Shown here: in pieces, positions 1-64,000 of the stretch
Layout of the letters: the number at the start of each line of letters is the position of its first letter
How positions within the stretch are numbered: the first letter of the stretch is position 1
NCBI GenBank assembly: GCA_038065475.1
Contig: JBBTQY010000015.1
Location: 6,608-70,607 of the forward strand
Reading direction: 5' to 3'
DNA length: 64,000 nt
Source: Patescibacteria group bacterium
GTDB lineage: Bacteria; Patescibacteriota; Minisyncoccia; Ryanbacterales; GWA2-47-10b
The notes under the pieces: model-generated
What the model saw: only the letters and a program-made list of their open reading frames with translations
Told to the model about the DNA's origin: nothing
Database searches by the model: none
Program-made: the position numbers and the translations under genes

Positions 1-584
1 GATATATTGCCGGCAACCGTCACAACCGTATTGCGCGCGACATACTGACTCTTCCAGTATTTAAGAAAGTCCGAACGCTTAATGGTACGAATATTCTCAG
101 CGGTACCAATCACGTCCCACCCGTACGCGTTGTCACCGTACACCAACTCTTCGAAGAGCGACCATACATAGCGGCGCGGGTCATCCCAATACATTTTCAT
201 CTCTTCTAGAATAACTCCTCGTTCGCGGTTAATCTCTTCTTCTTTGAGAAGCGCGTTTTGCAAAATATCAGAAACAAACAAAAGCGCCAAATCAAACTGC
301 TTGGCATCTACCTTGATCCAGTAGCCCGTCTCCTCTCGCGTAGTAAAAGCATTGTGGATTGCGCCCACCGAATCAAGTAGACGGTCGAGCTCACCGGGCT
401 TAGGATATTTTGTCGTACCCTTAAAAAACATGTGTTCCAAAAAGTGCGAAAGACCGCTGATGTTCCTCGCCTCGTAGTTTGATCCAGTGCCTACCAATAC
501 CAAAATAGTGATTGTCTGGGTTGATTCCATGGGAGCGACGATAGCGCGGAGACCATTTTTAAATTTCTTTTCGGTAAATTTCAT
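1..584 (-). CDS. Peptidase M16 (insulinase family) protein, N-terminal part. The gene continues beyond the window edge.
   Basis: The minus-strand translation reads MKFTEKKFKNGLRAIVAPMESTQTITILVLVGTGSNYEARNISGLSHFLEHMFFKGT..., which contains the inverted zinc motif HxxEH (HFLEH) of M16 peptidases. The ATG lies at 582-584. This ORF is not in the supplied track because it runs off the window. Confidence 0.6.
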   Translation of the reverse strand, partial: MKFTEKKFKNGLRAIVAPMESTQTITILVLVGTGSNYEARNISGLSHFLEHMFFKGTTKYPKPGELDRLLDSVGAIHNAFTTREETGYWIKVDAKQFDLALLFVSDILQNALLKEEEINRERGVILEEMKMYWDDPRRYVWSLFEELVYGDNAYGWDVIGTAENIRTIKRSDFLKYWKSQYVARNTVVTVAGNI

Positions 585-643
585 ACGATCATCATATCAT
601 AAAAACCCCGAAAAGAAAGCGGGTGTATATTGGCAAAAAATGC

Positions 644-1942
644 CTAGATGAGCTTTTCTCGAAATAGTGCTGCGACCTCCGAGATTACAATACGTTCTTG
701 TTTTGCTGTATCACGATCGCGAACGGTTACCGTACCGTCTTCCAGCGTCTGATAGTCAACTGTCACGCACCACGGCGTACCGATCTCGTCTTGCCTGCGG
801 TAGCGCTTGCCAATATTGCCGTTGTCGTCAAACATAACGCTGCCAAATTCTTTTTTGAGTCCGGTATAAACTTCTCGAGCTTTTGCGACGAGATCAGGCT
901 TGTTTTTAACAAGAGGAAAGACAGCTGCCTTTATGGGGGCGACCGATGGCTTGAACGCCAAGTATTCTCGTTTGTCGCCGCCTATCTCATCTTCACGATA
1001 TGCCGATACGAGGAGTGCGAGTATCGTTCTCTCAACTCCGAGCGACGGCTCGATGACATGCGGCTTAAGTCGCTCCTTGGTCTCTTCATCAAAATACTCA
1101 AGATCCTTGGAACTATATTCCATGTGTTTGGTAAGATCATAATCGGTACGATAGGCAAGACCGTATAATTCTTTTTTGCCAAACGGATACTCAAACTCAA
1201 AATCTATGGTGCGCTTTGAATAATGCGCACGATCGTCAGCAGCAATCTCAAGCTCACTGACCGACGTCATGTCAAGACCGATAGACTCGCACCAGGCGAG
1301 CATGACCATGCGCCACTCTTCGAACGCTCGCTGCCAATCATTTTCGCGAACAAAATACTCTACTTCCATTTGCTCAAATTCCCGCATGCGAAAAATAAAA
1401 TCTCGAGGCGTGATTTCATTGCGAAAGGCTTTACCAACCTGTGCGATACCAAAGGGAAGTTTAGGATGAAATACATCGACGATATTTTTAAAATTCACAA
1501 AAATACCTTGCGCCGTTTCAGGCCTTAAATACGATACGGCAGCGGAATCCTCCATGGCACCCACATGCGTTTTAAACATCATGTTGAACTGACGTGACTC
1601 ACCAAGCACCCCCCCGCATTCAGGACACTTGGCACCATCAACATGATCAGCGCGAAAGCGTTTTTTGCATTTCTTACATTCTACGAGCGGATCAGAAAAA
1701 CCAGCGACATGGCCTGAAGCTTCCCATACGCGGGCGTTCATCAAGAGTGCTGTATCAACTCCATACATATCCTCGCGGTCGGTTACAAACTTTTGCCACC
1801 ACAAATTTTTGATATTGTTTTTAAGCGCGACTCCTAACGGGCCATAATCCCACGTACCGGCAAGTCCGCCATAAATATCAGACCCGGGGAATATAAATCC
1901 CCTGCGTTTGGCAAGCGATACGATTGTTTCAAGTGAAGTCAT
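644..1942 (-). CDS. glyQS: Glycine--tRNA ligase (class II, single-chain GlyQS type)
   Basis: A 432-aa ORF with an N-terminus typical of GlyRS (GSDIYGGLAGTWDYGPLG...) and class-II synthetase motifs. Confidence 0.9.
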   Translation of the reverse strand: MTSLETIVSLAKRRGFIFPGSDIYGGLAGTWDYGPLGVALKNNIKNLWWQKFVTDREDMYGVDTALLMNARVWEASGHVAGFSDPLVECKKCKKRFRADHVDGAKCPECGGVLGESRQFNMMFKTHVGAMEDSAAVSYLRPETAQGIFVNFKNIVDVFHPKLPFGIAQVGKAFRNEITPRDFIFRMREFEQMEVEYFVRENDWQRAFEEWRMVMLAWCESIGLDMTSVSELEIAADDRAHYSKRTIDFEFEYPFGKKELYGLAYRTDYDLTKHMEYSSKDLEYFDEETKERLKPHVIEPSLGVERTILALLVSAYREDEIGGDKREYLAFKPSVAPIKAAVFPLVKNKPDLVAKAREVYTGLKKEFGSVMFDDNGNIGKRYRRQDEIGTPWCVTVDYQTLEDGTVTVRDRDTAKQERIVISEVAALFREKLI

Positions 1943-1979
1943 AGAAAAAACCTAGCACGGGTAAGACGTTATGCCAACG

Positions 1980-3875
1980 CTACTCCTCTACCGATCCCCC
2001 CTCGCGTGACGCGCGCGGATCATCGCGCAAAGAGGTAGTCGTCCGATCCGATATCTGAGTAATAGTGATATCGGCAAACGAATCACGCCCTTCAAACTTT
2101 GCGGCCGAGACAAGCTCCACCGCTTGACCTACTTGAGGCAGAGAAGGTGTCAATGCTATTTGAAACGCCACCTCACGCGCACGATTGGTAGTACCGGTGC
2201 CCGCAGGGATATTGCCAGGAATCCATGACACTTCGCGCGTGGCCTCGTTGAAGGTAATGGGGGCGCCCGACGGCGGATCGACAACGCCTCGCCATTTTAC
2301 ATATGAAGGAAGCGTCGCATGTACAACAGCGTCGGTAAGATCGTTGGTCGCATTAGTCACCGACCATACGATAAGATACGTCGTCTCTTGACCAACGCGC
2401 GGGGGTAGAGGTCCCGAATTGGTAATACGAGAATCATAGTAATAACCTTTTTGAGAAAAAGTAGCGCGTGTAGCAAGTTTATAGGTCACCACCTCTTCAC
2501 CCGAGATATCAACGCCCTCATATCCTGACGGTGATTCACGTGTTTGCATAATAGATTTAAACACGAGTGCGGGATTGCGTACGCTAATTATTTTCTTGGT
2601 TGCGATAGTAAATTCAAACGTCCCCGTCTCGCCCGGGTCTACCACCAAAAGTTCGGGGATGCGCCCCGGCACCCAGCGCAAAGCATTGCGACTCTGATCA
2701 AATTCTCCGCGGCTACTTGAGAGCGTTTTGATATCAAACGCCTCGCCTTCAAAAACTACCTCAACGGTAGCGTTTGATACTGCCACAGGAAGATTGTTTT
2801 GCCACTGGAGGATGCCTTTGACCGAAGTACCGGCAAGTAACACTCCTATATCGAGATCATCGGCAGAATCAATGACAAGTTTCGTGACCAAGAGTGGCGG
2901 CGTGATGGCAAATGTTTTTTCTGATGAGGTAAGGGTATCGAACTCATTTTTTGTGCGGTCATAAATACCCACCTTGGCCTTCATTGATTGGGGTGCGATT
3001 GAATCTTTGATGCGCCCCTTGATAGAAAGCTTGAAGGTCTCCCCCTTACCAAGATCGCCGATCGTCCAAATAGTATTGCCGCGTGTTGGCTTGATATCTG
3101 ATGAGATAAATTCAAATGCATCAGGATACATCATCTCAACTGAAATACCGCGAAAAGGCGTCTCGGCGCTCGATACCAGCGACAATTGGGCATCAATCTG
3201 CTGCCCCGCTTTAAGCTCCTTGGGTAATATCAACTCGAGGCCCAACAGCGACCCTTTAACGGGAGACTGATAAGAAGTTTCTTTAGCAAGAAGTACTGAC
3301 GAATCGCGCGGGCGATATTCGATCTTGGCCTGTCCTTTAAGAATCTCATCTTGTGCGCCAAATACGATTGCAGAAAAAAGTTCTTCTTTTTTATCACCAG
3401 GATTGATAGTACCAAGCTCACGGCGCTCCGGACGCAATCCGCCCTTCATGTAATCGCCCGCGAGCGGTTGCGTCATAGGAGGATAGGTAAAGACCAGCAC
3501 TGCCTTATCGAGTGCGATGTCATTTTTGTTTTCATACACTACGCGCCAGACGAGTTTTTTGCCAGCAATAGCTTCATCGGCTGACTCAACGGTAAGAAGT
3601 ATGTTTTTGCGTGAGTCGATGCCGAGAACAGCAAATTTCCCCGAGATGACGAAATACCCGAGTACCACGAGCGCGATCACCCCGAGACCGCCCCCGATAC
3701 CCCACCACAAAAGTTTGCGAAGAAATTTTTGCATAGAATCTTCTGCAGTTACCGGCTCTTCTTTCCAAGATACTGGCGCCTGCGCGTTATTTCGGCGAAG
3801 ACGCCAAGAATGCTCGCGGTCTTCAAACCCCTCGCCTTTTTTGAAAAGCCGCCGCCTGAGATCATCGAGCGCCAT
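1980..3875 (-). CDS. Large membrane-anchored surface protein (hypothetical). It has a short cytoplasmic N-terminus, one transmembrane helix and a long beta-rich extracytoplasmic region.
   Basis: The ORF is 649 aa. A hydrophobic segment (WWGIGGGLGVIALVVLGYFVI) is followed by about 550 aa of low-complexity beta-rich sequence. The likely start is the internal Met at 3875 (MALDDLRR...), which overlaps the recO stop by 14 nt. Confidence 0.5.
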   Translation of the reverse strand: MALDDLRRRLFKKGEGFEDREHSWRLRRNNAQAPVSWKEEPVTAEDSMQKFLRKLLWWGIGGGLGVIALVVLGYFVISGKFAVLGIDSRKNILLTVESADEAIAGKKLVWRVVYENKNDIALDKAVLVFTYPPMTQPLAGDYMKGGLRPERRELGTINPGDKKEELFSAIVFGAQDEILKGQAKIEYRPRDSSVLLAKETSYQSPVKGSLLGLELILPKELKAGQQIDAQLSLVSSAETPFRGISVEMMYPDAFEFISSDIKPTRGNTIWTIGDLGKGETFKLSIKGRIKDSIAPQSMKAKVGIYDRTKNEFDTLTSSEKTFAITPPLLVTKLVIDSADDLDIGVLLAGTSVKGILQWQNNLPVAVSNATVEVVFEGEAFDIKTLSSSRGEFDQSRNALRWVPGRIPELLVVDPGETGTFEFTIATKKIISVRNPALVFKSIMQTRESPSGYEGVDISGEEVVTYKLATRATFSQKGYYYDSRITNSGPLPPRVGQETTYLIVWSVTNATNDLTDAVVHATLPSYVKWRGVVDPPSGAPITFNEATREVSWIPGNIPAGTGTTNRAREVAFQIALTPSLPQVGQAVELVSAAKFEGRDSFADITITQISDRTTTSLRDDPRASREGGSVEE

Positions 3876-4446
3876 GAAAATAGTATAGCATGTGATTTGC
3901 GCGGAGTATCCCCTCGATACCCTCTTCAAAAGCTACCCGCTCATCGGGATCGGCAAAAAGCGTATCATCATCTTTTTCTAAGATAAAGGCTCGGGCTCTG
4001 GCGGAAAAAAATCTTGATTGCTCATGAATGTCGGGTAAGAAGCCGCTGACGTTAAGGGCTCGTATTTTGAAACGCGCCTCATCAGAAAAAGTACGTACTG
4101 CGTTGATACTCGCAACCAAATCCCACAAATCAAGATCGGGTTCTTCCCCTCCGGTGATGCGCAAGATAAAGTCAGCACATCGCTTGCGATGCGAGGTGGG
4201 GTTATCAACGGGCACAAGAGCCTCAGCATCAATAAGACGCCACGCGCTCCCGCCTCGAGTCAGCATCAAGCGTAACGGGGTAAAAAGGGTTAAGTGCCCG
4301 CGTAGCTTTGATTTGGCAAGACGTACTCCGGTGGCGATAGCATCAATCCGACCTAAATCTTTGGTAAAAAAAGTAAGATACATATCAGCCTCGCCACGCT
4401 CGCGAGACGCAAGCACGACGGCATCAGTGCCATAGTAATTGTTCAT
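3862..4446 (-). CDS. recO: DNA repair protein RecO. This is a short form with no obvious zinc-finger segment.
   Basis: The N-terminal OB-fold region (GIVLRxRDYGESD...A.GARRSK...L.PF) matches the RecO pattern. The ORF is 194 aa. Confidence 0.55.
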   Translation of the reverse strand: MNNYYGTDAVVLASRERGEADMYLTFFTKDLGRIDAIATGVRLAKSKLRGHLTLFTPLRLMLTRGGSAWRLIDAEALVPVDNPTSHRKRCADFILRITGGEEPDLDLWDLVASINAVRTFSDEARFKIRALNVSGFLPDIHEQSRFFSARARAFILEKDDDTLFADPDERVAFEEGIEGILRANHMLYYFHGAR

Positions 4447-4452
4447 ACCTCG

Positions 4453-7400
4453 CTATGCTTTTTCGACAGAGACGACGCTGGGCCCTTTGTTTGTATCGCT
4501 AACCTCAAGGTGTTTGGCGCGCGTACCCTTTTTGATAACTGCGAGCGCTGCGGGTGAAAATGAACCCGTGATCACGAGTACCACCGTATCGAGCGGCAAA
4601 AGGCCCGCTTTCTTGCGAGCGTCTTGAGCAAAACGAATGAGCTCGCGTACCTCGCCTTCTTCTTTGAGTGTTGGCGTGATAACCAAATCAAGTGCTGCGT
4701 CCTCAGTCAATTTACGATTCACGGTAATCTCTTTTACGTTGAGTTCTTCTTTTAGAATATTGAGGAGAGATGAGTCACGCAGTGTCATCCCTTTTACAAA
4801 CAACGCGCCGAGCGGCTGGCGTACCTTGATGCCATTGCGCGCGCGAAGCTCGAGGCCGCGTGCAGCAAGTGCTCGCACCTCATCCATACCGGCGACAAGC
4901 GCCTTGTTATAGGTCTGTTTTTTCGGCCAATCTTCCAAATGCACGCTCTCACGTTTGCCACCGGCAGCACGATATACTATCTCTGCGGTAAACGGGATAA
5001 AGGGAGCAGCAAGAATCGCCGTCTGTAAAAGCGTCTTACGCAAAACCTTGACTCCCTCGCCCGAACGCATTCGCTCGCGCGAGCGACGCACGTACCAGCG
5101 TGAGATGTCGTTACCTACAAAATCTTCAATGAGACGCGCCGCGCCCACCACATCGTAGGCATCCATGCGACGAGTAACCTCAGCGCTGACGAGCGCGCAC
5201 TTTGCCTCCATCCACAAATCAAGCGCATTTTTGCGCGAAGTCTTTTTTGCTACGGGCTTATACATCTCGTAGAAATTGAGTGTATTGAGAAAAAGGTCAA
5301 TAAAATTTCTTTTAGCTTTTTCGAGATCAGAGACATCAAAAAGCTTTGAATCACCCGGCTGGTTAATGGTAAAGAAAAACCAACGCACAGCATCAGCACT
5401 ATATTTTTCAAATAGATCCATGGGCTCCACCACGTTGCCGCGCGATTTTGACATTTTCTTGCCTTCCTTATCTAGAAGGTGTCCGAGCGATATGACATTT
5501 TTGTACGGAGCTTTTTTGCCAAGCAATGTGGAAACCGCAAGAAGCGTATAAAACCATCCGCGCGTTTGATCGATAGCCTCTGAGATAAAATCAGCGGGAT
5601 ATGCGATACCCTTATCAATGCGTTCTTTATTCTCAAACGGATAATGTTCGGCTGCAAACGGCATAGCGCCCGAGTCAAACCATACGTCAGCAACCTCAGG
5701 TGTGCGATCCATCTTGGTCAAACACCCGGGACACGTAACCAAAAAATCATCGATAAATGGCTTGTGCAAATCCGTCTCGCCAAGCTTATTGCGTGGCACG
5801 GCCACGGGAGCTACGCGATGCACATCGGCGTTTTTGAGATATTTTGCGGGAGAGATTTCGTCCGGTTGCTGCATGCCTCGCATAATCCCCTCCAAAAACC
5901 AAAGAGGATCGCCGTGCCCTACGACAAGAATTTTTTTCTTTTTATGCAAACTCTCGAGTCTTTGGAAAAAGCGGTGGCTGCGAATTTTAACATCGGCCCA
6001 TGACTCACCTCCCGGAAACGGATGGGTGAGAATTTCTTCGGCCGTATGTTTCTTCCACATATCCTCGACAAGCTCGCCTTCATAGTCTCCTGGATTATGT
6101 TCGCGCAAATCAGCATCAAACAGCACAGGAACGCGCAGCTCGCGCGCAAGAATTGCAGCCGTCTCGCGCGTGCGCGTCAGGTCAGAGGATACAATGAGCT
6201 GGATACCGGCTTTTTTGAGACCTGCGGCAGCTTTCTTTACTTCTGTTTTTCCGCGCGGCAAAAGCCCATATGAATCATTGAGCTTGGCAGTGGCAATACC
6301 GAGCAAATTATTTTTTGCAAAACCATGGCGCATCAGATAATAAGTATTCGAAGACTTTGGTGCGCGTTCAGTAAGCTCTGCTAAAGAGCCGATGACATCG
6401 ACGTGCCCACACTCTTTACACGTCCAGACAGGAAGCGGCGTGCCCCAGTAACGCTCGCGAGAAAACGCCCAATCTTTATCTTCACGGAGCCACTGGCCAA
6501 AACGCCCGTCGCGAAGATGCTGGGGATGCCAGTTGATAGATTTATTTGCCTCCACCATCTTGGGACGCACCGCACTCACCTTTACCCACCATGACTTACG
6601 TACGCGATAGATAAGCGGCGTGTCACATCGCCAGCAAAACGGATAATCATGCTCATACAATGCTTCTTTAAAAAGAAGGCCCTTCTGTATTAAGTCTTTT
6701 ACGATCAGCGGATCAGCTTCTTTGACAAATATTCCGCGCCACTGTGGTACCGCATCGGTAAATTGACCTGCATCGTTGACGGTTACATAGGTGGGTAAAC
6801 CTTCGCGTTTGCCTACCTTGAGGTCGTCATCACCAAATGCGGGCGCAATATGCACAATACCAGTACCTTCTTGATCGGTGATAAAGGTACCACTCACAAC
6901 CCGATATGGAATATCGGGCGCAGGATACGGCGCGTCATATTCAAGCCCCAAAAGCTTTGAGCCGGGCTCGCGCCAGAGCGGCTCGAGACCGGGAAAGAGC
7001 TTGGCCGCGAGCGACCCGAGCACGATAAGCTGCTCACCCCGATCATCAACGGTAACGTACTCGAGATCTGGATGAACGGCTGCCGCTACGTTTGCAGGCA
7101 ATGTCCATGGAGTTGTCGTCCAAACCAACAAAGACGCGCGGCGTGTCTTGAGACGAAAACGCACATAAACCGAAGGATCTTTTACTTTTTTATATCCTTG
7201 GGCGAGCTCGTGCGATGATAATGCGGTGCCACAACGCGCGCACCACGGCACCACCTTGTCATCTTGGTAGAGTAGCTTGCGTGAGGCAAACTCTTTGACA
7301 ATCCACCAGAGTGATTCGATATAAGAATTTTTGTATGTGACATAGGCATCTTTTGTGTCTAGCCAATACCCCATGCGTTCGGTAACCTTCTCCCACTGAT

Positions 7401-7812
7401 TGGTATATGACCACACCGATTCTTTACACTTGCGATTAAAAGGTTCGATACCGTATGCCTCAATGTCTTGCTTTAATTTAAAACCGAGCGCTTTCTCAAC
7501 GCCGATCTCGACAGGAAGGCCGTGAGTATCCCACCCAGCACGGCGCTCAACCAAAAACCCCTGCATAGTTTTATAACGCGCCACAACATCTTTAAATGCG
7601 CGCGCCTCCACATGATGCAGGCCCGGCATGCCATTTGCGGTAGGCGGCCCCTCAAAAAAAACAAAGCGCTTTGCTTTCCGCGCGCGCTGCCGAATACTCT
7701 TTTCAAAAATTTTTTTCTGGGTCCAAAATCCAAGGACTCCAAGCTCGTCTCGCATTTTTTTATCATAATCGAAATACCTCCCTCTTTCAATACCAAAACA
7801 AAATGCGCCCAT
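4453..7812 (-). CDS. ileS: Isoleucine--tRNA ligase carrying an embedded histidine-phosphatase-like domain
   Basis: The ORF is 1119 aa. Its N-terminus has the class-I HIGH-type region (PPTANGMPGLHH), and it contains TTPWT, WCWRC, a WTCKECG zinc knuckle, DVWFDSG and KMSKS. Residues about 485-668 (nt about 5809-6360) form an inserted domain with RHG, SSDLTRTRETA and VGHGD motifs. Confidence 0.9.
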   Translation of the reverse strand: MGAFCFGIERGRYFDYDKKMRDELGVLGFWTQKKIFEKSIRQRARKAKRFVFFEGPPTANGMPGLHHVEARAFKDVVARYKTMQGFLVERRAGWDTHGLPVEIGVEKALGFKLKQDIEAYGIEPFNRKCKESVWSYTNQWEKVTERMGYWLDTKDAYVTYKNSYIESLWWIVKEFASRKLLYQDDKVVPWCARCGTALSSHELAQGYKKVKDPSVYVRFRLKTRRASLLVWTTTPWTLPANVAAAVHPDLEYVTVDDRGEQLIVLGSLAAKLFPGLEPLWREPGSKLLGLEYDAPYPAPDIPYRVVSGTFITDQEGTGIVHIAPAFGDDDLKVGKREGLPTYVTVNDAGQFTDAVPQWRGIFVKEADPLIVKDLIQKGLLFKEALYEHDYPFCWRCDTPLIYRVRKSWWVKVSAVRPKMVEANKSINWHPQHLRDGRFGQWLREDKDWAFSRERYWGTPLPVWTCKECGHVDVIGSLAELTERAPKSSNTYYLMRHGFAKNNLLGIATAKLNDSYGLLPRGKTEVKKAAAGLKKAGIQLIVSSDLTRTRETAAILARELRVPVLFDADLREHNPGDYEGELVEDMWKKHTAEEILTHPFPGGESWADVKIRSHRFFQRLESLHKKKKILVVGHGDPLWFLEGIMRGMQQPDEISPAKYLKNADVHRVAPVAVPRNKLGETDLHKPFIDDFLVTCPGCLTKMDRTPEVADVWFDSGAMPFAAEHYPFENKERIDKGIAYPADFISEAIDQTRGWFYTLLAVSTLLGKKAPYKNVISLGHLLDKEGKKMSKSRGNVVEPMDLFEKYSADAVRWFFFTINQPGDSKLFDVSDLEKAKRNFIDLFLNTLNFYEMYKPVAKKTSRKNALDLWMEAKCALVSAEVTRRMDAYDVVGAARLIEDFVGNDISRWYVRRSRERMRSGEGVKVLRKTLLQTAILAAPFIPFTAEIVYRAAGGKRESVHLEDWPKKQTYNKALVAGMDEVRALAARGLELRARNGIKVRQPLGALFVKGMTLRDSSLLNILKEELNVKEITVNRKLTEDAALDLVITPTLKEEGEVRELIRFAQDARKKAGLLPLDTVVLVITGSFSPAALAVIKKGTRAKHLEVSDTNKGPSVVSVEKA
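5809..6360 (-). other. Histidine phosphatase (phosphoglycerate-mutase-like) domain inserted within IleS
   Basis: The segment LMRHGFAKNN ... SSDLTRTRETAAIL ... VVGHGDPLWFL matches the branch-1 histidine phosphatase signature ([LIVM]xRHG; SS.L.R...TA; .GHG). It lies between the CKECG zinc knuckle and the CPGC/DVWFDSG region. Confidence 0.6.
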
Positions 7813-7844
7813 GGGCGCATTTTGACATCGAATTTTTTACAAGA

Positions 7845-8546
7845 TTATTCGGCTATAACTACTTCGGTCATAACATCGCCCTGCGCAATTTTAAGCAAGA
7901 TATCCATTCCTTTAGTTACACGACCAAAGACGGTATGGCGACCATCGAGATGCGGCTGAGCACTTTCCGTGATGATGAAAAACTGACTGCCATTGGTGTT
8001 TGGCCCTCGATTTGCCATCGAAATAACACCTACGTCATTTTTCATCGACTTAAGCTCGTAATTGTATTTGTATCCAGCACTCTCGAGGCCTGCAATGGTT
8101 TCAGCGGGCACGTCAAGAACTTTTGGATTAATCTCATCTTCAAATTCATAGCCGGGACCACCCGTGCCATTGCCGACAGGATCGCCGCCCTGCGCCATAA
8201 AGCCTGCGATTACCCGATGAAACGTCAATCCGTTGTAAAATCCTTTTTTCGCTAATCCCACAAAGTTTGAAACAGTCTTTGGTGCGACACTAGGGTAAAG
8301 CTCGAGTTCGATATCACCTTTTTGTGTTTTGATTGTTGCTTTCACAGTTTCTCCTTGAAATTGCATAACCTCGGGCTCAGTCATTGTCTCAGAAGACGGT
8401 TGCGTTGCCTGATCGGTCAGTGAGGCAGTACCAGCATTGTCTACCGGTTTTGCGGGCGCGCTCGTACCAAGCCAAACAACTCCGCCAAATACAACGAAGA
8501 GTGCGAGAAGTCCGATAATAACATTTCGTGGTTGTTGCATATCCAT
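7845..8546 (-). CDS. ppiB: Peptidyl-prolyl cis-trans isomerase, cyclophilin type, with an N-terminal membrane anchor
   Basis: The cyclophilin core is present ([15 protein letters not shown]...GTGGPGY...QFFI). An N-terminal hydrophobic anchor is present ([19 protein letters not shown]). The start was chosen at the internal MDMQQ (8546); the longest ORF would extend to 8627. Confidence 0.85.
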
Positions 8547-8587
8547 ATGTGAAGATAGTAATTGTTTTTTGAGAGAGACGCAACTGT

Positions 8588-10216
8588 TTACATCGTTTCC
8601 GGAGTTGAGATGCCCATGAGCTGGCACTGACGACGCAACGTATCACGGAAAAGAGAAACGAGCGCTAAGCGCGCGTATTCAAGATCGGCACGTTCGCCAA
8701 TCACATGCGTCGTCTCATAAAAATGCGTAAAAGCGCGAGCGAAATCAACCGCAAAGCGCGAGAGGCGCTGGAGCGCAAAATCTTCGGCGGTCTGACTTAT
8801 CACGTCGGGCAATGCCAAAACCATCTTGATAAGCGCCCACTCAGCCTCAGTCTCGAGTACCGGCCACGCAACTTTTTTATAATTTATTTTGCGCCCTTGC
8901 TGATATCCAGCTTTTTTGAGAATGCTTGATGCGCGCGCATACGCATACTGTATATAGTAGACAGGATTGTCTTTTGATTTGGCGCGTGCCAAATCTATAT
9001 CAAAGGTCATGGCAGAGCGTGGCGCGTACTGCAGCATGAAAAACCGAAAGGCGTCTTTGCCCACGGTATCGAGTAATTCTTCGGCGGTGACAAAATTGCC
9101 CTTGCGCTTGGCCATCGAAACTACCTGACCATCTTTTTTGAGTGTTACAAGACCGTGAACCACGATCTTAAGATTTTCTTGAGGGAATCCAAAGGCATCA
9201 GCAACTGCGCGAAGTTTTGGTATATGGCCTTCATGACCATCACCCAACTCATCTACCACTAAATCTGCGCGTTTAAATTTTTCTGCATGGTACGCAATAT
9301 CGTTTGCGAAATAGACATAGGTGCCGTCACTCTTGATGACGACTGCCTCGCGCTCGCCCAAATTGTCGTCTTTAGGTGTAAACCACGTGGCACCTTCTTT
9401 TTTGGTCAACAATCCTTTTTTATCAAGCAGGGCGAGCGCGCGCTTGGTTTTCGCCTCAAGATCGCTCTCGGCAGTCACCTTATCGAACAAAATACCCATA
9501 CGCTTTGCCAAAGCCAAGTTATCTTTGAGCATGCGCGCGAGCGCGACTTTGGTAATACGTTCTTTATAAATATCAGGTTTGTTAACAATCTTGGCGCCGT
9601 ATTTTTTGTGTACGGCTTTGCCCATCTCTTGGACATACTCACCTTGATAGCCGTCTTCTGCGAGCGTTGACTCTTCTCCGCACGCGATCAAATACCAATG
9701 CCAAAGTGAGTTGGCAAAGCGACCAATCTGCGCGCCCGCATCGTTGTGAAAATATTCACGCACTACTTTGTATCCGCGATCAGCGAGAAGATTCGCCACT
9801 ACGTCGCCGATGGGTCCTGAGCGCGCATTGCCCACATGCATGGGGCCCGTAGGATTAGCTGAGACATATTCAACCGATGCCGTACCAAGCTTTGGCTTTG
9901 GCATCGGCGCGAAAGAATCGCGCAAGATCTCAGTCAGATACTGTTTATCAAAATAAAAATTTAGGAAGCCGGGTTGAGCTGCCTCGATCTTGCTGAAAAC
10001 AGGTAGGTGTTTTTCTTTGACGCGTATGGCGATATCTTCGGCGACCGCCATGGGCAAGCGCTTCTCAACTTTGGCGCGTACAAGCGCGATGTTTGACGAA
10101 TAGTCTCCCCGCCCCGCTACCTCTTGGCGCTCGACCGAAAAAGGCACGTCACTACCTATCTCGCGGCGCAAGACATCTTCTATATAGGTACGTAGATTCC
10201 GCTCCATAGGCATCAC
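8588..10216 (-). CDS. argS: Arginine--tRNA ligase
   Basis: A 542-aa ORF with a HIGH-type motif ([17 protein letters not shown]) and the ArgRS anticodon-binding C-terminus. Confidence 0.9.
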
Positions 10217-10328
10217 TCTAACGCAAAAACCATATTTGTTCTATATTTGAAGAGCGAATGCTTTCGAGCGACGGCGTCGGAGCCCTTTAGGGTTAAGCCG
10301 CGCGAATAAAGCATTTGCTCTGAAAATC

Positions 10329-10769
10329 ATGTCTACCGAAAACAAAAAAGTACACTTTGACTACGAGATACTCGAAACCTATGAGGCGGGTATCGAGCTT
10401 TTTGGCTTTGAGGTCAAATCAATACGCGCGGGCAACGCCCATCTAGAAGGTGCGCGCGTGCTCATCCGTGGGGGCGAGGCATTTTTGGTAGGCGCCAGCA
10501 TACCCCCCTACCAACAACCCAATACTCCGCCATCATATGAGCCTGACCGCACACGCAAGCTTTTACTTCATAAAAAAGAGCTTTCGTACCTCGCTGGCAA
10601 GGAGCATGAGAAGGGCTTGACATTGGTACCAATTAAGTTGTATAATAAAGCCCGTACCATCAAGCTTGAGTTTGGTGTTGCGCGCGGGAAAAAGAAAGCT
10701 GACAAACGCGAAGTCATCAAGACACGCGAGGTCAAACGATCGATTTCTCGAGAATTGAAAAAATACTAG
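10329..10769 (+). CDS. smpB: SsrA-binding protein SmpB
   Basis: A 146-aa ORF with a typical SmpB sequence (KKVHFDYEILETYEAGIEL.G.EVKSIR....L.G), followed immediately by the tmRNA gene. Confidence 0.9.
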   Translation: MSTENKKVHFDYEILETYEAGIELFGFEVKSIRAGNAHLEGARVLIRGGEAFLVGASIPPYQQPNTPPSYEPDRTRKLLLHKKELSYLAGKEHEKGLTLVPIKLYNKARTIKLEFGVARGKKKADKREVIKTREVKRSISRELKKY

Positions 10770-10885
10770 AGCAGTTTGGTACTTCCAAAAATCGCCCCCA
10801 GCATGCAAAGGGATAGGTCGCTGGTTAATATGTCTCGCCTATCGGCGAGAGCAGCGACCGCAAAAATTGCCTTGGGGCAATTTTT

Positions 10886-11240
10886 GGGAGTGACAGGCCT
10901 CGACGGGGTCTCGACTCTTTGAAAATCAGGCAAGAGCAGGTGTGGTCACCTCTTTCAAAAATGCCACACGCCAATAAGTGCAAACTTATTTAACCGCCAG
11001 CCGGCGATGGCTTTTGCCTAAGCCGCAGGCGTTTCTCTAGCCACTACGTGCTAGAGCATCGGTCCGCAACCGCTAGGTGCGTGGAATGCCGGTGTTATAA
11101 TCCCTAGCTAGTGCGCACTATGCTCGATACCCGCGCGCGAAACTAATCGAGCAAACTCTCTTGCTTCGTGCTTGAGTACGCCTGTATAAATTTTTATTGA
11201 GAAGAACTTTCGGACGGCGGTTCGATTCCGCCCACTTCCA
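10886..11240 (+). ncRNA. ssrA: tmRNA (SsrA), standard one-piece form
   Basis: The 5' end GGGAGTGACAGGCCTCGACGGGG resembles the E. coli tmRNA 5' end. The 3' end ...GGACGGCGGTTCGATTCCGCCCACTTCCA forms a tRNA-like T-arm and a 7-bp acceptor stem with the 5' strand (GGGAGTG/CACTTCC, one G-U pair). The resume context TAAGT-GCA-AAC at 10980 is followed by an in-frame 13-codon tag ORF ending TAA at 11019-11021. CCA is not encoded. Confidence 0.75.
10980..11021 (+). other. tmRNA tag-peptide reading frame, with predicted tag (A)ANLFNRQPAMAFA
   Basis: The frame GCA AAC TTA TTT AAC CGC CAG CCG GCG ATG GCT TTT GCC TAA lies downstream of a UAAGU resume context analogous to E. coli UAGUC-GCA-AAC. Confidence 0.5.
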
Positions 11241-11293
11241 CTGAAATAGTTCGTTTACAACCGACAACGCAGCTAACCTTGTAGGAGAATCAA

Positions 11294-11506
11294 ATGCTCT
11301 GCACAATTTGCAAGCAAAGAGAAGCGACACAGACTGTCTTTAGCCAGGACTGTTGCGAGGACAGCATCTGCTGCAGAGGCGCCGAGAGCAAAGCCGAATT
11401 CTTGGGGTCGCCAATCAAAAGCTATGATTACAGAGTCCCCTCGAGTGGGAATCGCTGGGTGCGCCGCAAGCCACCACTCGACCAGCTCGATGACGATTTG
11501 GACTAG
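11294..11506 (+). CDS. Small Cys-rich hypothetical protein
   Basis: A 70-aa ORF with an AGGAG ribosome-binding site (RBS) 7 nt upstream. The N-terminus carries CTICKQ...CCEDSICC. It lies inside the GC-rich island directly after ssrA. Confidence 0.25.
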   Translation: MLCTICKQREATQTVFSQDCCEDSICCRGAESKAEFLGSPIKSYDYRVPSSGNRWVRRKPPLDQLDDDLD

Positions 11507-11543
11507 CCAGCCTGACAACGAGCGGCAAAGGAGGCCGCAGCAA

Positions 11544-12566
11544 ATGCAACCAATCTATGCCGACACGCTCGGCTTCATCGGCGGCAAAATGGGGCCGCCA
11601 GAGTTCACGCCCGAGATCTTCGCGCGCTTGCGCGAGAGCGGCGTGCGACTTGTTCAGTGGGCTGGACCCCATCCGGCCCATCAGAAATGGGAAAACCTCA
11701 TCCACGAGGTGCGCGAGACTGAGGGACGATTGGAGAGTCTTCCGCACCAATTCCGAATCGTACGAAACGGCCGTGACCTCAGGGTCATCGAGCACACCGA
11801 CATCGTCTACGTGGTAATGGGAATTCAAAACCCTTGTCTCATTGAAGATCGATGGGATCGACTCGATGAGCTCAAGGAGGCTGGGGTGCGCGTCATGCAA
11901 GTCGCCTACTGGGACGAGCGTGATGCCATCTACGGGTGCGGATACCTGACCGAGAACGACACGGGACTCACCGCCCTCGGGCATGAATACCTCCGGGAGC
12001 TCGCGAAACGCGGATTCATCCTCGATCTCTCCCACACAGGAGAGCGTACTGCTCTCGAAGCACTCGAGGCGTACTCAGGTCGCGTAATGATCTCGCATAC
12101 GGGCAGCCGCCAAGCCTACAATCATCCCCGTAACGCGACAAACGACATCATCCGCCGGGTGGCGGAACGGGATGGCATCATCGGCATCTACACCATGACC
12201 TTCTTCCTCGATGCTGAAAACAATGGCATCGAGTCGTGGCTTCGGCACGTCGACTACGTCGCGCATACGGCCAACTGGCGTTGGGCAAACACCATCACCG
12301 TCGGGTCCGATGCACCAGTCACGGGCTTTACCAACATCGAGGAAGCCGAGGCAGATTTCCCACGGCTCACGGCCTCGCTCGAACGCGGACGACCCATCAA
12401 TCCTCGATGGGCACCGCGCTGGCCTGCGTTCACACCGGAGTTCAACGGGACAGACCGGTTTCGTGTGATGGAACGTGCACTTGCAGCATGGTGTGGGCTG
12501 GAGGTAGCGAGCAGAATCTGCGGCACCAACGCTCGCAACTTCTATCTCTACTCAATCAAACCTTAG
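11544..12566 (+). CDS. Membrane dipeptidase (peptidase M19, renal-dipeptidase family)
   Basis: The motifs DLSHTGERT...ISHTGSRQAYNHPRNATNDIIRRVAERDGIIGI match the M19 conserved His/Asp metal-ligand pattern. The start was chosen at MQPIYAD with an AAAGGAGG RBS 8 nt upstream. The coding sequence is GC-rich. Confidence 0.7.
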   Translation: MQPIYADTLGFIGGKMGPPEFTPEIFARLRESGVRLVQWAGPHPAHQKWENLIHEVRETEGRLESLPHQFRIVRNGRDLRVIEHTDIVYVVMGIQNPCLIEDRWDRLDELKEAGVRVMQVAYWDERDAIYGCGYLTENDTGLTALGHEYLRELAKRGFILDLSHTGERTALEALEAYSGRVMISHTGSRQAYNHPRNATNDIIRRVAERDGIIGIYTMTFFLDAENNGIESWLRHVDYVAHTANWRWANTITVGSDAPVTGFTNIEEAEADFPRLTASLERGRPINPRWAPRWPAFTPEFNGTDRFRVMERALAAWCGLEVASRICGTNARNFYLYSIKP

Positions 12567-12600
12567 CCGACCCAAAACGGGGGTCGCCGTAAACAAACCG

Positions 12601-12637
12601 TTCCGGCTCGCGCGTTCCACGTGCGAGCCGTTTTTTA
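12601..12637 (+). terminator. Rho-independent terminator after the dipeptidase gene
   Basis: The 10-bp stem ggctcgcgcg...cgtgcgagcc is followed by gTTTTTTa. A shorter hairpin cgaccc-aaaac-gggtcg precedes it. Confidence 0.5.
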
Positions 12638-12733
12638 TGATAAAAAAATTGAAAAATTATTGTTGACAACTCGGCTTTTTCTAATCTATAAGAAAAGAAG
12701 TAGATCTTCGCAAGAAGAGAACAAGGAGGCCAT

Positions 12734-13219
12734 GTGTTGTCCACGATTCTTTTGCTCGTAGCACTCGCGGCTCCCCCGACTTCCTCAACGCCCCCGCCAC
12801 AGGCGTCGCAATCCAGCTCAGTGCCAGATTGTACCGGGGAGAAGGTGAAGGACTTCGAGCCGGTACTGCACGAACACGACAGCACTATTCAAGCCGTAGG
12901 GCTCGGTCGTTCGCTCTATGAGAACTCCGGCACGGGTCGCAAGTGTCTCTTCTACTCCTCAAGTAAGGGAGGAGAAGTAATCTGGCAGACGCGAAGAGAT
13001 GACGACGGTTCTTTCACCGCATGGGTACTACAAAAAGACAAGTCGTATCGAAAGTACGAAAACGCGGCCATACGGTATGATAACGAGATTCAGCAAGATG
13101 AAGAAGGAAACGAGACTCTCGTTTTCCTGCTCGAGATAGTGCGCCCGAACAACAACATGAAGGATGTGGTGGACACCGCTTCGTTCGCCTTCGAAATAAA
13201 GCGGGGCCGGAGCGCGTAA
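12734..13219 (+). CDS. Small secreted hypothetical protein (GTG start)
   Basis: An AAGGAGG RBS lies 4 nt upstream of the GTG. The N-terminal signal-like segment is LSTILLLVALAAPPTSS. The coding sequence is GC-rich. Confidence 0.45.
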   Translation: MLSTILLLVALAAPPTSSTPPPQASQSSSVPDCTGEKVKDFEPVLHEHDSTIQAVGLGRSLYENSGTGRKCLFYSSSKGGEVIWQTRRDDDGSFTAWVLQKDKSYRKYENAAIRYDNEIQQDEEGNETLVFLLEIVRPNNNMKDVVDTASFAFEIKRGRSA

Positions 13220-13221
13220 GC

Positions 13222-13265
13222 CACGACCGAGAGCCCAACCGTTTTACACAACGGTCGGGCTTTTT
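13222..13265. terminator. Bidirectional terminator hairpin between the convergent genes
   Basis: The hairpin gcccaaccgtt-ttacaca-aacggtcgggc is followed by TTTTTTATT on the plus strand. On the minus strand it lies downstream of the 13285..13638 gene. Confidence 0.45.
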
Positions 13266-13284
13266 TATTGATAGGTCGTTTTTA

Positions 13285-13638
13285 TTATCCCTTCTTTTTG
13301 AACTTCACCGAGAATACCGGTTCGTATTGGTTTGCATGCTCATCGGTAATTTCGACAGGCTCCCCTTTCATCATGTGCGTGAGGGCGATATCACTGAGCA
13401 TTTCTTGATCGCTCTTGAGATTGTTTTTCATACTCTCAAGCTTTGCGAACTCAGCCGCTGACTCACGCTTGATCTTTTGTTCTATCGACAATTTTTTATC
13501 ACGGATTTTGTTGTATTCCTGCACAATCTCGCGATACCCATTGGTATTTTCGAGCGCGTCTTTATATGCGCCCTTCAGATCACGCTGTTCGCGCCTGATA
13601 TCTTGTATGCGGTTAAATATTTCTTGAGCACTTTTCAT
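13285..13638 (-). CDS. Hypothetical coiled-coil protein
   Basis: An AT-rich ORF of about 117 aa beginning MKSAQEIFNRIQDIRREQRDLKG..., with an AAGGTGGG RBS upstream of the internal Met. No family was recognised. Confidence 0.4.
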   Translation of the reverse strand: MKSAQEIFNRIQDIRREQRDLKGAYKDALENTNGYREIVQEYNKIRDKKLSIEQKIKRESAAEFAKLESMKNNLKSDQEMLSDIALTHMMKGEPVEITDEHANQYEPVFSVKFKKKG

Positions 13639-13787
13639 AATGCCCACCTTACAGGAAAACCCCACACTCTGTCAGCACTGGATAACTTTTTGATTTGCCT
13701 AAATCATCATGCGCAAGATACGATGCAAATAGAACCCAAGGCTAGACCCTTTGAAATCTGAAGGAGGAACATAAGGAGAGACGAAGT

Positions 13788-14915
13788 ATGCAACCGCAAA
13801 CAGCGCCCGAAGAAGACGTAGAGTACCGAGCAGCCGTAGAAGCCGTAATGAAAGCAGGATATCCGGATTGCGCCGCCATCAGCAAGGCAACGGGGGTGCA
13901 AGGAATACCGCCGGCCAAGGCACTCATCGCCCGCATGCAAAAAGACGGCTTTGTCAGTACACCGAAACGTAAGGGAGAAGAACCTCGAGTCCTCGTGAAC
14001 GCTCGTGAGTTCGCCAGATACTTTGAGATACCTCCTGAGCTTGATGGCGAGACGCGTGAACTCCTCGAATTCATCGACCTCACACTCTACGAGCGCGAGG
14101 AAATCTCCATCAACGGCATCATCACCGAGTTCAAAGATCTTGGCATCAGCCGAGAAGTCGCCGAGGAAGCCCTCGGAGAGCTTGCGCGCCTGAATAAAAT
14201 AGGCGAGATCGATGGGCGCGGTACCGCAATCGTTTTCCCCCAGAGAGAAACAGCGACCGGAGATGGAACTCAACCGCAAGTAGCAAGACTCCCGAGACCC
14301 AGACCCACGAGACCTGCGCCACCGAGCATCCGTGGCAGCATCGGCGTACGCCCACCTACTCTGCGTGGTGATGATGTATCTCCACCGCCCACGCTTGTAC
14401 CAAATGCGGCAAAACCAGCGCCTGTATCTGAACCGCTCAAGTGTGCATGGCCCGGCTGCACAGAGACCAAGTTCATGAGCGTAACTCGGAAGCTTTGCTC
14501 GCGCCACAACCAACGGCTTCTGGGACTGTGGAGACGCAATGGCGGCGGACAAGGGACAAACGTACCCATGCCATCGATCACTGAAGCCGTTGCGGACTAT
14601 GAAGCTCGCTCCAAAGGCACGTCTACCGTGCATCCCATACCACTCCCTGCCCCCCCATCAACCTCTCTCACGCTCGAGAAGTACGTGGACGACTCTGCGT
14701 CTCCATCAGTAGCGCCGACAGACGAATACTCGTGGCAGACGCAAGTCGCTGAGCTTCAGCGACGCATCAGCGAGCTTGAAGCAGCCAACCAAGAACTCGA
14801 GGCCTCAGTTCGCCACCTCGAGGAGTGTCTCGCGAGACTCAAAACGGAAAGACAAGGTCTTGCTGAAACCCTTGTCTCCAACCCATTCCTCCAAAACCTC
14901 ATCACTCTGCGATGA
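13788..14915 (+). CDS. Hypothetical protein with an N-terminal winged-helix-like region, a Pro-rich linker, a C4-type Cys/His cluster and a C-terminal coiled coil
   Basis: A strong RBS (GGAGGAACATAAGGAGAGACGAAGT) precedes the ATG. It contains C-x4-C-x13-C-x2-H (CAWPGC...CSRH) and a heptad-like C-terminus (QVAELQRRISELEAANQELEASVRHLEECLARL). It is GC-rich. The overlapping minus-strand ORF 13707..14633 is judged spurious. Confidence 0.4.
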   Translation: MQPQTAPEEDVEYRAAVEAVMKAGYPDCAAISKATGVQGIPPAKALIARMQKDGFVSTPKRKGEEPRVLVNAREFARYFEIPPELDGETRELLEFIDLTLYEREEISINGIITEFKDLGISREVAEEALGELARLNKIGEIDGRGTAIVFPQRETATGDGTQPQVARLPRPRPTRPAPPSIRGSIGVRPPTLRGDDVSPPPTLVPNAAKPAPVSEPLKCAWPGCTETKFMSVTRKLCSRHNQRLLGLWRRNGGGQGTNVPMPSITEAVADYEARSKGTSTVHPIPLPAPPSTSLTLEKYVDDSASPSVAPTDEYSWQTQVAELQRRISELEAANQELEASVRHLEECLARLKTERQGLAETLVSNPFLQNLITLR

Positions 14916-14965
14916 GTCCGTTCAGCCTTGCGCGTCACACGCCAAGGCTGTTTTTTTATATATTT

Positions 14966-16891
14966 TTATTTTTTGAAATATTCGTAATCACGCCCATCGG
15001 TAAAGTGATTCCTGCCATCAGCCGTCATACATCCCTCAAATGCTGCCTGCGAGCGCGCCTCGCCATCACGCATCGGTTGCATCGTATGCCACATGTCTCC
15101 ATACGCCTCACATGATCGCTGAAAAGGACCTTTGAGTAACGTGCTATTTGCAACCCATACAACGCAGGCACACAGGAGCGCCGCACCAAGTCCTCGCCAA
15201 AAATCTCTATCAGATACCACAAACTCGCCATCAAACGTCATGCTGCCCGTCCACCACCAAAGAAAGCCTGAGAGCATAATAATACCCGCCAATGCTGCAC
15301 CGAGCATCATCTCCAATATTTTTTCGCGCCCACTTTCAACTAGTGGCCAATTTGATTCATATGAAGCTACAGCGTCATATACTCCGTCGCGCTGTGCCGT
15401 CACATCAAAACGCCACGCACCTGCGGGAGTAATCACCTCTTTGGGCACTGCATACCCGCCGTCAAAACGCTTCTCGATGGGCGCTACAATCGGGCCGATG
15501 TTATACGCGCTATTAGTCAATGTCACTATAGTATTGCGCACGGGCATCTCACTCTCTACCTCGACGATGAGCGTGCCGGGTTCTGCAAGACGCTCTTCGA
15601 GCGTAAGTGTGGCGCCATTGCTTTCCACCTGGTGAAGTATCATCTCGGGCGCGCCAAGTGGTGGCGTCGTGATGATGATGAATGCCGTCGCAAAAAGCGC
15701 CAACACGCCCGCAAACATTTCGAACACCAATAGTAAAGAAAGATATTTTTGTAGTGCAGGTCGCATGCGGAGCGCGTACCATCCAGCAATGCGTGCCGCA
15801 AACAACATGCCACCAAACAAAGAAAGGATGACAAACATCCTACCCCACGAGGTACCGAGTACGTTGCCGAATCCCTTAAGATGCAGCCATACAATGTACA
15901 CGCCCGTGATACCCGCCACAAGCAAACAAATAATCGTCAGGCGCGCGAGTTTTTTGAGAAATATATTTACCTGCGTACGATCCTTGAGTGGTAATATCGC
16001 CTCAACCGCTATGATGAGCGCCCCGATCCATAGGTCTTTAAAAAAGAGATGTACCGTGTTGATTACCACTGAAAGCTCAGGCATCACTTTTGAGGCAGCT
16101 GCGTGACTGATGAGTGAACGTAAAAACACCATGCCGATTACTGCAAGCCATGCGAGTACTCGTACGCGCTGCCACGTAAAAAGTACTACGAGCGCAAGCC
16201 CTGCGCGCGCTGCGGCAGCCATACCTGCGTTGGTAGACATAAACGGCATAAACGCATCGGTGAGACTCGCGCCACGTACACCCGCAAGCTGATTTGTTTT
16301 GAGTCCTATGAAAGCAACAGCACCAATCACTACAAGCCACGCACCAAATATCACGAGACGCCACATGCGCCGCTTCTCACCCCACGCAAACATCACGAGT
16401 GCCGCAAGGAGTATCGCCTGCCCAATCAACTCTATCCAAAGTGTTACAGCCTCGGGTACTGCCGAGCTATGCGAAACCTCAAAACGCTCGGCGCCTGCGG
16501 CTGCGGCCACCCCTATGCCAAACGCGTAGGCACCTTTGGTAAAATGCCCATCATCAGATGACACTACCTGCCACGAAACAGTATATGAACCTTGTGCCAA
16601 TGCACCAAGCTCGACTAAAAAACGATGAGCATCGACCGGATCAACGCGCGCGGGCCCTTGCTCGACATGAGATCCGTCTGCCGCAAAAACTACAATACTC
16701 GACGCGCGCTCTTCTATGCGCTCACTAAAAACAATCGTAATACGCTCGGGCGCCGCCTCAAGGCGCGCACCTGAGTCAGGCTCATAGATAGTGGGTGTCG
16801 CATGCGCCCATGCGCGCCCAGGTATGAGCGCGCAGAGAGCCAATGCGACGATAACTTTTTTAGACAACTTTTTTGGCCTTAGAGAGAGCAA
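14966..16891 (-). CDS. Copper resistance protein, a CopC-CopD fusion (YcnJ-like) with an extra C-terminal periplasmic domain
   Basis: After the signal peptide there is a canonical CopC domain (HATPTIYEPDSGARLEAAPERITIVFSERIE...GSYTVSWQVVSSDDGHFTKGAYAFGIGV). It is followed by about 8 transmembrane helices typical of CopD. The ORF is 641 aa. Confidence 0.75.
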   Translation of the reverse strand: MLSLRPKKLSKKVIVALALCALIPGRAWAHATPTIYEPDSGARLEAAPERITIVFSERIEERASSIVVFAADGSHVEQGPARVDPVDAHRFLVELGALAQGSYTVSWQVVSSDDGHFTKGAYAFGIGVAAAAGAERFEVSHSSAVPEAVTLWIELIGQAILLAALVMFAWGEKRRMWRLVIFGAWLVVIGAVAFIGLKTNQLAGVRGASLTDAFMPFMSTNAGMAAAARAGLALVVLFTWQRVRVLAWLAVIGMVFLRSLISHAAASKVMPELSVVINTVHLFFKDLWIGALIIAVEAILPLKDRTQVNIFLKKLARLTIICLLVAGITGVYIVWLHLKGFGNVLGTSWGRMFVILSLFGGMLFAARIAGWYALRMRPALQKYLSLLLVFEMFAGVLALFATAFIIITTPPLGAPEMILHQVESNGATLTLEERLAEPGTLIVEVESEMPVRNTIVTLTNSAYNIGPIVAPIEKRFDGGYAVPKEVITPAGAWRFDVTAQRDGVYDAVASYESNWPLVESGREKILEMMLGAALAGIIMLSGFLWWWTGSMTFDGEFVVSDRDFWRGLGAALLCACVVWVANSTLLKGPFQRSCEAYGDMWHTMQPMRDGEARSQAAFEGCMTADGRNHFTDGRDYEYFKK

Positions 16892-17582
16892 ATCCAGCGA
16901 TACCTACGCCAATCAAACCAATCAATATACCAACAGCGCCGACAGTCTTGGCTTTGCCAGCATATTGTTCGGCTCTATCAATACGCGCACCGATGCCGAC
17001 GACATCGGCAGACGGTTCAGGAAACCCAAGATCAGCTTTGGCCATAGGGCAGCCGAACGCGCCACCCTTTGACATACGCGCGACAGCATCAGTCATCTTG
17101 ATCATGGTATTGTCATCTTCTGCGCGTGGGTGACCTGCGGGATTACAGGTAAACGAAAGATCCACCGCTACCCCATCAATGGTGCCCTTGAAACGGTATG
17201 TGTAGGTCGTCATCACGGTTGGAACAAAAACCGCACGATACGCACCTGGATCATTGTACGCGGGTGTGAGTGCGAGCTCTTTTGATTTACCGCCCGCGGT
17301 AAGCTCAACCTTGAGTGTCTGCTCAAGCCCAGTGACCGGAGCACCCTCCTCATCATGGCCAGCTGCAGCTCCATGGTCATCTTCGTGCGCGGGTGCAGCA
17401 CCGAGCTTTTTGACACGCAATTCCACCCCCGTCTTGTCATCTACTGCGATAGGTTCGGCAAGCGATCCTACCGTAAACTCATAAAGATTATTGCCAATTT
17501 TATAGACATGATGCTCATGTGCAAACGCGAGCGCAGGTGATAGAAACAAACCTGCCATCGCCAATACTGCAATTTTTTTCAT
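16860..17582 (-). CDS. Putative periplasmic metal (copper)-binding protein with a C-terminal membrane anchor (YcnI-like context)
   Basis: It has a signal peptide (MKKIAVLAMAGLFLSPALAFA). The mature N-terminus begins HEHH, and there is a His/Asp/Glu-rich loop (HEDDHGAAAGHDEEG). The C-terminus is a transmembrane anchor (VGILIGLIGVGIAGFALS). It lies directly downstream of copCD. Confidence 0.4.
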   Translation of the reverse strand: MKKIAVLAMAGLFLSPALAFAHEHHVYKIGNNLYEFTVGSLAEPIAVDDKTGVELRVKKLGAAPAHEDDHGAAAGHDEEGAPVTGLEQTLKVELTAGGKSKELALTPAYNDPGAYRAVFVPTVMTTYTYRFKGTIDGVAVDLSFTCNPAGHPRAEDDNTMIKMTDAVARMSKGGAFGCPMAKADLGFPEPSADVVGIGARIDRAEQYAGKAKTVGAVGILIGLIGVGIAGFALSKAKKVV

Positions 17583-17623
17583 AAGGAATAAAGATTAGTC
17601 TGATAAAAACTTAAAAAAGGTTT

Positions 17624-17950
17624 TTACCAGACTTTGGTGTGGAGAATGCCTCGCTGAAAAAATATCAAAAGATCATGCCGTGCGACCCGCACCAAGACAA
17701 CAAAACAATTTATCGAGTGTCGCAAAAAATAGAGAGAAAGAGTCATGCGTGCCCTGGTAGTCTGTACCAGCATAAAAAGACCGCAGAGCAGGGCGATCAA
17801 TAACATCTTGCGATTGTCACCGTGCAGTGGAGAGGCTGGCTCACCGCCAAAAAGTGTATGCGGGTGATCATGTTCTGCGTGTGCATCGTGCGCTAAAAAT
17901 GTCATCACCAAAAAAAGCGCGAGAAATGGGATAAGGAAAATCCTCAACAT
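17624..17950 (-). CDS. Small membrane protein with a His-rich loop (hypothetical)
   Basis: Two hydrophobic segments flank AHDAHAEHDHPH. It is adjacent to the copper cluster, and the 3' part of the ORF may be non-coding. Confidence 0.3.
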   Translation of the reverse strand: MLRIFLIPFLALFLVMTFLAHDAHAEHDHPHTLFGGEPASPLHGDNRKMLLIALLCGLFMLVQTTRARMTLSLYFLRHSINCFVVLVRVARHDLLIFFQRGILHTKVW

Positions 17951-17971
17951 ACGTCCAGTATATCAAAAACT

Positions 17972-18129
17972 TAGCACTGTGGGCACGATACCGTAGCCAT
18001 TGCTACTGAATCTATCTCACTATCGATCTCGAGAATCGTGTACTGGATGTATCCCCAGAGCCCGAACCCGACGATAACGATGAGTGAAATGGCCCAGAAA
18101 AACCATCTATCGCGGATCATACCTTCCAT
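17972..18129 (-). CDS. Small (52 aa) membrane protein ending in CPQC (hypothetical)
   Basis: The ORF MEGMIRDRWFFWAISLIVIVGFGLWGYIQYTILEIDSEIDSVAMATVSCPQC was read directly from the sequence. It is not in the supplied track (shorter than 60 aa). Confidence 0.2.
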
Positions 18130-18200
18130 ATTTTCATACTATAAAAGACTGACAGCGCAAGGCAAAATGATTCTTGTTGATAGCCATGTTGGTTGGTCTT

Positions 18201-18235
18201 GACAAAAAAAGTATTTTTTATCATAATCTTTCGAG
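18201..18235 (+). promoter_or_regulatory. Candidate sigma70-like promoter upstream of the small GC-rich ORF / infC operon
   Basis: TTGACA (18201-18206), a 17-nt spacer, then CATAAT. Confidence 0.3.
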
Positions 18236-18274
18236 AGCGGGCGAGTCTTTTTCGCCGACAACAAGGGAGGAAGC

Positions 18275-18619
18275 GTGCGAAGACATGAACGAGTCATCTG
18301 CCTCTGGTTTACGGGGCGCCCTATCACCGAAGAGATCGCTGAAGTTCTCTTCAATACCGCTCGCGAGATGCACCGCGAGTCCCGTACGGAGCAGCGCATC
18401 CGACGCCCCAACATGGAAGGCGTCGTGACCTCGACGGGCGCCGTCTACTCGATCGGCGGCATGGGAGGACCCGTATTCAACGTTGAGCTCGAGACAGATG
18501 CCGGCACCCTCAAGGTACGGTACCTCGCACGCACGCGAGACCTCGAGAGCGACGACGAGATCTCGTGGGACGTCTACTACCCTCCGACACACCCGAGCAT
18601 GAACGCCCACCACAACTGA
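18275..18619 (+). CDS. Small GC-rich hypothetical protein (GTG start)
   Basis: An AGGGAGGA RBS lies 4 nt upstream of the GTG. The ORF is 114 aa and sits immediately upstream of, and overlapping, the infC leader region. Its GC composition is atypical for the surrounding sequence. Confidence 0.3.
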   Translation: MRRHERVICLWFTGRPITEEIAEVLFNTAREMHRESRTEQRIRRPNMEGVVTSTGAVYSIGGMGGPVFNVELETDAGTLKVRYLARTRDLESDDEISWDVYYPPTHPSMNAHHN

Positions 18620-18705
18620 AGGACCGCGGTCCATCTTGGCGACCATCGCCGGGGTGGGCCCTTTTTATACCTACTCTTGACTTTAGAGCAGAATATCACT
18701 ACACT

Positions 18706-19317
18706 ATAGAAACGTTGGTACCAAAAACACGCATCAATCAAGCGATTAGCGCACCTGAACTCCGAGTCATCGGGGCTACGGGTGATAATATTGGTATCAA
18801 ATCACGAGACGAGGCCCTCGCACTTGCACTAGATGCCGGCCTCGATCTTATCGAGATTTCGCCTACGGCTAAGCCCCCCGTAGTTCGCATCATGGACTGG
18901 GGAAAGTACCAGTACCAACTCGAGAAAGATGCTCGAAAGGCAAAAAAGAAGTCGCACGAGATTGAGATAAAAGGCATTCGCGTACGCCTCGGTACCGGCT
19001 CACATGACCTCGTCATGAAAGCCAAGCAAGCAGAAAAGTTCTTGAAAGCGGGTCACCGCCTCCAGATTCAGCTCACCTTGCGCGGCCGAGAAAAATATAT
19101 TGATAAAAACTTTGTTCACGACAGGCTCACCAAACTTCTTGAGGCGATTACCGTCCCTCACAAGATTGCGGAAAAGCCCAAGAAAGGTCCCCGTGGACTC
19201 CTTATGACCATAGAACCCGAACATCATGGCAAAAACAAACAAAGCAGTCCTGCGCCGAGTCCGAGTAACCAAAAACGGGAAAGTACTCAAGCGCCGGCCG
19301 CATCAAAACCACTTTAG
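18706..19317 (+). CDS. infC: Translation initiation factor IF-3
   Basis: The core IF-3 sequence is present (INQAISAPELRVIGATGDNIGIKSRDEALALA...HEIEIKGIRVRLGTGSHDL). No in-frame ATG lies near the N-terminus. A non-AUG start (ATA 18706 or TTG 18715) is likely, as in many bacteria where infC uses AUU. The 5' boundary is uncertain. Confidence 0.75.
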   Translation: METLVPKTRINQAISAPELRVIGATGDNIGIKSRDEALALALDAGLDLIEISPTAKPPVVRIMDWGKYQYQLEKDARKAKKKSHEIEIKGIRVRLGTGSHDLVMKAKQAEKFLKAGHRLQIQLTLRGREKYIDKNFVHDRLTKLLEAITVPHKIAEKPKKGPRGLLMTIEPEHHGKNKQSSPAPSPSNQKRESTQAPAASKPL

Positions 19318-19411
19318 CGCAAAAAAAAGCCGTTCACGCCAAATGGCGAACAACAAAACCAAAGAATTTTCTTTTGGTAAAATTATCAAAGACCGTTATC
19401 TCCCCAACTAA
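19226..19411 (+). CDS. rpmI: 50S ribosomal protein L35
   Basis: The 61-aa ORF MAKTNKAVLRRVRVTKNGKVLKRRPHQNH... is Lys/Arg-rich as expected for L35. It overlaps the infC 3' end by 92 nt in another frame. Confidence 0.8.
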   Translation: MAKTNKAVLRRVRVTKNGKVLKRRPHQNHFSAKKSRSRQMANNKTKEFSFGKIIKDRYLPN

Positions 19412-19420
19412 CACACTTTC

Positions 19421-19765
19421 ATGACACGCGTAAAACGAGGTGTCGGCGCGCTCAAACGTCGCCGATCCGTCCTCAAACAAACCAAGGGATTTCGCTGGCA
19501 GCGCAGCAAAAAAGAGCGCGCCGCTAAAGAAGCCCTGCTCCACGCCTATACCCACTCATTCCAAGACCGCAGAAAGAAAAAGCGCGTTATGCGCAAGACC
19601 TGGAATGTAAAGATTAGTGCAGCAGCAAAGGGCTCGGGTACCTCCTACAGCAAGCTGATGGGAGCGCTCAAAAAAGCAGATATCAAGATTGATCGCAAGA
19701 TCCTCTCGACACTTGCCGAACATCACCCAAAGGCATTCGACGCAGTCCTCGCCCAGGTAAAATAG
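19421..19765 (+). CDS. rplT: 50S ribosomal protein L20
   Basis: MTRVKRGVGALKRRRSVLKQTKGFRWQRSK... is the canonical L20 N-terminus. Confidence 0.85.
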   Translation: MTRVKRGVGALKRRRSVLKQTKGFRWQRSKKERAAKEALLHAYTHSFQDRRKKKRVMRKTWNVKISAAAKGSGTSYSKLMGALKKADIKIDRKILSTLAEHHPKAFDAVLAQVK

Positions 19766-19768
19766 AGC

Positions 19769-19812
19769 TCAAACAAAAAATCCCCGTACGGGGATTTTTT
19801 GTTTGGTTTAAC
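19769..19812. terminator. Bidirectional terminator (rplT / zupT)
   Basis: aaaaaatccccgtacggggatttttt is a perfect hairpin flanked by A and T runs. Confidence 0.6.
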
Positions 19813-19820
19813 TCTATCTC

Positions 19821-20555
19821 CTATTCGTGGACAAATATGCCTACGGTCATGACGAGAAATACACCCGCTAAAATAAGCGCAATTTGCATGATTGACGAGC
19901 GTGAACCGTGCTTGTGATGCAGCTCGGGGATGAGATCTGCTGCCGCTACATACAGGAAATTACCCGCAACAAGCGCTAAGAGCACGCCTATATAGCCGAC
20001 TGAAACAGTCAGATAATACCCAATGATGGCACCCACCACTGTCGTGACTGATACCACGGTATTCCAAAACAAAGCTCGCTTGCGGCTAAACCCGCCGTGC
20101 AGCATGACCGCAAAGTCACTTGCCTCCTGGGGAATCTCGTGCAGAATAACCGCGATTGCCGCAAGAATGCCCGTAGGAAATCCTGCGCTAAAGGCAAACG
20201 CGATAAATATGCCGTCAATAAAGTTATGAATGGCATCACCAATGAGCACTAGATACGCAGACGCATGCGTCTCGCACACGCCGTCATGGCAATGGTACCA
20301 GAAAAGGAGCTTTTCGAGCACAAAGAAGGCAAGAAACCCACCGAGTACCCATGGCAATGCCGCCTCGGGCGCTAAAAACTCAAAAGTTTCGGGCAAAATA
20401 TCAAAAAAGACCGTACCGAGCATCACACCCACGGCAAAGCTGATAACCCAGTGCACCACACGCATCATACGCTTTTCGTTGAGAATAACGGCAACCCCGG
20501 CTAGAAACGATACGAGAGCCTCGGCGATACTCGCCAAAAGAATAGATAGAAACAT
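19821..20555 (-). CDS. zupT: ZIP family metal transporter
   Basis: About 8 transmembrane helices carrying HNFIDG and HEIPQE motifs. Confidence 0.8.
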   Translation of the reverse strand: MFLSILLASIAEALVSFLAGVAVILNEKRMMRVVHWVISFAVGVMLGTVFFDILPETFEFLAPEAALPWVLGGFLAFFVLEKLLFWYHCHDGVCETHASAYLVLIGDAIHNFIDGIFIAFAFSAGFPTGILAAIAVILHEIPQEASDFAVMLHGGFSRKRALFWNTVVSVTTVVGAIIGYYLTVSVGYIGVLLALVAGNFLYVAAADLIPELHHKHGSRSSIMQIALILAGVFLVMTVGIFVHE

Positions 20556-20559
20556 GATT

Positions 20560-21036
20560 TTATGATACCAAAGGCGGCTTCTTTTCGCCCATGCGCATTA
20601 TTTTAAGGTTTGCTTTCTTCAAAAGCTCTCGGCTATTTTTGTGTTTGATAATTTTCATTGCCTTTTCATAGGGCGCCCAAACAAAATTCTTGTGTTCTTC
20701 CGATATTTTGATAGTGCGTCCAAAAACTTCACCTAAATAAAAGGTGATAAATTTAAGTCGTTGCTCAGCCCCTTCAGTTTTCGGTGGCCATTGATAGCGG
20801 AAATGAATCGTTTCTTTGTATCCGGGGATAAATTTCACACGCGAGATACCCGTCTCTTCCTCGATCTCACGACGAGCCGCATCAATAGGTCGCTCGCCTT
20901 CCTCAAGCCGTCCGCGTGGAAACGTCCAGTGATTGCGCGTCGCATACTGAAGAAGCACGTACCAGACGCGCCCACCCTGCCGCCGGAACAAGATCGCTCC
21001 CGCGGATCGCTCAACTTTCACATCTTTATCTGTCAT
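20560..21036 (-). CDS. NUDIX hydrolase
   Basis: The Nudix box GRLEEGERPIDAARREIEEETG is present. Confidence 0.8.
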   Translation of the reverse strand: MTDKDVKVERSAGAILFRRQGGRVWYVLLQYATRNHWTFPRGRLEEGERPIDAARREIEEETGISRVKFIPGYKETIHFRYQWPPKTEGAEQRLKFITFYLGEVFGRTIKISEEHKNFVWAPYEKAMKIIKHKNSRELLKKANLKIMRMGEKKPPLVS

Positions 21037-22757
21037 AAGAGATGACGCTTTTGTTTTGGAGTCGCCAAAAACTTCTGTAACGCCGGCAATGCAAGCGTGT
21101 TAAGAACACGGTTTTTGGGAAGCCCTGCGCGTCGCGCTTGTCCTATACCATACTCCAAATACGAGAGTTCTGCAAGCGAATGAGCATCGGTATCAATACT
21201 AAACATCGCACCCGCATCTACTCCGCGCCTTATATGATCATCTTTCAAATCAAGTCGCCATGGATGCGCGTCGATCTCTAAAACCGTGTGAGTTGAAATT
21301 GCATATGTGATGATACGATCAATATCAACTGCATACGGGTCTCTTTTTTTAAGAACGCGTCCAGTCGGATGAAATAAAATATCAACGTGTGGATTCGACA
21401 TTACGCGCATGATGCGTTCTGTCTGTTCTGACTCTGATAAATTAAAATGCGAATGAACCGCGGCACCTACGATATCAAGTTCGGCGAGCACCTCATCAGA
21501 AATATCGAGCGAGCCATCTTTCATAATATTTACTTCCGCACCCTTCAAGATCGTGATGCCGGATATTTTTTTATTGAGCAAATCAATCTCGCGCATTTGA
21601 CGACACAATTTTTTTTCATCTGATCCGCCCGTCATCGCCAAGCTACGCGTATGATCAGTGATCGCAATATACTCATGGCCCAAGCGCTTGGCTTCACGCA
21701 CCATCGCCTCGAGTGAGTCTGTGCCATCCGTCCAATCTGTTTGTGTTTGAAAATCCCCCCGCAAGTCGTTAAAGCTAATTAAGTTTTTCGGCGGAGGTAT
21801 AATTTTGTCGCCTTCGCGTAACTCGGGCGGCGGCATTACGATACCGAGCGCATCGTATACTTCTTCCTCTGTTGCACCCGCAATCATACGCGTACCACGA
21901 TACAATCCGTATTCATTGAGTTTTAATTTTTTCTTGAGTGCGAGTGACCGCAAAACCACATTGTGTTCTTTCGAACCGGTAAAATAAATGAGTGCGGCCC
22001 CAAAAGATTTTTTGGGCAACACACGTACATCGACATCGATACCGTCTTTCAGATGCACCGAGCTCTTGGTCTCGCCGTGCGCGATGATATGTGCCACATC
22101 TTCGCGCACAACAAACGCGCTCATCACACTATCTGCATTTGTAGCTTCTACTAAAATATCAATGTCGCCCGATGTCTCGCGCCACCGTCTAATCGACCCC
22201 GCAATCTCTACGCGTGAGACACCCTTGATGTTTCGTAAATCGTCGGTAATGCGTCGTGCAATCGGCAATGCCTCCCCCAACAAAAATCTTCCGCGTGAGG
22301 ATTCAAAAAATTCGATACCTTTTAAAATCTTCTCCTCTGATTTCAAACCAAATTTTTCAAGCTTGCGAATTTTGCCCGCGAGCGCTGCTCGCTTGAGACT
22401 TGCTACATCTTTTACTTTTAATTTTTCATAAAGTGTTTTTATCGCTTTAGGACCAATACCCTCGATGCTTCGCAACTCCTGCATATTGACCGGCATTTTT
22501 TTTCGCATAGCATCTAACTCGCGCACGCGACCAGTCTTCAAAAATTCTTCGATTGTTTGAGCAATACCTTTGCCAATACCAGAAATTTCTTCGAGAGCTT
22601 TTGTGCCGCCATTTTTATAAATCCCTCGCACATCGCCATCGAAGCTTGAGAGTGTCTCAGCTACTTTTTCGTACGCACGCGCTTTAAACGGTTCATTGAA
22701 TACCGTAAAATACTCGGCTATCGCAAACAGTATATCTAAAATATCCTTATTCTTCAT
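21033..22757 (-). CDS. polX: DNA polymerase X family protein with a C-terminal PHP domain
   Basis: The N-terminus has HhH / Pol-beta-like motifs (GIGKGIAQTIEEFLKTG; GIGPKAIK) with a GDIDILV nucleotidyltransferase motif, followed by a PHP histidinol-phosphatase-like domain. Confidence 0.8.
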   Translation of the reverse strand: MKNKDILDILFAIAEYFTVFNEPFKARAYEKVAETLSSFDGDVRGIYKNGGTKALEEISGIGKGIAQTIEEFLKTGRVRELDAMRKKMPVNMQELRSIEGIGPKAIKTLYEKLKVKDVASLKRAALAGKIRKLEKFGLKSEEKILKGIEFFESSRGRFLLGEALPIARRITDDLRNIKGVSRVEIAGSIRRWRETSGDIDILVEATNADSVMSAFVVREDVAHIIAHGETKSSVHLKDGIDVDVRVLPKKSFGAALIYFTGSKEHNVVLRSLALKKKLKLNEYGLYRGTRMIAGATEEEVYDALGIVMPPPELREGDKIIPPPKNLISFNDLRGDFQTQTDWTDGTDSLEAMVREAKRLGHEYIAITDHTRSLAMTGGSDEKKLCRQMREIDLLNKKISGITILKGAEVNIMKDGSLDISDEVLAELDIVGAAVHSHFNLSESEQTERIMRVMSNPHVDILFHPTGRVLKKRDPYAVDIDRIITYAISTHTVLEIDAHPWRLDLKDDHIRRGVDAGAMFSIDTDAHSLAELSYLEYGIGQARRAGLPKNRVLNTLALPALQKFLATPKQKRHLL

Positions 22758-23019
22758 AGCGTATATGTATAGTATAGCGCGCGTAAAAGTTTTCCACAGT
22801 GAGACGTATCATAAAAAAATTTTACGCCTTATACTTATACCAGATCCTAAGAGCATCGAAATTCAGAGAAGAGCGAGGCCAGCGTAATGGTCACCACCGA
22901 CATTGACACTCACGTGTCACCACCACACCTCTCCCTTCCTTGCAGTTTTCCTGCTCCACGCAACTTGCACAATTTTCTCTTCGCACATGGCCCGTCCTCA
23001 CAGACGGGCCCGAATGCTT

Positions 23020-24027
23020 TTATACCAAATTTTTATTTATAAAATTTTCAATCCTTCCTTTAAGTTTCTGAGTGTTACCATGGCTTATCATTCCTAAATA
23101 TGACTGTATTGTTTCTCTTTTATGGTGACTCGCATTGATACCACGAAATATTCTCTTTTTTGTAGTCGTTCTCAATACTCGGTAATCGGGGAAATGCGTC
23201 CAGCCGAGGAAATCGACACCCGATGCAAAAGTAGTTATTGATACCTTATCAGGATGTAATTGGAGTTTCAATCGCTCCTGTAAAAAATTGCTAATATGAT
23301 TCAAAATATTTTCAAGCCATTCTTTATTTTGCGATAGGATAACAAAATCATCAGCATATCGGATATAATATTCAGCTTTTAGTTTATGTTTCATAAACTG
23401 ATCAAACTCGTTCATATAAATATTTACGAGAAGCTGACTCGTGAGATTACCGAGCGGCAAACCAACGCCTATTCGTGTTGAGTGAAAGCTGGACACAACA
23501 TGCGAGACGAGCCGAACAACGTCTTTGTCAAAAATATACCCATCGACGATTTCCAAAAGTATTTTTTGATCTATCGAGGCAAAAAACTTTCGGATATCGC
23601 ATTTAAGAACCCAGACTGTTTTGGTATGATTTTTTGATACTCTTCCGGCAAAAGCGCGAAACCCGTTCATCGCCCTATGCGTTCCTTTGCCTTTCCTACA
23701 TGAATATGAATCAGCGACAAATGTTTTATCAAAAAATGGATAGAGCGCCCTATATAAAACGTGATGCAACAGTCTGTCTCGAACACATGCCTTGTGAATA
23801 TTGCGAGGTTTTGGATCGGAAATATTAAACGCGTGGTACCCTCCATGCCTGTATGTTTTGTTTTTCAAATCGTCGTGGAGAGATTGTATGTTATCCGATA
23901 ATCTATACCGAAACGCCTGAACATCTTTTCTGTTCCTTTTGCCCTTCAAAAACTCCCGCCAAGCCGCAAGCAAATTTTCTTTGGAAATGATATCATCGTA
24001 CGTATGAATAAATTGCTTGCGACCCAT
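23020..24027 (-). CDS. Diversity-generating retroelement (DGR) reverse transcriptase
   Basis: The ORF is 335 aa. It has RT motifs, including YADDFVIL, and a motif-4 variant LPLGNLTSQLLVNIY ([I/L]GxxxSQ), which is characteristic of DGR RTs rather than group II intron or retron RTs. It has no maturase/X domain. A TR/VR pair lies 0.4-1 kb away. Confidence 0.8.
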   Translation of the reverse strand: MGRKQFIHTYDDIISKENLLAAWREFLKGKRNRKDVQAFRYRLSDNIQSLHDDLKNKTYRHGGYHAFNISDPKPRNIHKACVRDRLLHHVLYRALYPFFDKTFVADSYSCRKGKGTHRAMNGFRAFAGRVSKNHTKTVWVLKCDIRKFFASIDQKILLEIVDGYIFDKDVVRLVSHVVSSFHSTRIGVGLPLGNLTSQLLVNIYMNEFDQFMKHKLKAEYYIRYADDFVILSQNKEWLENILNHISNFLQERLKLQLHPDKVSITTFASGVDFLGWTHFPDYRVLRTTTKKRIFRGINASHHKRETIQSYLGMISHGNTQKLKGRIENFINKNLV

Positions 24028-24424
24028 ACTCCTGAAAGTACCCCCCCCCCGCCCAACTTCGCAACCAAAACTGATCCCGGTTGTCTTAAAACTAAAAGAC
24101 GCCTACGGACTTTGGCAAAAATATCTTGCTGACTTTCCCAAACAAAATCGCTACACACTCGGCTCTAAAATAGATGATTTATTTCTTACGTCCATTGAGT
24201 ATTGTTTTTTAGCGAGCTACGCATCAAAAGATACAAAGATTGGACTTCTTGATCGAGCTATCTCTCGAGTAGATCTTCTAAAGCTTCTTTTGCAACTGGC
24301 ATGGGAAGTACGCGCACTCGATAGCAAAAAATATGTACATCTTGGTGAACGTCTTGTAGAAGTTGGGAGAATGTTGGGCGGTTGGAGAAAGGGCTTACTA
24401 TCAAAAACTCCCACCTCGAAGTAA
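24017..24424 (+). CDS. avd: DGR accessory variability determinant (Avd-like four-helix-bundle protein), encoded on the strand opposite to the RT, TR and target gene
   Basis: The segment ...LKDAYGLWQKYLADFPKQNRYTLGSKIDDL...LGERLVEVGRMLGGWRK matches the Avd / 23S-IVS four-helix-bundle pattern (cf. Bordetella phage Avd ...IAEVGRILGSWIA). Only a TTG start (24017) is in frame. A C10 tract at 24041-24050 lies inside its 5' end. Confidence 0.6.
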   Translation: MRPILLKVPPPRPTSQPKLIPVVLKLKDAYGLWQKYLADFPKQNRYTLGSKIDDLFLTSIEYCFLASYASKDTKIGLLDRAISRVDLLKLLLQLAWEVRALDSKKYVHLGERLVEVGRMLGGWRKGLLSKTPTSK

Positions 24425-24438
24425 GGCGGGAGAAACGC

Positions 24439-24556
24439 GGGAGTTGCTTGAGAAAACACGATTGCCGGCATTCCAGCGATTGTCGTTCTGCGGGTTGGCG
24501 TTCACGTTCCACTTCTCGTCGTCGGAGTTCCAGTTGACGTTGACCGTGAAGATCTC
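24439..24556 (-). repeat. DGR template repeat (TR)
   Basis: An approximately 117-nt segment is near-identical to the VR at 24948-25064. All of the roughly 22-25 mismatches have T on the plus strand (= A on the minus strand) in the TR, against various bases in the VR. A 2-nt indel sits near the 5' end. Confidence 0.8.
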
Positions 24557-24914
24557 GGTTGTAATGTGGCCACCATCATCTTTACCACCGCCCATCGAAT
24601 ACTCTCCGGGTTGTATCAAACATGGGACATCGAAGTCCGCCAATGGTAGCCACCAACTGCTGTTGTTTTTTAAGAATACGCTAAACATACTCTCGCAAAA
24701 GCCGTAGCCTTGACAATCCTGATGCTTAGTATATTAAAGCCCTCTGCCCAAGCCGTAACCGGAGCAATACAAAAACTTCATTATCTAGATTAGCAAAAAT
24801 TATAAAAACAGAGAATAAATCAGTATAACAAAAACGGTCCCCTGAACCCTTCGGCATGCGCCAAAGAGTCCAAGGGACCGAGAGCCCAAGTGCGCAAGGG
24901 CTCTGTTGCGAGGA

Positions 24915-25565
24915 TCAGCCCGCCTGCGCTGAAGCTTCGGCGGGCAAGCAGTTGCTGGAGAAAACACGATAGCCGGCAACCCAGCGACGGTCGAGCCGCG
25001 GGTAGGCGCGCACGCACCACTCCCCGCCGTCGGAGTTCCAGCGGACGCTGACCGCGAAGACCTCGGCGTTGACCCCACGAACATAGAAGATGTTCGCGTA
25101 ACCGTTTGCGAGGAGCGCGCCTGCGCGACCTTTCGGCTGGCGCAAAATCATGCCTGCGAGGTAGGCCGAGAATGCGAAGGCGTTCTCGAAGACGTGATGC
25201 TCGGGAAGCTCTCTCCTGATCTCCGCGTCGTTTGCGGGCTTTGCGAGATCGAACGAGATGGCCTTTATCGCAGGAAGCGACTCGACTGGCCTTGCGGCCG
25301 GGAGAATCCGGTCTCGAAAACCGTCCCACACGTAAAGACTTTCGCGCGTCTTGTAGAATGCGGCCGGGTCGAAGGCATCGGGACGGGCGGGGAGGGTGAT
25401 CTCACCCACGCGCGCCAACCTCTTGACCATGTTGACCACCCACTCCCCTGCATTGACGCGGCGAACCGCCTCGTTGGGATCGGTGATGCCCATCTGCGCC
25501 ATGAGGTTCTTGACGAGCGCGTTAAGTCTCCCAGGCAGGACGTCACTGATTGCGAAGTCTGACAT
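24915..25565 (-). CDS. DGR target protein. Its C-terminal region is likely a C-type-lectin / FGE-like fold carrying the VR. No signal peptide is evident.
   Basis: The ORF is 216 aa with an AAGGAG RBS 8 nt upstream. Its last 49 codons hold the VR. It is GC-rich (unlike the RT and avd). The final 9 codons form a GC hairpin. Confidence 0.7.
   Translation of the reverse strand: MSDFAISDVLPGRLNALVKNLMAQMGITDPNEAVRRVNAGEWVVNMVKRLARVGEITLPARPDAFDPAAFYKTRESLYVWDGFRDRILPAARPVESLPAIKAISFDLAKPANDAEIRRELPEHHVFENAFAFSAYLAGMILRQPKGRAGALLANGYANIFYVRGVNAEVFAVSVRWNSDGGEWCVRAYPRLDRRWVAGYRVFSSNCLPAEASAQAG
24918..24945 (-). other. GC-rich hairpin immediately 3' of the VR (candidate DGR homing hairpin/cruciform)
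   Basis: GCCCGCC-(14 nt, containing the palindrome GAAGCTTC)-GGCGGGC. It overlaps the last 9 codons and abuts the stop codon. Confidence 0.4.
24948..25064 (-). repeat. DGR variable repeat (VR) at the 3' end of the target gene
   Basis: The VR encodes EVFAVSVRWNSDGGEWCVRAYPRLDRRWVAGYRVFSSNC. The TR-encoded counterpart is EIFTVNVNWNSDDEKWNVNANPQNDNRWNAGNRVFSSNS. The TR AAY (Asn) codons fall at the variable positions. Confidence 0.8.
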
Positions 25566-25633
25566 GATAGGTCTCCTTAGGCTTAGTTGCCCTTTCTCTC
25601 GACACCTCTCATCCGAGGCAGGAGCGTGACCGG

Positions 25634-25687
25634 CATAGTCACAGCCATAAAATACCGGGCATCCAGAATCTTATGGCTGTGACTATG
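25634..25687. promoter_or_regulatory. 17-bp perfect inverted repeat with a 20-nt loop, between udg and the DGR target gene
   Basis: catagtcacagccataa ... ttatggctgtgactatg. It is not followed by a U-run on either strand, so it looks like an operator or 5'-UTR structure rather than a terminator. Confidence 0.3.
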
Positions 25688-25803
25688 ATTTCAAGCAAAT
25701 ACTGCAAGTTAAAAAAGGAACTGCTTGCCTAGTGTACTATATTTGTCTGTATTTGTCAATACCCCGCTCCGCCTTATTTCTATCGTCTTTTCTTTACTAC
25801 TCA

Positions 25804-26430
25804 TCAAAAGAGCGAGACTTGCGGTGATTCTTCTTCGGAAGATTTTTTTGTTTCTGTAATTTCTGGTTTAATCACCTCAACTTCTCCCGAAACAACAGCT
25901 GGCAGTTTTTGAAACGTTTCTTTGAATTGATTGAGCACGGTCGTGCCGCGCAGCGCTGCTGCTGGATGAAACATCGGCATGATTTTATATTTTCCAACCG
26001 TAAAAGTTTTTCCTTGGTCACGAGAAATTTTCGCATCAGGCAAAAAATAATTCATAGCAAACCTTCCCAGTGGCACGATGATACGCGGGCTGATGATTTC
26101 GATCTGACGCGCAAGATATGGTTTATATGCCTCAATCTCTTCGGGTAATGGATCGCGGTTGTCGGGGGGTCTCCGCTTCACAATGTTCGTAATATATACT
26201 TGCTCTCTCTGCCAACCAATACTTTTAATACACTCAGTGAGTAACTCTCCTCCTCTCCCTACAAACGGACGCCCCAATCGATCTTCATGAAAACCTGGCG
26301 CTTCACCAATAAACAATACTTCTGCATCTTCGTTACCTTCGCCAAATACCAGACGAGATTCTTGTAGCGGCAACAAAGCATCCTCAATCATTTCTCGCTG
26401 GAGATCTGCGAGTAATTCTTTTTTGTTCAT
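25804..26430 (-). CDS. udg: Uracil-DNA glycosylase, family 4
   Basis: The family-4 UDG signature is present (GEAPGFHEDRLGRPFVGRGGELL...HPAAAL). Confidence 0.8.
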   Translation of the reverse strand: MNKKELLADLQREMIEDALLPLQESRLVFGEGNEDAEVLFIGEAPGFHEDRLGRPFVGRGGELLTECIKSIGWQREQVYITNIVKRRPPDNRDPLPEEIEAYKPYLARQIEIISPRIIVPLGRFAMNYFLPDAKISRDQGKTFTVGKYKIMPMFHPAAALRGTTVLNQFKETFQKLPAVVSGEVEVIKPEITETKKSSEEESPQVSLF

Positions 26431-27524
26431 AGAAATCCGGAAACGCGTATCAACTCAAAAGCAGCACCAACAATGAGTGCCGCAGCAATACCACCGGCAA
26501 CAAGTATCTGTGTACCGAGTACGCGACGTGCAAGCAAGGCAATAATTGTTCCCTCAATACCGACACCAACCGCACCGATAATATCGATAAGTAAAATAAA
26601 GCTACGCACCCCTGCAAGATAAATCACGAGCGGCACAAATGCTGTGAGCATCCACGCAATACGCGACGAACGACCAAGATCGTACTCAAATGTGTAACGC
26701 AACTCCAGCCCGAGCGCAATATACGAAGTAATCACCGCAAGAAGTCCGAGCAGCGTTCCTATGATAAATGCTCGCTCGCCAATACTTGAGGCGAGCACCG
26801 AGAGCGAATCGTGCGGAGGCAGTCCGTTTGCCAATCCAATGATCGTGATACTAAATGCGGCATAGATAAGTATCGCAATAACACCAGATACAACAATAAC
26901 GGGAAATATTTTTTTATGTGCAGATGCACCAAGAGTGTCGATGACCTCAGGGATCACTGATGCACCTGAAAGAGCAAAAAGAAAAATGCCGTACGGCAAA
27001 AACCAATCACCATTTCCACCAAACGGCACTGCAGAAAAATCAAACTGAGGCCACCATATAAAAAAGAAAATAATTGGCAAAAAAACTTCTGGCAGTGTGA
27101 GTATAAAATTGATTGAGCCAATGCGTGAAAGGCGAAAAAGAATGAGTGGTGAGATAATAACAAAAAAAGAAATGGCGAGCGCCATCTCTGAGAACGGTAA
27201 GATATGTGCAAGAAAATCACCGATGATAATGCCGTAGGCGAGCAGAAAACCCCAATAGGCAAGCAAGCGTGAAATGAGTGTTATCCAAAAACCACCCTCA
27301 CCCAAATATTGGCGCGCATATCCCGGAAGACGCGCATGTCGCTTGTCTTTTAAAATAACACCTGCGTAGAGAGCATGTGTGAGAGTAACAAGAATTAAAA
27401 CGATAACTGTATGAAAGAGTGACCATCCAATACCGGCCTTCACAATCGTATAGGGCAGGGCAAACATACCGGCACCAATAATCATGCCTGCCAAAAGCCC
27501 GACCGCCTTGAGCGTACGGAACAT
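26427..27524 (-). CDS. Amino acid permease-like membrane transporter (APC/aromatic amino acid permease superfamily)
   Basis: About 11 transmembrane helices with an N-terminal GxGxFxLP-type segment (IIGAGMFALPY). Confidence 0.55.
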   Translation of the reverse strand: MFRTLKAVGLLAGMIIGAGMFALPYTIVKAGIGWSLFHTVIVLILVTLTHALYAGVILKDKRHARLPGYARQYLGEGGFWITLISRLLAYWGFLLAYGIIIGDFLAHILPFSEMALAISFFVIISPLILFRLSRIGSINFILTLPEVFLPIIFFFIWWPQFDFSAVPFGGNGDWFLPYGIFLFALSGASVIPEVIDTLGASAHKKIFPVIVVSGVIAILIYAAFSITIIGLANGLPPHDSLSVLASSIGERAFIIGTLLGLLAVITSYIALGLELRYTFEYDLGRSSRIAWMLTAFVPLVIYLAGVRSFILLIDIIGAVGVGIEGTIIALLARRVLGTQILVAGGIAAALIVGAAFELIRVSGFL

Positions 27525-27533
27525 AGAAGATTT

Positions 27534-28115
27534 TTAAACCTCGTCTACTTTTTCTCGCTCAAGAATCGCTACAAGTTTTGCAATCAATTCTTTTGGATCG
27601 TCGGAAAAAACAACAAAAGGATTGTCTTTTGCTCGATGTGACTCTTTGATTACTTGTTCAATCATATCTGTCGTACCGCCAGTATTGGTCAGTACCCCGA
27701 TAGGCTTTTTATCTTCGAAGGCAACGGTAAACTCATTGAGTGTGCCAATACGGCCGCAGCCTACAATAACGGCATCGGTCGAGCGTGTCAGTAATAGATT
27801 GCGCCCTGACATGCCGGCTCCGGTATAGATAATGACATCAAGATAGTCGAGAGGGAGGTTGAAAAAATCGCGATGCTCTTTTTCGGTAGCTGCAGGCGAG
27901 ATGCCGATAGTCATTCCTCCTGCTTCTTTAGCACCAATCGCCGCCCAATACGGAAAACCGGTAGTGGCACCATTAACGAGTGTCGCGCCCATGGTTGCTA
28001 TCTCGCGGCCAAGAGCCTTTGCCTTATCGAGTGCATCTGTCGAACAATGACCTGTCTCTGCCGCCCCCGATACGCAAAACTTGAGTCTCAGATGATTGTG
28101 TGCGGGTTTATTCAT
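27534..28115 (-). CDS. LOG-family / TIGR00725-like Rossmann-fold protein (lysine-decarboxylase-like)
   Basis: The pattern GxGxxG...PGGxGTxxE is present (GISPAATEKEH...GCGRIGTLNEF). Confidence 0.55.
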   Translation of the reverse strand: MNKPAHNHLRLKFCVSGAAETGHCSTDALDKAKALGREIATMGATLVNGATTGFPYWAAIGAKEAGGMTIGISPAATEKEHRDFFNLPLDYLDVIIYTGAGMSGRNLLLTRSTDAVIVGCGRIGTLNEFTVAFEDKKPIGVLTNTGGTTDMIEQVIKESHRAKDNPFVVFSDDPKELIAKLVAILEREKVDEV

Positions 28116-28127
28116 AACTCAAGAATA

Positions 28128-29477
28128 TCAGAACTTGTGAGTCTCTCCAAGACGCGGAGCGCTAGCAGGTATCCCAAGATAATCTCGTATACGTTGCGAG
28201 AGAAAGAGCGCGGCTGACGGCTCACCCTGGACAACAAAAACTTTCTCGAGTGTATCAACGCTTTGCTGCACAAATTCAAGCAACATATTGGTGTCTGCGT
28301 GCGCCGAATATCCGTGAATTGAACGTACCTCGGCGTTAACAAAAACCTTATCACCCATAATATTGACCTGATGCTCGCCGTCCATAATGCGTCGCCCGAT
28401 AGAGCCCGCGCCCTGATACCCGATAAAAAGAATGATGCTATTTTTATCGTGCAAATAACGGCGCGCATGATGCAAGATACGGCCGCCCGTCATCATACCC
28501 GCACCCGCCAAAATCACTTTGGGTCCGCGTACATTATTTATTGCTCTTGATTCATCCGATGTCAGGGTACGATGCAAACCGGGAAAATCAAAAAGATCAT
28601 CCCCTCCTTTAATAATTGCTTTGGCATCAGGGCTAAAGTAACTCATGTGCTTGCGATACACGTCAGTAGCACGGATAGATAGAGGACTATCGAGATACAC
28701 CGGAATGCGTGGTACGCGCCCATGTTCCATAAGTTCGTTAAATTCATAAAGAAGCTCTTGAGTACGTTCGAGTGCAAACGCAGGGATCATCAGCGTGCCA
28801 CCGCGTTTTGCTACATCTTCAATCGCACGCTCAAGTTTTACTTTGCGCTCGCCCGTATCTTCGTGAACACGATCACCATAGGCAGACTCGATAATCATGA
28901 TATTCACCCCCACGATTGATTCGGGAGGATTGAGAAGGGGCATCGGCGTATTACCCAGGTCGCCTGTAAATAAAACTTTCTTGTCGCCAATCTCAAAGAG
29001 CATCATGGCGGAACCCAAAATATGCCCCGCCTCATACAGCGTCACGGCAACGTCGCCAACGGTAAAGCGTTGATGGTAGGGCACGCCCTCCCAAAGCTTG
29101 AGTGCACCTTCGACATCTTCCATCGCATAAAACGCCTCCTCTCCATTGCGAGACGCTTCTTTTTCTAGTACACCCAAACTATCCTCAAGCATCAGTTTAC
29201 CAAAATCTTTTGTCGGAATTGTAGAAAAAATCTTGCCGCGGAATCCATATTTAAAAAGCTTTGGGATACGCCCTGTATGATCAATATGTGCATGCGTAAC
29301 AAAAAGAGCATCGATCGTCGACGGATCATACGGAAACTCATCTACGTTACGCGCAGCACAAAAACGCGGACATTGAAACATACCGCAATCAACAAGTATG
29401 CGCGCCTTTTCTGTCTCAATAAGATAGTTGGCACCCGTCACCTCTTGGGCACCGCCACAAAAAGTAATTTTAAACAT
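28128..29477 (-). CDS. MBL-fold metallo-hydrolase with a beta-CASP domain (RNA-processing nuclease family)
   Basis: HxHxDH (VTHAHIDHTG) and beta-CASP motifs are present, including YSAHAD near the C-terminus. Confidence 0.75.
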   Translation of the reverse strand: MFKITFCGGAQEVTGANYLIETEKARILVDCGMFQCPRFCAARNVDEFPYDPSTIDALFVTHAHIDHTGRIPKLFKYGFRGKIFSTIPTKDFGKLMLEDSLGVLEKEASRNGEEAFYAMEDVEGALKLWEGVPYHQRFTVGDVAVTLYEAGHILGSAMMLFEIGDKKVLFTGDLGNTPMPLLNPPESIVGVNIMIIESAYGDRVHEDTGERKVKLERAIEDVAKRGGTLMIPAFALERTQELLYEFNELMEHGRVPRIPVYLDSPLSIRATDVYRKHMSYFSPDAKAIIKGGDDLFDFPGLHRTLTSDESRAINNVRGPKVILAGAGMMTGGRILHHARRYLHDKNSIILFIGYQGAGSIGRRIMDGEHQVNIMGDKVFVNAEVRSIHGYSAHADTNMLLEFVQQSVDTLEKVFVVQGEPSAALFLSQRIRDYLGIPASAPRLGETHKF

Positions 29478-29865
29478 TATGTTTAGTATACCGGCTCGCG
29501 AGCACGGCGACTATAGTCGCAGCGGTAACCGCAAGCGCTATATCGATAATGGTATCTAAAATCCACAACGAGTCAGCAAAACTCGCCTCCCCTACACCAA
29601 AAAATGGCACGTTGTACTGATATTCCAAAATCTCCCAGCAGAGAGCGACGATGGTTGCAAAAAAGATAACGGCAAGCGGATTTGTATAACGCACAAATAC
29701 TAAAAAAAGACAGGCGACCCATGCTCCACCCGCAAAATGCAAAACCAAATCAAGCCACCAGAAGCTATTATACCAATCACGCTCAGGAGAAATGCTCGCC
29801 ACATGCATACCTAAAATCGCTACAAGCGAGATGAGGAAAAGGGCGATGCGGAGCGCCATCGCCAT
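29470..29865 (-). CDS. Hypothetical membrane protein
   Basis: A 131-aa ORF with 3-4 hydrophobic helices. Confidence 0.4.
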   Translation of the reverse strand: MAMALRIALFLISLVAILGMHVASISPERDWYNSFWWLDLVLHFAGGAWVACLFLVFVRYTNPLAVIFFATIVALCWEILEYQYNVPFFGVGEASFADSLWILDTIIDIALAVTAATIVAVLASRYTKHNV

Positions 29866-29868
29866 ACT

Positions 29869-30459
29869 CTAGAAAGTAAGATCTTCTTCGGCGCGCCGAT
29901 ATCCATGGATTTCCTCAGGCGCAAACCAGAGAGCTATTTCGTGTGCCGCCTCTTCAGGCGTCTCTGATGCATGTACCAAGTTGTGTACTGAGCGTTTTTC
30001 GCGATTTGCAGATGCTGGAGAATCCACTGAAAAATCACCACGAATGGTGCCCATCTCAGCGTTGGACGGCATGGTATTGCCGGCGATTTTGCGTACCATA
30101 TCGATAGCATGCACGCCCTCTACGATCATTTTGACGACAGGACCTGATGACATAAAATCGAGCAACCATCCGCGTACCATAGGACCAATCTCCTCAGGCT
30201 TCTCGGTACCAAGTTCCTTGATAGGATCGTAGCCGTATTTTTTATACGTGTTGAGTGTCTTCTCGCCGATACGATTTACCCACGTTGGATCTTTGGGATA
30301 ATGCTGGTCAAATTTATCACGACCGGGCAGAACCATCTGGAGCGCAATGACTTTTAAATTACGCTGCTCAAGGCGACGGATAACCTCACCAATAAGGCCG
30401 CGCTTGACGCCATCGGGTTTTACTAAAAGAAATGTGCGCTCTTCTTTTGGATGATTCAT
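29869..30459 (-). CDS. ndk: Nucleoside diphosphate kinase (with an insertion of about 45 aa)
   Basis: It begins ERTFLLVKPDGVKRGLIGEVIRRLE...NLVHASE. At 196 aa it is longer than the usual 140-150 aa. Confidence 0.85.
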   Translation of the reverse strand: MNHPKEERTFLLVKPDGVKRGLIGEVIRRLEQRNLKVIALQMVLPGRDKFDQHYPKDPTWVNRIGEKTLNTYKKYGYDPIKELGTEKPEEIGPMVRGWLLDFMSSGPVVKMIVEGVHAIDMVRKIAGNTMPSNAEMGTIRGDFSVDSPASANREKRSVHNLVHASETPEEAAHEIALWFAPEEIHGYRRAEEDLTF

Positions 30460-30513
30460 GGGTTTAAATACACTATGGTATTAGTATCAAGCGTAGCACA
30501 CAGGGAAGGATTT

Positions 30514-31365
30514 TCAAGAACACTGCTGCCACCCCCTTCCATCACTGATAAAACAAAGACGGCCATCTCTATCCGTACGAAACAGCTCTGCACCAACCTT
30601 CAAAATGCGATCGAGCGCCTCCTTGTGCGGGTGACCATATCGATTACTCTCCCCCGCCGACACAACAGCAACCTTGGGGTTCACGCGCTCCAAAAATAAA
30701 TCTGTCGAAGAATTTTTTGACCCGTGATGTGCCACTTTCAAAATATCACTTTGTAGATTTATACCAGAAAGTGCCAAACGAACCTCGTCATCACGCTCGA
30801 TATCTCCGGCCAGAAGTATTTCGTCCTCGCCGTACACTAAACGTGAGACGATCATAACGTCGTTTGCTTTTGATTGAGGTTGATCGCGCTCGCCGCTAGC
30901 GGGCCCCAGAATGTCAATAAAAGCACCGCCGCCCAATATCAATCGATCTCCCGCAGTGGCTACGTGTCGCCCAGCTTCCTCATCAGCTATCAATGCACGT
31001 AGCTCGCGCCATATCGCTGTGTCAGCAACTATGCCATTTTCTATTACCGTACCGACATCATATCTGCGCAACACTTCAGTAAGTCCGCCGATATGATCAG
31101 CATCGGTATGTGTCGCCATTACCATGTCAATCTGCCGATCGTAGAGTGGCATGACTGCAGCAAGCTCGCCGAGTACACGCGCGCCTGCACCACCATCGAT
31201 AAGTACCTGCGCGCCAGAAGGAGTCTCGATAAATATTGCATCGCCCTGGCCAACATTTAAAAACACGACTTTTAGCTTATGCTCCGACTCTGCAAAAACA
31301 ACATACCACGCAAACACTGCGACAGTGACTAAGATAATTAAAATAAAACCTTTCTGACGCTCCAT
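30514..31365 (-). CDS. comEC: ComEC/Rec2 C-terminal MBL-fold (beta-lactamase-like) domain protein. It is either a separate ORF or the frameshifted 3' part of comEC.
   Basis: It contains VVFLNVGQGDAIFIETPSGAQVLIDGG...THTDADHIGGL...KVAHHGSKNSS. The start was chosen at MERQKG (31365), 4 nt downstream of the stop codon of the upstream comEC membrane domain and in a different frame. Confidence 0.6.
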   Translation of the reverse strand: MERQKGFILIILVTVAVFAWYVVFAESEHKLKVVFLNVGQGDAIFIETPSGAQVLIDGGAGARVLGELAAVMPLYDRQIDMVMATHTDADHIGGLTEVLRRYDVGTVIENGIVADTAIWRELRALIADEEAGRHVATAGDRLILGGGAFIDILGPASGERDQPQSKANDVMIVSRLVYGEDEILLAGDIERDDEVRLALSGINLQSDILKVAHHGSKNSSTDLFLERVNPKVAVVSAGESNRYGHPHKEALDRILKVGAELFRTDRDGRLCFISDGRGWQQCS

Positions 31366-31369
31366 ACTA

Positions 31370-32443
31370 TCAGTATAACCGAGCAAACCACTCGACAATA
31401 AAAAGTTGATACCAAAGAATAAGCATGGCGGGAAGACTAACAAACGTTGATACACTACTAGCAAATATACCGACTGCCCCCGCGACAAACGCGCACGCCA
31501 TCGCAATTGGCATGGTTACAATAATCAAAATATTCGCTGGTATGGAAACGATGGACGGCAACCCAAAATAAAAAACGATAAATGGCAACGTGGCAATTTG
31601 TGCCGATAACGTAGTCGAGAGCGCCTCACGTATACCAAAACGCTTTGGTATAAATAGAAATATTCTATCAAAGCGTGGCACCAAAAATATAATACCAGCA
31701 GTAGCCGCAACAGAGAGCTGAAACCCTATATCACCGAAAAGAATACTCGGCTCCCAAAAAAGCATAGCAACCACCGCATACAAAAGCGCACGCCCCGCCA
31801 TATAGTGATGCCCGGCACGACGCACAACCAATACTAAAACACCCATAAGTGCAGCCCGTACCAGCGAGCTTGCAGCTCCCGTAGCAATAACAAAAAAGGC
31901 AATACCAAGTGCTGGCAGGGCGATGCCACGCGAAAGCGATCCAAGATATTCGGCAATGACCGTCACGTTGTACCCTGAGAGTGCTGTCAGGTGTGATGTG
32001 CCCGTCCTACGAAACGCTTGGCGTAATTCGTATGACATACCTTGGCGATCACCCAGCAAAATACCTTTTGCATATGATGCCTCGGGCTCCCGGAGCGCCG
32101 TATCAAGGCCGCCAGCAAAAAGATTGCGCACATATTCGAGTGGCGGCGCTATATGCCTAAAGAAAGAAAACGTTAATGCTTCCCCATCTGCTCGTACAAT
32201 GCCAAAAAGAAAAAATCCCAACACCAACGCTACAACAAATATTTTGCGCGAGAAAAATGCGCCCGCAATACACACACCAAGACCGATGCTGAGCGCTATA
32301 AAAAAGACGCTCGATATGAACGTCCCGAGATCCAAAGCCATACCTGCGATAAACGCAAACGCACTCCACAGCACGACATCGCGCCTCGCAAGATACTCAC
32401 CGAGAGAAATATTTGTATTATTTGTGAGATCTTTGGAGTACAT
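31370..32443 (-). CDS. comEC: ComEC/Rec2 competence protein, membrane (competence) domain
   Basis: A polytopic membrane protein carrying the ComEC competence-domain segment (...TGTSHLTALSGYNVTVIAEYL...AALMGVLVLVVRRAG...). Confidence 0.6.
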   Translation of the reverse strand: MYSKDLTNNTNISLGEYLARRDVVLWSAFAFIAGMALDLGTFISSVFFIALSIGLGVCIAGAFFSRKIFVVALVLGFFLFGIVRADGEALTFSFFRHIAPPLEYVRNLFAGGLDTALREPEASYAKGILLGDRQGMSYELRQAFRRTGTSHLTALSGYNVTVIAEYLGSLSRGIALPALGIAFFVIATGAASSLVRAALMGVLVLVVRRAGHHYMAGRALLYAVVAMLFWEPSILFGDIGFQLSVAATAGIIFLVPRFDRIFLFIPKRFGIREALSTTLSAQIATLPFIVFYFGLPSIVSIPANILIIVTMPIAMACAFVAGAVGIFASSVSTFVSLPAMLILWYQLFIVEWFARLY

Positions 32444-32509
32444 CTGTATATTTCAAATCAGTTCTCCAACCAATCTCATCAAATAGTACGGATATTTCTT
32501 TGTAAGATT

Positions 32510-32950
32510 TTATAGTAGGGATTTTTGTGTACCTCGATCAAGTGCCTCGTTGACCATGCGGTCAGCATCTTTGTTTCTCTCGCGCGGCACGTGTACAAAT
32601 GATACTTCGCCAAAATCAATCATCAAATTCCATACCTTCAAAAAAAGAGGTACGATATTTTCATTTTCTACTTTATATTCGTGATTGAGTTGGCGACATG
32701 CAAGTTCTGAATCCATGCGTATCTCCATCTGCATAGTTTTTGTTTTATCCTTTCCAAAAAGCTGTTTTGCCTTTTTGAGTGCATAGATAATCGCCTCATA
32801 TTCAGCTTCATTGTTTGTTCGCACACCAAGCGGCTCGCCATATTGTTTGGTCACATGACCTTTCTCATCGACAAATGCAACCCCAAGTGCCGCGGGTCCC
32901 GGATTGCCCCGCGATCCCCCATCGGTATAGGCGATAATTTTTTGATTCAT
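32510..32950 (-). CDS. rnhA: Ribonuclease HI
   Basis: The N-terminus IAYTDGGSRGNPGPAALGV and the TNNEAEYEA and DADRMVNEALD motifs (DEDD catalytic residues) are present. Confidence 0.85.
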   Translation of the reverse strand: MNQKIIAYTDGGSRGNPGPAALGVAFVDEKGHVTKQYGEPLGVRTNNEAEYEAIIYALKKAKQLFGKDKTKTMQMEIRMDSELACRQLNHEYKVENENIVPLFLKVWNLMIDFGEVSFVHVPRERNKDADRMVNEALDRGTQKSLL

Positions 32951-32951
32951 T

Positions 32952-33797
32952 TTATTTTACTATTTGAGAACAATCAAAATTCGAGTTATCACCATTTAAC
33001 GAGATCTCTTGCGAATGACCAAGATGATCGACACACCAGTTTTTATCAACAGGCATATATCCTCTAATCATCCATTGACTACCATCTAGAGAAGAGGTGT
33101 GAATATATTGGCCTTTTGCAAGTTTTGTCTCTTCAAAACAAGGATGATTGGGTAATTTAATCAAATGATCTTTTTCTTTACTCAATTCTTTACTCAGTTC
33201 TTGCCAGCGCTCTATTACGCCAGTGCTACTAATTTTGGGATACATCCCAAATGAATCATGATAAAGCTCCATGTACGAACGGAAACCAGACATGTTAGCT
33301 TTAATTGAACTAGACACAGACTTTGACCTCCCAGTATTAACTGCGAATGAAACAAAGATACCGGCAGTTATTGTAGCTAAAATATAAACCAGAATAAGAT
33401 ATATCACGCGTGTATAAATGTCGCGCTCCTGTTTGTCGGCCTTCGATCGATGGACAATACTCACTATTAAAATAAGCATTGGAATAAATAGGATAAAAAA
33501 ACCAACACCTTGTTCGATATAAGGCCATGCTTTAGTTATTCCGTCTACCGAAAGTAAATCTGGCGGACAGACAAACGGCGCAGGTTTATAGAAATTATTT
33601 GCGGTAACTGAGAAAAGTATCGCAATTAATACAACAACAAAAGGAAACAAAGCGGTAAATATAAAAAATCTTTTCGCTTGCTTATCGGCACTTTCCTTAT
33701 AAAAAGCTTTTTTGGGCACATCAAATACAAGCGATGTATACCACGCCAAAAGACTCACCTCTATTACGATGAAAAGCGCGAGAAAGAAAAGTGCCAT
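32952..33797 (-). CDS. Hypothetical membrane protein
   Basis: About 5 transmembrane helices followed by a C-terminal soluble domain. The start was chosen at MALFFLALFIV, immediately after the upstream stop codon. Confidence 0.35.
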   Translation of the reverse strand: MALFFLALFIVIEVSLLAWYTSLVFDVPKKAFYKESADKQAKRFFIFTALFPFVVVLIAILFSVTANNFYKPAPFVCPPDLLSVDGITKAWPYIEQGVGFFILFIPMLILIVSIVHRSKADKQERDIYTRVIYLILVYILATITAGIFVSFAVNTGRSKSVSSSIKANMSGFRSYMELYHDSFGMYPKISSTGVIERWQELSKELSKEKDHLIKLPNHPCFEETKLAKGQYIHTSSLDGSQWMIRGYMPVDKNWCVDHLGHSQEISLNGDNSNFDCSQIVK

Positions 33798-33799
33798 TT

Positions 33800-34585
33800 T
33801 TAGCTTAAATACCCCACCTGCCGCAACCAATAATTATTCTCCCACTCCCAAAGGGTTTTGGCAGCGTTAAATGCTTTCATGTCATTGAAATAGTACGGAA
33901 ACTCGCGCATCTCGACGACGCCCTCTACCTTACCCCAATCATGCTGGTCTTCCTGGCACGTCTTTTTGCCATTGGGGCGGATTTTTGCGCGACCGCCTTT
34001 CTCGCGCAACTTTGATCCACACAGCGTACATACTTTATGCTGATCAATACGCAAGATCCACCGCGTCTCGATCTGACGTGGGAGTTTGAGTGCCAACTTC
34101 ACCTCATACTCTTGAAGCGCCTGTACATAGGCTGCTGTCTGCAAATTGTATTCAGGATAAAAACCAGTAGACGTTTTGATATCGAGTACACCAAACTTGC
34201 CATCTACCTCGGCGAGCGCATCTACCGTACCCGCATAGCGCTGACGGCCTGACCAAACTTGTTGCTCGATATATTCAGGATGAAAAAATATTTTGCGCTC
34301 GTCGTTGAACTCACAAAAAGCTTCGACTGCGGGTGCGATTTCCGCAGGTATATCTGTTTTTTCGCCTATGGCAATCTTTTGCACAGTCTCGTGTACGAGT
34401 GTCCCCTCGAGAGCTGACTTTTCTTTGACAGCTTCAGCTGCCTCAAAACTACCCATCTCACGGAAAAAGTTTTGGAGCGCTGGTTTTGATTTAACCTCGA
34501 GTATTTTTGTCACACGCGGATACCACCGCCCCCCTATCTCGTAGCCGTTTTTTTCTTTAAAATCGTTGCCATCAATATGCCGCAT
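33800..34585 (-). CDS. PD-(D/E)XK nuclease family protein (RecB/Cas4-like motifs plus 4 Cys)
   Basis: Motif II GTVDAL, motif III VLDIKTS (D/E-x-K) and QTAAY (QxxxY) are present. The cysteines are arranged FCEF ... C-x2-C ... C. There is no CRISPR context. Confidence 0.5.
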   Translation of the reverse strand: MRHIDGNDFKEKNGYEIGGRWYPRVTKILEVKSKPALQNFFREMGSFEAAEAVKEKSALEGTLVHETVQKIAIGEKTDIPAEIAPAVEAFCEFNDERKIFFHPEYIEQQVWSGRQRYAGTVDALAEVDGKFGVLDIKTSTGFYPEYNLQTAAYVQALQEYEVKLALKLPRQIETRWILRIDQHKVCTLCGSKLREKGGRAKIRPNGKKTCQEDQHDWGKVEGVVEMREFPYYFNDMKAFNAAKTLWEWENNYWLRQVGYLS

Positions 34586-34597
34586 TTGGACAGTATA

Positions 34598-34804
34598 TCA
34601 TTCTCGCTCCACGGTGGGAACGGAAACCGTTGCCATCGGCAACGGAGTGGCCCTTTGTTCGCTTATTGGTTGTTCAAGGTACCGCGCATCTTCTTCTATG
34701 AGATAAACTTGCGCCGCATAGTAGACAACAAGCAAAACAATGAACGCAACGAGCATAAAATAAAGAAACCAACGATTGGGATGAAGAGGTTTGAGCAAAA
34801 TCAT
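34598..34804 (-). CDS. Small hypothetical membrane protein
   Basis: A 68-aa ORF with one hydrophobic helix, sitting between pgk and the nuclease gene. Confidence 0.2.
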   Translation of the reverse strand: MILLKPLHPNRWFLYFMLVAFIVLLVVYYAAQVYLIEEDARYLEQPISEQRATPLPMATVSVPTVERE

Positions 34805-34816
34805 ATATTTAGTATT

Positions 34817-35956
34817 TCATAGGTTCTTATTTTTGCGAAGAGCATCAATGCCTGGCAAGGTACCATCAGCCAAAAAATCGAGCATAGCACCACCTCCGGT
34901 AGAAACATGAAAGAAACTCTTACCAATCTTCATCTCATCGAGCACTTCGAGCGTATCCCCACCACCAATGATCACCTTGCCTTTTGCGCGCGCAAGCAGA
35001 CGCAAAAGATCGCGCGTCCCCTGATCATGCCCGCCCTCTAAATAACCGAGTGGGCCGTTCCACAAAATAGTTTTGGCGGTACGCACAATATCACCAAGTA
35101 CCGCGATGGTCTGGGGGCCAATATCATAAATAGAGTCGCCCTTCCCTACCTCAAAAGCACTCTCGACCCTGCCCTTGTCTCCAAGTCGCACATCGAATGG
35201 CAACATAATCTTTTTTGAAAGTAAAAAATGTTTTTTGATATCGGGCAAGGCTTTTTTCTCATATAAAGATTTGCCGACCTCAAGATCATGTGCGGCAAGA
35301 AAGGTATTGGCAAGTACGCCGCCGACAAATACTGCATCAGCTCGCGGTACAAATTTTTTGAGAAGTGCAAATTTAGTTTCAAATTTTGCGCCACCAATAA
35401 TAACCAAAAATGGTTTTTGGGGATGAAGGGCGTGTGCCAGGCGTTCTACCTCGCGCCGAAAAAGTGGTCCCGCGTATGACGGCACATATCGCGTCACACC
35501 TACGATTGATGCATGATCACGATGAGAGACACTAAATGCTTCGTTGATATAGATATCACTAAATGAAGCAAGCAGCTTCGCAAAGGCTGGATTGTTTTTT
35601 TCTTCCCCTTTGTGAAAACGGATATTTTCCAGCAGTATAGTGCTCTTTGCAGCGGCACTGCGTATTCGGCTCGCATCATATGAATCATCAAACGCTAGGG
35701 GTACGCCAAGCATTTTGCCAATCACGCGAGAAAGTGGGCGAAGCGAAAGCTGACGTTTTTTTTCATTTTCAATGTGCGCTGCGAGTACAACCTGCGCACC
35801 GCGAGACCGCAATAGCTTAATCGTGGGTGCCGTATGGCGAATACGAAAACTGTCTTTGATGCGGCCGCGCATGAGCGGCTCATTGAAATCAACGCGTACA
35901 AGCACCGTCTTGCCTCGAAGGTTCTTGGGAATGTCTACGAAGTGGTACGAGCGCAT
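34817..35956 (-). CDS. pgk: Phosphoglycerate kinase
   Basis: The N-terminus VLVRVDFNEPL is canonical for PGK, and the domains span the full length. Confidence 0.9.
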   Translation of the reverse strand: MRSYHFVDIPKNLRGKTVLVRVDFNEPLMRGRIKDSFRIRHTAPTIKLLRSRGAQVVLAAHIENEKKRQLSLRPLSRVIGKMLGVPLAFDDSYDASRIRSAAAKSTILLENIRFHKGEEKNNPAFAKLLASFSDIYINEAFSVSHRDHASIVGVTRYVPSYAGPLFRREVERLAHALHPQKPFLVIIGGAKFETKFALLKKFVPRADAVFVGGVLANTFLAAHDLEVGKSLYEKKALPDIKKHFLLSKKIMLPFDVRLGDKGRVESAFEVGKGDSIYDIGPQTIAVLGDIVRTAKTILWNGPLGYLEGGHDQGTRDLLRLLARAKGKVIIGGGDTLEVLDEMKIGKSFFHVSTGGGAMLDFLADGTLPGIDALRKNKNL

Positions 35957-36687
35957 TGGACAATAGCAATAAATGACTTGGGGTTAAGACTCTCGCGACC
36001 CACCAACAATCCGGCAACATCGCGCTCGCGCAAAAAATCAGCAGCATTATCGGGAGCGGTCGAGCCGCCATAGATAACACGGAGTGATTTGGCGCGGGTG
36101 GAACCGAAACGAGCGGCGACTGTTTTTTTAATAAAGAGCGCTGCCTCTGCTGCGTCCTTGGGCGTAGCGGGTTTGTGTCCTGCGCCGATAGCCCAAAGCG
36201 GCTCGTAGGCAACGACGACGCGGCCTATTTCTGATTGTTTAACCGATGCGAGCGAATGCTCAAGCTGAGCTCGAATAACTGAAAAGAAGACTCCATCAGC
36301 GTCACGACGCTCCTCCCCCACGCATACGATAGGAGTGAGTTTGGAATCGAGTGCTCGTCGAACTTTTTTTGCGACAATCTCGTCAGTCTCGTGCATACGT
36401 CTCCGCTCCGAATGACCGACGATCACATACTCTGCGCCAAACGTTTTAAGCATTAACCCTGAGACTTCACCAGTGTAGGCTCCTTCCTTTTCCCAAAAAA
36501 TATCTTGAGCGCCAAGCGCATAGGCGCTAGAACGCGAGAAGAGTGCCAAATAGGGAAAGGGTGGCGCCACCACAACATCAGCATACTTCAATGCAGCACG
36601 CGCACGAGCGAGGGCAGCTAAAAAACGCTGTACTGATGTTTTGTCGTTTGGGTTCATCTTCCAATTGGCTACGATGAGTTTTTTCAT
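35935..36687 (-). CDS. tpiA: Triosephosphate isomerase
   Basis: ANWKMN, VVGHSERR and IAYEPLWAIG motifs are present. Confidence 0.9.
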   Translation of the reverse strand: MKKLIVANWKMNPNDKTSVQRFLAALARARAALKYADVVVAPPFPYLALFSRSSAYALGAQDIFWEKEGAYTGEVSGLMLKTFGAEYVIVGHSERRRMHETDEIVAKKVRRALDSKLTPIVCVGEERRDADGVFFSVIRAQLEHSLASVKQSEIGRVVVAYEPLWAIGAGHKPATPKDAAEAALFIKKTVAARFGSTRAKSLRVIYGGSTAPDNAADFLRERDVAGLLVGRESLNPKSFIAIVQCARTTS

Positions 36688-36688
36688 A

Positions 36689-37708
36689 TTATTGCGCTCC
36701 CCTTAAATATTCCGCCGCTGCCTCGGGCGCTACTTCAATTACGCGAATACCGGCACCGTGCTCGACACCGCCAAAGATTGAAGTCTTGGGTTCAATTTCT
36801 AAATGCCAATGGTAATAGCGATAATCTTGTTTGTCGACGGGAGCAGTATGAATAAAGAAATTGTACGGTACATTGCCAATCACTTTCTTGAGGCGACGCA
36901 GGGCAGCCGTTAACGCATCGGCAAGATATAAACGCTGCTCGGGTGTTATTTCTTCAAAATGTGATCCGTGGTCTCGCGGGAAAATACGCAACTCAAAAGA
37001 TGCGCTTGGCGCATACGGAACGACGATGACAAACTCTTTGTTGTGATAGACAAGTCGCTCCCCCGAGATTTCGTCTGCCGCAATAATTTCACAGTGCACG
37101 CACGTCGCCTTCTTTTCAAACCACGCGCGCGATCCGTTGACAGACTGGCGCACATCATGTGGTACGAATGGCAATGCTAAAATTTGCGAATGCGGGTGCC
37201 AAATCGAGGCGCCTGAGGCCGCACCATGATTATGAAACACAAGCACATAATCGAGGCAATCCTCATCTTTGTGCGCCAAGATTCTGTCTTGGTATGCACG
37301 TATGATAAGCTCTGCCTCCTCTGGTTTCATGTCTGCCAAAAAAGTATTGTGCCCTCGCGGGATTACTACCTCATGAAAACCGACTGCTGCCATCATGCGC
37401 GCCAAACCCTCACCTGGCGGCGTGGGGCAAACGCCTTTATGTTTAGTAACAAACGGATATTTATTTGGGATTACTTGGAGTGACCAAGTTTTTGCAAGTG
37501 GTCCTTTGCCGCGAGCGCCTTCTGCCGTATACCATTCAAGCGGTTCACCATTGCCTGCTTTTTGTGGATCTTCAAATGGACAATCTTTTTTGGGTGTTGC
37601 CTTGCCGATATCAATTTTGAACTGATTGGGTCTGCGTGCGCGGGCGGGTGCTACAAGAACCCAATCTCCGCTCACAGGGTTTTGTCGAAGCTCTGGTCCC
37701 TGATTCAT
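36689..37708 (-). CDS. galT: Galactose-1-phosphate uridylyltransferase-like HIT-family nucleotidyltransferase (GalT / ADP-glucose phosphorylase family)
   Basis: A tandem half-HIT architecture with the CPFC and HPHSQI (HxHxQ) motifs. Confidence 0.7.
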   Translation of the reverse strand: MNQGPELRQNPVSGDWVLVAPARARRPNQFKIDIGKATPKKDCPFEDPQKAGNGEPLEWYTAEGARGKGPLAKTWSLQVIPNKYPFVTKHKGVCPTPPGEGLARMMAAVGFHEVVIPRGHNTFLADMKPEEAELIIRAYQDRILAHKDEDCLDYVLVFHNHGAASGASIWHPHSQILALPFVPHDVRQSVNGSRAWFEKKATCVHCEIIAADEISGERLVYHNKEFVIVVPYAPSASFELRIFPRDHGSHFEEITPEQRLYLADALTAALRRLKKVIGNVPYNFFIHTAPVDKQDYRYYHWHLEIEPKTSIFGGVEHGAGIRVIEVAPEAAAEYLRGAQ

Positions 37709-37714
37709 AAATAT

Positions 37715-38449
37715 TTATTTTTCGTACTGACGCGTGATAAGCCACCAGCGCACCTTAACGGTCTCGAGCAGTACGCCGATGTAGCCCGAAAGTTTTACGT
37801 GACTCGCTGCATCATTCACCCAATAAGCGGGTACAAAAGCAATTGAAAACCCAAAGTGACGCGCGAGCGCCAATGCTTCAATATCAAAACCCCAACGGTC
37901 AATCTTGGATACGGCAAAAATCTTCTCTGCTGATTTTTTATTGAACGCTTTAAATCCGCATTGAGTGTCCCAAATGCCGTAAACCGCTACAATCTGGATA
38001 AAAAGATTTCCCATGTTGCCCATCATCCGTTTTGCAAAAGGCTGAGGTACTGCTTGGCGCGCACCAGGCGCATCTTTTTCATCACGCGAGCAGATGACGA
38101 TATCTTTACCTGCATCAAAAAGTGGCTTCATCTTGGCAAAATGACTAATATCAGTCGAATTATCTGCGTCAGTAAAAAGGCGAACTTGCCCACGAGCCGC
38201 CATCATCCCCTCACGCACGGTATACCCCTTGCCCCGATTTTCTTTGCGATCGATAACATGCACATTATCTTTGCCTGATGCAAACGCTTGGGCAACGCGA
38301 GCGGTGCCGTCTTTTGCGCCGTCGATAGCAATAACAATCTCTGAAGAAAACGTCTGTGTGCCAAGCCACTTCTCTATCGCAGCAAGCGTGGTACTAATAC
38401 GCTTTTCTTCGTTGTATGCGGGTATGATGACCGACAGATAGGGTTCCAT
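37715..38449 (-). CDS. Family 2 glycosyltransferase (dolichyl-phosphate / polyprenyl-phosphate glycosyltransferase-like)
   Basis: The N-terminus SVIIPAYNEEKRI and the DAD and DTQCGFKAF motifs are present. Confidence 0.75.
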   Translation of the reverse strand: MEPYLSVIIPAYNEEKRISTTLAAIEKWLGTQTFSSEIVIAIDGAKDGTARVAQAFASGKDNVHVIDRKENRGKGYTVREGMMAARGQVRLFTDADNSTDISHFAKMKPLFDAGKDIVICSRDEKDAPGARQAVPQPFAKRMMGNMGNLFIQIVAVYGIWDTQCGFKAFNKKSAEKIFAVSKIDRWGFDIEALALARHFGFSIAFVPAYWVNDAASHVKLSGYIGVLLETVKVRWWLITRQYEK

Positions 38450-38454
38450 GTCCC

Positions 38455-38853
38455 CTATAGTAGCATATTCTTGCGTCGCTCCAAGTAACTTTGGAGGATA
38501 ATAGCAGCGGCGGACGCATCAATAGCACCCTTGGTGCCACCCTGCCGCGTCACCTCGCTCGAAGAAAGAAATTCGTCCTCAAGTTCGACAGGAACACCGA
38601 ATGATTCAAGACTTTTTGCAAACGCGCGCACCTCTCCCGTCATGTCCGTATCGTGCATATCTCCAAGCGCACGGGGCAAGCCCACCACAATACGTGTCAC
38701 CTGTTCTTTTTTTACTAAATCGCCAATGTCATCGACAAGTCGCTTATTGTTCTCAAGAATTTTATGGGGAAATGCCATGGTGCCTGCGTCATCCGAGAGC
38801 GCAGTGCCTACACGCCTGCCACCGTAATCAATACCAAGCATGCGCATCATCAT
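38455..38853 (-). CDS. ruvX: Holliday junction resolvase-like protein YqgF/RuvX
   Basis: GIDYGGRRVGTALSD...RIVVGLP...DE..SS is present. Confidence 0.8.
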   Translation of the reverse strand: MMMRMLGIDYGGRRVGTALSDDAGTMAFPHKILENNKRLVDDIGDLVKKEQVTRIVVGLPRALGDMHDTDMTGEVRAFAKSLESFGVPVELEDEFLSSSEVTRQGGTKGAIDASAAAIILQSYLERRKNMLL

Positions 38854-38855
38854 AT

Positions 38856-39620
38856 CTACTCAACTTTCGTAATAATCTCTGATCCTCTTTTTGTAACCAA
38901 AAGCGTATGTTCAAAATGCGCAGCAGGTTTGCCATCGCGTGTTGACCAAACCCAGCCATCTTTACTCACTTTTATTTTTGGCGAGCCCAATGTCACCATC
39001 GGTTCGAGCGCTATCACCATGCCCTCGCGCAATACTTCGCGCGTTCCGCGCTCGCCCCAGTTTGGTATCTCGGGATCTTCATGTACCTTGTCGCCAACAC
39101 CGTGCCCTACGAGTTCGCGTACGACGCCGAAGCCCTCGCCTTCTACATATTCTTGAATAGCCGCGCCAATATCACCGATGTGCACGCCATCACGCACGAC
39201 GCCAATTCCAATCTCGAGTGCGCGACGTGTCACCTCAATTAGCTTCTTTTGTTCATATGAAATCTTGCCAACTGCCACAGTGATTGCTGTGTCGGTAAAA
39301 ATACCCTCATACTGCATACCAATATCAAGACCGACGATATCACCCTCGATAAGCGCGCGCTCGCCCGGGATACCATGCACTATTTCATCATTGACCGAGA
39401 CACAAAGTGTCGCAGGATATGCATGCTTGGTGCCATCAGTACGATAATCTTTAAACGACGGGCGCCCGCCAGATTTTATGATCAACTCTTCTGCGAGTGC
39501 ATCAAGCTCACGCGTAGTAACGCCCGGCGCCACACGTGCTCGCACAGCCGCAAGAACAGCAGCAAGCCGCTTGCCACCCTCACGAAGATTTTTTATTTGT
39601 TGATCGTTTTGTATGGTCAT
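38856..39620 (-). CDS. map: Methionine aminopeptidase type I
   Basis: The pita-bread fold is present with the metal-ligand context VHGIP...D...H...E. Confidence 0.9.
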   Translation of the reverse strand: MTIQNDQQIKNLREGGKRLAAVLAAVRARVAPGVTTRELDALAEELIIKSGGRPSFKDYRTDGTKHAYPATLCVSVNDEIVHGIPGERALIEGDIVGLDIGMQYEGIFTDTAITVAVGKISYEQKKLIEVTRRALEIGIGVVRDGVHIGDIGAAIQEYVEGEGFGVVRELVGHGVGDKVHEDPEIPNWGERGTREVLREGMVIALEPMVTLGSPKIKVSKDGWVWSTRDGKPAAHFEHTLLVTKRGSEIITKVE

Positions 39621-40309
39621 GAAGCGATGCTTTGTATTTTTTCGTTGACACGTTCGTGAATCTCTTCGGGAGTTCCTTCGCCTGCCACTTCGAGTACCGG
39701 TACACCAATTGCCACCGCAAACGGGACAATTTCTTTGGTATGCCGCAAATACTCAACGAGGCGTTTTTCGATAATATCTTCTTTATCGAGCACGCGGCGG
39801 ATAAGTTCGCCCCCGCATACAGGGCAAAAATCCATCGCGTCATTTTCTGGCGTCGAGATGAGCGGCTGGCCGCATTTTTTACATATGCGCCGGCGTGAAT
39901 TGCGACCGATAGAAACTTCTGGTGGCACTTCAATGTTTATGATCGCCGTCTGCCCTTCACCATAGATACTCGCGAGAAACGGTATGATAAACTCCGCCTC
40001 TTCTCGCGTGCGTGGAGACCCGGACAAGATAATACCAAGCCCTTCGTGCGCGATTTGCTTAACCCCGTCAGTGATGATCTGCATCTTGAAATGTGAACCG
40101 GTGAGATATCCTTTCTCAAAACGCTCGCGTTCAAGACGCACCTCGGGATCATTTTGACGCTTGGGATCGGCAAGTGCTTTTTCAATCGCACGACCGGTAT
40201 CAAAATGACGATACCCGCCGTGATTTTCCACAAAGAGATTTGCCTGCGTACCCTTACCCGCCCCCGGTGGGCCAATGAAAATGATAACCGCGGGGTGGGG
40301 CAACGTCAT
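39617..40309 (-). CDS. adk: Adenylate kinase (with a zinc-binding lid)
   Basis: A P-loop GPPGAGKGTQ and lid cysteines CKKCG...CPVCGG are present. The start was chosen at MTLPHPAV; the longest ORF would begin at 40330. Confidence 0.9.
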   Translation of the reverse strand: MTLPHPAVIIFIGPPGAGKGTQANLFVENHGGYRHFDTGRAIEKALADPKRQNDPEVRLERERFEKGYLTGSHFKMQIITDGVKQIAHEGLGIILSGSPRTREEAEFIIPFLASIYGEGQTAIINIEVPPEVSIGRNSRRRICKKCGQPLISTPENDAMDFCPVCGGELIRRVLDKEDIIEKRLVEYLRHTKEIVPFAVAIGVPVLEVAGEGTPEEIHERVNEKIQSIAS

Positions 40310-40359
40310 ATTTTTAGTATTGCACGCCAAACGCCATTAGGCGAGTCTTTAGAGAAAAA

Positions 40360-40623
40360 CTACTTTTTGTAGACATCGTGACTTCCGACGGCTAGAAAAA
40401 CAGCCGCGTCTTTCTTCTCGTATATAAATACGATTCTTGTCTGATAGTTAACTGAAAAACTATATCTTCCTGCAAGACGCCCTTTGAGTTTGTGTACTTT
40501 TAATTGCTTGTGATTTTTTATATTTTTGAACAGCTCAAGCTTTTCTACCACTTCTTCCTGAAGTTCTTCTTCGAGTGCATTGAATTGGCGTATAAAAGTG
40601 GGCTTGAAACTAACTTGTATCAT
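40360..40623 (-). CDS. parE: Type II toxin, RelE/ParE family
   Basis: An 87-aa ORF with ...HKLKGRLAGRYSFSVNYQTRIVF...AVFLAVGSHDVYKK. It overlaps the upstream antitoxin gene by 4 nt. Confidence 0.65.
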   Translation of the reverse strand: MIQVSFKPTFIRQFNALEEELQEEVVEKLELFKNIKNHKQLKVHKLKGRLAGRYSFSVNYQTRIVFIYEKKDAAVFLAVGSHDVYKK

Positions 40624-40829
40624 TTGAGTTTCTTGGCAAGCGCCCTCAAATCACCCCTCAAAGTGGGTTCTGTCTCCGCCTTGAGCACAGCCTCTACCGC
40701 CTCTTCTTCGGCAAGGAGTACGAGCGCGTGGCGAACAACGGCCGCTTTATTGGCTGCCTTTCCCAGTTTTACCTGCTTTTTTATAAATTCCTCAAGATGG
40801 GGGGGTACGGGTACTGATAGTGTAGTCAT
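40620..40829 (-). CDS. parD: Type II antitoxin, ParD/RHH-like
   Basis: A 69-aa ORF with ...LEEFIKKQVKLGKAANKAAVVRHALVLL..., which fits the ParD pattern (FI...V..G.Y.S.SEVVR.ALRLL). Confidence 0.6.
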   Translation of the reverse strand: MTTLSVPVPPHLEEFIKKQVKLGKAANKAAVVRHALVLLAEEEAVEAVLKAETEPTLRGDLRALAKKLK

Positions 40830-40837
40830 GATAGTTC

Positions 40838-40872
40838 TTTATGATAAAATAATATGATATTATCATATATCT
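40838..40872. promoter_or_regulatory. AT-rich palindromic region upstream of parD (candidate operator/promoter)
   Basis: ATGATAA-(12 nt)-TTATCAT lies within an AT-rich tract directly 5' of the antitoxin start. Confidence 0.3.
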
Positions 40873-40902
40873 TGCGCGCAAGATCGTCAATATTCGCCGT
40901 CT

Positions 40903-41430
40903 CTACTTCCGTTCTTCCCTTGCTCGCCTCTCAAGTCCTTCCATATACTCATCTTTAAACTTACGATAAGCGCCGTAATCATCAGGATATTTTTCGTAAA
41001 GCCCCCTTTTCAATTGAGAGTATTTACTCACCTCGTCGGGGTGCCGACGTAGGTAATCTCTGATTACCAGCATTTCCTCAACATGCGGATGACTTTCTTC
41101 AAAGACATGAACATTAAAAATACTAAAACCGTCTTCCACTTTTCGAAAAAGATAAGAATCTGGTTTTATATATTCTGGTAAAAACTCGTACCCGAGAGTT
41201 CTCATCTGGACAACATATTTTTTTGCCGACGTAAGAACTTTGACAGAAATTACAATATCAATGACCGACTTCCCATCCATACCCGGAACAGCGGAGCTTC
41301 CGATATGCTCAATGGAAAGTGCGTCTTCCCCAAAGATTTTATTCAGAACTTTCGCTTCTTCTTCAAACAGCTTTGGCCAACTTGGATTATACGCTTGTAC
41401 GCGGTATTTGCGCCCCTCGTAGGAGTTCAT
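40903..41430 (-). CDS. grpB: GrpB family (UPF0157) nucleotidyltransferase-fold protein
   Basis: A 175-aa ORF with ...IEHIGSSAVPGMDGKSVIDI...NVHVFEE...HL..RDYLR.HPD... typical of GrpB. Confidence 0.65.
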   Translation of the reverse strand: MNSYEGRKYRVQAYNPSWPKLFEEEAKVLNKIFGEDALSIEHIGSSAVPGMDGKSVIDIVISVKVLTSAKKYVVQMRTLGYEFLPEYIKPDSYLFRKVEDGFSIFNVHVFEESHPHVEEMLVIRDYLRRHPDEVSKYSQLKRGLYEKYPDDYGAYRKFKDEYMEGLERRAREERK

Positions 41431-41506
41431 AGTAAATATGATAACATGAAAAAATTCCGATCTTGTTAGCGATCAAATGGCCAAGAGATTAGTCGGGTAG
41501 TGACAT

Positions 41507-42766
41507 CTAGTCGTACTCGCGAAGAGTCATCTGCGCGCGTACTTGCTTGATAGTTTCAATAACTACCGAGACAACGATAAGGAGTGCAGTGCCGCCAAGA
41601 GCCAGCGCTTGCGTACCCGTAATCGTTTGCATGGCGAGTGGGAGGACTGCGATAGCACCCAAGAAGAGTGCGCCCACCAAGGTAATACGCGTGATAAGTT
41701 TGCGAAGATATTCAGAGGTTGAAGGGCCTGGGCGAATGCCTGGGATAAAACCGCCTTGTTTCTGCAAGTTCGAAGAGATCGCGTCAGGATCAAAGGTCAC
41801 TGACGTGTAGAAATAGGTAAAGAGAAATACAAGCAAAAAGTACATGCCGCCGTAAATCCACTGATTGTTGGAGATCGTCAAAAGCGTATTACCAACACCT
41901 GCGATGGCAGGATATCGAGATGCCGCAAACATGTTGCCAATAAGTGATGGAAAAAGCAAAATAGAAATTGCGAAAATAATCGGAATAACACCGGCTTGGT
42001 TTACACGAAGCGGAAGATAGGTCGATACTCCCCCGTACATGCGCATACCACGCACGCGCTTGGTGTATGAAATCGGGATTGGACGCTCAGCCTCCGTAAT
42101 GATCACCGTACCTGCAATGATGAGTGGAGCAGCAATCAAGAACGCAAGAATAGTTGGTAACTGGGAGGCATCATAGGCAAAGAGAGTCTGCTGAACGCTC
42201 GAGGGAACACCCGCCACGATACCAGCAAAGATCAAAAGTGAAATGCCGTTACCAATACCGTATTCGGATACTACCTCACCAATCCACATGAGAAGCAGCG
42301 CTCCACCGGTAACAACAATGAGGTTGGTGATCAAGTCAAAAGCACCGAGCTTCGGGATAATATTCTGCTGCATCAAAAGTGCTAAAAGCGCATACCCCTG
42401 CAAAAACGAAAGAGGCACGGCAAGCATGCGCGAGTACTGATTGAATTTTTTGCGGCCTGTCTGACCATCTTCCTGATACATTTCTTTGAGCGATGGGAAG
42501 ATCATAGTGAACAACTGCATGATGATCGATGCTGTGATATAGGGCCCTACGCCAAGCATCACGATGGAGACATTATCGAGTGCGCCACCCGAGAAAATAT
42601 TGAGAAGTCCCAAAAAGTTGCTGCCCAAAAAATCAGGCCGCACGCGAGGATCAAATGCGGGAATAGGAATAATGGCAAGAAAACGAAAGAGTGCCAAAAA
42701 TCCGAGCACGACGAGGATGCGTCTCCGCAAATCTCTGTCTTTAAGTGCTTGCCACATATTTGCCAT
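41507..42766 (-). CDS. secY: Preprotein translocase subunit SecY
   Basis: A 419-aa ORF with 10 transmembrane helices and a canonical SecY N-terminus. Confidence 0.9.
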   Translation of the reverse strand: MANMWQALKDRDLRRRILVVLGFLALFRFLAIIPIPAFDPRVRPDFLGSNFLGLLNIFSGGALDNVSIVMLGVGPYITASIIMQLFTMIFPSLKEMYQEDGQTGRKKFNQYSRMLAVPLSFLQGYALLALLMQQNIIPKLGAFDLITNLIVVTGGALLLMWIGEVVSEYGIGNGISLLIFAGIVAGVPSSVQQTLFAYDASQLPTILAFLIAAPLIIAGTVIITEAERPIPISYTKRVRGMRMYGGVSTYLPLRVNQAGVIPIIFAISILLFPSLIGNMFAASRYPAIAGVGNTLLTISNNQWIYGGMYFLLVFLFTYFYTSVTFDPDAISSNLQKQGGFIPGIRPGPSTSEYLRKLITRITLVGALFLGAIAVLPLAMQTITGTQALALGGTALLIVVSVVIETIKQVRAQMTLREYD

Positions 42767-42768
42767 AA

Positions 42769-43167
42769 TTATTTTTGAAGATTAGCGGAGATTTCGCAAC
42801 CTTTGATTGCAAACGCTGAAATGGTACCGGGGCCTACGATCTTAACAGCGGGAATTTTGCCACCGATACGCTTGATAAGCCCCCTCTTGTAGAGCTCTTT
42901 GGGGGTGATGACTTCGCCTTTCTGAAACTTCTTTGCGAGAGCAGAAAGTTTGATTGAGATTGAATTACGCGGAATAAAATACACGGCATGACCTCGGCGC
43001 TTTGGAATTTTCATGATAAGGTCGCGCATCTCAGGGCGAATGCGGCGACCTGCGCGTGCTTTTTGACCCTTGATACCACGGCCGGAAAAACTGCCGCGCT
43101 TGCCGCCTCTGCCAATACGTACTGCTTTTTTGCGGGGACTACCCGTTTTTACGCTGTGTAATTGCAT
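42769..43167 (-). CDS. rplO: 50S ribosomal protein L15
   Basis: MQLHSVKTGSPRKKAVRIGRGGKRGSFSGRGIKGQKARAG... The start was chosen at MQLH (43167). It overlaps the rpsE 3' end by 29 nt. No L30 gene lies between rpsE and rplO. Confidence 0.8.
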   Translation of the reverse strand: MQLHSVKTGSPRKKAVRIGRGGKRGSFSGRGIKGQKARAGRRIRPEMRDLIMKIPKRRGHAVYFIPRNSISIKLSALAKKFQKGEVITPKELYKRGLIKRIGGKIPAVKIVGPGTISAFAIKGCEISANLQK

Positions 43168-43666
43168 ATGGTCGTAATTGCTTGAGTGCCAAAATGGCTG
43201 CTCGAGCATTGTTAAGTTTATTGGTCGTACGCGACAAAAGTTTCGCACTCGCATTCTCGATACCAGCAAAATCAAGCACCGTGCGGATCGGACCACCTGC
43301 TACCAATCCTCTACCCTCGCGGGCCGGTTTCAAGAGCAAACGAGTCGAGCCGAGTTTTGCTTCAACCTCATAGGGAATTGATTTTGACTTGGTGATCGGT
43401 ACGACAATGACTGATGCACGAGCAACGCGAAGCGCCTTCTCGATTGATTTTGCGGTGTCATTGCCTTTGGCAACACCGACGCCGACGCGGCCGAGCTTGT
43501 CACCATAGACAACCGTCGCGCGAAAACTAAAGCGACGACCGCCCCTCATAACACGAGCTACACGACGAAGATCGATAAGGCGGTGATGCCCCTCTTCAGC
43601 CGGACGCTCTCTACGCGGCCTGTTTGATGGTCTTCCTCCTGACCGTTGTTGTGGTTGTGGTGCCAT
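43139..43666 (-). CDS. rpsE: 30S ribosomal protein S5
   Basis: The S5 core is present (RVARVMRGGRRFSFRATVVYGD...GVGVAKG...). Confidence 0.9.
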   Translation of the reverse strand: MAPQPQQRSGGRPSNRPRRERPAEEGHHRLIDLRRVARVMRGGRRFSFRATVVYGDKLGRVGVGVAKGNDTAKSIEKALRVARASVIVVPITKSKSIPYEVEAKLGSTRLLLKPAREGRGLVAGGPIRTVLDFAGIENASAKLLSRTTNKLNNARAAILALKQLRPYAITQRKNG

Positions 43667-43669
43667 ATA

Positions 43670-44017
43670 TTAGAATTCCAATCCTCCTTCGCGAGCCGCC
43701 TCGGCAAATGCGCGCACGCGTCCGTGATACTGATAACCTCCGCGATCAAATACGACTTTGGTGATACCTTTTTCTTTTGCCTTGTCAGCGATAAGTTTGC
43801 CAAGCGCACGTGCACGATCTTGCTTGGTGCCTTTGAGCTTCATTGCCATATCAGAAAGACCTACAATCGTGAGGCCTTTGGTGTCATCGATAACCTGCAC
43901 CTGAAGATAGCGAGAAGAACGAGAAAGTGCAAGGCGCGGACGTACATCCGAACCCGACACCTTCGCGCGTACGCGGCGGTGACGATTAGCAGTGCGTTGT
44001 TTTGCTGTCTGTTTCAT
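43670..44017 (-). CDS. rplR: 50S ribosomal protein L18
   Basis: ...RPRLALSRSSRYLQVQVIDD...GYQYHGRVRAFAEAAREGGLEF. Confidence 0.9.
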   Translation of the reverse strand: MKQTAKQRTANRHRRVRAKVSGSDVRPRLALSRSSRYLQVQVIDDTKGLTIVGLSDMAMKLKGTKQDRARALGKLIADKAKEKGITKVVFDRGGYQYHGRVRAFAEAAREGGLEF

Positions 44018-44022
44018 AGAGA

Positions 44023-44565
44023 TTATGCGCCCGATGACGCCTTCTTACCTGCCTTTCTGCGCACGACCTCGCCCGCATAGCGAATACCCTTGCCCTTGTA
44101 GGGCTCGGGTTTTTTGAGTGCGCGGATTTCTGCCGCGGCCTTTCCTACTGCGTCCTTTGAAATACCAGAAACCAAGATAGTGTTTTTCTCAACTTTGAGC
44201 TCAACACCATCGGGTGCAGGAAAAAGAACGGGGTGGGAAAACCCGAGTGCCAATTCAACATCCTTACCTTTTTGTGTGGCACGGAATCCTACGCCTTCAA
44301 TCTCAAGCTTGATATCATATCCTGCAGTCACACCCTTCACCATGTTGGCGATATGTGCGCGCATCGTTCCCCAAAGCTTGAGTGCTTCGCGCGTCTGATG
44401 CAACGGCGAGATCGTCACTATATTATTTTCTTGGGTAACACCAATATCAAAAGGAAGCGCGCGCTTGAGGGTGCCTTTCGGTCCTTTAACCTCCACAAAA
44501 CCAGCGGAGACTGCAACAGTCACGCCATCGGGAAGCACTACGGGTTGTTTACCAATACGACTCAT
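44023..44565 (-). CDS. rplF: 50S ribosomal protein L6
   Basis: MSRIGKQPVVLPDGVTV... is the canonical L6 sequence. Confidence 0.9.
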   Translation of the reverse strand: MSRIGKQPVVLPDGVTVAVSAGFVEVKGPKGTLKRALPFDIGVTQENNIVTISPLHQTREALKLWGTMRAHIANMVKGVTAGYDIKLEIEGVGFRATQKGKDVELALGFSHPVLFPAPDGVELKVEKNTILVSGISKDAVGKAAAEIRALKKPEPYKGKGIRYAGEVVRRKAGKKASSGA

Positions 44566-44571
44566 ATATAG

Positions 44572-44967
44572 TTACCAAATTTCAAATAAAACTTCGCCGC
44601 CAACGCGTGCCTTGCGCGCTTCACGATCCGTCATCAAACCCTTTGAGGTAGAGATAACTTGTACGCCGTATCCATGCTTGATGCTATGGATCTCGCTCGC
44701 TCCGCGATACACACGGCGTGAGAGCTTTGAGATACGGCGAGCACCATCGATACGTCCTTCCCCTTCTGGGTTGTAAGCGAGGGTTACCTCGATGTAACGC
44801 TTTGCGCGCTTGCCTCGGCGATCAATCTTCTTGATGTAAGAAGATTGTTCAAGAACTTTTGATACCTCCCACAAAAATTTTGAATACGGAACAAGCGTCG
44901 TCTCGCGACGAGCAGCCTGTGCGTTCTTCACGCGTACCAAAAAGTCTGAAAGTGGATCTCTTACCAT
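44572..44967 (-). CDS. rpsH: 30S ribosomal protein S8
   Basis: DPLSDFLVRVKNAQ... is the canonical S8 sequence. Confidence 0.9.
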   Translation of the reverse strand: MVRDPLSDFLVRVKNAQAARRETTLVPYSKFLWEVSKVLEQSSYIKKIDRRGKRAKRYIEVTLAYNPEGEGRIDGARRISKLSRRVYRGASEIHSIKHGYGVQVISTSKGLMTDREARKARVGGEVLFEIW

Positions 44968-45146
44968 GATGATTTTTTAATGCCCGGCAGCATACCTTCG
45001 TTGGCAAGTTCGCGGAAACAAATGCGACATAAGTCGAAATCACGCATATAGCCGCGTTTGCGGCCGCAACGAAAGCATCGGCGAACGATTCGCGTCGAGA
45101 ACTTTGGTTTGCGTGTTGCGCGTATGCGCACTGATGTTTTTGCCAT
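44961..45146 (-). CDS. rpsZ: 30S ribosomal protein S14, type Z (zinc-binding)
   Basis: MAKTSVRIRATRKPKFSTRIVRRCFRCGRKRGYMRDFDLCRICFRELANEGMLPGIKKSSW carries a C-x2-C...C-x2-C arrangement. The start was chosen at MAKTSV. Confidence 0.85.
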   Translation of the reverse strand: MAKTSVRIRATRKPKFSTRIVRRCFRCGRKRGYMRDFDLCRICFRELANEGMLPGIKKSSW

Positions 45147-45174
45147 ATAAGGTCGCTCTAGTATACTGAAAAAA

Positions 45175-45714
45175 TTACTTTTTAGCAAGCGGAAACCCGA
45201 GCAAGCGAAAGAGGGTTTCTGCTTTTTCTTTCGACCCGGCGTTGGTTACCACCGTCACCTGAATGCTATAAATACGACGCACATCCTCACCGATCATCTC
45301 GGGGAAAATAATATTTTCGCGGATACCTACATGAAGATTGCCGTGCTCGTCTACCGATGAGAGCGGAATACCGCGGAAGTCACGCATGCGAGGAATAGCT
45401 GAATTTACAAAGCGATCAAGAAAATCGTTCATACGCTTGCCACGCAAGGTGACACGATAACCGACGAGTGAACCAACGCGCGTCTTAAATGATGCGATAG
45501 CAATGCGTGCTGGACGCTTTTGAGGCTTCTGGCCCGTTACCATTTCCAAGAAGCGCGCGAGCTCTTCGCGCTCTTTATCATCTTTGAGGCGTCCGACACC
45601 AGCGTTGACAATCACTTTGAGAACGCGCGGGACGGCAAAAATATTTTTTGTCCCATGTTCTTTTTGGAATGTCGGGAGCGCTTTTTCTTTATGTATTTCT
45701 GAAATTCGTTTCAT
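45175..45714 (-). CDS. rplE: 50S ribosomal protein L5
   Basis: Canonical L5 sequence. Confidence 0.9.
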   Translation of the reverse strand: MKRISEIHKEKALPTFQKEHGTKNIFAVPRVLKVIVNAGVGRLKDDKEREELARFLEMVTGQKPQKRPARIAIASFKTRVGSLVGYRVTLRGKRMNDFLDRFVNSAIPRMRDFRGIPLSSVDEHGNLHVGIRENIIFPEMIGEDVRRIYSIQVTVVTNAGSKEKAETLFRLLGFPLAKK

Positions 45715-45723
45715 ATAATCTCC

Positions 45724-46041
45724 TTAGGAAAGACTTGCCTTACATTTCTTGCAAACGCGCGTCTTTGTACCATCATGCATCTCAAAACCCACGCGGGTTA
45801 TCTTGCTGCATGAAGGACACAAGACCTGCACATTGGCTGCCCATACTGGATGGTTTACCTTTACGCGCTGACCTTTTTCTCCCCCACGGCGTGGGCGAGT
45901 GTGGCGAGTCTTTTCATTGACACCCTCAACAACTATCTTGCCGAGGACAGGAAAGGTGCGAAGGATCTTACCCTTCTTGCCATGATCTTTTCCTTTCATA
46001 ACGACGACAGTGTCGCCTTTTTTGAGTTTAAGCGTATTCAT
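45724..46041 (-). CDS. rplX: 50S ribosomal protein L24 (with a C-terminal C4 zinc-ribbon-like extension)
   Basis: A KOW-type sequence KKGDTVVVMKGKDHGKKGKI is followed by a C-terminus ...CPSCSKITRVGFEMHDGTKTRVCKKCKASLS. Confidence 0.85.
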   Translation of the reverse strand: MNTLKLKKGDTVVVMKGKDHGKKGKILRTFPVLGKIVVEGVNEKTRHTRPRRGGEKGQRVKVNHPVWAANVQVLCPSCSKITRVGFEMHDGTKTRVCKKCKASLS

Positions 46042-46409
46042 TAGAGTACCTCCTGTGCGAGTGAAATAATCTTGGTATACCCAAGGTCGCGAAGTTCTCG
46101 CGCAATGGGGCCGAAGATACGACCGCCTCTAGGCTCGCCCTTTGCATCAATCACGACTGCTGCATTGTCATCAAAACGGATATACGAACCGTCTTTGCGG
46201 CGCAACGGTGCGCGCTGGCGCACGATAACCGCGCGGACGATTTCTTTTTTCTTGAGCGTTTTGCGGGGTTCGGCAATCTGTACTGATGCGATCACAATAT
46301 CGCCGATGCGCGCATAACGCTTGCGGGTACCACCGAGCACCTTGAACACACGGATGATGCGTGCACCCGTATTATCTGCTACTACCAATAGTGATCGTGG
46401 TTGTACCAT
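46041..46409 (-). CDS. rplN: 50S ribosomal protein L14
   Basis: Canonical L14 sequence. Confidence 0.9.
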   Translation of the reverse strand: MVQPRSLLVVADNTGARIIRVFKVLGGTRKRYARIGDIVIASVQIAEPRKTLKKKEIVRAVIVRQRAPLRRKDGSYIRFDDNAAVVIDAKGEPRGGRIFGPIARELRDLGYTKIISLAQEVL

Positions 46410-46418
46410 ATATCTCCT

Positions 46419-46664
46419 TTATTTCTGTTCCTTTACCGCTGTCCAACGCTTGTCGCGTGACATGCGCGGGATTGGCATCAAGGTGACCTTGTCCCCTTCT
46501 TTCAAAGAGTTGTCCTCGATGTGTGCTTTGTAACGCTTTGAGACACGCATAAATTTATGATACTTTGGGTGTTTTTTCAAGCGTGCAACCTCAACAACCA
46601 CGGTCTTTTGCATTTTGGCCGAGACTACCGTACCTTTTAATTTTTGGATGTGTTTGGTTGTCAT
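46419..46664 (-). CDS. rpsQ: 30S ribosomal protein S17
   Basis: Canonical S17 sequence. Confidence 0.85.
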   Translation of the reverse strand: MTTKHIQKLKGTVVSAKMQKTVVVEVARLKKHPKYHKFMRVSKRYKAHIEDNSLKEGDKVTLMPIPRMSRDKRWTAVKEQK

Positions 46665-46849
46665 GATTGTTTTTCTCCCAAAAGTGTGAGAATGCGTGCG
46701 CGCTCTCGCCTGAGTCCGCGCACCTCTTTGACATTCTTTGAACGTGCGCGAAGGTGGTGAAAGGTAGACTCTGCGATCTTTTGATTGGTTGATTTCAAAA
46801 TCTCGAGAAGTTCCGCCTCTGTTTTGGTTCGTAAATCTTTTGCTTTCAT
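46661..46849 (-). CDS. rpmC: 50S ribosomal protein L29
   Basis: A 62-aa ORF: MKAKDLRTKTEAELLEIL... Confidence 0.8.
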   Translation of the reverse strand: MKAKDLRTKTEAELLEILKSTNQKIAESTFHHLRARSKNVKEVRGLRRERARILTLLGEKQS

Positions 46850-46858
46850 ATAATCTCC

Positions 46859-47272
46859 TTACCCGCGGGCTACGAACTTGATCTTGACGGGTAATTTGGC
46901 ACCGGCCTTGCGTATCGCCTCGCGTGCTGCTTCCTCTGAGATACCATCTATCTCGAAGAGTACGCGGCCTGGTCGTACGGGAAACACATAGTGGTCAGGC
47001 GCACCCTTACCGCCACCCATCGTTACTTCGGGAGGGCGGCGCGTGATCGGCTTGTCAGGAAAGATACGAATCCAGAGCTTGCCACTCTTTTGCATAGAAC
47101 GCGTGAGCACCTTGCGAGCAGCTTCAATCTGGCGTGAGTTGATCCACGCAGTACTGTCTGCCTTGAGCGCATACTGGCCAAAAGAAACTTTCACACCACG
47201 CGTCTCAACCGTGCGCTTGCGAGAACGACCCTTTTGCCATTTGCGATATTTGACCTTTTTGGGGACTAACAT
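46859..47272 (-). CDS. rplP: 50S ribosomal protein L16
   Basis: [16 protein letters not shown]... is the canonical L16 sequence. Confidence 0.9.
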
Positions 47273-47277
47273 ATGTT

Positions 47278-47940
47278 TTATTTATCTTTGTTATGGCCTT
47301 TCTTATCTTCGGCAAAAACTTCGCCCTTATAAAGCCAGACCTTGATACCAATCGTGCCGTAGGGCAAGATTGCACGCTCGCGAGCGAACTCTACGTCTGC
47401 ACGCATGGTCTGAAGCGGGATCAATCCGTCGCGAAGCCACTCGACGCGACCCATCTCAGAACCATCAAGACGGCCCGATACCTGGATGCGAATACCCTTG
47501 GCGGCACCCGAGGTCATCACCTTTTGAATGTTGATCTTGAGGGTGCGGCGAAACGGCAAGCGCTTTTCGAGATCTTGTGCAACGAGACGCGCGACGGAGG
47601 CCGCATCACCAAACGGATTGCGAACTTCTTCGATCGTGATGCGAAGATCTTTGATAGCAAACTTTTTGTGAATGTCTTTTTTGAGACGCTCAATCCCCTC
47701 GCCACCGCGGCCAATCAAAAGACCTGGGCGAGGTGTGCGAACGATCACCTGCATGGTGTTACGTGAACGCTCAATCTCGATACCTGAGATCATTTGGGTG
47801 CGAAGTTTTTTCATCAACCACTCGCGGAGGGTGACGTCTTCTTTGAGAAACTTCGTGTATTGTTTCGTATTAAACCAGCGTGAGCGCCAGTCACGAAGGA
47901 TACCGATTCTATGTGCGTATGGATGTACTGAATGTCCCAT
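47278..47940 (-). CDS. rpsC: 30S ribosomal protein S3
   Basis: [23 protein letters not shown]... The start was chosen at MGHSV (47940), adjacent to the rplV stop codon. Confidence 0.9.
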
Positions 47941-47941
47941 A

Positions 47942-48304
47942 TTATTTTTTACCTCCTGACACTGGCTCTTGAGCCTCAAGTGTTAATGAAATATGACTCG
48001 TGCGCTTGCGGATAGGAAAAGCTCGGCCTCGCGCGCGTGGCATTGAACGCTTGAGCGTACGGCCCTCATCGACTCGAAAATCAGAGATGACAAGCGGCGT
48101 TGACTCAGCCACCTTAGCATTGTGACGGGCATTGGCAACCGCGCTGCGGATCAATTTTAAAATTGGCTCTGCACCGCGCTTAGGAAGAGTCCTGAGCTGA
48201 ACCTCGGCTGCACGCACCTCCATGCCTTTTACCATATCAGTAACCAAGCGCACCTTGCGGGGTGCGATACGAAGCGAATTGAGATATGCGTGAACTTTGG
48301 TCAT
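47942..48304 (-). CDS. rplV: 50S ribosomal protein L22
   Basis: Canonical L22 sequence. Confidence 0.9.
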   Translation of the reverse strand: MTKVHAYLNSLRIAPRKVRLVTDMVKGMEVRAAEVQLRTLPKRGAEPILKLIRSAVANARHNAKVAESTPLVISDFRVDEGRTLKRSMPRARGRAFPIRKRTSHISLTLEAQEPVSGGKK

Positions 48305-48309
48305 AAAAA

Positions 48310-48648
48310 TTATTTACCGGTACCAGCCTTGGCAGCTTTAGCAGCTTCCTGTTCTTTGACCTTTGCGGCCGCCTCGATTTCTTTCTGCATTTTACCGCCG
48401 TGACGGGTAAACTTGCGCGTGGGGCTAAACTCGCCCAAGCGGTGACCGACCATTTCTTCAGCGATTGTGACATTGATAAAATCTCTGCCGTTGTGCACGC
48501 CAAACGTATACCCGATCATCTCAGGAGAAATTTGCGAAGCACGCGACCACGTCTTGATAGCCGTCGTCTTTGCATTTGCTGGAAGCTTTTTGATTTTGAT
48601 CAAAAGCTTTGGGTCAATATAGGGTCCTTTTTTAATTGATCGTGACAT
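48310..48648 (-). CDS. rpsS: 30S ribosomal protein S19 (with a Lys/Ala-rich C-terminal tail)
   Basis: [16 protein letters not shown]... is the canonical S19 sequence. Confidence 0.9.
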
Positions 48649-48657
48649 AGTATCAGA

Positions 48658-49506
48658 TTAACCGTTTTGTTTGGTTGGGCGACGCTTAACAATAAACTGC
48701 TGCGAGTATTTTTTCTTGTTGCGAGTTTTGACACCACGCGTACCCTTACCCCACATGTTCTTGGGGCGACGTGTACCCTGTGGCTGCACACCTTCACCAC
48801 CACCGTATGGGTGATCGACAGGGTTCATAGCAGTACCACGAACAGTCGGGCGAATACCGAGCCAACGCGAGCGACCTGCCTTGCCGATAGTGACAAACAT
48901 ATGCTCTTCGTTGGAAAGCATGCCGACAGTGCCCCATGCCGCAGAATTGACCTTGCGCACTTCTTTTGAAGGCATCTTGAGAGTCGTGATGCGACCTTCT
49001 TGTGCGACAACCTCAGCTGACGAACCAGCAGAGCGGATCATGCGGCCACCGCCACCCGGTTTGAACTCAATATTGTAAACATAGGTACCTGGCACCATGC
49101 GTGAAAGCATCGTGGCATTGCCTGGTTTTACCGGAGCCTTTTCAGAGTACAAAATGACAGAATCTTTTTTCATCTCACGGCCGGCAAGCACATAGCGCTT
49201 CTCACCATCAGGATAGATAACGAGCGCGATAAATGCCGTACGGTTTGGATCGTATTCGATAGATGCAACGCGGCCTGGGATATCACGCTTGTCATACGTA
49301 AAAGAGACAAGACGATACACACGCTTGTGACCACCACCCTTGTGGCGCACCGTGATGCGACCTGCGCTGTTGCGGCCTACGTGGCGCTTACGTCCGCGGG
49401 TCAAGCTTTTTTCTGGTTTGACTCCGTGCGTCAAAACTTCCCGGTAGTTGATACCGGTCATGTGTCTGCGTGATGGAGTTGTAGGTGCGTATGATTTCAT
49501 AACCAA
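48658..49506 (-). CDS. rplB: 50S ribosomal protein L2
   Basis: Canonical L2 sequence (...HKGGGHKR...GTAMNPVDHPYGGGEG). Confidence 0.9.
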   Translation of the reverse strand: MVMKSYAPTTPSRRHMTGINYREVLTHGVKPEKSLTRGRKRHVGRNSAGRITVRHKGGGHKRVYRLVSFTYDKRDIPGRVASIEYDPNRTAFIALVIYPDGEKRYVLAGREMKKDSVILYSEKAPVKPGNATMLSRMVPGTYVYNIEFKPGGGGRMIRSAGSSAEVVAQEGRITTLKMPSKEVRKVNSAAWGTVGMLSNEEHMFVTIGKAGRSRWLGIRPTVRGTAMNPVDHPYGGGEGVQPQGTRRPKNMWGKGTRGVKTRNKKKYSQQFIVKRRPTKQNG

Positions 49507-49926
49507 TTAAAAAATATCGATGGTCTCCCCATGACGGAGAGCCACCACCGCCTTTTTATACCCTCTTTTAACACCTTCCGTCAATCCACGGCGGCGTTTT
49601 TTCTCGCGGGCAGCAACAATCTGGACATGCTCAACGTGCACTTTGTATGCGCGCTCAACTGCCTTACGAACAGCTTGTTTGTTTGCCGTCACCGCAATGC
49701 GAAATACATACTGACCAATCTCTGAGAGCTGGCGGGCGCGCTCGGTCACGTGAGGTGCGATGAGTACCGCGCGCTCTACCCCCTCAAAGCGAGTCAAGGC
49801 CTTTGACTCTTTGTGGTCATGATCGTGATCATGGTCTTTGTGATCGTGGGTAGCCGTCTTTGCTACTTTCTTGCCAGAGCGTTTTTGTTCTTTTTCTTTA
49901 TTTTTTAAAAATGGAAGAAGTGCCAT
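49507..49926 (-). CDS. rplW: 50S ribosomal protein L23, with an N-terminal extension containing an HDHDHDHDHK repeat
   Basis: The C-terminal two-thirds is L23-like. The N-terminal roughly 45 aa is Lys-rich and contains TATHDHKDHDHDHDHKESK. Confidence 0.8.
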   Translation of the reverse strand: MALLPFLKNKEKEQKRSGKKVAKTATHDHKDHDHDHDHKESKALTRFEGVERAVLIAPHVTERARQLSEIGQYVFRIAVTANKQAVRKAVERAYKVHVEHVQIVAAREKKRRRGLTEGVKRGYKKAVVALRHGETIDIF

Positions 49927-49935
49927 ATGAGTTGA

Positions 49936-50580
49936 TTAGCGAGCAATAGTTGCCACCGCGTCTTTGGTAAATACCAAATACTTTGGCAAAAGCGCTTCTT
50001 CGACGTTGATGTTGCGCGCCTCCATGATTTCTACATATGGCAAGTTGCGAAACGCACGAATGGTTTCGGGTTGCGACTTTGCCGTCAAGATAAGCGTACG
50101 ACCACCCTTTGCGCCAAATGCAGCAAAGCCAGTAGTCTTACCGAATGATTTGAGGAAAGTTGCCGCCTCTTTGGTTTTTGGTTTTTCGGTTGCAAGAGTG
50201 TCGATGAAAATAATCTCACCATCTTTGAGTTTGCGTGAGAGCGCTGCCGCAAGCGCTTTTCTGCGTGCTTTTTTGTTTATTTTGGTCGTAAAATTTTTGT
50301 CCTTTGATGGACCATGAGTCACACCACCACCAACCCAGAGGGGCGAGCGAGTTGAACCGTGTCGTGCGCGACCGGTACCCTTTTGGCGCCAAGGCTTTTT
50401 ACCACCACCGCGAACATCGCCACGATCTTTGACGTGAGCGATTGCCTTGCGGCGATTTGCCTGAATCTGAACGACAGTTTCTTGTACAAGTGTAGGGCTC
50501 CAGCGAACGGCAAAAAGAGCATCAGAGAGAGTAACTTTGCCTACCGTATCGCCTTTTTGATTGTAGAGTGGAGCTTCCAT
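49936..50580 (-). CDS. rplD: 50S ribosomal protein L4
   Basis: Canonical L4 sequence. Confidence 0.9.
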
Positions 50581-50586
50581 GATAGT

Positions 50587-51129
50587 TTATGCAGAAATTT
50601 CCAAAAGTGTGCCGCGTGCACCGGGTACTGCACCGCGTACGTACAAAAGATTCTTCTCGGCATCGACTTTGGCGACACGCAAACCCTCAACCGTAACGCG
50701 TGTACCACCCATACGGCCACCCATACGAGTACCCTTGAGTACGCGCTGAGGCCATACCGCACCGATCGAGCCTGGCTCACGATGAGCGTGCTTTACACCG
50801 TGGGTCTTGGGTGCACCTTTAAAGCCGTGGCGCTTGACCACACCCTGAAAACCGCGGCCCTTCATGGTGCCTGATACCTTAACCAGATCTCCTTCGGCAA
50901 ACACCGAAACATCGATTTTTGCACCCTTTTCAAATGAATCTTCGGTGCGAAATTCCTTACGGGTCTTGCCGAATGCGACCTGGACTGCCTCATAGCCATC
51001 CTTTTCCTTGCCCTTTACCTGTGAGACCTCGACGGGACCAGCCTGAATGACGGTCACAGGGATTACCGTGCCGTCGTCTTGAAATATTTGGCTCATTTCG
51101 AGCTTTTTGCCGAGGATGAATTTTTTCAT
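50587..51129 (-). CDS. rplC: 50S ribosomal protein L3
   Basis: Canonical L3 sequence. rpsJ is not directly upstream; a 5.4-kb insert separates them. Confidence 0.9.
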   Translation of the reverse strand: MKKFILGKKLEMSQIFQDDGTVIPVTVIQAGPVEVSQVKGKEKDGYEAVQVAFGKTRKEFRTEDSFEKGAKIDVSVFAEGDLVKVSGTMKGRGFQGVVKRHGFKGAPKTHGVKHAHREPGSIGAVWPQRVLKGTRMGGRMGGTRVTVEGLRVAKVDAEKNLLYVRGAVPGARGTLLEISA

Positions 51130-51296
51130 AGACCCCGCTTATTGGAGCTGCTCCCTTTGGGTAATAAAACACCCCGCACGGCGGGGCTAGGCCTTACCGT
51201 TACTATCTGGGGGGAAATCACCCGAGAAACATGACCCCTTTGTAGCACAACGAAAAAGAGCTGTCTAGAGGGAAGATCAAGGCACCAAAAAAAGAA

Positions 51297-51325
51297 TTGA
51301 CAATAAGCATTTACTGGTTTATTAT
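51297..51325 (+). promoter_or_regulatory. Near-consensus sigma70-type promoter for pseudo-receiver module 1
   Basis: TTGACA (51297-51302), a 17-nt spacer, then TATTAT (51320-51325). A GGAAGGAGGG RBS follows, then the ATG at 51346. Confidence 0.45.
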
Positions 51326-51345
51326 AGGCACCGGAAGGAGGGTTG

Positions 51346-51759
51346 ATGACCCAACATGAAAAGAAGGCGGTTCTCATCGTCAATGGAGACCAGGAAAGCC
51401 GGCGCCTTTTGCGCTTCCGTTTGGAGCGAGCTGGCTACCGCGCAGTCATGACAACCAAGGGCAGTATTGCGCTCGACGTGATCATGGATGGCGGTAAGCC
51501 CGACCTCATCGTCACGGAGCTCGTGCTCCCTGGACTTGACGGCTTCGGCCTGATCGAAGGCGTGCGTAGACAACACACGCTCCAAGACCTGCCGATCATC
51601 GTGCTCACCGCACAGACTCTGGGCGGTGTGCGTGAGCGGGCGCTCGCGGCGGGTGCCAACGAGTTCTTCACCATCCCACTCGAGGAGCCTCTGGCTCTCA
51701 CGGCGGCCATTCGGCGACTTCTCGAAGCCGTGCCCGCCCGGCACACCCAGCTCGGATAG
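51346..51759 (+). CDS. Stand-alone receiver-domain protein in which Glu replaces the phospho-acceptor Asp (atypical / pseudo-receiver)
   Basis: A CheY-like fold is indicated by ...AVLIVNGDQESRRLL...DLIVTELVLPGLDG...IIVLTAQ...K at about +50 aa. The canonical LLDxxMPxxDG is replaced by VTELVLPGLDG, and the acidic pair DD is replaced by NGD. The sequence is GC-rich. Confidence 0.55.
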   Translation: MTQHEKKAVLIVNGDQESRRLLRFRLERAGYRAVMTTKGSIALDVIMDGGKPDLIVTELVLPGLDGFGLIEGVRRQHTLQDLPIIVLTAQTLGGVRERALAAGANEFFTIPLEEPLALTAAIRRLLEAVPARHTQLG

Positions 51760-51785
51760 AGCCTCCGAGCAGAGAGGAGGGGGAA

Positions 51786-51983
51786 ATGCCTGGAGAAAGA
51801 GTTCTCGTCATCACAACCAATCTGAGCCCGCTCGAGAGCGTGCTCCAGGGACTGGGCATGATCCGAGAAGCCCGTGAGGAGTTCCTTGGCACGACCATCG
51901 TGGTGTACGGCGCGCTGGACGCGTCGCCACCAACGGAGTTCGTGCCGCTCCACCGTACACTCGAGAAGCTTCCCAACTCGTAA
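51786..51983 (+). CDS. Small hypothetical protein (65 aa), partner of pseudo-receiver 1
   Basis: An AGAGGAGGGGG RBS precedes the ATG. Its N-terminus MPGERVLVITT resembles that of the 52147 ORF (KTGERITVMT). Confidence 0.4.
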   Translation: MPGERVLVITTNLSPLESVLQGLGMIREAREEFLGTTIVVYGALDASPPTEFVPLHRTLEKLPNS

Positions 51984-52003
51984 CAAGCGCCCACGCGCGC
52001 AAC

Positions 52004-52037
52004 CCCGGTCACCAACATCAACGGTGACCGGTTTTTT
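52004..52037 (+). terminator. Rho-independent terminator
   Basis: ccggtcacc-aacatcaac-ggtgaccgg followed by TTTTTTTAT. Confidence 0.55.
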
Positions 52038-52039
52038 TA

Positions 52040-52068
52040 TTGACATTTTATAAGAAATAGTATATAAA
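52040..52068 (+). promoter_or_regulatory. Near-consensus sigma70-type promoter for module 2
   Basis: TTGACA (52040-52045), a 17-nt spacer, then TATAAA (52063-52068). It lies immediately after the module-1 terminator. Confidence 0.45.
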
Positions 52069-52146
52069 AAGCCTAGATTTCTTCCCTATCCCCTGCGGCT
52101 GCGGCCCAGGGCTTCCCCTTTACCAAAAGGGCTATCGGAGGACACG

Positions 52147-52524
52147 ATGCGAGTAACCTTGAAAACGGGCGAGAGAATCACGGTCATGACACCGGACGAC
52201 GACACAGAAGCCGGTCGTCTGGCCTACAATCTTCTCTTTACCCTGCTCGCCCTTCTCGCGTCAGAGACGCCGCGAGACATCAAGCTGAAGTTCCAATTCA
52301 CTGGCAAGAACTCAGCTACGATCGCTCTGTTCATCGACGACAAGCTGCGCGAGAATATTCCGTGCATCAACTTCAACCTGGGGCGCTCGGTGGGTCGCGC
52401 ACGCGCCGTCGACCTGATACGCTTCCGTCTCGGTGGGCTCGTCTGCGCGCTGACCGGCGGCAAGTTCGCACTACTCGACGACATCAACGCGGGCTCGACG
52501 ATCCACCTTGCCCGCCTTCTCTGA
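52147..52524 (+). CDS. Hypothetical protein (125 aa) whose N-terminal motif is related to the 65-aa ORF
   Basis: A GGAGGA RBS lies 4 nt upstream. It begins MRVTLKTGERITVMTPDDD..., and no family was recognised. Confidence 0.4.
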   Translation: MRVTLKTGERITVMTPDDDTEAGRLAYNLLFTLLALLASETPRDIKLKFQFTGKNSATIALFIDDKLRENIPCINFNLGRSVGRARAVDLIRFRLGGLVCALTGGKFALLDDINAGSTIHLARLL

Positions 52525-52538
52525 CGAGAGGAAATAAC

Positions 52539-52910
52539 ATGCCAAACAGCAAAACCGTACTACTCGCAGATACACGAAGCTACCGGATGGAATGGGAAGC
52601 GCTCATCGGATATCAGGTCGGGACACACTCAATTCGTTTCCATGAAGCTTGGAGTGTATTGAGCGCGGTCGCGGCCACACAGCGTGAGTGTCCAAACCTC
52701 ATCATCACCGAGCTGCTCGGTGCCGAGCATGGATGCTGGATGATCCGTGAACTGCGCCGCATCGCGCCCGACTCCCGCATCATCGTGGTGTCGGCGAACA
52801 ATACAGACAGGATCGCCGACGCAATCCATGCGGGAGCAGTCGAATACTTCACCAAGCCCCTCGACTACGACAGGTTCATCGGCACCGTGCGGCGATACCT
52901 CGAGCTCTAG
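52539..52910 (+). CDS. Second stand-alone atypical receiver-domain protein (Glu at the phospho-acceptor position)
   Basis: It contains KTVLLADTRSY...NLIITELLGAEHGCW...RIIVVSANN...K, with the same TEL substitution as the 51346 protein. A GAGAGGA RBS is present; the start was chosen at MPNSK. Confidence 0.5.
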   Translation: MPNSKTVLLADTRSYRMEWEALIGYQVGTHSIRFHEAWSVLSAVAATQRECPNLIITELLGAEHGCWMIRELRRIAPDSRIIVVSANNTDRIADAIHAGAVEYFTKPLDYDRFIGTVRRYLEL

Positions 52911-52934
52911 GCGCACACACGCCACCAACGCCAC

Positions 52935-52978
52935 GAGGCGCTTCTGGAAGCATTCCGGAAGCGCCTCTTTTCTTTTTT
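52935..52978 (+). terminator. Rho-independent terminator after module 2
   Basis: A 10-bp stem gaggcgcttc...gaagcgcctc followed by TTTTCTTTTTT. Confidence 0.55.
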
Positions 52979-53024
52979 GTACGGCTTGACCGCTAGGATA
53001 AAATGGTTTACTCTCTGGGCTAAA

Positions 53025-53099
53025 GCTGGCGGAGCGAACGCGCCGAAGTTGGGGAACTCTCCCACCCTGATAACGGACGCCCTTGTTCGCTCCGCCAGC
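53025..53099. ncRNA. Candidate structured RNA or cis-element: a 15-bp perfect inverted repeat enclosing a 45-nt loop that has internal hairpins
   Basis: gctggcggagcgaac (53025-39) and gttcgctccgccagc (53085-99). The loop contains the gggaactctccc hairpin. It lies in intergenic sequence between the module-2 terminator and a convergent gene terminator (53151-53176). Confidence 0.2.
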
Positions 53100-53193
53100 C
53101 CATCGAAGCACTTTCGACCATCCCCTGCAGCCAGAGACGGCATCACAAAAAAACCACACCATCCACGGTGTGGTTTCGTCATTTTATACAGAG

Positions 53194-53523
53194 TTAAGCG
53201 CGCGAAACTTTAATATATCGGTAAATCGAGCGCACGATACTAATAAGACCCGCGCCCAGAAGAATAGGAAGAGCAACGAGTCCCGCGGAGCATCGCCAAT
53301 CTTCTCCCTGTACACCAAAGCAAGCAGCGAAAGTTATAAAAAAGATAAATGCTGCGGGAATGCCAGCGATAAGAGCTACCTCCACAATGTGCAAAAGCAA
53401 AGAAAAAATATTCACTATTTTACGGCGAGGCAAAAAGAATATGAGTACTAACACAAGTAAAAACGCGCAGAGTATTACTATCTCTGGATAAAAGAAAAAT
53501 AATTCTGCGATATCTCGTAACAT
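53194..53523 (-). CDS. Hypothetical small membrane protein
   Basis: A 109-aa ORF with 3 hydrophobic helices. A terminator hairpin aaaccacacc...ggtgtggttt lies downstream on the minus strand. Confidence 0.4.
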   Translation of the reverse strand: MLRDIAELFFFYPEIVILCAFLLVLVLIFFLPRRKIVNIFSLLLHIVEVALIAGIPAAFIFFITFAACFGVQGEDWRCSAGLVALPILLGAGLISIVRSIYRYIKVSRA

Positions 53524-53540
53524 ATTTTTATATTAATCTC

Positions 53541-53993
53541 TTAAAAAACTTTTTTGCCGTGCGCGTTCCAGTACATCCAGAGATGTACTGCGGCAACGAT
53601 GTACAAGATAGCGGTCACCGTAAAGACAAACCCGCCCCATGCGATGCGCATTCCAATATTGTTGCCGATGATTGGTACAAGACCAAGGTTAATACCCGAC
53701 ACCACGCTGACAAAAAACATAACAGTATCACGCATATCTTTTTTACCAAACACTTTCTGCCCGCCTGTATACCAGCGCCAGCCGAGATATGCTGATGCCG
53801 CGCCCGAGACGAGCCACGAGAGTGTGAGGATGGTGCCTACCAGTCCATAAAAAACTGAAGAGCCAAGCAGCCAATAGAGTGGCGGCGTGCCGCCTAACAG
53901 TAATGCAAATGCGGCGATAACTAACCGCGCCTCTGACCAGAGAAAAGAATACTTTTCCAAATTCTCCGGCTTTGTAAATTCTTGTGTGGTCAT
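53541..53993 (-). CDS. Hypothetical membrane protein. It is the intact copy of the gene whose 5' end is repeated twice nearby.
   Basis: A 150-aa ORF with 4 transmembrane helices. Its N-terminus MTTQEFTKPENLEKYSFLWSEAR recurs in truncated form at 55024-55101 and 55838-55900. Confidence 0.5.
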   Translation of the reverse strand: MTTQEFTKPENLEKYSFLWSEARLVIAAFALLLGGTPPLYWLLGSSVFYGLVGTILTLSWLVSGAASAYLGWRWYTGGQKVFGKKDMRDTVMFFVSVVSGINLGLVPIIGNNIGMRIAWGGFVFTVTAILYIVAAVHLWMYWNAHGKKVF

Positions 53994-54112
53994 ATATGCA
54001 TGAGATTACTGATATCGTCTTTAGTATATCACCTTAAGTTACCAACAAGCATCAACCTCTATGCACAGAACAATACTAGCGCCTAAGAACCAAAACTCCT
54101 TATAATAAACTT

Positions 54113-54421
54113 ATGACTTACTGGCAAAGATTAGCGCGTAGTACTTCTGCCTTTGGTTTACTCTGGTTATTTGTGTTTCTATCAGATGTGCTAGGACAAG
54201 TAAAAAGCTTTGTGCCTCAAAAAGCTTATGTCCCGCAAGAAGCTCTTCTGAAAAACATACAAGAAACTTGGTTTGCCGGTTTAGTAGGTACCTTTCTCAC
54301 AATAATACTGTTCTCACTTTTTATTCGCTCAGAAAAAATCTATACCGCGCAATCTACAGGATCAATAATTGGTTTCCTTTTTGCGACTGTACTTGTAATA
54401 AGCTGGAAACTATTTTCCTAA
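54113..54421 (+). CDS. Hypothetical membrane protein
   Basis: A 102-aa ORF with 3 transmembrane helices. A terminator follows (aaaaccgcccaagggcggtttttgg, 54437-54462). Confidence 0.35.
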   Translation: MTYWQRLARSTSAFGLLWLFVFLSDVLGQVKSFVPQKAYVPQEALLKNIQETWFAGLVGTFLTIILFSLFIRSEKIYTAQSTGSIIGFLFATVLVISWKLFS

Positions 54422-54515
54422 GAGTATTTTCGATCAACCAAAAACCGCCCAAGGGCGGTTTTTGGTTGGACAGGATCCTTTGACTACATCTTTACTTCGA
54501 CATCAACACCGCAAA

Positions 54516-54755
54516 TTATTTTAATTGAACAACCTTGGCCTTGGAACCAAGAAAATGTTCCAGTTTACCCTTACCTTCGCGAAAAGTATCAAAGCTGAAA
54601 CCGTGAATATCGATACGTACCGGATTGCCCTTTTTATCAACATCAATAACCACGTTGCCCCTGATATCAGAATCAACGCTTTTGCCTTTACCTACGGCAA
54701 GGGAAAGTACCTCGCTGCCGCGGTCGTATGAAATTTTTCTTTGTTGTTTGCTCAT
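54516..54755 (-). CDS. DUF2283-family protein (putative antitoxin-like partner)
   Basis: A 79-aa ORF with KISYDRGSEVLSLAVGKGKSV...GNVVIDVDKKGNPVRIDIHGFS, which matches the DUF2283 pattern (ISYD.E.D.LYI.....GN.VGIEIL.AS). Confidence 0.55.
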   Translation of the reverse strand: MSKQQRKISYDRGSEVLSLAVGKGKSVDSDIRGNVVIDVDKKGNPVRIDIHGFSFDTFREGKGKLEHFLGSKAKVVQLK

Positions 54756-55000
54756 AAATATTTCTTGATTTTAGATGTTTCTATAACTGTAATAACACGC
54801 AGTGTATCTTTTACTTTTTCACCAATAACTATCAACAGTCTCGGTATATGCCGCTTTTTATACAGCTTTTTAAACATCAATCTACCTCTTGCATCATATA
54901 ATATTTTTGTTGGATTTACCAATGCTTCCTCAATGAGTGCTACGGAAATAGATCTCTCCTGCATCCGTAATTTTGCGTGAGGAGATAAAGTATATTTCAT
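54752..55000 (-). CDS. DUF4258-family protein (putative toxin-like partner)
   Basis: An 82-aa ORF with MKYTLSPHAKLRMQERSISVALIEEAL.NP.KI..D.....F...........VIGEKV.DTLRVITV, which matches DUF4258. It overlaps the DUF2283 gene by 4 nt. Confidence 0.55.
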   Translation of the reverse strand: MKYTLSPHAKLRMQERSISVALIEEALVNPTKILYDARGRLMFKKLYKKRHIPRLLIVIGEKVKDTLRVITVIETSKIKKYL

Positions 55001-55023
55001 GGATACATACTATCACAGACATA

Positions 55024-55101
55024 TTACACCCACCGCGCCTCTGACCAGAGAAAAGAATACTTTTCCAAATTCTCCAGCTTCATAAATTCATTTGTGGTCA
55101 T
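55024..55101 (-). pseudogene. Truncated duplicate (copy B) of the 5' end of gene 53541..53993
   Basis: It reads atgaccacaaatgaatttatgaagctggagaatttggaaaagtattcttttctctggtcagaggcgcggtgggtgtaa (MTTNEFMKLENLEKYSFLWSEARWV*). About 70 nt are near-identical to 53924-53993. It abuts the start of the DUF4258 gene. Confidence 0.5.
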
Positions 55102-55106
55102 AGGAT

Positions 55107-55499
55107 TTAAGAACTAAAATATTTAATAATTAAGGAAAAACCGACAAAGACTAAAACAAAAAAAATAAATATGATGTACCGAGGGAGCTCCCCTTTCTCT
55201 TGAGGACGCTTTGCCCCAACTAAATCTTTGGCCGTACCAATAGCAATTCCAGCGGGCATGCTCCCCAAACCATATGACTGTGTATCTTTACCAGTCAAAC
55301 CGGTAAGTTTTCGATATCGATACCATTTTGCATATCCAACTAATAACGTTCCTATAAAGAATGTTGGCCATAGCATTATCCAGAGATTTTCATTCATATC
55401 GGGAAATGCCGCTGTCAAAAAACCCATCGCAACAAAAGTTACAACAAATGCAAGAAGGTAGTAAGTGTAAAGCGTGAATGGTTTCCTGGGGGACTCCAT
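55107..55499 (-). CDS. Hypothetical membrane protein
   Basis: A 130-aa ORF with 4 transmembrane helices. The start was chosen at MESPRKPF; the longest ORF extends into GC-rich upstream sequence that is probably non-coding. Confidence 0.35.
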   Translation of the reverse strand: MESPRKPFTLYTYYLLAFVVTFVAMGFLTAAFPDMNENLWIMLWPTFFIGTLLVGYAKWYRYRKLTGLTGKDTQSYGLGSMPAGIAIGTAKDLVGAKRPQEKGELPRYIIFIFFVLVFVGFSLIIKYFSS

Positions 55500-55548
55500 A
55501 TTTTCAGTATACCATCCGAAATAAAAAACCGCCCGAGGGGGCGGGGTG

Positions 55549-55803
55549 TCACTTGATCGTGTAGTAGGGCACGCCCCTGACCACGTGTCTCTCAGCAGTA
55601 TGTCCGCCGATACCCAGAAGCAACCCGATGAGGGTCTCGCCATCAGCAGGTATGAGCCTGCCCGAAAAGTTGATTGACATGACCTTCTCAGGATCGGTCC
55701 GCGCTGAGGGCGGAGGACCACTACTACTGCCGGCCCTGACCCGATAGATCTTGAATGTGCGCGGGGGCTCAAACGAAATTACATCGCCACTATTCAACCT
55801 CAC
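55549..55803 (-). CDS. Small GC-rich hypothetical protein (GTG start)
   Basis: An AGGAGG RBS lies 6 nt upstream of the GTG at 55803. The GC content is atypical for the AT-rich neighbourhood. No family was recognised. Confidence 0.3.
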   Translation of the reverse strand: MRLNSGDVISFEPPRTFKIYRVRAGSSSGPPPSARTDPEKVMSINFSGRLIPADGETLIGLLLGIGGHTAERHVVRGVPYYTIK

Positions 55804-55837
55804 AAGCCACCTCCTTTCTGGCACAGGCTAGCACAAA

Positions 55838-55900
55838 CTAAAAACCTCCGCCAAGCGGAGGTTCCAAATTCTCCGGCTTTGTAAATTCTTGTGTGGTCAT
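55838..55900 (-). pseudogene. Truncated duplicate (copy C) of the 5' end of gene 53541..53993
   Basis: It reads atgaccacacaagaatttacaaagccggagaatttggaa (identical to 53955-53993), then cctccgcttggcggaggtttttag, which forms a hairpin. Confidence 0.5.
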
Positions 55901-55929
55901 AGATAAAAATTATTTTTAGCTAATAAAAA

Positions 55930-56502
55930 TTAATTTTCATAGCCTAGCGTGCGATCGTTAGCGACAAGATGATATTTGCTTCCGCCAACATCTACTAAAA
56001 GCTCTATATCGTAAGGTCCTACGGGATGAGTAACTTTTTTATATTCAAGTTTAACAATGACATCCTCGCCTTCTTTAACTAGCAATGGAACATCTTCGAG
56101 AACAATATAAAGTTTTTTTCGGAAACTAGCCCAATCAAATACTTGAACACCAAGAACAGACTTACCGAAGTCTTCGAGCTCAGATTTTAAAGCGTCGAGG
56201 GAATATTTATAAAAAGCTTTTTTGATTTCTTGAGATAATATCTCACTCCAAATATTATTATCTATGTATTTACTAGCTTTTGCGAGCACATAAATCTCGT
56301 TTAGTATTTTCTCTGCATCTTTTGTAAGAAATGCATGGCATATCCAATTTCTATAAAATCTTATTACCTTAAAATTCGATTGTCGACCTGGAACCAATTC
56401 CAAATACTTACAAATTCCCACTAAAACATAAATTATGTCTTGTTCTGAATATGATGTTTGGGTAAAAATATTTTTAGTCTTATCTAAAATTACTGATTTC
56501 AT
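55930..56502 (-). CDS. Hypothetical protein (190 aa, AT-rich), no recognisable family
   Basis: A long ORF with a terminator downstream (aaagccccgcagggcggggctttt, 56519-56542). It sits directly upstream of rpsJ. Confidence 0.45.
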   Translation of the reverse strand: MKSVILDKTKNIFTQTSYSEQDIIYVLVGICKYLELVPGRQSNFKVIRFYRNWICHAFLTKDAEKILNEIYVLAKASKYIDNNIWSEILSQEIKKAFYKYSLDALKSELEDFGKSVLGVQVFDWASFRKKLYIVLEDVPLLVKEGEDVIVKLEYKKVTHPVGPYDIELLVDVGGSKYHLVANDRTLGYEN

Positions 56503-56552
56503 AAAGCTCTCTAGAAAACAAAAGCCCCGCAGGGCGGGGCTTTTGGTCTCGT

Positions 56553-56885
56553 TTACATCTTTACCTCTACATCAACACCGGCAGGAAGGTTGAGGTTGGT
56601 GAGCGCATCGATGATCTTGGGCGTTGGGTCCTTGATATCGACAATGCGCTTGTGCACGCGCATCTCAAACTGTTCGCGAGCGTTTTTGTGCACGAATGTC
56701 GAGCGGTTTACTGTGTACTTACGGATTTCCGTAGGCAGCGGCACCGGCCCTACAATCTCGCCTCCGTACCTGCGCGCGGTCTCTACAATCTGCTTTACCG
56801 ACGCGTCGATGACCTTGTTGTCATACGCGCGGATGCGAATGCGGAGCTTGGTCGCGGTTGGAGTTTTGTCTGCTGCTCGTGCCAT
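56553..56885 (-). CDS. rpsJ: 30S ribosomal protein S10
   Basis: ...[40 protein letters not shown]... is the canonical S10 sequence. Confidence 0.9.
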
Positions 56886-56909
56886 GTGATGTGTTAGTAA
56901 GGGTTAGAA

Positions 56910-58106
56910 TTATTTGCTGATTTTAGTTACAACACCAGCACCTACCGTCTTACCACCCTCGCGGATAGCAAAGCGCTGTTTTTCTTCGAGTGCTACGGCC
57001 TGTACGAGTTTTACTTGGAACTTCATCGTATCACCTGGCATAACCATCTCGGTGCCCTGTGGAAGGGTTACCTCGCCTGTTACGTCAGTGGTGCGGATGT
57101 AAAACTGTGGCTTGTAGCCAGCGAAAAATGGCGTGTGGCGTCCACCTTCATCTTTGGTGAGGATATATACCTCAGCTTCAAACTCGGTGTGAGGGGTGAC
57201 TGATCCTGGCTTTGCCAAAACCTGACCGCGCTCAACATCTTCTTTTTTGAGACCACGAAGCAAGAGACCAGCGTTGTCACCTGCCTGACCCTCGTCAAGA
57301 GATTTATTGAACATTTCGATACCGGTCACCACAGTCTTTTGTGTGTCGCGGATACCAATGATTTCAATTTCCTCGCCTACTTTTACCTGACCGCGCTCGA
57401 TCTTACCGGTAACCACGGTGCCACGTCCTTCAATCGAGAAGACGTCTTCTACTGGCATCAAGAATGGCTTTTGGAGATCGCGAACTGGCTCAGGGATATA
57501 GGTATCGAGCTGATGGGTAAGCTCAAGCACTGCCTTGACCGCTGGGTCTTCGGCTGACTTGCCTTCCAATGCCTTGAGAGCTGAGCCGCGGATGATTGGG
57601 GTCTTGTCACCTGGGTATTCGTACTTGGTGAGAAGGTCACGAATTTCCTGCTCGACAAGGTCGATAAGCTCTGGATCGTCTACTGCATCGCACTTGTTGA
57701 GAAATACGATGATTGAGGGTACACCTACCTGCTTTGCAAGCAAGATGTGCTCGCGCGTCTGAGGCATAGGGCCATCAGTTGCGGCTACCACGAGCACTGC
57801 GCCATCCATCTGGGCGGCACCCGTGATCATGTTTTTGATATAGTCGGCGTGTCCCGGCGCATCGATGTGCGCATAGTGGCGAACTGCCGACTCATATTCT
57901 GAGTGGTGGAGTGCAATAGTAATACCACGCGCCCGCTCCTCGGGTGCGTTGTCAATCTGGCTCACATCCTCAACACGCACCTTGTTTCCGGCGAGTGCCA
58001 AGCTATGGAGAATTGCCGCCGTCAAAGTAGTCTTACCGTGGTCGACGTGACCAATGGTGCCTACGTTGAGGTGCGGTTTTGAACGGTCAAATTTTTCCGC
58101 TGCCAT
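56910..58106 (-). CDS. tuf: Elongation factor Tu
   Basis: A 398-aa ORF with [18 protein letters not shown] and NKCD motifs. Confidence 0.95.
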
Positions 58107-58175
58107 AGTGAAAAAGCGATTAAAACTAGTAATTATTAGATAACGCCAATGATAGTGAAAATACCCTCCCCTGTC

Positions 58176-58275
58176 AATCCCGTTACATTTTTACTAGGCA
58201 TGATTTATAGAAAGTGCCTGTTTAATATCTAATAATCCCAATGCCACAAAAGAAAACCCAAAAAAATGTAACGGG
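58176..58275. repeat. 14-bp perfect inverted repeat pair flanking about 72 nt, upstream of tuf
   Basis: cccgttacattttt (58176-58189) and aaaaatgtaacggg (58262-58275). Confidence 0.3.
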
Positions 58276-58464
58276 ATCAAATCAGGGCTTTGGGACTTCC
58301 CTCACAATGGAAGGTCGTCGGCCGTCGCATCAGTGCGCTCGAGGTCTTCGGTAGCCAGTTCTTCGGCAAAAGAGAAGTCACCGTCTACCTCGCGCTCATC
58401 AAAACCTTGGGGCTCGTGTGCCATATACAAAGCATAGCTTAGAAAAAATCAATATAAAAGAAGA

Positions 58465-58490
58465 ACAGCGGAGCCCGTGGGGGCTCCGCT
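58465..58490 (-). terminator. Rho-independent terminator of the GC-rich secreted-protein gene
   Basis: cagcggagccc-gtgg-gggctccgctg, followed on the minus strand by a U-rich tract (the plus strand reads aaaaaatcaatataaaagaagaa upstream). Confidence 0.5.
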
Positions 58491-58555
58491 GTGGTGCGGG
58501 GTGTTCGCGGGGGTGCGAACGAGAGAACGGGGGAACGGGGGAACGAGAAGCTTCG

Positions 58556-59164
58556 TCAGCTGGTCGTGCGCGCCTGCGGGTCGTTCGAGCTGTGGCCCGG
58601 AACCCTGGCGAGTGCGCCGATGTCGTGCGGGCTGCCGCGCGAGCCGTCGTCGATGCCGGCGAAGGTGATGCTGCCGACGAGGATGCCGGCCGCGGTGGTG
58701 CTGATGGCGCCGCTGGCACCCGTGTCGTCGTAGAACGCCGTGCAGATCATCGTCTCGCAGACGCCGAGGCCAGCCTGGGCCATGGTCGTCGCGGTGGTGA
58801 GGTCGGCCTTCTTGCCGCCCTGCATGAACTGGTACACGCCGGACTCGGTCTTGGTCAGCTCGATGGCCGCGCCGGTCTGGTTGGTGTCGATCGTGCCGCT
58901 GCTCTGGGTCACGGTGGGCTCGGTCCAGTCGAAGGCGATCAGATCGCCTGCCATGAGCTCCACGCGCGGGACGAGCGCGATGTCGCGCTGGATGTTGTCG
59001 TCCGGGCCGGTGTCGATCATGCGGCCGATGTACGTCGAACCGGTGTTCGTCTGCTCCGTGCCCACGCCGAGCGGGACGAGCAGGCCGAGGGCCACGATCA
59101 TCGCCACAGCGATGGTCCACGGAGCGTAGGTGCCGATGCGGAACCGCTTGATGCTCTGGGTCAT
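58556..59164 (-). CDS. GC-rich hypothetical secreted or membrane-anchored protein, Thr/Gly-rich
   Basis: A GGAGGA RBS lies 6 nt upstream of the ATG at 59164. An N-terminal signal/anchor is present (MTQSIKRFRIGTYAPWTIAVAMIVALGLLVPLGVG). The overlapping long ORFs in other frames are compositional artefacts. Confidence 0.45.
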   Translation of the reverse strand: MTQSIKRFRIGTYAPWTIAVAMIVALGLLVPLGVGTEQTNTGSTYIGRMIDTGPDDNIQRDIALVPRVELMAGDLIAFDWTEPTVTQSSGTIDTNQTGAAIELTKTESGVYQFMQGGKKADLTTATTMAQAGLGVCETMICTAFYDDTGASGAISTTAAGILVGSITFAGIDDGSRGSPHDIGALARVPGHSSNDPQARTTS

Positions 59165-59330
59165 CTTCTTTCCTCCGTCGTTGTCGAGGAGCTCCCCTGG
59201 TAAGGGGGCTCGGTGGTGGTACTTCCCCCTCACTATACCCAAGCTCGATATTTTCGTCAATATTCCTGTGCAAAAATCAAAAAGCGCCCCTCCGCATACG
59301 CTCCGGACGCTTTTTGGTCAAAATACGTTT

Positions 59331-61442
59331 TTATTTCCTGCCTGCTACGATCTCGGCGGCAACGTTTTTTGGTACTTCTTCGTATGAAGAGAACTCCATA
59401 GTGTATGATCCGCGTCCTTCAGTGCGCGATCTAAGGTTGGTCACATAGCCAAACATCTCTGAGAGCGGTACCTTCGCGTCGATAACCTTGAGATTGAGAC
59501 GGTCTTCCATGCGCTCAATGCGTCCACGCTTACTGTTGATGTCACCGGTCACCTCACCCATGAAGTCTGCGGGCACAATAACCTCCACTTTCATGATTGG
59601 CTCGAGCAATACCGGATCGGCACGCTTGGCAGCTTCCTGGAAGCCCATGGAACCTGCGATCTTAAATGCAGCTTCGTTTGAGTCTACATCATGGTATGAG
59701 CCGTCATAGAGAGTTGCCTTGACGTCAACGATGGGGAAGCCCGCAACCACACCCCTGTCGAGTGATTCACGAATACCTTTTTGTACCGCGGGGATAAATT
59801 CTTGAGGAATCGCGCCGCCCTTGATCTCGTTGATAAATTCAAAGCCTTTACCTGTCTCGTTTGGTTCAACACGCAAGCGCACGTGGCCGTACTGACCGCG
59901 ACCGCCTGACTGTTTGATGTATTTGCCTTCTGCCTCGGCTTTTTTGCGGATAGTTTCTTTGTAAGCTACCTGCGGCTTGCCTACATTTGCCTCGACATTA
60001 AACTCACGCTTCATGCGATCGACAAGAATTTCGAGGTGCAACTCACCCATACCTGAGATAATCGTCTCACCAGTCTCGCCGTTGCTACTGATACGAAATG
60101 TCGGATCTTCTTCAGAAAGACGCTTGAGCGCAAAACCCATACGCTCTTGGTCTGCCTTGGTTTTTGGCTCAATTTTGAGATCTACAACAGGCTCAGGGAA
60201 TATAATTTTTTCTAAAATCACCGGATGCTCAGGATCGGTCAGCGTATCACCAGTAGTAGTTGACTTGAGACCTACAATGGCACCGATCTCACCTGCGTGC
60301 ATTTCTTTTACTTCTTCGCGATGGTTTGCGTGCATACGCAAGATACGGCCTACACGTTCTTTTTGATCTTTAGTTGCATTGTAGATGTACGAACCCGCCT
60401 CGACAACGCCCGAATACACCCGGAAATAAGTAAGCTGACCTACAAAAGGATCAGTCTGCAATTTGAACGCAAGCGCGGAAAATGGAGCCTCATCAGATGT
60501 CTCGCGGATGATATCGGCGTCAGTATTTGGATCTTTACCTGTGACTGGCGGCCTGTCCAAAGGACTTGGCAAGTAGTCTACGACACCATCAAGCATCAAC
60601 TGCACGCCTTTATTTTTGAGTGCTGACCCGCAAAATACCGGCACAATCTTGTATCCGATAGTGGCAGCGCGCAAAGCTTTTTGTAATTTATCAAAAGAAA
60701 TTTCTTTGCCTTCCAAATATTGTTCCGTGAGTGCATCATCAGTCTCGACAATCTTTTCGAGCAAAATATGGCGAAACTTATCTGCTTCAGCTTTGAAATC
60801 TGCAGGGATTTCTTCTATCACAATCTTCTCGCCATGATCACCATGAAAACGAAAGGCCTTCATGCGCAAAAGATCAATCACACCTGCAAAATCTGATTCG
60901 AGACCAATTGGGAGCTGCACCGCAACTGCGTTTGGAGTTAAACGTTCAATGATCGAGTTAAAACTGCGCTCAAATGATGCGCCCGTGCGATCAAGCTTGT
61001 TGATGAAACACATGCGCGGCACTTTGTACTTGTCTGCCTGACGCCATACCGTTTCTGACTGAGGCTCTACGCCTGCCACACCGTCAAATACCACCACGCC
61101 ACCGTCGAGCACGCGAAGTGAGCGCTCTACCTCTACGGTGAAGTCTACGTGGCCAGGGGTATCGATGATGTTGATGCGATATTCGTGATCTTTATTTTTA
61201 TGTGCGTCAGGAAGGTACGTCGGGCGCCAAAAACAAGTGGTAGCAGCTGACGTGATCGTGATACCACGCTCACGCTCTTGTTCCATCCAGTCCATAACTG
61301 CTTCACCTTCGTGTACCTCGCCGATTTTGTGCGATACACCGGTGTAAAACAAAACACGCTCGGAGACCGTGGTCTTGCCAGCATCGATATGAGCAATAAT
61401 GCCAATATCACGGATACGCTCGAGAGGATAGTCGCGTGCCAT
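59331..61442 (-). CDS. fusA: Elongation factor G
   Basis: A 703-aa ORF with [17 protein letters not shown] and the canonical domains IV and V. Confidence 0.95.
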
Positions 61443-61454
61443 ATAGTCAGTAGC

Positions 61455-61925
61455 TTACCACGCGAAGTGGGCGAAGGCCTTGTTGGCTTCCGCCATGCGG
61501 TGAGTATCGAGTTTTTTCTTGATAGCGGTGCCTTCGTTTTTTGATGCAAGCATAAATTCATCAGCAAGACGCTTTGATATCGGCTTGCCTTTCTTGGCGC
61601 GGGAAGCAGCGATGATCCAGCGCATCGCAAGAGTCATACGGCGATCGCCACGTACTTCACGAGGTACCTGATAGTTTGCGCCACCCACGCGGCGAGATTT
61701 TACCTCAACCTGCGGACCTACATTTTCAAGCGCTGCTTTAAAAACCACCATAGGATCTTCGATCTTTTGGATTTTCTTGATCTCGTCGAGCGCATCGTAC
61801 ATGCTGGTACGCGCCGTTGATTTTTTGCCACCGATCATGAGGTGGTTGATAAACTTTGCCAGGGTCTCATCGCCAAACTTTGGATCTGGCATGATATCTC
61901 GTTTGTAATTTCGTTTTCTACGCAT
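61455..61925 (-). CDS. rpsG: 30S ribosomal protein S7
   Basis: Canonical S7 sequence. Confidence 0.9.
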   Translation of the reverse strand: MRRKRNYKRDIMPDPKFGDETLAKFINHLMIGGKKSTARTSMYDALDEIKKIQKIEDPMVVFKAALENVGPQVEVKSRRVGGANYQVPREVRGDRRMTLAMRWIIAASRAKKGKPISKRLADEFMLASKNEGTAIKKKLDTHRMAEANKAFAHFAW

Positions 61926-61944
61926 AAGAAATATTCAGTAGTAA

Positions 61945-62364
61945 TTATGCCTTTGCCTTCGGGCGCTTTGAGCCGTACTTTGAGCGAGCCTGACGGCGAG
62001 TCTCAACACCTGACGCATCGAGTACACCACGAACAATGTGGTAGCGAACACCTGGCAAGTCCTTTACGCGACCACCGCGGATCATGACCACTGAGTGCTC
62101 TTGCAAGTTGTGACCGATACCTGGGATGTACGCGGTTACTTCGGTACCGTTTGAAAGACGTACACGCGCAACTTTACGGATAGCAGAGTTAGGCTTTTTA
62201 GGAGTCTGGGTGGTGACCTTCACACATACGCCACGCTTGAATGGCGAGCTGTGCCATACGCGCTTGTTGTGGATGGTATTAAAACTAAACCGCAAAGCAG
62301 GCGCCTTTGCCTTTTTGGGCACGCGCTTCCTGCCGTGACGAATCAATTGCTGAATAGTTGGCAT
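61945..62364 (-). CDS. rpsL: 30S ribosomal protein S12
   Basis: [14 protein letters not shown]... The start was chosen at MPTIQQ (62364). Confidence 0.9.
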
Positions 62365-62398
62365 ATAAAAATGTACCCTCGAGAATAACAAAAAGATG

Positions 62399-62428
62399 AT
62401 GCGGTGTCAAGAAAAATGCCCCCTCCCG
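62399..62428 (-). promoter_or_regulatory. Candidate sigma70-type promoter of the rpsL-rpsG-fusA operon
   Basis: On the minus strand: TTGACA (62428-62423), an 18-nt spacer, then TATTCT (62404-62399). The -35 element overlaps the U-tract of the upstream gene's terminator. Confidence 0.4.
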
Positions 62429-62460
62429 ACGGTTCGGGTAGGGGGCATGGCCTCATGGCT
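62427..62460 (-). terminator. Terminator hairpin of the Cys-rich secreted-protein gene
   Basis: atgccccctcccg ... cgggtagggggcat, followed on the minus strand by TTTTTCTTG. Confidence 0.45.
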
Positions 62461-62485
62461 TCGTCTCGCAGAGATCAGGGCTTGG

Positions 62486-63178
62486 TCAGCCGCAGGCGCA
62501 GGGTACGCCCGAGGTGCTGGGTTTGCACGAGAGCCCGGTGGTGCAGTCGCCACCGCACTGGTTGGTACCGGGGATGAGCCCGCACGGTTGCGAGATCTGC
62601 GGCACACAGCGGCAGATGTCCGCGGCATCGGGCCGACAGACGTCGGTCGTGTCGGGGCAGGTACCACCGCACTGGTGAGGCGCGGTCGGTCCGCAGTCGG
62701 GATTCGGCGGCGTGGTCGTCTTGTAGGCCGGCACGAGAAGTTCACGCGTGGTCGCCTTGCGGTCGATCTGCGCGATTCCCCGTACGAACTGGTCCGAAAC
62801 GCCCTGCGCGAAGTTCGCCTGCGACGGACACCGCATCTTGTAGACGAAGTAGTCCGACTTGAGGTCGACACCCACGGGTGCCTGCCGCGGCACCTTGTCG
62901 ACGGGGATGCAGAGCTTGATGGGTCGCGGCGCCTTGAGCGGCAGCAGCCTGCAGCCGTCCTCGACCGCGAACGGCGGGACCTGGAAGGGGCGCAAGACGA
63001 GCGGGTCGAAGGCGTGCCCCGAGACCTGCAGCTCACCCTTCTTGAAGCCGATCTTGTAGCACTTGAGGTGGTCGAAGAGCGGCCCCGCCTGCGCGAACGC
63101 GCTGGCGGGCAGGATCATGGCCAGGACGGCCATCGTGACGGCCAGCGCCATCGTGGTCAACATTCGCTTCGTTGTCAT
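62486..63178 (-). CDS. GC-rich, Cys-rich secreted hypothetical protein (paralog 1)
   Basis: An AAAGAGGA RBS is present. The signal peptide is MTTKRMLTTMALAVTMAVLAMILPASAFA. Its C-terminus holds more than 14 Cys within Gly/Pro/Thr-rich repeats. It shares the motifs L.CY...GE...C.L...CIP.D with the 63389..63862 protein. Confidence 0.5.
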   Translation of the reverse strand: MTTKRMLTTMALAVTMAVLAMILPASAFAQAGPLFDHLKCYKIGFKKGELQVSGHAFDPLVLRPFQVPPFAVEDGCRLLPLKAPRPIKLCIPVDKVPRQAPVGVDLKSDYFVYKMRCPSQANFAQGVSDQFVRGIAQIDRKATTRELLVPAYKTTTPPNPDCGPTAPHQCGGTCPDTTDVCRPDAADICRCVPQISQPCGLIPGTNQCGGDCTTGLSCKPSTSGVPCACG

Positions 63179-63339
63179 GTATCCTCTTTCTCTCTGTGCC
63201 GTGTTTTTGAAGCACGGCGGGTTCGAAGTTCCGCACCAAACAAAAAAAGGCCTTTCTGCGAGACGAATTTGGAAGGTGCGATACAGCCGCCAATACTACA
63301 GTATTATTAAAAAATGTCAATACAACAACATAAAAAGAA

Positions 63340-63368
63340 CCCCCTCCCAGACGACCCGGGAGGGGGTA
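63340..63368 (-). terminator. Terminator hairpin of paralog 2
   Basis: ccccctccc-(9 nt)-gggaggggg, followed on the minus strand by TTCTTTTTA. Confidence 0.45.
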
Positions 63369-63388
63369 TGCGCGTGAGCGCGTGCGCC

Positions 63389-63862
63389 TTACGGCGAGAA
63401 GATGGTGGCGGGGACCACCACCATGGTGGGCCCGGGCTTGCCGTTGGCCGTTACAAGACCATCACCGAGACGCGAGTCGAGCGCCTCGGTGAAGTCGAGA
63501 CCAGTCTTGCCGCACGCGACCAGGTAAAGCAGGTATGCTGGTGCGTCGAGCGGAGTGCCGTAGGGGCCTTCGTCGGCGGACTGGATGTCGGCCGGGATGC
63601 AGACCATGAAGGGTTTGTGCCTCTTCAGATCGCACTCCTCGTACCCCATTCCGAACCCGGCGGGCTGGACGTAGATCTTGGGTCCCGCGTCGGTCGTGAA
63701 CGTCTCGCCTCTGGTCTTCGCCCGGTAACAGGCCAGACCATCGAAGATGGGGGAATCGGCGTGGGCGAAGGACGCCGCCAGATTGAGAATGCAGACGAGC
63801 GCCGCGATGGCCAGAAAAAGGAGCAGCACGAACCGGAAAGCCACCCAGATTCTTCGGAGCAT
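63389..63862 (-). CDS. GC-rich secreted hypothetical protein (paralog 2)
   Basis: An N-terminal hydrophobic signal is present (VAFRFVLLLFLAIAALVCILNLAASFAHA). LACYRAKTRGE...EECDLKRHKPFMVCIPAD is homologous to paralog 1 (LKCYKIGFKKGE...EDGCRLLPLKAPRPIKLCIPVD). Confidence 0.45.
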   Translation of the reverse strand: MLRRIWVAFRFVLLLFLAIAALVCILNLAASFAHADSPIFDGLACYRAKTRGETFTTDAGPKIYVQPAGFGMGYEECDLKRHKPFMVCIPADIQSADEGPYGTPLDAPAYLLYLVACGKTGLDFTEALDSRLGDGLVTANGKPGPTMVVVPATIFSP

Positions 63863-64000
63863 AACTCGAACCTGCCTTTCTATAGGCTGTGGCTATGCTT
63901 TCGCATAGCGAGTTTGAGGGACTAAACTTTGCACTATTATATCAATAAAATACGTATTTGTCAATAACACCCGAGCATAGCAAAAAAGCGAAAAAACACT

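Follow-up and report, generated by a model that had tools for sequence, protein, structure and literature searches.

The 64-kb window, by which we mean the whole stretch of DNA that was analysed, carries on its reverse strand an ileS gene encoding a type-2 isoleucyl-tRNA synthetase (IleRS) that is interrupted by a histidine phosphatase (His_Phos) domain (Table 1). The reading frame is uninterrupted over 4453..7812 (-) and reaches 1119 aa in the ORF listing if counted from an upstream ATG at 7812, but the true start is likely M20, because Ryanbacteria homologs begin MRDE. Residues are numbered here from the ORF start, so that R495, H496, R547, E571 and H633 correspond to R476, H477, R528, E552 and H614 when counted from M20. 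Conservation was read from two alignments: A1, comprising 56 full-length homologs including locus-derived Ryanbacteria sequences, and A2, a set of 54. Neighbouring genes in the window encode a class II aminoacyl-tRNA synthetase (aaRS), a DUF11 protein, RecO, a cyclophilin, ArgS, tmRNA and an M19 dipeptidase, a housekeeping set in which we found no hint to the function of the insert. An HMM of the insert, run over the window's ORFs in all six frames, found no second His_Phos gene.

Table 1. Features of the ileS locus, in window coordinates.
Feature	Position	Strand	Basis or remark
ileS CDS, type-2 IleRS with inserted phosphatase domain	4453..7755	(-)	1100 aa from M20 (likely start)
Class I signature motif, non-canonical GLHH (G/AXHH) instead of HXGH	7612..7623	(-)	read from sequence
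First zinc knuckle (WCARCG ... CWRC) with the CP1 editing domain between its halves	6625..7245	(-)	read from sequence
CP3 N-terminal half: WTCKECG zinc-knuckle pair (C465, C468) and short helix, to the insertion point	6349..6426	(-)	
His_Phos_1 domain insert, N489-V672, 184 residues	5797..6348	(-)	Pfam, model, dN/dS
RHG motif: R495 and predicted nucleophile H496	6322..6330	(-)	invariant in 56 and 54 full-length homologs
R547, second phosphate-binding Arg, in SSDLTRTRETA	6172..6174	(-)	aligns with the matching Arg of PspA 4ij5
E571, predicted general acid	6100..6102	(-)	aligns with Glu of PspA
H633, second catalytic His, in VGHGD	5914..5916	(-)	invariant in alignments A1 and A2
CP3 C-terminal half: PRNKLGETDLHKPFIDD and CPGC zinc-knuckle pair (C694, C697), then DVWFDSG	5722..5796	(-)	
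KMSKS catalytic loop motif, residue 786	5443..5457	(-)	sequence

The whole protein scores 814 bits against the NCBIfam model for ileS (TIGR00392, cut-off 621.4), and the Pfam family tRNA-synt_1 matches it in two stretches (E=5.4e-110) with His_Phos_1 between them. The C-terminal domains typical of type-2 enzymes are recognised by PF19302 (28.5 versus a cut-off of 27), and the G/AXHH variant of the class I signature is documented for IleRS2 (PMC10485003). An AlphaFold model of the full-length protein (pLDDT 92.2, pTM 0.88) finds its best PDB matches by Foldseek in IleRS2 (8c8v) and the Thermus thermophilus enzyme (1ile). The CP1 editing motifs TTTPWTLP and GTGIVHIAP are intact and are invariant or near-invariant in A2. 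Two more specialised assignments were rejected: the mupirocin-resistance enzymes MupA/MupB (NF000257/NF000258, 745-752 versus a cut-off of 1900), whose match we attribute to shared type-2 ancestry only, and IleRS with an inserted acetyltransferase (ileS_w_GNAT, NF040702, 297.8 versus a cut-off of 1999), no acetyltransferase Pfam match being present in the window protein.

Pfam places His_Phos_1 (PF00300) at residues 492-644 (E=1.7e-30, 106.5 bits versus a cut-off of 21.7), and comparison with P0251, an IleRS whose CP3 is uninterrupted, sets the boundaries of the insert at N489 and V672. The first-pass annotation had described an insert of about 180 aa at 5809..6360 (residues 485-668); its ends shift by 4 codons. 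As that annotation had reported, the insert lies in one continuous IleRS ORF, flanked by the WTCKECG and CPGC halves of a zinc knuckle, and all of the motifs it quoted are found (WTCKECG at 463, RHG at 495-497, SSDLTRTRETA at 542, VGHGD at 631, CPGC at 694, DVWFDSG at 709 and KMSKS at 786). Its placement of the insertion within the catalytic core needs correction: the host is indeed IleRS, but the site is the peripheral connective-peptide subdomain CP3 and not the Rossmann core itself. CP3 with a zinc motif has been described in T. thermophilus IleRS, from which we take the definition of the subdomain (PMC7191050). The insert occupies the distal loop of CP3, and both of its termini meet at the zinc knuckle formed by C465/C468 and C694/C697, downstream of which the chain continues into DVWFDSG and the remaining half of the Rossmann fold.

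The architecture is widespread. A homolog search recovered the same insert in 269 of the 270 relatives retrieved, and all carriers with an organism name belong to the CPR/Patescibacteria; two Candidatus Ryanbacteria MAGs, each with its own genome record, have the same architecture at 87% and 74% identity. IleRS flank and insert were matched together in all 150 50%-identity cluster representatives among the matches listed, and PF00133 and PF00300 co-occur in 119 of the best 120 profile matches. An assembly chimera or frameshift artefact that fused a phosphatase gene to ileS is excluded for practical purposes, because the architecture recurs in independent assemblies, with the same in-frame junctions in independent MAGs and hundreds of contigs from NCBI, JGI, ENA and Logan. 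The IleRS sequence moreover returns in register downstream of the insert, and composition is uniform over both junctions, the insert and the rest of the gene having GC of 0.495 and 0.500 and GC3 of 0.484 and 0.50, respectively. In favour of an artefact nothing was found beyond the frameshifts that break a single distant homolog contig, L001. An intein or other mobile element was also considered and rejected, given that the usual intein junction residues are not seen in the sequence, the composition resembles that of the host and the fold is that of an ordinary enzyme. Estimates of dN/dS are 0.03-0.13 for the insert and 0.04-0.06 for the host (approximate values, dS being saturated), with pN far under pS, and by these sequence comparisons the insert is under purifying selection.

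Modelled by itself, the insert gives pLDDT 89.5 and pTM 0.87, and the 10-residue blocks at its two junctions have pLDDT of about 87-96 in the full-length model; on these models it is an autonomous alpha/beta/alpha domain. Foldseek aligns it to PspA (4ij5/4ij6, TM 0.80, rmsd 2.1 A) and PhoE (1h2e, TM 0.79), and together with the Pfam and NCBIfam matches this establishes the branch-1 histidine phosphatase assignment made in the first pass. The label "PGM-like" given there is right for the superfamily and fails for the mutase itself, all dPGM models scoring far below their cut-offs. In favour of a cofactor-dependent phosphoglycerate mutase feeding glycolysis are the shared superfamily and the label "phosphoglycerate mutase" that many distant homologs have at JGI, but we regard this identity as extremely improbable: pgm_1 (TIGR01258) reaches 23.7 bits versus 81.7 and dPGM_arch (NF038349) 64-68 versus 225, mutases fall below phosphatases in both sequence-profile and fold searches (PspA, PhoE, CobC and GpgP rank over them in the PDB profile search), and the residues from the acid position onward, E-H-N-P-G-D-Y-E-G, differ from what we take to be the mutase pattern.

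Among phosphatases, the insert is 30-35% identical, approximately, to free-standing broad-specificity enzymes, with no feature that sets it apart from them and no pointer to a tRNA or adenylate substrate seen in its sequence. It was rejected as alpha-ribazole phosphatase CobC (TIGR03162, 72.9-78 versus a cut-off of 162.9) and as phosphoserine phosphatase PspA (NF045917, 58-63 versus 350), although PspA is its closest solved structure. The insert lies under every equivalog cut-off and therefore no specific substrate can be assigned; any single named substrate is, at best, decidedly unlikely.

The catalytic residues are strongly conserved. R495, H496 and H633 are invariant, and R547 and E571 are kept in at least 90%, of the 54-56 full-length homologs, which are 35-48% identical; the RHG histidine and the second histidine, both previously described as intact, are present as H496 and H633 and align with conserved homolog positions. 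Among 275 inserted IleRS-family domains, the second His is found in all, the R-H pair in 274 and the full R-H-R-[E/D]-H set in 272 (98.9%), with the acid position occupied by E in 223 and by D in 49. The first-pass annotation had left open whether the insert is active or purely structural, and this pattern favours an active phosphatase. We also weighed a non-catalytic module on CP3, either a structural brace or a pseudo-enzyme that binds phosphate or tRNA. RNA binding is a frequent role of peripheral aaRS insertions, 24 of the 82 ValRS copies discussed below lack the acid residue or the second His, and in the window protein the "LT..G" motif has Pro where Thr is near-invariant, all of which would suit such a module. 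However, the conservation of nucleophile His, both Arg, acid and second His at this level of sequence divergence argues against it, as mere binding would not fix a nucleophile together with a general acid, and we consider a non-catalytic role highly doubtful. The insert is, judging from residue conservation, very probably catalytically active. Hydrolysis of a phosphomonoester would proceed via a phospho-H496 intermediate, with the phosphate held by R495, R547 and H633 and the leaving group protonated by E571.

His_Phos domains are also found elsewhere in these synthetases. In related IleRS they occur at two further sites, one between WFDSG and DQTRGWF (site B) and one downstream of KMSKS (site C), and some IleRS carry tandem copies, up to four; these variants lie on several independent contigs, the largest of 1.06 Mb. 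Of 119 CPR ValRS relatives, 70 contain His_Phos, in most cases within CP3 at the homologous position. The acid residue and/or second His is lost in about 29% of the ValRS copies (24/82), so catalysis is not kept in every case once ValRS is included. In our view, the three IleRS sites, the tandem copies and the homologous ValRS site suggest that phosphatase activity matters to class Ia synthetases.

This recurrence bears on whether the phosphatase has any tie to its host. It could be an ordinary broad-specificity or metabolic phosphatase (directed, for example, to phosphoserine, sugar phosphates or nucleotides) without mechanistic connection to aminoacylation, lodged in an essential gene that would be constitutively expressed in a streamlined genome. 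The insert does resemble generic PhoE/GpmB/CobC/PspA-type enzymes, with which it has the PGGES...R signature in common, models as an autonomous domain and has ileS as its sole HMM match in the window. Co-expression, however, would be served by a terminal fusion, and the insertion here is internal; the use of three internal IleRS sites, arrays of up to four copies and the same CP3 site in ValRS also count against an unconnected phosphatase, which we judge somewhat unlikely. Recurrence in a pair of sister synthetases would be difficult to account for if proximity brought no advantage.

We consider it probable, from sequence features, that in this Candidatus Ryanbacteria-like CPR bacterium the gene encodes a bifunctional housekeeping type-2 IleRS containing an active PhoE/PspA/CobC-like phosphomonoesterase. 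The phosphatase would add an active site, the second or third, to a polypeptide that also has the synthetic and CP1 editing sites, and the IleRS part, with its GLHH signature, KMSKS loop and editing motifs intact, would function normally. We give functional coupling of the insert to aminoacylation or tRNA slightly less than even chances. If it exists, the likeliest link would be either a tRNA end that bears phosphate or a nucleotide-type phosphomonoester of the aminoacylation cycle, for instance AMP or a different nucleoside phosphate. Action on the aminoacyl-adenylate Ile-AMP is unlikely on chemical grounds, since it is a mixed anhydride or diester and offers no phosphomonoester to the established His_Phos mechanism. 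In its strongest form, coupling would make the insert a third integrated catalytic site of CPR class Ia synthetases, located on CP3 and acting on phosphorylated species of the aminoacylation cycle. Before charging, such a site might relieve damaged or toxin-modified tRNA ends of a 3'-(pyro)phosphate or a 2',3'-cyclic-derived phosphate; alternatively, it might clear AMP or other nucleotide by-products. Selection in cis for tRNA-end repair or for defence could then explain why IleRS and ValRS captured the domain repeatedly. We regard this specific proposal as unlikely.

Few known enzymes are as conserved as aminoacyl-tRNA synthetases, and new catalytic domains in their cores are rare and have been informative, the classic case being the CP1 editing domain. 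The literature we searched contains no description of a His_Phos domain within IleRS; the architecture is mentioned neither in a survey of 96,219 IleRS sequences (2026, bioRxiv 10.64898/2026.02.03.703510) nor in a survey of domain insertions (PMC13114784), and the names in public annotation go no further than "isoleucine--tRNA ligase" or "class I tRNA ligase family protein". A phosphatase predicted to be catalytically intact appears fixed in IleRS and ValRS over a very large bacterial radiation, with 150 or more 50%-identity clusters carrying it, several insertion sites and up to four copies. If coupled to aminoacylation, it would be a new auxiliary synthetase activity; if uncoupled, it would show strikingly how essential genes in streamlined genomes can act as landing pads for metabolic domains.

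Compared with known synthetases, the whole-enzyme fold resembles that of Priestia megaterium IleRS2 (8c8v, Foldseek E=2.5e-91, TMt 0.80) and T. thermophilus IleRS (1ile, TMt 0.92, 37% identity), and the CP1 editing motifs, KMSKS, two zinc knuckles and PF19302 domains are common to it and bacterial IleRS2. Whereas solved IleRS structures have only a short zinc-binding or helical CP3 (PMC7191050), here a 184-residue domain of catalytic type interrupts it. The free branch-1 phosphatases PspA (4ij5), PhoE (1h2e), CobC (6nru/6e4b), GpgP (4pz9) and HFP (9mmh) have a like fold (TM 0.74-0.80), the catalytic RHG, R, E and H set and the PGGES...R signature in common with the insert, which, unlike them, is part of a larger protein. 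P0003, the nearest free-standing homolog, lies in a genomic context unrelated to ileS. The RNase H/acid phosphatase family (NF005567, Rv2228c type), among the better NCBIfam matches of the insert (63-67 bits, far under the cut-off of 326), likewise joins a CobC-like His_Phos domain to a nucleic-acid enzyme, but by end-to-end fusion with RNase H instead of internal insertion. A precedent for an enzyme domain inside IleRS is the N-acetyltransferase of the NF040702 family, on which no paper was found in the literature searched; the window protein is without this GNAT domain, and one relative, P0243, carries GNAT and His_Phos inserts in the same IleRS. The CP1 editing domain of class Ia enzymes is likewise hydrolytic and enters via a connective peptide in the Rossmann fold, with a zinc knuckle clamping its base. 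CP1, however, is universal and acts on mischarged tRNA, whereas the His_Phos insert, whose carriers with an organism name are all CPR/Patescibacteria, is lineage-specific and is predicted to perform phosphomonoesterase-type chemistry.

The uninterrupted 1119-aa ileS frame, which the first-pass annotation had also read as one continuous ORF, encodes a protein with Pfam matches to tRNA-synt_1 in two stretches (E=5.4e-110), Anticodon_1 and DUF5915, and scores 814 bits against the NCBIfam ileS model TIGR00392 (cut-off 621.4). Its full-length AlphaFold model (pLDDT 92.2, pTM 0.88) matches P. megaterium IleRS2 (8c8v, E=2.5e-91) and T. thermophilus IleRS (1ile, TMt 0.92), and the host enzyme is a type-2 IleRS. 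Its class I signature reads GLHH, the G/AXHH variant known from IleRS2, on which it confers mupirocin hyper-resistance (PMC10485003); among insert-bearing IleRS, both HXGH and G/AXHH types are found. Because both Candidatus Ryanbacteria homologs begin MRDE..., matching M20 of the window protein, translation probably begins at M20 (7755). The gene lies within a housekeeping run on the reverse strand (644..10216). Farther along, a GC-rich island at 11250..12750 (0.57-0.60 versus about 0.48 around it) overlaps an M19 membrane-dipeptidase gene, and island and gene may have been acquired horizontally.

Features of the ileS gene and its neighbourhood in the window
Feature	Position	Strand	Remark
Class II aaRS	644..1942	-	
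DUF11 surface-type protein	1980..3929	-	
RecO	3862..4446	-	
ileS ORF	4453..7812	-	No interruption, 1119 aa
His_Phos insert N489-V672	5797..6348	-	Comparison with uninterrupted CP3 of P0251
Class I signature motif	7612..7623	-	GLHH in place of HXGH
ileS upstream extension	7756..7812	-	19 codons ahead of conserved MRDE start
Cyclophilin	7845..8627	-	
ArgS	8588..10216	-	
tmRNA gene	10886..11243	+	Rfam 87.9 bits; ARAGORN tag peptide ANLFNRQPAMAFA
M19 membrane-dipeptidase gene	11424..12566	+	

Pfam places a His_Phos_1 domain at residues 492-644 of this synthetase (E=1.7e-30). The boundaries come from P0251, a homologous IleRS whose uninterrupted CP3 runs from ...GSLIELQKKSQKEL straight into PRNDAGEVDLHRP..., the window insert falling between the two. 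The first-pass annotation had located the domain at 5809..6360, or residues 485-668; the domain is there, with its boundaries rather at N489 and V672. All the motifs it quoted were found in place, and the insert sits where it had said, between the zinc knuckle and the CPGC/DVWFDSG region, bracketed by the Cys pairs C465/C468 and C694/C697 directly ahead of DVWFDSG. By the domain definition in PMC7191050 the insertion site is CP3, the subdomain that bridges CP2 and the Rossmann fold's second half and that, in T. thermophilus IleRS, bears a zinc motif. Lying between the knuckle's Cys pairs, the phosphatase domain thus sits on a connective peptide at the periphery, adjoining the active site, both ends clamped by the zinc knuckle; this refines the earlier placement in the catalytic core, the site being outside the Rossmann core itself. 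In the full-length model the 10-residue blocks at both junctions have pLDDT of about 87-96.

Modelled alone, the insert folds confidently (pLDDT 89.5, pTM 0.87) and superposes on the phosphoserine phosphatase PspA (4ij5/4ij6, TM 0.80, rmsd 2.1 A), on PhoE (1h2e, TM 0.79), and on a riboflavin-pathway HFP (9mmh), CobC and GpgP, with mutases ranking below phosphatases. A phmmer alignment to PspA sets R495/H496, R547, E571 and H633 opposite catalytic residues, both histidines being intact, and the insert shares the PGGES...R signature with free phosphatases of its type. Within branch 1 of the histidine phosphatases, the insert is of the PhoE/GpmB/CobC/PspA type. The best phosphatase NCBIfam models (CobC, archaeal dPGM, RNase H/acid phosphatase, PspA) score far under their cut-offs. 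Of the original "PGM-like" label the phosphatase fold stands; the phosphoglycerate mutase (dPGM) reading is rejected, as no curated model supports it.

An assembly chimera is rejected because the same architecture recurs in separate MAGs and in 269 of 270 retrieved proteins, and because the insert's GC and GC3 are those of its host gene. When a single genome for each species was scanned with a 267-residue junction query, the entire junction region was found in two Candidatus Ryanbacteria MAGs with separate genome records (isolates Baikal-deep-G209 and CH-Oct18-76; 87% and 74% identity, in unbroken ORFs of 1099 and 1100 aa), and Gemmatimonadales, Thermodesulfobacteriota and Saccharibacteria loci matched the IleRS flanks only. 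When 1.84 billion cluster representatives were searched exhaustively with HMMER, at least 150 proteins matched; nearly all of those listed match flank, insert and flank in one stretch, with E<=1e-30 for 120 of the 150 listed, and 119 of the best 120 profile-search proteins carry PF00133 with PF00300. Source names of carriers include Parcubacteria, Patescibacteria, Pacebacteria, Nealsonbacteria and Peregrinibacteria/Peribacteria. On one distant homolog contig (L001, 2165..5223), frameshifts split ileS into three ORFs; the insert is kept at the same site, but WRSADGSEQ stands in place of the first Cys pair of the zinc knuckle. P0288, a double-length (2230 aa) IleRS-like protein lacking PF00300, may have arisen by tandem duplication of ileS or by a fusion.

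Codon comparison of the window ileS with two Ryanbacteria ileS genes gave pS of 0.63-0.74 and pN of 0.06-0.17 in the insert, and a dN/dS of 0.03-0.13 versus 0.04-0.06 in the synthetase parts, values that are approximate since dS is saturated. Across 54-56 full-length homologs at just 35-48% identity, the insert never varies in its RH pair, in one Gly, one Ser and one Glu, or in its second His, and conservation of the second Arg and of the acid residue is at least 90%. In IleRS a purely structural role is unlikely, as R-H-R-[E/D]-H is kept in 272 of 275 complete inserted domains; such conservation is what one expects of an enzyme, not of a spacer. These data demonstrate that the insertion in CP3 of a housekeeping IleRS2 is real, ancient and under selection, and that it consists of an autonomous histidine-phosphatase fold with its catalytic set intact.

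His_Phos domains occupy three IleRS positions: site A in CP3, which accounts for most cases (at least 227 proteins); site B between WFDSG and DQTRGWF (P0222, P0204); and site C after KMSKS, where the anticodon-binding domain begins (P0251, P0182, P0222, P0263). Up to three sites are occupied in a single IleRS. Four proteins (P0250, P0205, P0246, P0225) bear tandem pairs at site A, the B+C variant was seen on six contigs (largest 1.06 Mb), and every site B, site C and tandem copy retains the catalytic set. The IleRS P0243 (1561 aa; L009 10001..14686) combines His_Phos in CP3 with GNAT domains (a Pfam stretch spanning residues 308-394 and a weaker match near 965-1000), and its type is present on contigs up to 2.1 Mb. 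P0185 is a ValRS (410.8 bits to valS versus 199.4 to ileS) with four His_Phos copies. A search seeded with it yielded 119 CPR ValRS relatives (P0417-P0535; Gracilibacteria, Peregrinibacteria), 70 of which carry His_Phos, mostly at the homologous CP3 site; with P0185 included, these ValRS bear one to four copies. In the set found by the search, 24 of 82 copies (about 29%) lack the acid residue, the second His or both. One such ValRS, P0520, and a P0243-cluster member may share a genome, the longest contig being 287,512 for both.

The insert is probably an active phosphomonoesterase acting via phospho-H496. That IleRS and ValRS have captured the domain repeatedly, and at several sites, suggests an advantage in being close to a class Ia synthetase; a nucleotide phosphomonoester or phosphorylated tRNA end, speculative as a substrate, would fit such an advantage. 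The strongest competing reading is that a metabolic phosphatase hitch-hikes within an essential gene. Sequence comparison with free broad-specificity phosphatases revealed no distinguishing feature of the insert.

Pfam annotations already computed for hundreds of public proteins show the architecture; these proteins are named simply "isoleucine--tRNA ligase" or "class I tRNA ligase family protein" at source. No description of an IleRS with a histidine phosphatase turned up in the literature searched, and neither an IleRS domain survey of 96,219 sequences nor a survey of domain insertions mentions it. Synthetases with an extra inserted catalytic domain are in themselves a known kind of enzyme.

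What the first reader, a model, noticed from the sequence alone, without database searches (positions are those of the whole stretch)
23020..25565. Complete diversity-generating retroelement (DGR): RT, Avd, TR and a VR-bearing target gene
The RT has the DGR-specific motif-4 variant (LGNLTSQ) and YADD. A 117-nt TR (24439-24556) and VR (24948-25064) differ at about 22-25 positions. At every one of these, the TR carries A on the coding (minus) strand and the VR carries another base. This is the signature of adenine-directed mutagenic retrohoming. The VR diversifies the last roughly 40 codons of a 216-aa protein whose C-terminus looks like a C-type-lectin / FGE fold (...GALLANGYANIFYV...VRWNSDGGEW...). 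No signal peptide is visible, so the diversified protein may act intracellularly.
Basis: partly seen in the sequence, partly recalled or inferred. Interest (0 to 1): 0.75.

Follow-up and report, generated by a model that had tools for sequence, protein, structure and literature searches.

The report
Typical CPR-bacterium diversity-generating retroelement
This is a genuine, complete diversity-generating retroelement of the type already known to be common in tiny groundwater (CPR/Patescibacteria) bacteria, so it is ordinary in itself. Comparing it with about 80 relatives showed a conserved, slippage-prone run of C/G bases at the start of its helper gene avd that may switch the mutator on and off.

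Summary
TR (24442-24558, minus strand) and VR (24950-25066) are 117 nt long and differ at 22 positions. Every one of these is an A in the TR (P about 1.6e-15).

The RT has LGNLTSQ and YADD, and its closest solved structure is the Bordetella phage DGR RT. Avd is present but lies on the opposite strand. This is the "TR-(avd)-RT" architecture B3 that Wu et al. report for 90% of CPR DGRs. Nearly all of the 80 related loci I fetched share the layout. The host is a Patescibacteria MAG from Hainich groundwater.

The element is therefore a new member of a known kind.

Additional observations:
- A poly-G/C run (C10 at 24041-24050) lies between the divergent avd and RT genes in 68 of 79 relatives. In this window it puts avd out of frame with its conserved ATG.
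- A roughly 230-nt covarying structured RNA leader precedes the TR.
- An Avd-binding-type stem-loop follows the TR.
- The target genes have a systematically high GC3.

Whether the element is currently active could not be tested.

The parts
23020..24027 (-). DGR reverse transcriptase gene (335 aa). LGNLTSQ at residues 192-198, YADD at 224-227.
   Evidence: ORF. Pfam RVT_1, 95 bits. Best solved relative is bRT 8ub7, E 1.6e-43. Motif positions. AGGAG lies 2 nt upstream of the ATG.
24004..24424 (+). avd accessory gene, divergent from RT and overlapping its first codons. As assembled the Avd frame is open from TTG 24017 (135 aa). The conserved ATG at 24004-24006 is out of frame with it.
   Evidence: Pfam bAvd 51 bits, above the cut-off of 40. 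NCBIfam DivGenRetAVD 64 bits, below the cut-off of 80. NCBI names it a four helix bundle protein, P0172. Frame simulation.
24041..24050 (.). C10 run on the avd strand, which is G10 on the RT strand. It lies 13 nt upstream of the RT ATG and 37 nt downstream of the conserved avd ATG. It is a candidate slippage or phase-variation tract.
   Evidence: Present in 68 of 79 related loci. Runs of 8 or more: 65 at this site against 7 elsewhere in 620 kb.
24403..24432 (-). Stem-loop of 10 bp (CTCCCGCCTT/GAGGTGGGAG), then a TTTTT run. It starts 10 nt after the TR. It is the counterpart of the Avd-binding stem-loop of the Bordetella DGR RNA and may also act as a terminator.
   Evidence: terminator-like site; 58 of 63 loci have a hairpin plus T-run here; compensatory pair types at stem positions 4-10. 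Handa et al. bioRxiv 10.1101/2023.10.23.563531, section 10.
24442..24558 (-). Template repeat (TR), 117 nt, with 34 adenines.
24559..24795 (-). 5' leader of the predicted TR RNA. It begins with extended -10-like boxes (TGCTAATCT 24795-24787; also TGTTATACT 24830-24822 and TATAAT 24804-24799). Six covarying helices follow: H1 24766-24745, H2 24728-24683, H3 24716-24693, H4 24653-24642 with 24577-24566, H5 24638-24625, H6 24611-24590.
   Evidence: the motif occurs 232-244 nt before the TR in most of 44 of 63 loci; 47 pairs, 41 with compensatory changes, 95.6% of cells paired, 0 of 500 shuffles as good; window coordinates. No Rfam hit.
24830..24880 (-). Intrinsic-terminator-like hairpin (20 pairs) plus T-run, 35 nt after the target stop codon.
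   Evidence: 62 of 63 loci have a hairpin of -10 kcal/mol or stronger within 120 nt after the VR, and 39 of those are followed by a T-run.
24861..24900 (-). Degenerate CTTGG / CTTTGG / CTCGG-type short repeats (period about 8-9 nt) between the target stop and the terminator loop. Function unknown.
   Evidence: 1.67 per 100 nt against a background of 0.18 across 63 loci.
24918..24945 (-). GC-rich 7-bp inverted repeat (GCCCGCC...GGCGGGC), 5 nt after the end of VR homology and inside the last codons. It is a possible counterpart of the IMH-adjacent hairpin.
   Evidence: Read from the sequence. The DNA fold is no better than shuffles, z = +1.0.
24950..25066 (-). Variable repeat (VR), covering codons 167-205 of the target. 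22 codons can vary.
24915..25565 (-). Target gene (216 aa; NCBI AAB367_04210, hypothetical protein). It has a conserved N-terminal two-helix motif, a middle domain and a C-terminal VR-bearing lectin-like domain.
25731..25759 (-). Sigma-70-like promoter candidate for the target gene (TTGACA-17-TACACT, 10 of 12 matches).
   Evidence: This is a consensus match only.

Best explanation
The region is a complete, chromosomally encoded diversity-generating retroelement (DGR). It belongs to the lineage restricted to Patescibacteria (CPR): architecture B3 of Wu et al. 2018 and clade 2 of Roux et al. 2021. The host is a Patescibacteria MAG from Hainich groundwater.

WHAT THE SEQUENCE SHOWS. The locus appears to be organised as four transcription units.
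1. The target gene, with its own promoter-like site and a strong terminator.
2. A TR RNA of about 390 nt. It begins at extended -10-type boxes just after that terminator. It comprises a roughly 230-nt structured leader, the 117-nt TR, a 10-nt linker and a 10-bp stem-loop followed by a U-run.
3. avd, on the opposite strand.
4. RT, divergent from avd, with their 5' ends overlapping.

INFERRED MECHANISM, by analogy with the Bordetella phage BPP-1 DGR.
- The RT-Avd complex binds the structured TR RNA.
- It primes in cis and copies the TR into cDNA, misincorporating at the 34 template adenines.
- The cDNA replaces the VR and recodes up to 22 codons (168-205) of a 216-aa protein. In theory this allows about 3e19 protein variants.

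The VR has been rewritten at least once, and recently relative to neutral drift: 22 of the 34 A sites are changed and 0 of the 83 other sites.

FURTHER INFERENCE (about 40% likely). avd expression, and therefore mutagenesis, is gated by the length of the C10 run at 24041-24050. The conserved avd ATG (24004) is out of frame with C10, but would give a full 139- or 140-aa Avd with C9 or C12. If so, the sequenced consensus is in an OFF or low state.
For: TR/VR SIGNATURE. (P about 1.6e-15). AAY codon design and adenines at codon positions 1 and 2.

RT..

AVD..

ARCHITECTURE. The same VR - about 450-500 nt - TR - (avd reversed) - RT layout is found in nearly all of 80 related loci from GTDB species representatives. 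402 loci matched in total. Wu et al. state that B3 accounts for 90% of CPR DGRs.

HOST AND CONTEXT.. The neighbours are housekeeping genes: PolX, NUDIX, UDG, an amino-acid permease, L20 and IF3.

TR RNA ELEMENTS.
- Promoter-like box at a fixed distance from the TR.
- Leader with 41 of 47 covarying pairs.
- Stem-loop plus U-run in 58 of 63 loci, with compensatory changes. This matches the Avd-binding stem-loop predicted for 207 of 278 DGRs by Handa et al..
- Target terminator.

GATING BY THE RUN.
- The run is present in 68 of 79 loci, and 65 of 72 G/C runs of 8 or more lie at this site.
- The RT His8 codon is CAT (which reads ATG on the antisense strand) in 45 of 49 loci, against 62% elsewhere in RT.
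- Many database Avds begin M....H....TPPP..QPKLIPVV.
- The ATG is in frame with the Avd body in only 7 of 43 loci.
- A (GA)n microsatellite replaces the run in 4 loci of the same subclade.
- Run length differs between near-identical loci: G11 against G9, and G8 against G9.
- The window's frames are simulated.
- The gene callers that produced the L001 and L004 annotations did not call avd.
Against: ACTIVITY NOT SHOWN. Four assemblies of this population carry an identical VR. The 90%-identity protein cluster has a single member. A degenerate VR pattern found nothing in the JGI metagenome contigs. No reads were available.

IMH-LIKE ELEMENT POORLY DEFINED. The 7-bp inverted repeat after the VR folds no better than shuffled sequence.

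MECHANISM TRANSFERRED, NOT TESTED. Priming and cDNA integration are carried over from the Bordetella system. If the U-run after the stem-loop really terminates the TR RNA, the downstream priming region used by the Bordetella RNA would be missing.

AGAINST THE GATING IDEA.
- An in-frame TTG (24017) exists in the window, and NCBI annotates it as the start.
- About 40 of 66 loci have an in-frame TTG, GTG or ATG 3-17 nt after the run, which could be the real start.
- The CAT bias is weaker against the local 5' AT-richness (P = 0.002).
- Homopolymer lengths in short-read assemblies can be wrong.
- Poly(G) and (GA)n are both homopurine tracts, so they could share a structural rather than a slippage role.
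Confidence: 0.9

Rival explanations
1. The element is complete in sequence but is not diversifying at present. It is either a phase-OFF or a recently silenced DGR, and the VR-TR differences record past homing only.
For: The VR is identical in four assemblies, and the protein cluster has a single member. The conserved avd ATG is out of frame with C10, giving a 42-aa product. Avd is essential for cDNA synthesis in the Bordetella system (Handa et al.).
Against: RT, the Avd body, the TR, the leader helices and the stem-loop are all intact. None of the 83 non-A positions differs, which argues for homing that is recent relative to neutral drift. An in-frame TTG start exists at 24017. Assemblies report only consensus sequence and hide minor alleles.
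Confidence: 0.45
2. The poly-G/C run is not a switch. It is a fixed cis element, for example the spacer or upstream element of the RT promoter, a 5'-UTR element, or a homopurine structural tract. Avd is then translated from a start codon at or after the run (TTG, GTG or a non-canonical codon).
For: In 27 of 67 loci the run is followed directly by TAnnnT, and in 17 of those the RT ATG lies exactly 7 nt further on. This looks like a -10 box for a nearly leaderless RT mRNA. About 40 of 66 loci have an in-frame TTG, GTG or ATG 3-17 nt after the run. Poly(G) and the (GA)n that replaces it are both homopurine tracts.
Against: Run length ranges from 7 to 14 and is not a multiple of 3. Length differs between loci with identical flanks. 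The ATG-leader-PPP form is a real, full-length Avd in many genomes. The antisense ATG is favoured over the synonymous alternative in 45 of 49 loci. The window and L004 have no canonical start after the run.
Confidence: 0.4
3. The diversified protein is exported or displayed on the cell surface by a route that needs no classical signal peptide. The conserved N-terminal two-helix motif might act as a docking or export signal. The protein would then bind external ligands, as most DGR targets do, rather than acting inside the cell.
For: Roux et al. report that most cellular DGR targets are membrane-anchored binders of extracellular substrates. The N-terminal motif (LPGKLNALVKN..DPNEAVRRVNSGEW, and the related GQxEAxxNKLGGxEGxxRFLRGE) is shared by targets whose middle domains differ. 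This is what one would expect of a targeting or docking module.
Against: There is no hydrophobic segment: the maximum Kyte-Doolittle value over 19 residues is 0.94, and over 11 residues it is 0.96 within the first 50 residues. No secretion-related domain was detected. No secretion genes are adjacent.
Confidence: 0.4
4. The repeat is an ordinary partial gene duplication, or the RT belongs to another class (group II intron, retron or defence RT), and the A bias is coincidental.
For: The best NCBIfam match for the RT is the group II intron RT/maturase model, at 160 bits and far below its cut-off of 300.
Against: P is about 1.6e-15 for 22 of 22 mismatches falling on A. The closest solved relative is bRT, with the SQ motif aligned. 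An Avd gene is adjacent. No intron or retron RNA family was found in Rfam. About 60 related loci show the same A bias.
Confidence: 0.01

Closest known systems
CPR/Patescibacteria DGRs: architecture B3 'TR-(avd)-RT' (Wu et al. 2018, PMC5758913); DGR clade 2 (Roux et al. 2021, PMC8144416); first described by Paul et al. 2017
   Same: The gene order and orientation match (target-VR, TR, reversed avd, RT). The host phylum, groundwater habitat and chromosomal location match. The target is small and has no recognisable domain, transmembrane segment or signal peptide.
   Different: Nothing essential differs, so this is a member of the group. Several features documented here were not found in the papers I could read: the homopolymer in avd, the structured leader, the CTTGG-type repeats and the high GC3 of the target genes. 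Paul et al. 2017 was not available, so prior description cannot be excluded.
Bordetella phage BPP-1 DGR (mtd-avd-TR-brt), the mechanistic prototype
   Same: The RT is homologous (8ub7, E 1.6e-43) with the I/LGxxxSQ motif. An Avd is present. The TR-to-VR differences are adenine-specific. The VR lies at the C-terminus of a lectin-like domain. A stem-loop sits just 3' of the TR, where the Avd-binding stem-loop lies in the Bordetella RNA.
   Different: - Here avd is on the opposite strand, between the TR and RT. Any RNA 3' of the stem-loop would therefore be antisense to avd.
- A U-run follows the stem-loop.
- The upstream RNA is a 230-nt non-coding structured leader rather than the 3' end of avd.
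- The target is a small cellular protein, not a phage tail fibre.
- A GC-rich hairpin next to the VR is not clearly present.
C-type-lectin-fold DGR variable proteins (Mtd, TvpA 2y3c, archaeal AvpA; FGE-sulfatase-type domains)
Simple-sequence contingency loci: homopolymer or short-repeat tracts in promoters or 5' coding regions, as in Neisseria porA/opc and lgt genes, Bordetella fim genes and Haemophilus hif (from my own knowledge of these systems)
   Same: A G/C homopolymer of 7-14 nt, or a dinucleotide repeat in one subclade, lies just after a start codon and between divergent genes. Its length varies between close relatives, and the assembled frames are mixed.
   Different: No within-population length variation and no expression data are available. 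The gene under control would be a mutator accessory factor rather than a surface antigen. I found no report of this for DGRs.

Membership tests
Diversity-generating retroelement (DGR) | Reverse transcriptase of the DGR clade, with the motif-4 signature (I/L/V)GxxxSQ and the catalytic YxDD | tested here: met
   LGNLTSQ at residues 192-198 and YADD at 224-227. The best solved relative is the Bordetella DGR RT 8ub7, E 1.6e-43, with GSLTSQ aligned to GNLTSQ. Group II intron and retron RTs score E 1e-21 or worse.
Diversity-generating retroelement (DGR) | A TR/VR repeat pair whose differences are confined to TR adenines | tested here: met
   117 nt, with 22 of 22 mismatches at TR adenines and 0 of 83 non-A positions changed; P about 1.6e-15.
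Diversity-generating retroelement (DGR) | The VR lies inside a protein-coding gene, and TR adenines fall at codon positions 1 and 2 (AAY codons) | tested here: met
   The VR covers codons 167-205 of a 216-aa ORF. 33 of 34 adenines are at positions 1 or 2. There are 8 AAC and 3 AAT codons.
Diversity-generating retroelement (DGR) | An accessory variability determinant (Avd) is encoded in the cassette | tested here: met
   Pfam bAvd 51 bits, above the cut-off of 40. NCBIfam DivGenRetAVD E 1.2e-17, but 64 bits is below its cut-off of 80. Caveat: the conserved ATG is out of frame as assembled.
Diversity-generating retroelement (DGR) | IMH/IMH* difference at the 3' ends of the repeats, and a GC-rich inverted repeat after the VR | tested here: inconclusive
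   VR and TR diverge immediately after AGCAACT. A 7-bp GC inverted repeat lies 5 nt after the VR, but it folds no better than shuffles. A strong hairpin lies 70 nt downstream. Wu et al. find such repeats in only 34% of DGRs.
Diversity-generating retroelement (DGR) | Structured RNA around the TR, with an Avd-binding stem-loop just 3' of the TR | tested here: met
   A 10-bp stem-loop lies at 24432-24408. An equivalent is present in 58 of 63 relatives, with compensatory changes. It corresponds to the element predicted by Handa et al..
Diversity-generating retroelement (DGR) | Ongoing A-site hypervariability of the VR within a population | not testable with these tools
   No reads were available. 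Assembled alleles are identical in four assemblies. No variants were found in the protein cluster or in the JGI contigs.
CPR-type DGR, architecture B3 (Wu et al. 2018) | Core order TR - avd on the reverse strand - RT, in a CPR host | tested here: met
   Strands and order. Host is a Patescibacteria MAG. Definition.
C-type lectin fold variable protein | Significant structural similarity of the VR-bearing domain to C-type-lectin or FGE folds | tested here: inconclusive
Simple-sequence contingency (phase-variable) locus | A hypermutable repeat tract in the 5' coding region or promoter, whose length sets the reading frame or promoter spacing | tested here: met
   C10 lies between the conserved ATG and the Avd body. 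C9 or C12 is in frame and C10 is not. The tract is present in 68 of 79 loci, and (GA)n replaces it in 4.
Simple-sequence contingency (phase-variable) locus | Tract length polymorphism between closely related genomes | tested here: met
   3 of 6 locus pairs with flanks at least 85% identical differ in length. Examples: L014 G11 against L020 G9 with 100% identical flanks, and L074 G8 against L037/L049 G9. The sample is small, and assembly error is not excluded.
Simple-sequence contingency (phase-variable) locus | Length heterogeneity within a population, with ON/OFF expression | not testable with these tools
   The only hint is that one Logan contig (L002) ends immediately after the G10 run. No reads or expression data were available.

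The most novel reading that the evidence does not exclude
In this lineage of CPR DGRs the mutator may itself be under stochastic control. A slippage-prone homopolymer, or a (GA)n repeat in one subclade, sits between the avd start codon and the Avd body, and at the same time just upstream of the divergent RT gene. Replication or transcription slippage would then switch Avd on and off, and possibly RT as well. Targeted hypermutation would run only in a subpopulation of cells. In the sequenced consensus of this window (C10) the switch would be OFF.

Together with the roughly 230-nt covarying leader RNA, which is absent from Rfam, this would define regulatory and RNA components of CPR DGRs. I could not find either described.
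Probability: 0.35. Interest if true: 0.75.

Novelty: new member of a known kind. Interest (0 to 1): 0.42.

Why it matters
The DGR itself adds one more example to thousands already catalogued in CPR bacteria.

The comparison it prompted matters more. How DGR activity is regulated, and what RNA the reverse transcriptase recognises outside the Bordetella phage model, are open questions. The conserved homopolymer at the avd/RT junction gives a concrete hypothesis: a contingency switch on a mutator. It can be tested with existing metagenomic reads or with a handful of constructs. The covarying leader gives a defined RNA for biochemical work on CPR DGRs.

The target family has about 3,800 clusters at 50% identity, no annotation and no export signal. 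It is therefore a good test case for the published question of whether CPR DGR targets act inside the cell.

Tried and rejected
TARGET PROTEIN.
- Pfam and NCBIfam gave no hit. Scanning all 32 family members gave only scattered hits at E above 0.02.
- A profile search against PDB sequences gave nothing meaningful.
- Foldseek against PDB and BFVD gave nothing at E below 0.1.
- The AFDB50 library was unavailable.

RNA. Rfam at gathering thresholds on the whole window found only the tmRNA. Rfam at E up to 1 on 22800-25800 gave only a chance HgcG match.

VR VARIANTS.
- An exact-pattern scan of the JGI metagenome contigs, with N at the A sites, gave 0 hits. The Hainich data are probably not in that collection.
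- An exact-sequence look-up of the window's RT gave nothing on record. The ENA copy differs by one residue, F6C.

VR-ADJACENT HAIRPIN. It was tested as DNA and is no better than shuffles, so it is not claimed as a cruciform element.

WHOLE-TR-REGION RNA FOLD. Its energy is unexceptional, z = +0.8. Only comparative analysis revealed structure.

A-DEPLETION OF THE WHOLE TARGET GENE BY OFF-TEMPLATE MUTAGENESIS. Rejected as an explanation for its high GC. AT skew outside the VR is about 0 in the window and positive (median +0.14) across loci.

LITERATURE. Searches for DGR combined with homopolymer, poly-G or phase variation found no relevant report. Paul et al. 2017 (PMC5436926) and a 2026 preprint were not held. 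The Wu et al. supplements were not held.

Full report
OBSERVATION

A 117-nt direct repeat lies at 24442-24558 and 24950-25066. Read on the minus strand, the two copies differ at 22 positions. At every one the downstream copy (TR) has A and the upstream copy (VR) has G (12 times), C (5) or T (5). None of the 83 non-A positions differs, and homology ends sharply on both sides. With 34 A among 117 positions, the chance that 22 mismatches all fall on A is about 1.6e-15.

The VR covers codons 167-205 of the 216-aa ORF 24915-25565 (minus strand). 33 of the 34 TR adenines are at codon positions 1 or 2, and the TR contains 8 AAC and 3 AAT codons. This gives 4^34 possible DNA variants and about 3e19 protein variants. 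Otherwise the description holds.

RT AND AVD

The ORF 23020-24027 (minus strand, 335 aa) matches Pfam RVT_1. It contains LGNLTSQ (residues 192-198) and YADD (224-227). Its closest solved relative is the Bordetella phage DGR RT (8ub7, E 1.6e-43), with the SQ motif aligned. Group II intron and retron RTs score E 1e-21 or worse.

The accessory gene is on the opposite strand, at 24017-24424 (plus strand). It matches Pfam bAvd at 51 bits (cut-off 40) and NCBIfam DivGenRetAVD at 64 bits (cut-off 80). NCBI annotates it as a "four helix bundle protein".

In the direction of the target and RT, the order is therefore: target with VR, spacer, TR, reversed avd, RT. The 5' ends of avd and RT overlap.

HOST AND RELATIVES

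The target protein is identical to AAB367_04210 of a Patescibacteria-group MAG. The same locus occurs in ENA and Logan assemblies of Hainich groundwater samples. The neighbours are housekeeping genes: PolX, NUDIX, UDG, an amino-acid permease, a SLOG protein, L20 and IF3. The element is therefore chromosomal and not obviously viral.

A scan of GTDB species representatives with the RT found 402 related loci. I analysed the best 80.
- Nearly all have avd on the reverse strand directly upstream of RT, with the TR 14-60 nt beyond the avd stop.
- Nearly all have an A-biased VR 370-560 nt upstream of the TR.
- One relative, L004, sits at the same chromosomal position (NUDIX-L20-IF3) with a 78%-identical reversed avd.

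Wu et al. 2018 call this architecture B3, "TR-(avd)-RT". They state that it accounts for 90% of CPR DGRs and is nearly absent elsewhere. Roux et al. 2021 place such elements in a Patescibacteria-restricted clade 2. The element is thus a textbook member of a known lineage.

TARGET PROTEIN

- The protein has no Pfam, NCBIfam or PDB sequence match.
- It has no hydrophobic stretch that could be a signal peptide or transmembrane helix.
- Its family is large. A profile of 32 homologues finds 3,807 representative clusters at E 1e-3 or better, and 2,155 at 1e-10 or better. Almost all are 190-250 aa.
- Relatives share an N-terminal two-helix motif (FAIxEVLPGKLNALVKN..DPNEAVRRVNSGEW). A related motif (GQxEAxxNKLGGxEGxxRFLRGE) heads many other targets of sister DGRs whose middle domains differ.
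- The lectin-like fold is therefore plausible but not established.
- Roux et al. note that CPR targets typically lack membrane or other recognisable domains. They leave open whether these are genuine non-membrane-bound targets. This locus neither resolves nor contradicts that.

ORGANISATION OF THE LOCUS

Target transcription unit. The target gene has a sigma-70-like site upstream (25759-25731). A 20-pair hairpin with a T-run (24880-24830) lies 35 nt after its stop. 62 of 63 relatives have a comparable hairpin, and 39 of those are followed by a T-run.

TR RNA promoter. Immediately after that terminator come extended -10-like boxes. In 44 of 63 loci a TGnTAnnnT motif preceded by a T-run lies in the VR-to-TR spacer. 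Most are 232-244 nt upstream of the TR (median 239). In the window the motif is TGCTAATCT at 24795-24787, 237 nt from the TR.

Structured leader. The roughly 230 nt between this box and the TR form a conserved structured RNA.
- On 26 sequences, RNAalifold predicts 47 pairs in six helices, and 41 of them show compensatory changes.
- 95.6% of cells are paired. The figure is 73.5% in column shuffles and 38-51% when partners are slid by 1-3 columns. None of 500 shuffles reaches the observed covariation.
- Two helices cap similar UA(C/A)GG-containing loops.
- A 12-bp long-range helix (window 24653-24642 with 24577-24566) closes the domain 8 nt before the TR.
- Rfam has no match.

Stem-loop after the TR. 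Ten nucleotides after the TR lies a 10-bp stem-loop followed by a U-run (24432-24403). 58 of 63 relatives have one. It has a conserved C-G/U-A/C-G base and many compensatory pair types further up the stem. This matches the "Avd-binding stem-loop just downstream of TR" that Handa et al. predicted in 207 of 278 Avd-containing DGRs, CPR included.

MECHANISM

By analogy with the Bordetella system, RT-Avd would bind this RNA, prime in cis, copy the TR with misincorporation at adenines, and replace the VR with the resulting cDNA. These steps are inferred, not shown.

One difference is unresolved. If the U-run terminates the RNA, the downstream priming segment used in Bordetella would be absent. If transcription reads through, that segment is antisense to avd.

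HOMOPOLYMER AT THE avd/RT JUNCTION

This is the most interesting thing I saw.

Where it is.
- The window has C10 at 24041-24050 (G10 on the RT strand), 13 nt upstream of the RT ATG.
- A G run of 7-14 nt (mostly 9-11) lies 5-49 nt (mostly 11-49 nt) upstream of the RT start in 68 of 79 related loci.
- Of 72 G/C runs of 8 nt or more in 620 kb of these loci, 65 are at this site.

How it relates to the avd start.
- On the avd strand the run lies 2-3 codons before the conserved Avd body (..ILPVL..) and about 37 nt after an ATG.
- That ATG is the antisense of a conserved His codon of RT. The codon is CAT in 45 of 49 loci. CAT accounts for 62% of His codons elsewhere in these RT genes (P = 4.5e-6). 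Tested instead against the local 5' AT bias, P = 0.002.
- Where the ATG is in frame, it gives a 130-138-aa Avd beginning M..LN..H....TPPP..LPVL.
- Many database Avds of 137-148 aa have exactly this N-terminus.

Frames as assembled.
- The ATG is in frame in only 7 of 43 loci. 17 loci are off by one nucleotide and 19 by two.
- Gene callers often miss avd, for example in L001 and L004.
- In the window, C10 gives a 42-aa peptide from the ATG. C9 or C12 would give a 139- or 140-aa Avd. The only in-frame start is a TTG at 24017.

Signs that the tract is unstable.
- Four loci of the window's own subclade carry a (GA)n microsatellite right after ATG ATG instead of the C run. It encodes (ER)n and is in frame in all four.
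- Among six pairs of loci with near-identical flanks, three differ in run length: G11 against G9, and G8 against G9.
- One Logan contig of this very locus ends right after the run.

Interpretation. These are the hallmarks of a simple-sequence contingency tract. I therefore propose that avd expression, and with it mutagenesis, is gated by slippage. I rate this at roughly 35-40%.

Alternatives.
- In 27 of 67 loci the run is followed directly by TAnnnT, and in 17 of those the RT ATG lies 7 nt further on. The run could therefore be part of an RT promoter.
- Many loci have an in-frame TTG or GTG shortly after the run.
- Homopolymer lengths in short-read assemblies are imperfect.

I found no paper linking DGRs to such a tract. 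Paul et al. 2017 could not be read.

ACTIVITY

The VR has been rewritten, with 22 of 34 A sites changed and no drift at other sites. This argues for homing that is recent on an evolutionary scale.

However, four assemblies carry the same VR and differ from the window by a single SNP in RT. The 90% protein cluster has one member. A degenerate VR pattern found nothing in the JGI contigs. Without reads, current activity cannot be judged. An OFF-state avd would be consistent with a stable VR.

OTHER REGULARITIES

- The target gene is a GC island (about 61-62% GC against 49% for the window). It has the highest GC3 of 76 ORFs (0.76), while RT and avd are among the lowest (0.36-0.37).
- Across 61 loci, the target sequence upstream of the VR has a median GC3 of 0.66, against 0.37 for RT and 0.40 for avd. 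This is not A-specific depletion: AT skew is about 0 or positive.
- Between the target stop and the terminator loop lie degenerate CTTGG/CTTTGG-type repeats, at 1.67 per 100 nt against 0.18 background.

VERDICT

The finding is real and correctly interpreted. It is a new member of a well-described kind, and on its own is of modest interest. The conserved slippage-prone tract in avd and the covarying leader RNA are leads worth following. They can be tested with existing reads and simple constructs.

Noticed in passing
window 24041-24050 (and the same position in L004-L086): A poly-C/G run (C10 here; 7-14 nt in 68 of 79 related DGR loci) lies between the conserved avd ATG and the Avd body, 13 nt upstream of the divergent RT ATG. 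In most assemblies, including this one, the ATG is out of frame with the Avd body. A (GA)n repeat replaces the run in 4 loci. Run length differs between near-identical loci.
   Followed up: yes
window 24559-24795 (minus strand): A conserved structured RNA leader of about 230 nt lies between an extended -10-like box and the TR. It has six helices, and 41 of its 47 pairs show compensatory changes across 26 loci. It is not in Rfam.
   Followed up: yes
window 24403-24432 (minus strand): A 10-bp stem-loop plus U-run starts 10 nt after the TR and overlaps the last codons of the convergent avd. It is conserved in 58 of 63 loci with covariation. It probably corresponds to the Avd-binding stem-loop described for the Bordetella DGR RNA. 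Whether it also terminates transcription is open.
   Followed up: yes
window 24861-24900 (minus strand); the same position in most related loci: Degenerate short repeats (CTTGG, CTTTGG, CTCGG, CTTAG; period about 8-10 nt) fill the stretch between the target stop codon and the terminator loop. They are about 9-fold enriched over the rest of the loci. No function is known. They may act in target-site recognition or in the mRNA 3' end.
   Followed up: partly
window 24830-25640; targets in L007-L086: The target gene is a GC-rich island with the highest GC3 in the window (0.76), while RT and avd are among the lowest (about 0.37). In 54 of 61 related loci the target's GC3 outside the VR exceeds that of RT (medians 0.66 against 0.37). 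The shift is not strand-asymmetric A loss. It remains unexplained; possibilities include biased gene conversion, frequent transfer, or selection on expression.
   Followed up: partly
window 25634-25687 (minus strand): A perfect 17-bp inverted repeat (CATAGTCACAGCCATAA ... TTATGGCTGTGACTATG, 20-nt loop) lies in the putative 5' UTR of the target gene, between the promoter-like site and the ATG. No T-run follows it.
   Followed up: no
target N-terminus, window 25420-25565; proteins P0014-P0032; targets of L011, L017, L051, L054, L074 and others: A two-helix motif of about 40 residues (LPGKLNALVKN..DPNEAVRRVNSGEW, or GQxEAxxNKLGGxEGxxRFLRGE) heads many CPR DGR targets whose middle domains are unrelated. 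This suggests a shared docking or partner-binding module.
   Followed up: partly
P0033 (926 aa): One database protein carries five tandem matches to the target-family profile. Almost all other members are single-copy proteins of about 200-230 aa.
   Followed up: no
L005 and L006: Close homologues of the target (about 50% identity) occur in other genomes with no RT, avd or TR within 5 kb. These are orphan or remote targets, or remnants of lost DGRs.
   Followed up: partly
L014 (5009-5933) and L020 (6658-7582): A second A-biased TR/VR pair lies downstream of the RT in these two related loci. Extra G9-G10 runs occur nearby (L014 at 3404 and 5253; L020 at 5054 and 6902). This suggests a second cassette or target.
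   Followed up: no
L002, positions 7500-7526 (window about 24040-24066): The 29.9-kb Logan contig from ERR3858121 ends one base after the G10 run. This is compatible with read-level length heterogeneity or with poor read quality at the homopolymer.
   Followed up: partly
window 24011: This is the only difference between the window and the ENA assembly over 11.5 kb. It is a substitution in RT codon 6 (Phe to Cys).
   Followed up: partly
window 10886-11243 (plus strand): A tmRNA gene (Rfam RF00023, 87.9 bits) with the tag peptide ANLFNRQPAMAFA. It is the only Rfam family found in the window. ARAGORN found no tRNA genes in 64 kb.
   Followed up: no

Follow-up and report, generated by a model that had tools for sequence, protein, structure and literature searches.

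A diversity-generating retroelement of architecture B3 in Patescibacteria with a putative repeat-controlled avd gene

Introduction

CPR bacteria are the largest natural reservoir of diversity-generating retroelements (DGRs), and the data on CPR DGRs behind the architecture known as B3 reportedly come from Paul et al. 2017. A functional protein that is rewritten without control should come at a cost; to our knowledge, there are few accounts of how DGR activity is controlled. In the DGR of the Bordetella phage BPP-1, the spacer between the template repeat (TR) and the gene of the reverse transcriptase (RT) is roughly 140 nt long, and we know of no repeat in its avd gene.

The BPP-1 prototype has the order mtd-avd-TR-Sp-brt (bRT-Avd-RNA complex: PDB 4DWL, 8UB7). 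The Bordetella enzyme bRT depends on Avd for the synthesis of cDNA, and the function of Sp has been described for the same prototype (PMC7826257). The motif [I/V/L]GxxxSQ is used to define the RTs of DGRs (PMC7826257). Wu et al. (2018, NAR 46:11, PMC5758913) described the architecture B3, written 'TR-(avd)-RT' with the parentheses standing for the reverse strand, and found it in 90 per cent of the CPR DGR set.

Here, we analyse a DGR locus in the window, that is, the whole 64-kb stretch of DNA under study, and compare it with related loci. The initial annotation of the window had pointed to an unusual gene order at this locus.

Components of the retroelement

The locus is a complete DGR, with the target gene and its variable repeat (VR), the TR and the RT gene on the minus strand and avd on the plus strand. 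This arrangement, with avd lying between TR and RT, had been given by the initial annotation, and all the elements are found at the coordinates claimed for them. The features of the locus are listed in table 1.

Table 1. Features of the DGR locus and of the avd/RT region. Positions are those of the window.
Feature	Position	Strand	Description
DGR reverse transcriptase (RT)	23020..24027	-	335 aa; Pfam RVT_1, E = 6.5e-27
TGaTATCAT, extended -10-like	23988..23996	+	7 nt 5' of ATG 24004, inside RT codons
avd leader from the conserved ATG (MNKLLATHTPEST...)	24004..24040	+	24-nt overlap with the beginning of the RT ORF, which is on the opposite strand
TTG, start in the initial annotation	24017..24019	+	the C10 allele has no other canonical start in frame
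Avd ORF from TTG	24017..24424	+	135 aa, whole Avd body included
TACTTT, -10-like hexamer	24035..24040	-	directly after the G-run, 7 nt 5' of the RT ATG
C10 homopolymer	24041..24050	+	sets the reading frame in the avd 5' coding region
Avd four-helix-bundle body	24077..24424	+	115 aa + stop
Hairpin and U-run after TR	24403..24432	-	10 bp (24432..24408) + UUUUU (24407..24403); 10 nt 3' of TR, overlaps the avd stop codon
Template repeat (TR)	24442..24558	-	117 nt, 34 adenines; convergent with avd
Terminator-like hairpin + T-run	24826..24880	-	21 bp; after the target gene; strong, -39.3 kcal/mol, z -7.5
DGR target gene	24915..25565	-	216 aa; GC 0.62, GC3 0.76
GC-rich inverted repeat	24918..24945	-	7-bp stem; just 3' of VR/IMH, at the site of the BPP-1 cruciform element
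Variable repeat (VR)	24950..25066	-	117 nt

The RT translation carries LGNLTSQ and YADD, corresponding to the [I/V/L]GxxxSQ signature and to YxDD. The protein is identical to one annotated as coming from a Patescibacteria group bacterium MAG (P0001), and more than 7900 RT homologues are found at E <= 1e-60. CPR lineages or unclassified bacteria are named in the titles of nearly all the related genome loci, and Bdellovibrionales or Gammaproteobacteria in those of seven. The neighbouring genes of the window locus, PolX and UDG, are not conserved beside related DGRs. A sister assembly (L190) is 99.98 per cent identical to the window over 6 kb and has the same VR.

The VR lies in the 3'-terminal region of the target ORF (25565..24915). 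It differs from the TR by 22 mismatches, every one of which falls at a TR adenine (22 of the 34). At the 3' ends of the repeats, in the presumed IMH/IMH* positions, there is one difference that does not involve an A (TR ...AACTCC, VR ...AACTGC). The inverted repeat after the VR has a predicted energy of -20.6 kcal/mol (z -1.4) and is not exceptional by energy alone. For the target protein, no Pfam family was matched, there is one weak lectin match (6GXS, E = 7.6e-4), and the single-sequence model (pLDDT 41.8) is too poor for use. The Rfam search of the region found no family, with HgcG (E = 0.56) as a single chance match.

The plus-strand ORF had been taken for Avd, and this identification is borne out by both profile and fold searches. 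The ORF matches the Pfam family bAvd with 51 bits (cut-off 40) and the NCBIfam family DivGenRetAVD with E = 1.2e-17 over residues 21-125, the score of 64 bits being below the equivalog cut-off of 80. The best PDB fold match of its AlphaFold model (pLDDT 92.8) is the Bordetella phage Avd 4DWL (TM 0.83-0.89, rmsd 1.6 A); sequence searches of the PDB, with the single sequence and with a profile of 39 sequences, returned nothing, so that the fold search alone gave a match. A search for a better Avd homologue on the minus strand found none: on both strands of the window, 140 of the 143 Avd queries match at 24100(+), and two gave weak noise matches elsewhere.

Gene order

The locus shares with the BPP-1 DGR an RT of the [I/V/L]GxxxSQ type, an Avd four-helix bundle, adenine-specific differences between TR and VR, a VR in the 3'-terminal part of the target gene and, as a possible counterpart, a GC-rich inverted repeat 3' of the VR. 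Unlike in BPP-1, avd is located on the opposite strand and 3' of the TR, so that the RNA 5' of the TR cannot consist of avd sense sequence. The equivalent of Sp, 3' of the TR, is antisense to the C-terminal codons of avd, and 414 nt lie between TR and RT in place of the BPP-1 spacer.

The claim that this layout is unusual did not survive the comparison with related DGRs: it holds only against the Bordetella phage prototype, and the order is the norm of the clade. RT is divergent from avd in all 142 loci that have both genes, of 160 loci in the comparison. The genome loci give the same picture (77 of 80, the remaining three being without RT sequence). The TR adjoins the avd stop codon on the opposite strand, with A-specific mismatches, in 109 of the 127 testable loci, at a median distance of 16 nt.

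The window locus is a member of architecture B3, which is standard in CPR/Patescibacteria. It has in common with the B3 DGRs of CPR bacteria the order of target/VR, TR, reverse-strand avd and RT, a host belonging to Patescibacteria and a single adjacent target, and there is no difference in layout. The order that had been flagged is already textbook for the clade and carries no weight on its own. Three other features, namely a repeat in avd, the overlapping 5' ends of avd and RT and a hairpin after the TR, are unmentioned in the published B3 descriptions examined.

A simple repeat in the first codons of avd

The C10 homopolymer is the sole G/C run of at least 8 nt in the window. It begins 37 nt past the ATG at 24004 and ends 26 nt ahead of the Avd body, and its unit length is not divisible by three. 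As had been pointed out, the TTG at 24017 is the only ATG, GTG or TTG codon that opens the full Avd frame, and the overlap with the RT ATG (24027) is 11 nt. This TTG is not conserved in the relatives and is without a Shine-Dalgarno sequence. Judged by conservation, the conserved start of avd is the ATG at 24004 and not the TTG at 24017. Position 24004 was the start coordinate of the feature in the initial annotation, which missed that a conserved ATG, one frame off, is located there and that the C10 run lies between this ATG and the Avd body.

The TTG is the only in-frame start because C10 throws the conserved ATG out of frame. In the C10 allele, the frame of this ATG is not that of the Avd body and yields a product of 42 aa ending at 24132; a tract of C9 or C12 would bring the two into register and give an Avd of 139 or 140 aa. 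If avd begins at ATG 24004, the divergent avd and RT genes share about 21-24 nt at their 5' ends. Two non-canonical starts, CTG 24071 and ATC 24074, were considered and rejected; the matching codons vary synonymously in the relatives.

A simple repeat occupies the same spot of avd in 126 of the 138 unmasked related loci. Among all 143 loci, there are 119 with poly-C, seven with other repeats ((GA)n, (CA)n or (GCCA)n), 12 with none and five in which the spot is masked. In 120 of the 143 loci, the 70 nt that precede the Avd body contain a run of at least seven C. In the 847 kb of sequence of these loci, 114 of the 122 G/C runs of at least 8 nt fall in this 80-nt spot.

The Avd frame keeps its codon-position periodicity for at least five codons ahead of the domain, there is no conserved start downstream of the tract, and an upstream ATG is open into the tract in 118 of 120 loci. 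Taken together, these observations place the repeat inside the coding sequence. The upstream ATG is in frame with the Avd body in 36 of these loci and out of frame in 82, the latter comprising 45 in frame +1, 26 in frame +2 and 11 with ATGs in both other frames. The in-frame share (36 of 118, about one-third) shows no excess over chance; as this is the value expected from unrelated frames, it speaks neither for nor against a switch. In many relatives, the Avd frame itself has a stop one or two codons 5' of the tract.

Length alleles in near-identical strains

Repeat lengths were compared within 10 groups of near-identical strains, eight of which have an identical RT protein; all the allele data are from consensus assemblies. 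Seven of the 10 groups differ in the length of the repeat, with no other indel found. In six of these polymorphic groups, the change in length switches avd between a full-length ORF and a truncated one, whose product is a stub of 14-42 aa. In the remaining group (P0079), both (GA) alleles give full-length Avd, each from another ATG.

Both homopolymers and dinucleotides are polymorphic. One group has C10 (ON) in eight contigs and C11 (OFF) in two contigs with a common linked SNP, another has C9 (OFF) and C10 (ON), each in two independent samples, and one group holds C9, C10 and C11 alleles. Among the dinucleotide groups, we found (GA)12 and (GA)13 in one, (GA)11 (OFF) and (GA)12 (ON) in one, and (AG)9, 12 and 13 in one, where 13 units alone give an Avd of 132 aa. 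Over 2.7 kb, the loci L015 (C10, ON) and L017 (C9, OFF) differ by no indel but the repeat, and the VR holds 23 of their 24 substitutions. The P0104 and P0034 groups, in which the VR is the same in ON and OFF alleles, show no link between the state of the repeat and diversification.

The locus thus combines a non-triplet repeat near the 5' end of an ORF with length alleles that toggle the frame in relatives. We consider it likely, from these sequence patterns, that it is a standard B3 DGR whose avd is a repeat-controlled contingency gene gating DGR mutagenesis. Slipped-strand mispairing at the repeat would make avd phase-variable. Since the Bordetella bRT needs Avd, the repeat would switch DGR mutagenesis, turning it ON and OFF, heritably and reversibly, in subpopulations. 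The window strain has C10 in both assemblies (the window and L190), with no length change in this population. With this allele, Avd would be OFF or would, at most, be produced at a low level from the TTG, which is not conserved, and the loss of one C or the gain of two would turn Avd ON.

The initial annotation had suggested a non-standard regulation of avd. This intuition is supported, and the mechanism that we propose is a different one, in which a hypermutable repeat sets the frame in the 5' coding region of the gene. No description of switching of a DGR or of avd by a repeat was found in the searchable literature, outside which lies Paul et al. 2017, the main paper on CPR DGRs.

Alternative explanations

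Slippage of RNA polymerase or of tRNA-Pro at the repeat could yield some in-frame product at any length, in which case the tract would be bypassed and would act as a rheostat keeping Avd low. Conserved frameshifts in the poly(A) tracts of endosymbionts are a parallel. The frames of the related loci are spread about evenly (36, 45, 26 and 11, see above), as if no one frame were needed, and the tract is kept whatever the frame. In addition, slippage of the ribosome or of RNA polymerase on poly-C could blur the ON and OFF states, which counts against a clean switch. However, the di- and tetranucleotide repeats found at the same site are poor substrates for such slippage and classic ones for slipped-strand mispairing of DNA, and in seven of the 10 strain groups the length alleles are seen at the DNA level. 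We regard a bypass of the repeat as unlikely.

The repeat might instead act mainly on RT, the G-run on the RT strand being part of the spacer or of the upstream edge of an RT promoter (TTGCGA-N8-G10-TACTTT-N7-ATG), or of the RT 5' UTR, and tuning RT transcription. The sequence TAnnnT directly follows the G-run in 32 of the 45 close loci, and N7 and a start codon come next in 24 of the 45. Over 120 loci, the hexamer on the RT strand is enriched in T, A and T at specific positions (T1 in 70%, A2 in 55% and T6 in 66% of the loci). TACTTT (table 1) is a candidate RT promoter. The distance between the repeat and the RT start nevertheless varies, from about 13 nt in the close relatives to about 38 nt in the others, repeats of 18-32 nt ((AG)9-13, (CAGC)8) cannot keep a promoter spacing, and the repeat always lies between the avd start codon and the Avd body. 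A main role on RT is a poor candidate on this evidence. The G-run as an RT Shine-Dalgarno sequence or promoter spacer was dropped as the main role of the repeat on the same grounds, that is, the varying distance to RT and the di- and tetranucleotide repeats of 18-32 nt in other loci. A tuning of RT is compatible with avd being a contingency gene, the main explanation.

It could also be supposed that TTG 24017 is the true start, that the C-run encodes a poly-proline linker and that avd is constitutive. The TTG does open an ORF of 135 aa with the full Avd body. Against this, any in-frame GTG or TTG is found upstream in only seven of the 82 out-of-frame loci, no Shine-Dalgarno sequence lies ahead of the TTG, and many relatives have a stop in the Avd frame one or two codons 5' of the tract. 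Moreover, if prolines were what is selected, neither a pure C run of 7-13 nt in AT-rich genes nor the replacement of the homopolymer by (GA)n or (GCCA)n elsewhere in the clade would be expected. A constitutive avd read from the TTG is improbable.

Another reading takes the antisense avd for an exceptional rearrangement, with TR and RT co-transcribed across avd and controlling it by antisense or transcriptional interference. Such a TR-to-RT transcript was part of the initial annotation. The strand arrangement is as described there, avd being flanked by TR and RT, both of which lie on the strand opposite to it; an obligatory transcript is doubtful, given the hairpin and U-run after the TR. This element (-17.9 kcal/mol, z -3.2) consists of a GC-rich stem-loop and then a U-run on the transcribed strand, the sequence pattern of an intrinsic terminator. 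It is strand-specific and present in 121 of 138 loci, against 0-3 of 138 in controls, and it covaries: 88.7 per cent of cells are paired, against 50-56 per cent in slid controls, and none of 500 shuffles was as high. It is a candidate for the terminator of TR transcription or, alternatively, for a structural domain at the 3' side of the DGR RNA. With one of these two roles being probable, there is no need for avd to be transcribed in the antisense direction, although read-through of the hairpin is possible.

A simple sigma-70 scan of the avd/RT overlap gave no consensus promoter for either gene, which is in favour of co-transcription. Against it, -10-like hexamers are located 7 nt 5' of both starts in most close relatives. 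On the avd side, TGnTAnnnT-N7-ATG is present in 30 of the 45 close loci, and we infer that TGaTATCAT is a candidate promoter of a leaderless avd mRNA. It is probable that each of the two genes has a promoter of its own and that these promoters face each other. With the layout being, in addition, the norm of the clade, antisense control of avd has little probability.

It is extremely improbable that the frame differences are sequencing or assembly errors in homopolymers, with avd intact everywhere: the tract itself is masked by N in five loci, the contig L203 stops inside it and L032 has implausibly long G-runs close by, but C10 occurs in the eight contigs listed and in 12 further ones and C11 in two with a linked SNP, from independent samples and pipelines, C9 and C10 each come from two sources, the dinucleotide repeats differ by 1-4 units, and about 70 per cent of consensus assemblies being out of frame is implausible as error at runs of 9-11 nt.

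Relation to known switches and significance

Poly-G/C tracts in surface genes of Neisseria and Campylobacter are contingency loci, and the mod 'phasevarion' genes of Haemophilus and Neisseria carry tetranucleotide repeats. The avd repeat resembles these loci of host-adapted bacteria in its unit of 1, 2 or 4 nt just past the start codon, in the frame-shifting length alleles of near-identical strains and in the variety of repeat types found at one site. It differs in that the gene encodes an accessory subunit of a targeted hypermutation machine, and not a surface or restriction-modification protein; the hosts, too, are different, being environmental CPR bacteria.

Repeats in the mismatch-repair genes mutL or mutS are reversible mutator switches. 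There, as in the model proposed for avd, a hypermutable repeat gates the capacity to generate mutations, giving two subpopulations. In contrast to mutL and mutS, the avd repeat would act on a single site (one VR) and not genome-wide, and it would enable a mutator instead of disabling repair.

We are somewhat inclined towards the more general view that targeted hypermutation by the DGRs of CPR bacteria is under a heritable, reversible stochastic switch, that repeats have been recruited independently and repeatedly into the first codons of avd, and that populations mix armed and silenced cells; the divergent, overlapping avd/RT region may also couple RT transcription to the repeat. At these loci, gene callers truncate avd or miss it, giving calls of 104-109 aa or none, which may lead surveys to count too few DGRs with Avd or to place the avd start wrongly. 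If true, a repeat switch in avd would be a simple and general answer to the question of how DGRs are controlled in CPR bacteria.

Components of the DGR

The window carries a complete diversity-generating retroelement (DGR), composed of a target gene with its variable repeat (VR), a template repeat (TR), a reverse transcriptase (RT) gene and a gene for the accessory protein Avd. The TR and the VR differ at 22 positions, all of them adenines in the TR (22 of its 34 A's). The LGNLTSQ motif of the RT fits the DGR signature [I/V/L]GxxxSQ (PMC7826257). The RT is identical to a deposited Patescibacteria MAG protein, and a 304-kb Hainich groundwater contig (L190) is 99.98 per cent identical to the window across 6 kb.

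Features of the DGR and of its predicted regulatory elements, in window coordinates
Feature	Position	Strand	Remarks
Target ORF, 216 aa	25565..24915	minus	VR at 3' end
VR, 117 nt	25066..24950	minus	3' end of target ORF
Terminator-like hairpin, 21 bp, and T-run	24826-24880 (hairpin 24880..24835)	minus	after target, before TR
TR	24558..24442	minus	downstream of target/VR
Putative terminator hairpin, 10 bp, GC-rich	24432..24408, then UUUUU 24407..24403	minus (TR strand)	10 nt past TR
Avd ORF	24017..24424	plus	between TR and RT; Pfam bAvd 51 bits (cut-off 40)
C10 run	24041-24050	plus	within the 20 residues preceding the Avd profile
-10-like TGaTATCAT	23988-23996	plus	exactly 7 nt before avd ATG
-10-like TACTTT	24040..24035	minus	exactly 7 nt before RT ATG
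RT ORF	24027..23020	minus	RVT_1 E=6.5e-27; LGNLTSQ and YADD

The initial annotation had placed avd on the plus strand between a minus-strand TR and RT, and the ORFs, the profile searches and the TR/VR comparison all agree with this. Besides bAvd, the Avd ORF matches the NCBIfam profile DivGenRetAVD (E=1.2e-17, residues 21-125). AlphaFold, run on the single sequence, models residues 21-135 with confidence (pLDDT 92.8). Among solved structures the model comes closest to the Bordetella phage Avd 4DWL (TM 0.83-0.89, rmsd 1.6 A); next come Avd chains from cryo-EM entries of DGR RNPs. No second Avd-like sequence, and so no better minus-strand candidate, was found on either strand of the 64-kb window.

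The target gene is foreign in composition to its own cassette, with a GC of 0.62 and a GC3 of 0.76 (24915-25565); RT, avd and the neighbouring genes have a GC3 of 0.33-0.43. The difference runs through the family: the VR-bearing ORFs of 109 related loci have a median GC of 0.559, against 0.396 for RT, and in 67 of 101 loci the non-VR part lies more than 0.10 above RT. A-to-N mutagenesis of the VR does not account for this. The genes on either side of the DGR (20560-22757 and 25804-26430) include a PolX-family polymerase with a PHP domain, a NUDIX hydrolase and a family-4 uracil-DNA glycosylase. Their presence is probably a coincidence, because such DNA-metabolism genes are not kept beside related DGRs.

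Gene order in related loci

Relatives were collected with the Avd protein (80 genome loci) and with the RT (80 metagenome loci). Nearly all of the genome loci are titled CPR/Patescibacteria or unclassified bacteria; seven are titled Bdellovibrionales or Gammaproteobacteria. A divergent RT lies upstream of avd in 77 of them, the remaining three being without RT sequence, and all 142 loci having both genes show the divergent arrangement. Where the flanking DNA was sufficient (127 loci), 109 loci carry a repeat that has adenine-specific mismatches on the strand opposite avd and starts at a median distance of 16 nt from the avd stop; a second copy of this TR-like repeat lies about 400-600 nt farther along.

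The order target(VR)-TR-(avd)-RT is family-wide; the layout, initially taken to be unusual, is the standard of the clade. It is also that of architecture B3 of Wu et al. 2018 (PMC5758913), written 'TR-(avd)-RT' with parentheses for the reverse strand. The antisense-avd layout has thus already been published, and the window DGR is almost certainly a member of B3. In one locus only, L147 (metagenome contig Ga0182030_10000056), the best Avd match is oriented the other way relative to the RT and is distant from it; a second element or a different architecture may explain this.

Hairpins and transcription units

The proposal that a TR-to-RT co-transcript runs antisense to avd is disfavoured by a conserved hairpin and U-run after the TR, and by -10-like hexamers. 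The hairpin (-17.9 kcal/mol, z -3.2) overlaps the avd stop codon, and its location in relatives does not depend on where the avd ORF stops. A hairpin with T-run is present in 121 of 138 related loci; the opposite strand gave 0, and a control segment and shuffled sequence gave 3 each. Its three outer pairs are conserved, and the six inner ones show covariation: 88.7 per cent of the cells are paired, against 50-56 per cent with partners slid, and double-change cells number 221, against 90 in shuffles (0 of 500 shuffles equally high). No Rfam family matches it.

This hairpin looks like an intrinsic terminator, which would yield a discrete TR RNA. Alternatively, it may be equivalent to the Sp region of Bordetella, a structured 3' domain that binds Avd and provides the priming site (PMC7826257). 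Unlike in the Bordetella phage prototype BPP-1, avd lies 3' of the TR on the other strand, so that an Sp-equivalent RNA would be antisense to the C-terminal codons of avd.

The hairpin after the target gene is exceptionally strong (-39.3 kcal/mol, z -7.5), which implies that the target and the TR are transcribed as separate units. Just downstream of it, at 24804..24799, the minus strand carries a perfect TATAAT. The -10-like geometry recurs in close relatives, on the avd side in 30 of 45 and on the RT side in 32 of 45. These hexamers are candidate promoters of avd and RT, a tentative reading because they sit within codons of the opposite gene. We therefore favour, from sequence features, separate transcription units over obligatory antisense read-through.

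A repeat of variable length at the start of avd

As the initial annotation stated, no ATG, GTG or TTG other than TTG 24017 opens the complete Avd frame, and the overlap with the RT ATG (24027) is 11 nt. The restriction to a TTG start is the outward sign of a conserved repeat of variable length, which sets the reading frame of avd. The Avd profile starts at residue 21 of this ORF and is preceded by the C10 run, the only G/C homopolymer of at least 8 nt in the window. An ATG at 24004, the start coordinate given in the initial annotation, lies 37 nt upstream of the run and one frame off the Avd body. In aligned relatives this ATG is conserved, about 20-23 nt within the RT ORF of the opposite strand, and the C-run is conserved in position and variable in length (7 to 13 nt, mode 9-10).

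Past the run, the residues in the Avd frame (…QPKLIPVVLKLKD…) show conservation, and the third-position changes begin at least five codons ahead of the domain. No conserved start codon was found 3' of the run in relatives, which often show a stop immediately 5' of it in the Avd frame; translation must therefore enter through the C-run. The upstream ATG is open into the run in 118 of 120 loci with at least seven C's; 36 of these ATGs share the Avd frame and 82 do not. For the window, C9 or C12 is computed to give an Avd of 139 or 140 aa from ATG 24004. With C10 this ATG gives a 42-aa peptide and only the frame of the non-conserved TTG 24017 stays open, suggesting an OFF or low state of avd; the TTG might give some Avd expression.

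Automatic avd calls in several relatives (L161-L169, L185-L189, L177-L181) use internal TTG or GTG starts (104-109 aa). Calls are missing for some out-of-frame repeats, and full-length calls (125-153 aa) occur only with in-frame alleles. Database Avd proteins of this clade are consequently often N-terminally truncated.

In the 110 nt preceding the Avd body, 119 of 143 loci have poly-C, seven have other simple repeats ((GA)n, (AG)n, (CA)n/(AC)n or (GCCA)n), 12 have none (some decayed tracts, some a plain ATG) and five are N-masked exactly at the site. The single poly-A run is in a locus also bearing a C8 tract. G/C runs of at least 8 nt are concentrated here: across 847 kb of loci, 114 of 122 lie within this 80-nt spot. 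The masked loci (L008, L039, L076 and two more) have about 25 N's where the repeat is expected, and contig L203 terminates within its C-run, as would be expected if a heterogeneous repeat had been masked or had broken the assembly. In L032, a single MAG contig, G-runs of 12, 18 and 28 nt occur in the RT-proximal region, 90-161 nt 5' of the Avd body; they are probably an assembly artefact.

Length alleles in near-identical strains

Strain groups were defined as contigs from different samples encoding an identical RT protein (P-numbers denote the RT proteins). Two pairs were added: L015/L017, two MAGs from different studies, and the window with L190, which differ by one non-synonymous RT SNP.

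Repeat alleles at avd in groups of near-identical strains (ON, full-length avd ORF; OFF, truncated)
Group	Alleles	State of avd ORF
P0104	C10 in 8 contigs among those listed (12 more beyond these); C11 in 2, with a linked SNP	C10 full length from ATG; C11 stop after 24 aa
P0034	C9, C10, C11	C9 and C10 full length via different ATGs; C11 truncated
P0030	C9, C10; each in two independent sources	C9 OFF (16 aa); C10 ON (125 aa)
P0079	(GA)12, (GA)13	both full length, different ATGs
P0050	(GA)11, (GA)12	(GA)11 OFF; (GA)12 ON
P0108	(AG)9, (AG)12, (AG)13	132-aa Avd from (AG)13 only
L015/L017	C10, C9	C10 ON; C9 OFF
P0048	(CAGC)8 in 3/3 contigs	ON (141 aa)
P0044	C9 in 5/5 contigs	ON
Window/L190	C10 in both	conserved ATG out of frame

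The repeat units of 1, 2 and 4 nt each shift the frame. The repeat is the sole indel across 2.3-2.6 kb in P0104 and across 2.7 kb between L015 and L017. In the latter pair 23 of the 24 substitutions fall in the VR, suggesting that this DGR is active. In two strain groups, VRs do not differ between contigs with avd ON and those with avd OFF. Within P0104, a cluster of 6-17 substitutions, not adenine-specific, separates L161 (267-337) from L165 and L166. It falls within the target gene, some 150 nt 5' of the VR, whose sequence (481-606) the three contigs share. A second variable patch, a recombination tract or a mixture of strains could account for it.

A possible switch of avd

At the sequence level, the avd repeat matches a simple-sequence-repeat contingency locus, because its site but not its sequence is conserved, the type of repeat differs between lineages and there are length alleles, most of which toggle the ORF. 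The repeat appears hypermutable, and repeats of other kinds have taken its place in some lineages. Slipped-strand mispairing would flip avd between ON and OFF at appreciable rates. The prototype RT needs Avd for cDNA synthesis, including on non-DGR templates (PMC7826257), so that the state of the repeat would gate mutagenic retrohoming. The sequences directly show how the genes are arranged and what each part is, the conservation of the hairpin and of the 5' repeat of avd, and natural length alleles that toggle the ORF. We regard the combined explanation, a B3 DGR with a repeat-controlled avd switch, as likely. The ON fraction is about one-third, equal to that expected from chance frames, and the window's own population has C10 only, in both assemblies. 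Polymerase or ribosome slippage could blur the two states, and the G-run may additionally affect an RT promoter.

A full-text literature search, with Paul et al. 2017 outside its coverage, gave no link of DGRs or avd with homopolymers, simple repeats, phase variation, contingency loci or avd frameshifts, and the avd repeat goes unmentioned in Wu et al. 2018 (PMC5758913). Relative to the searched literature, the layout is known and the proposed control of avd by a repeat would be new. The repeat would work as in classical contingency loci, but the gene under its control would encode a component of a targeted hypermutation system.
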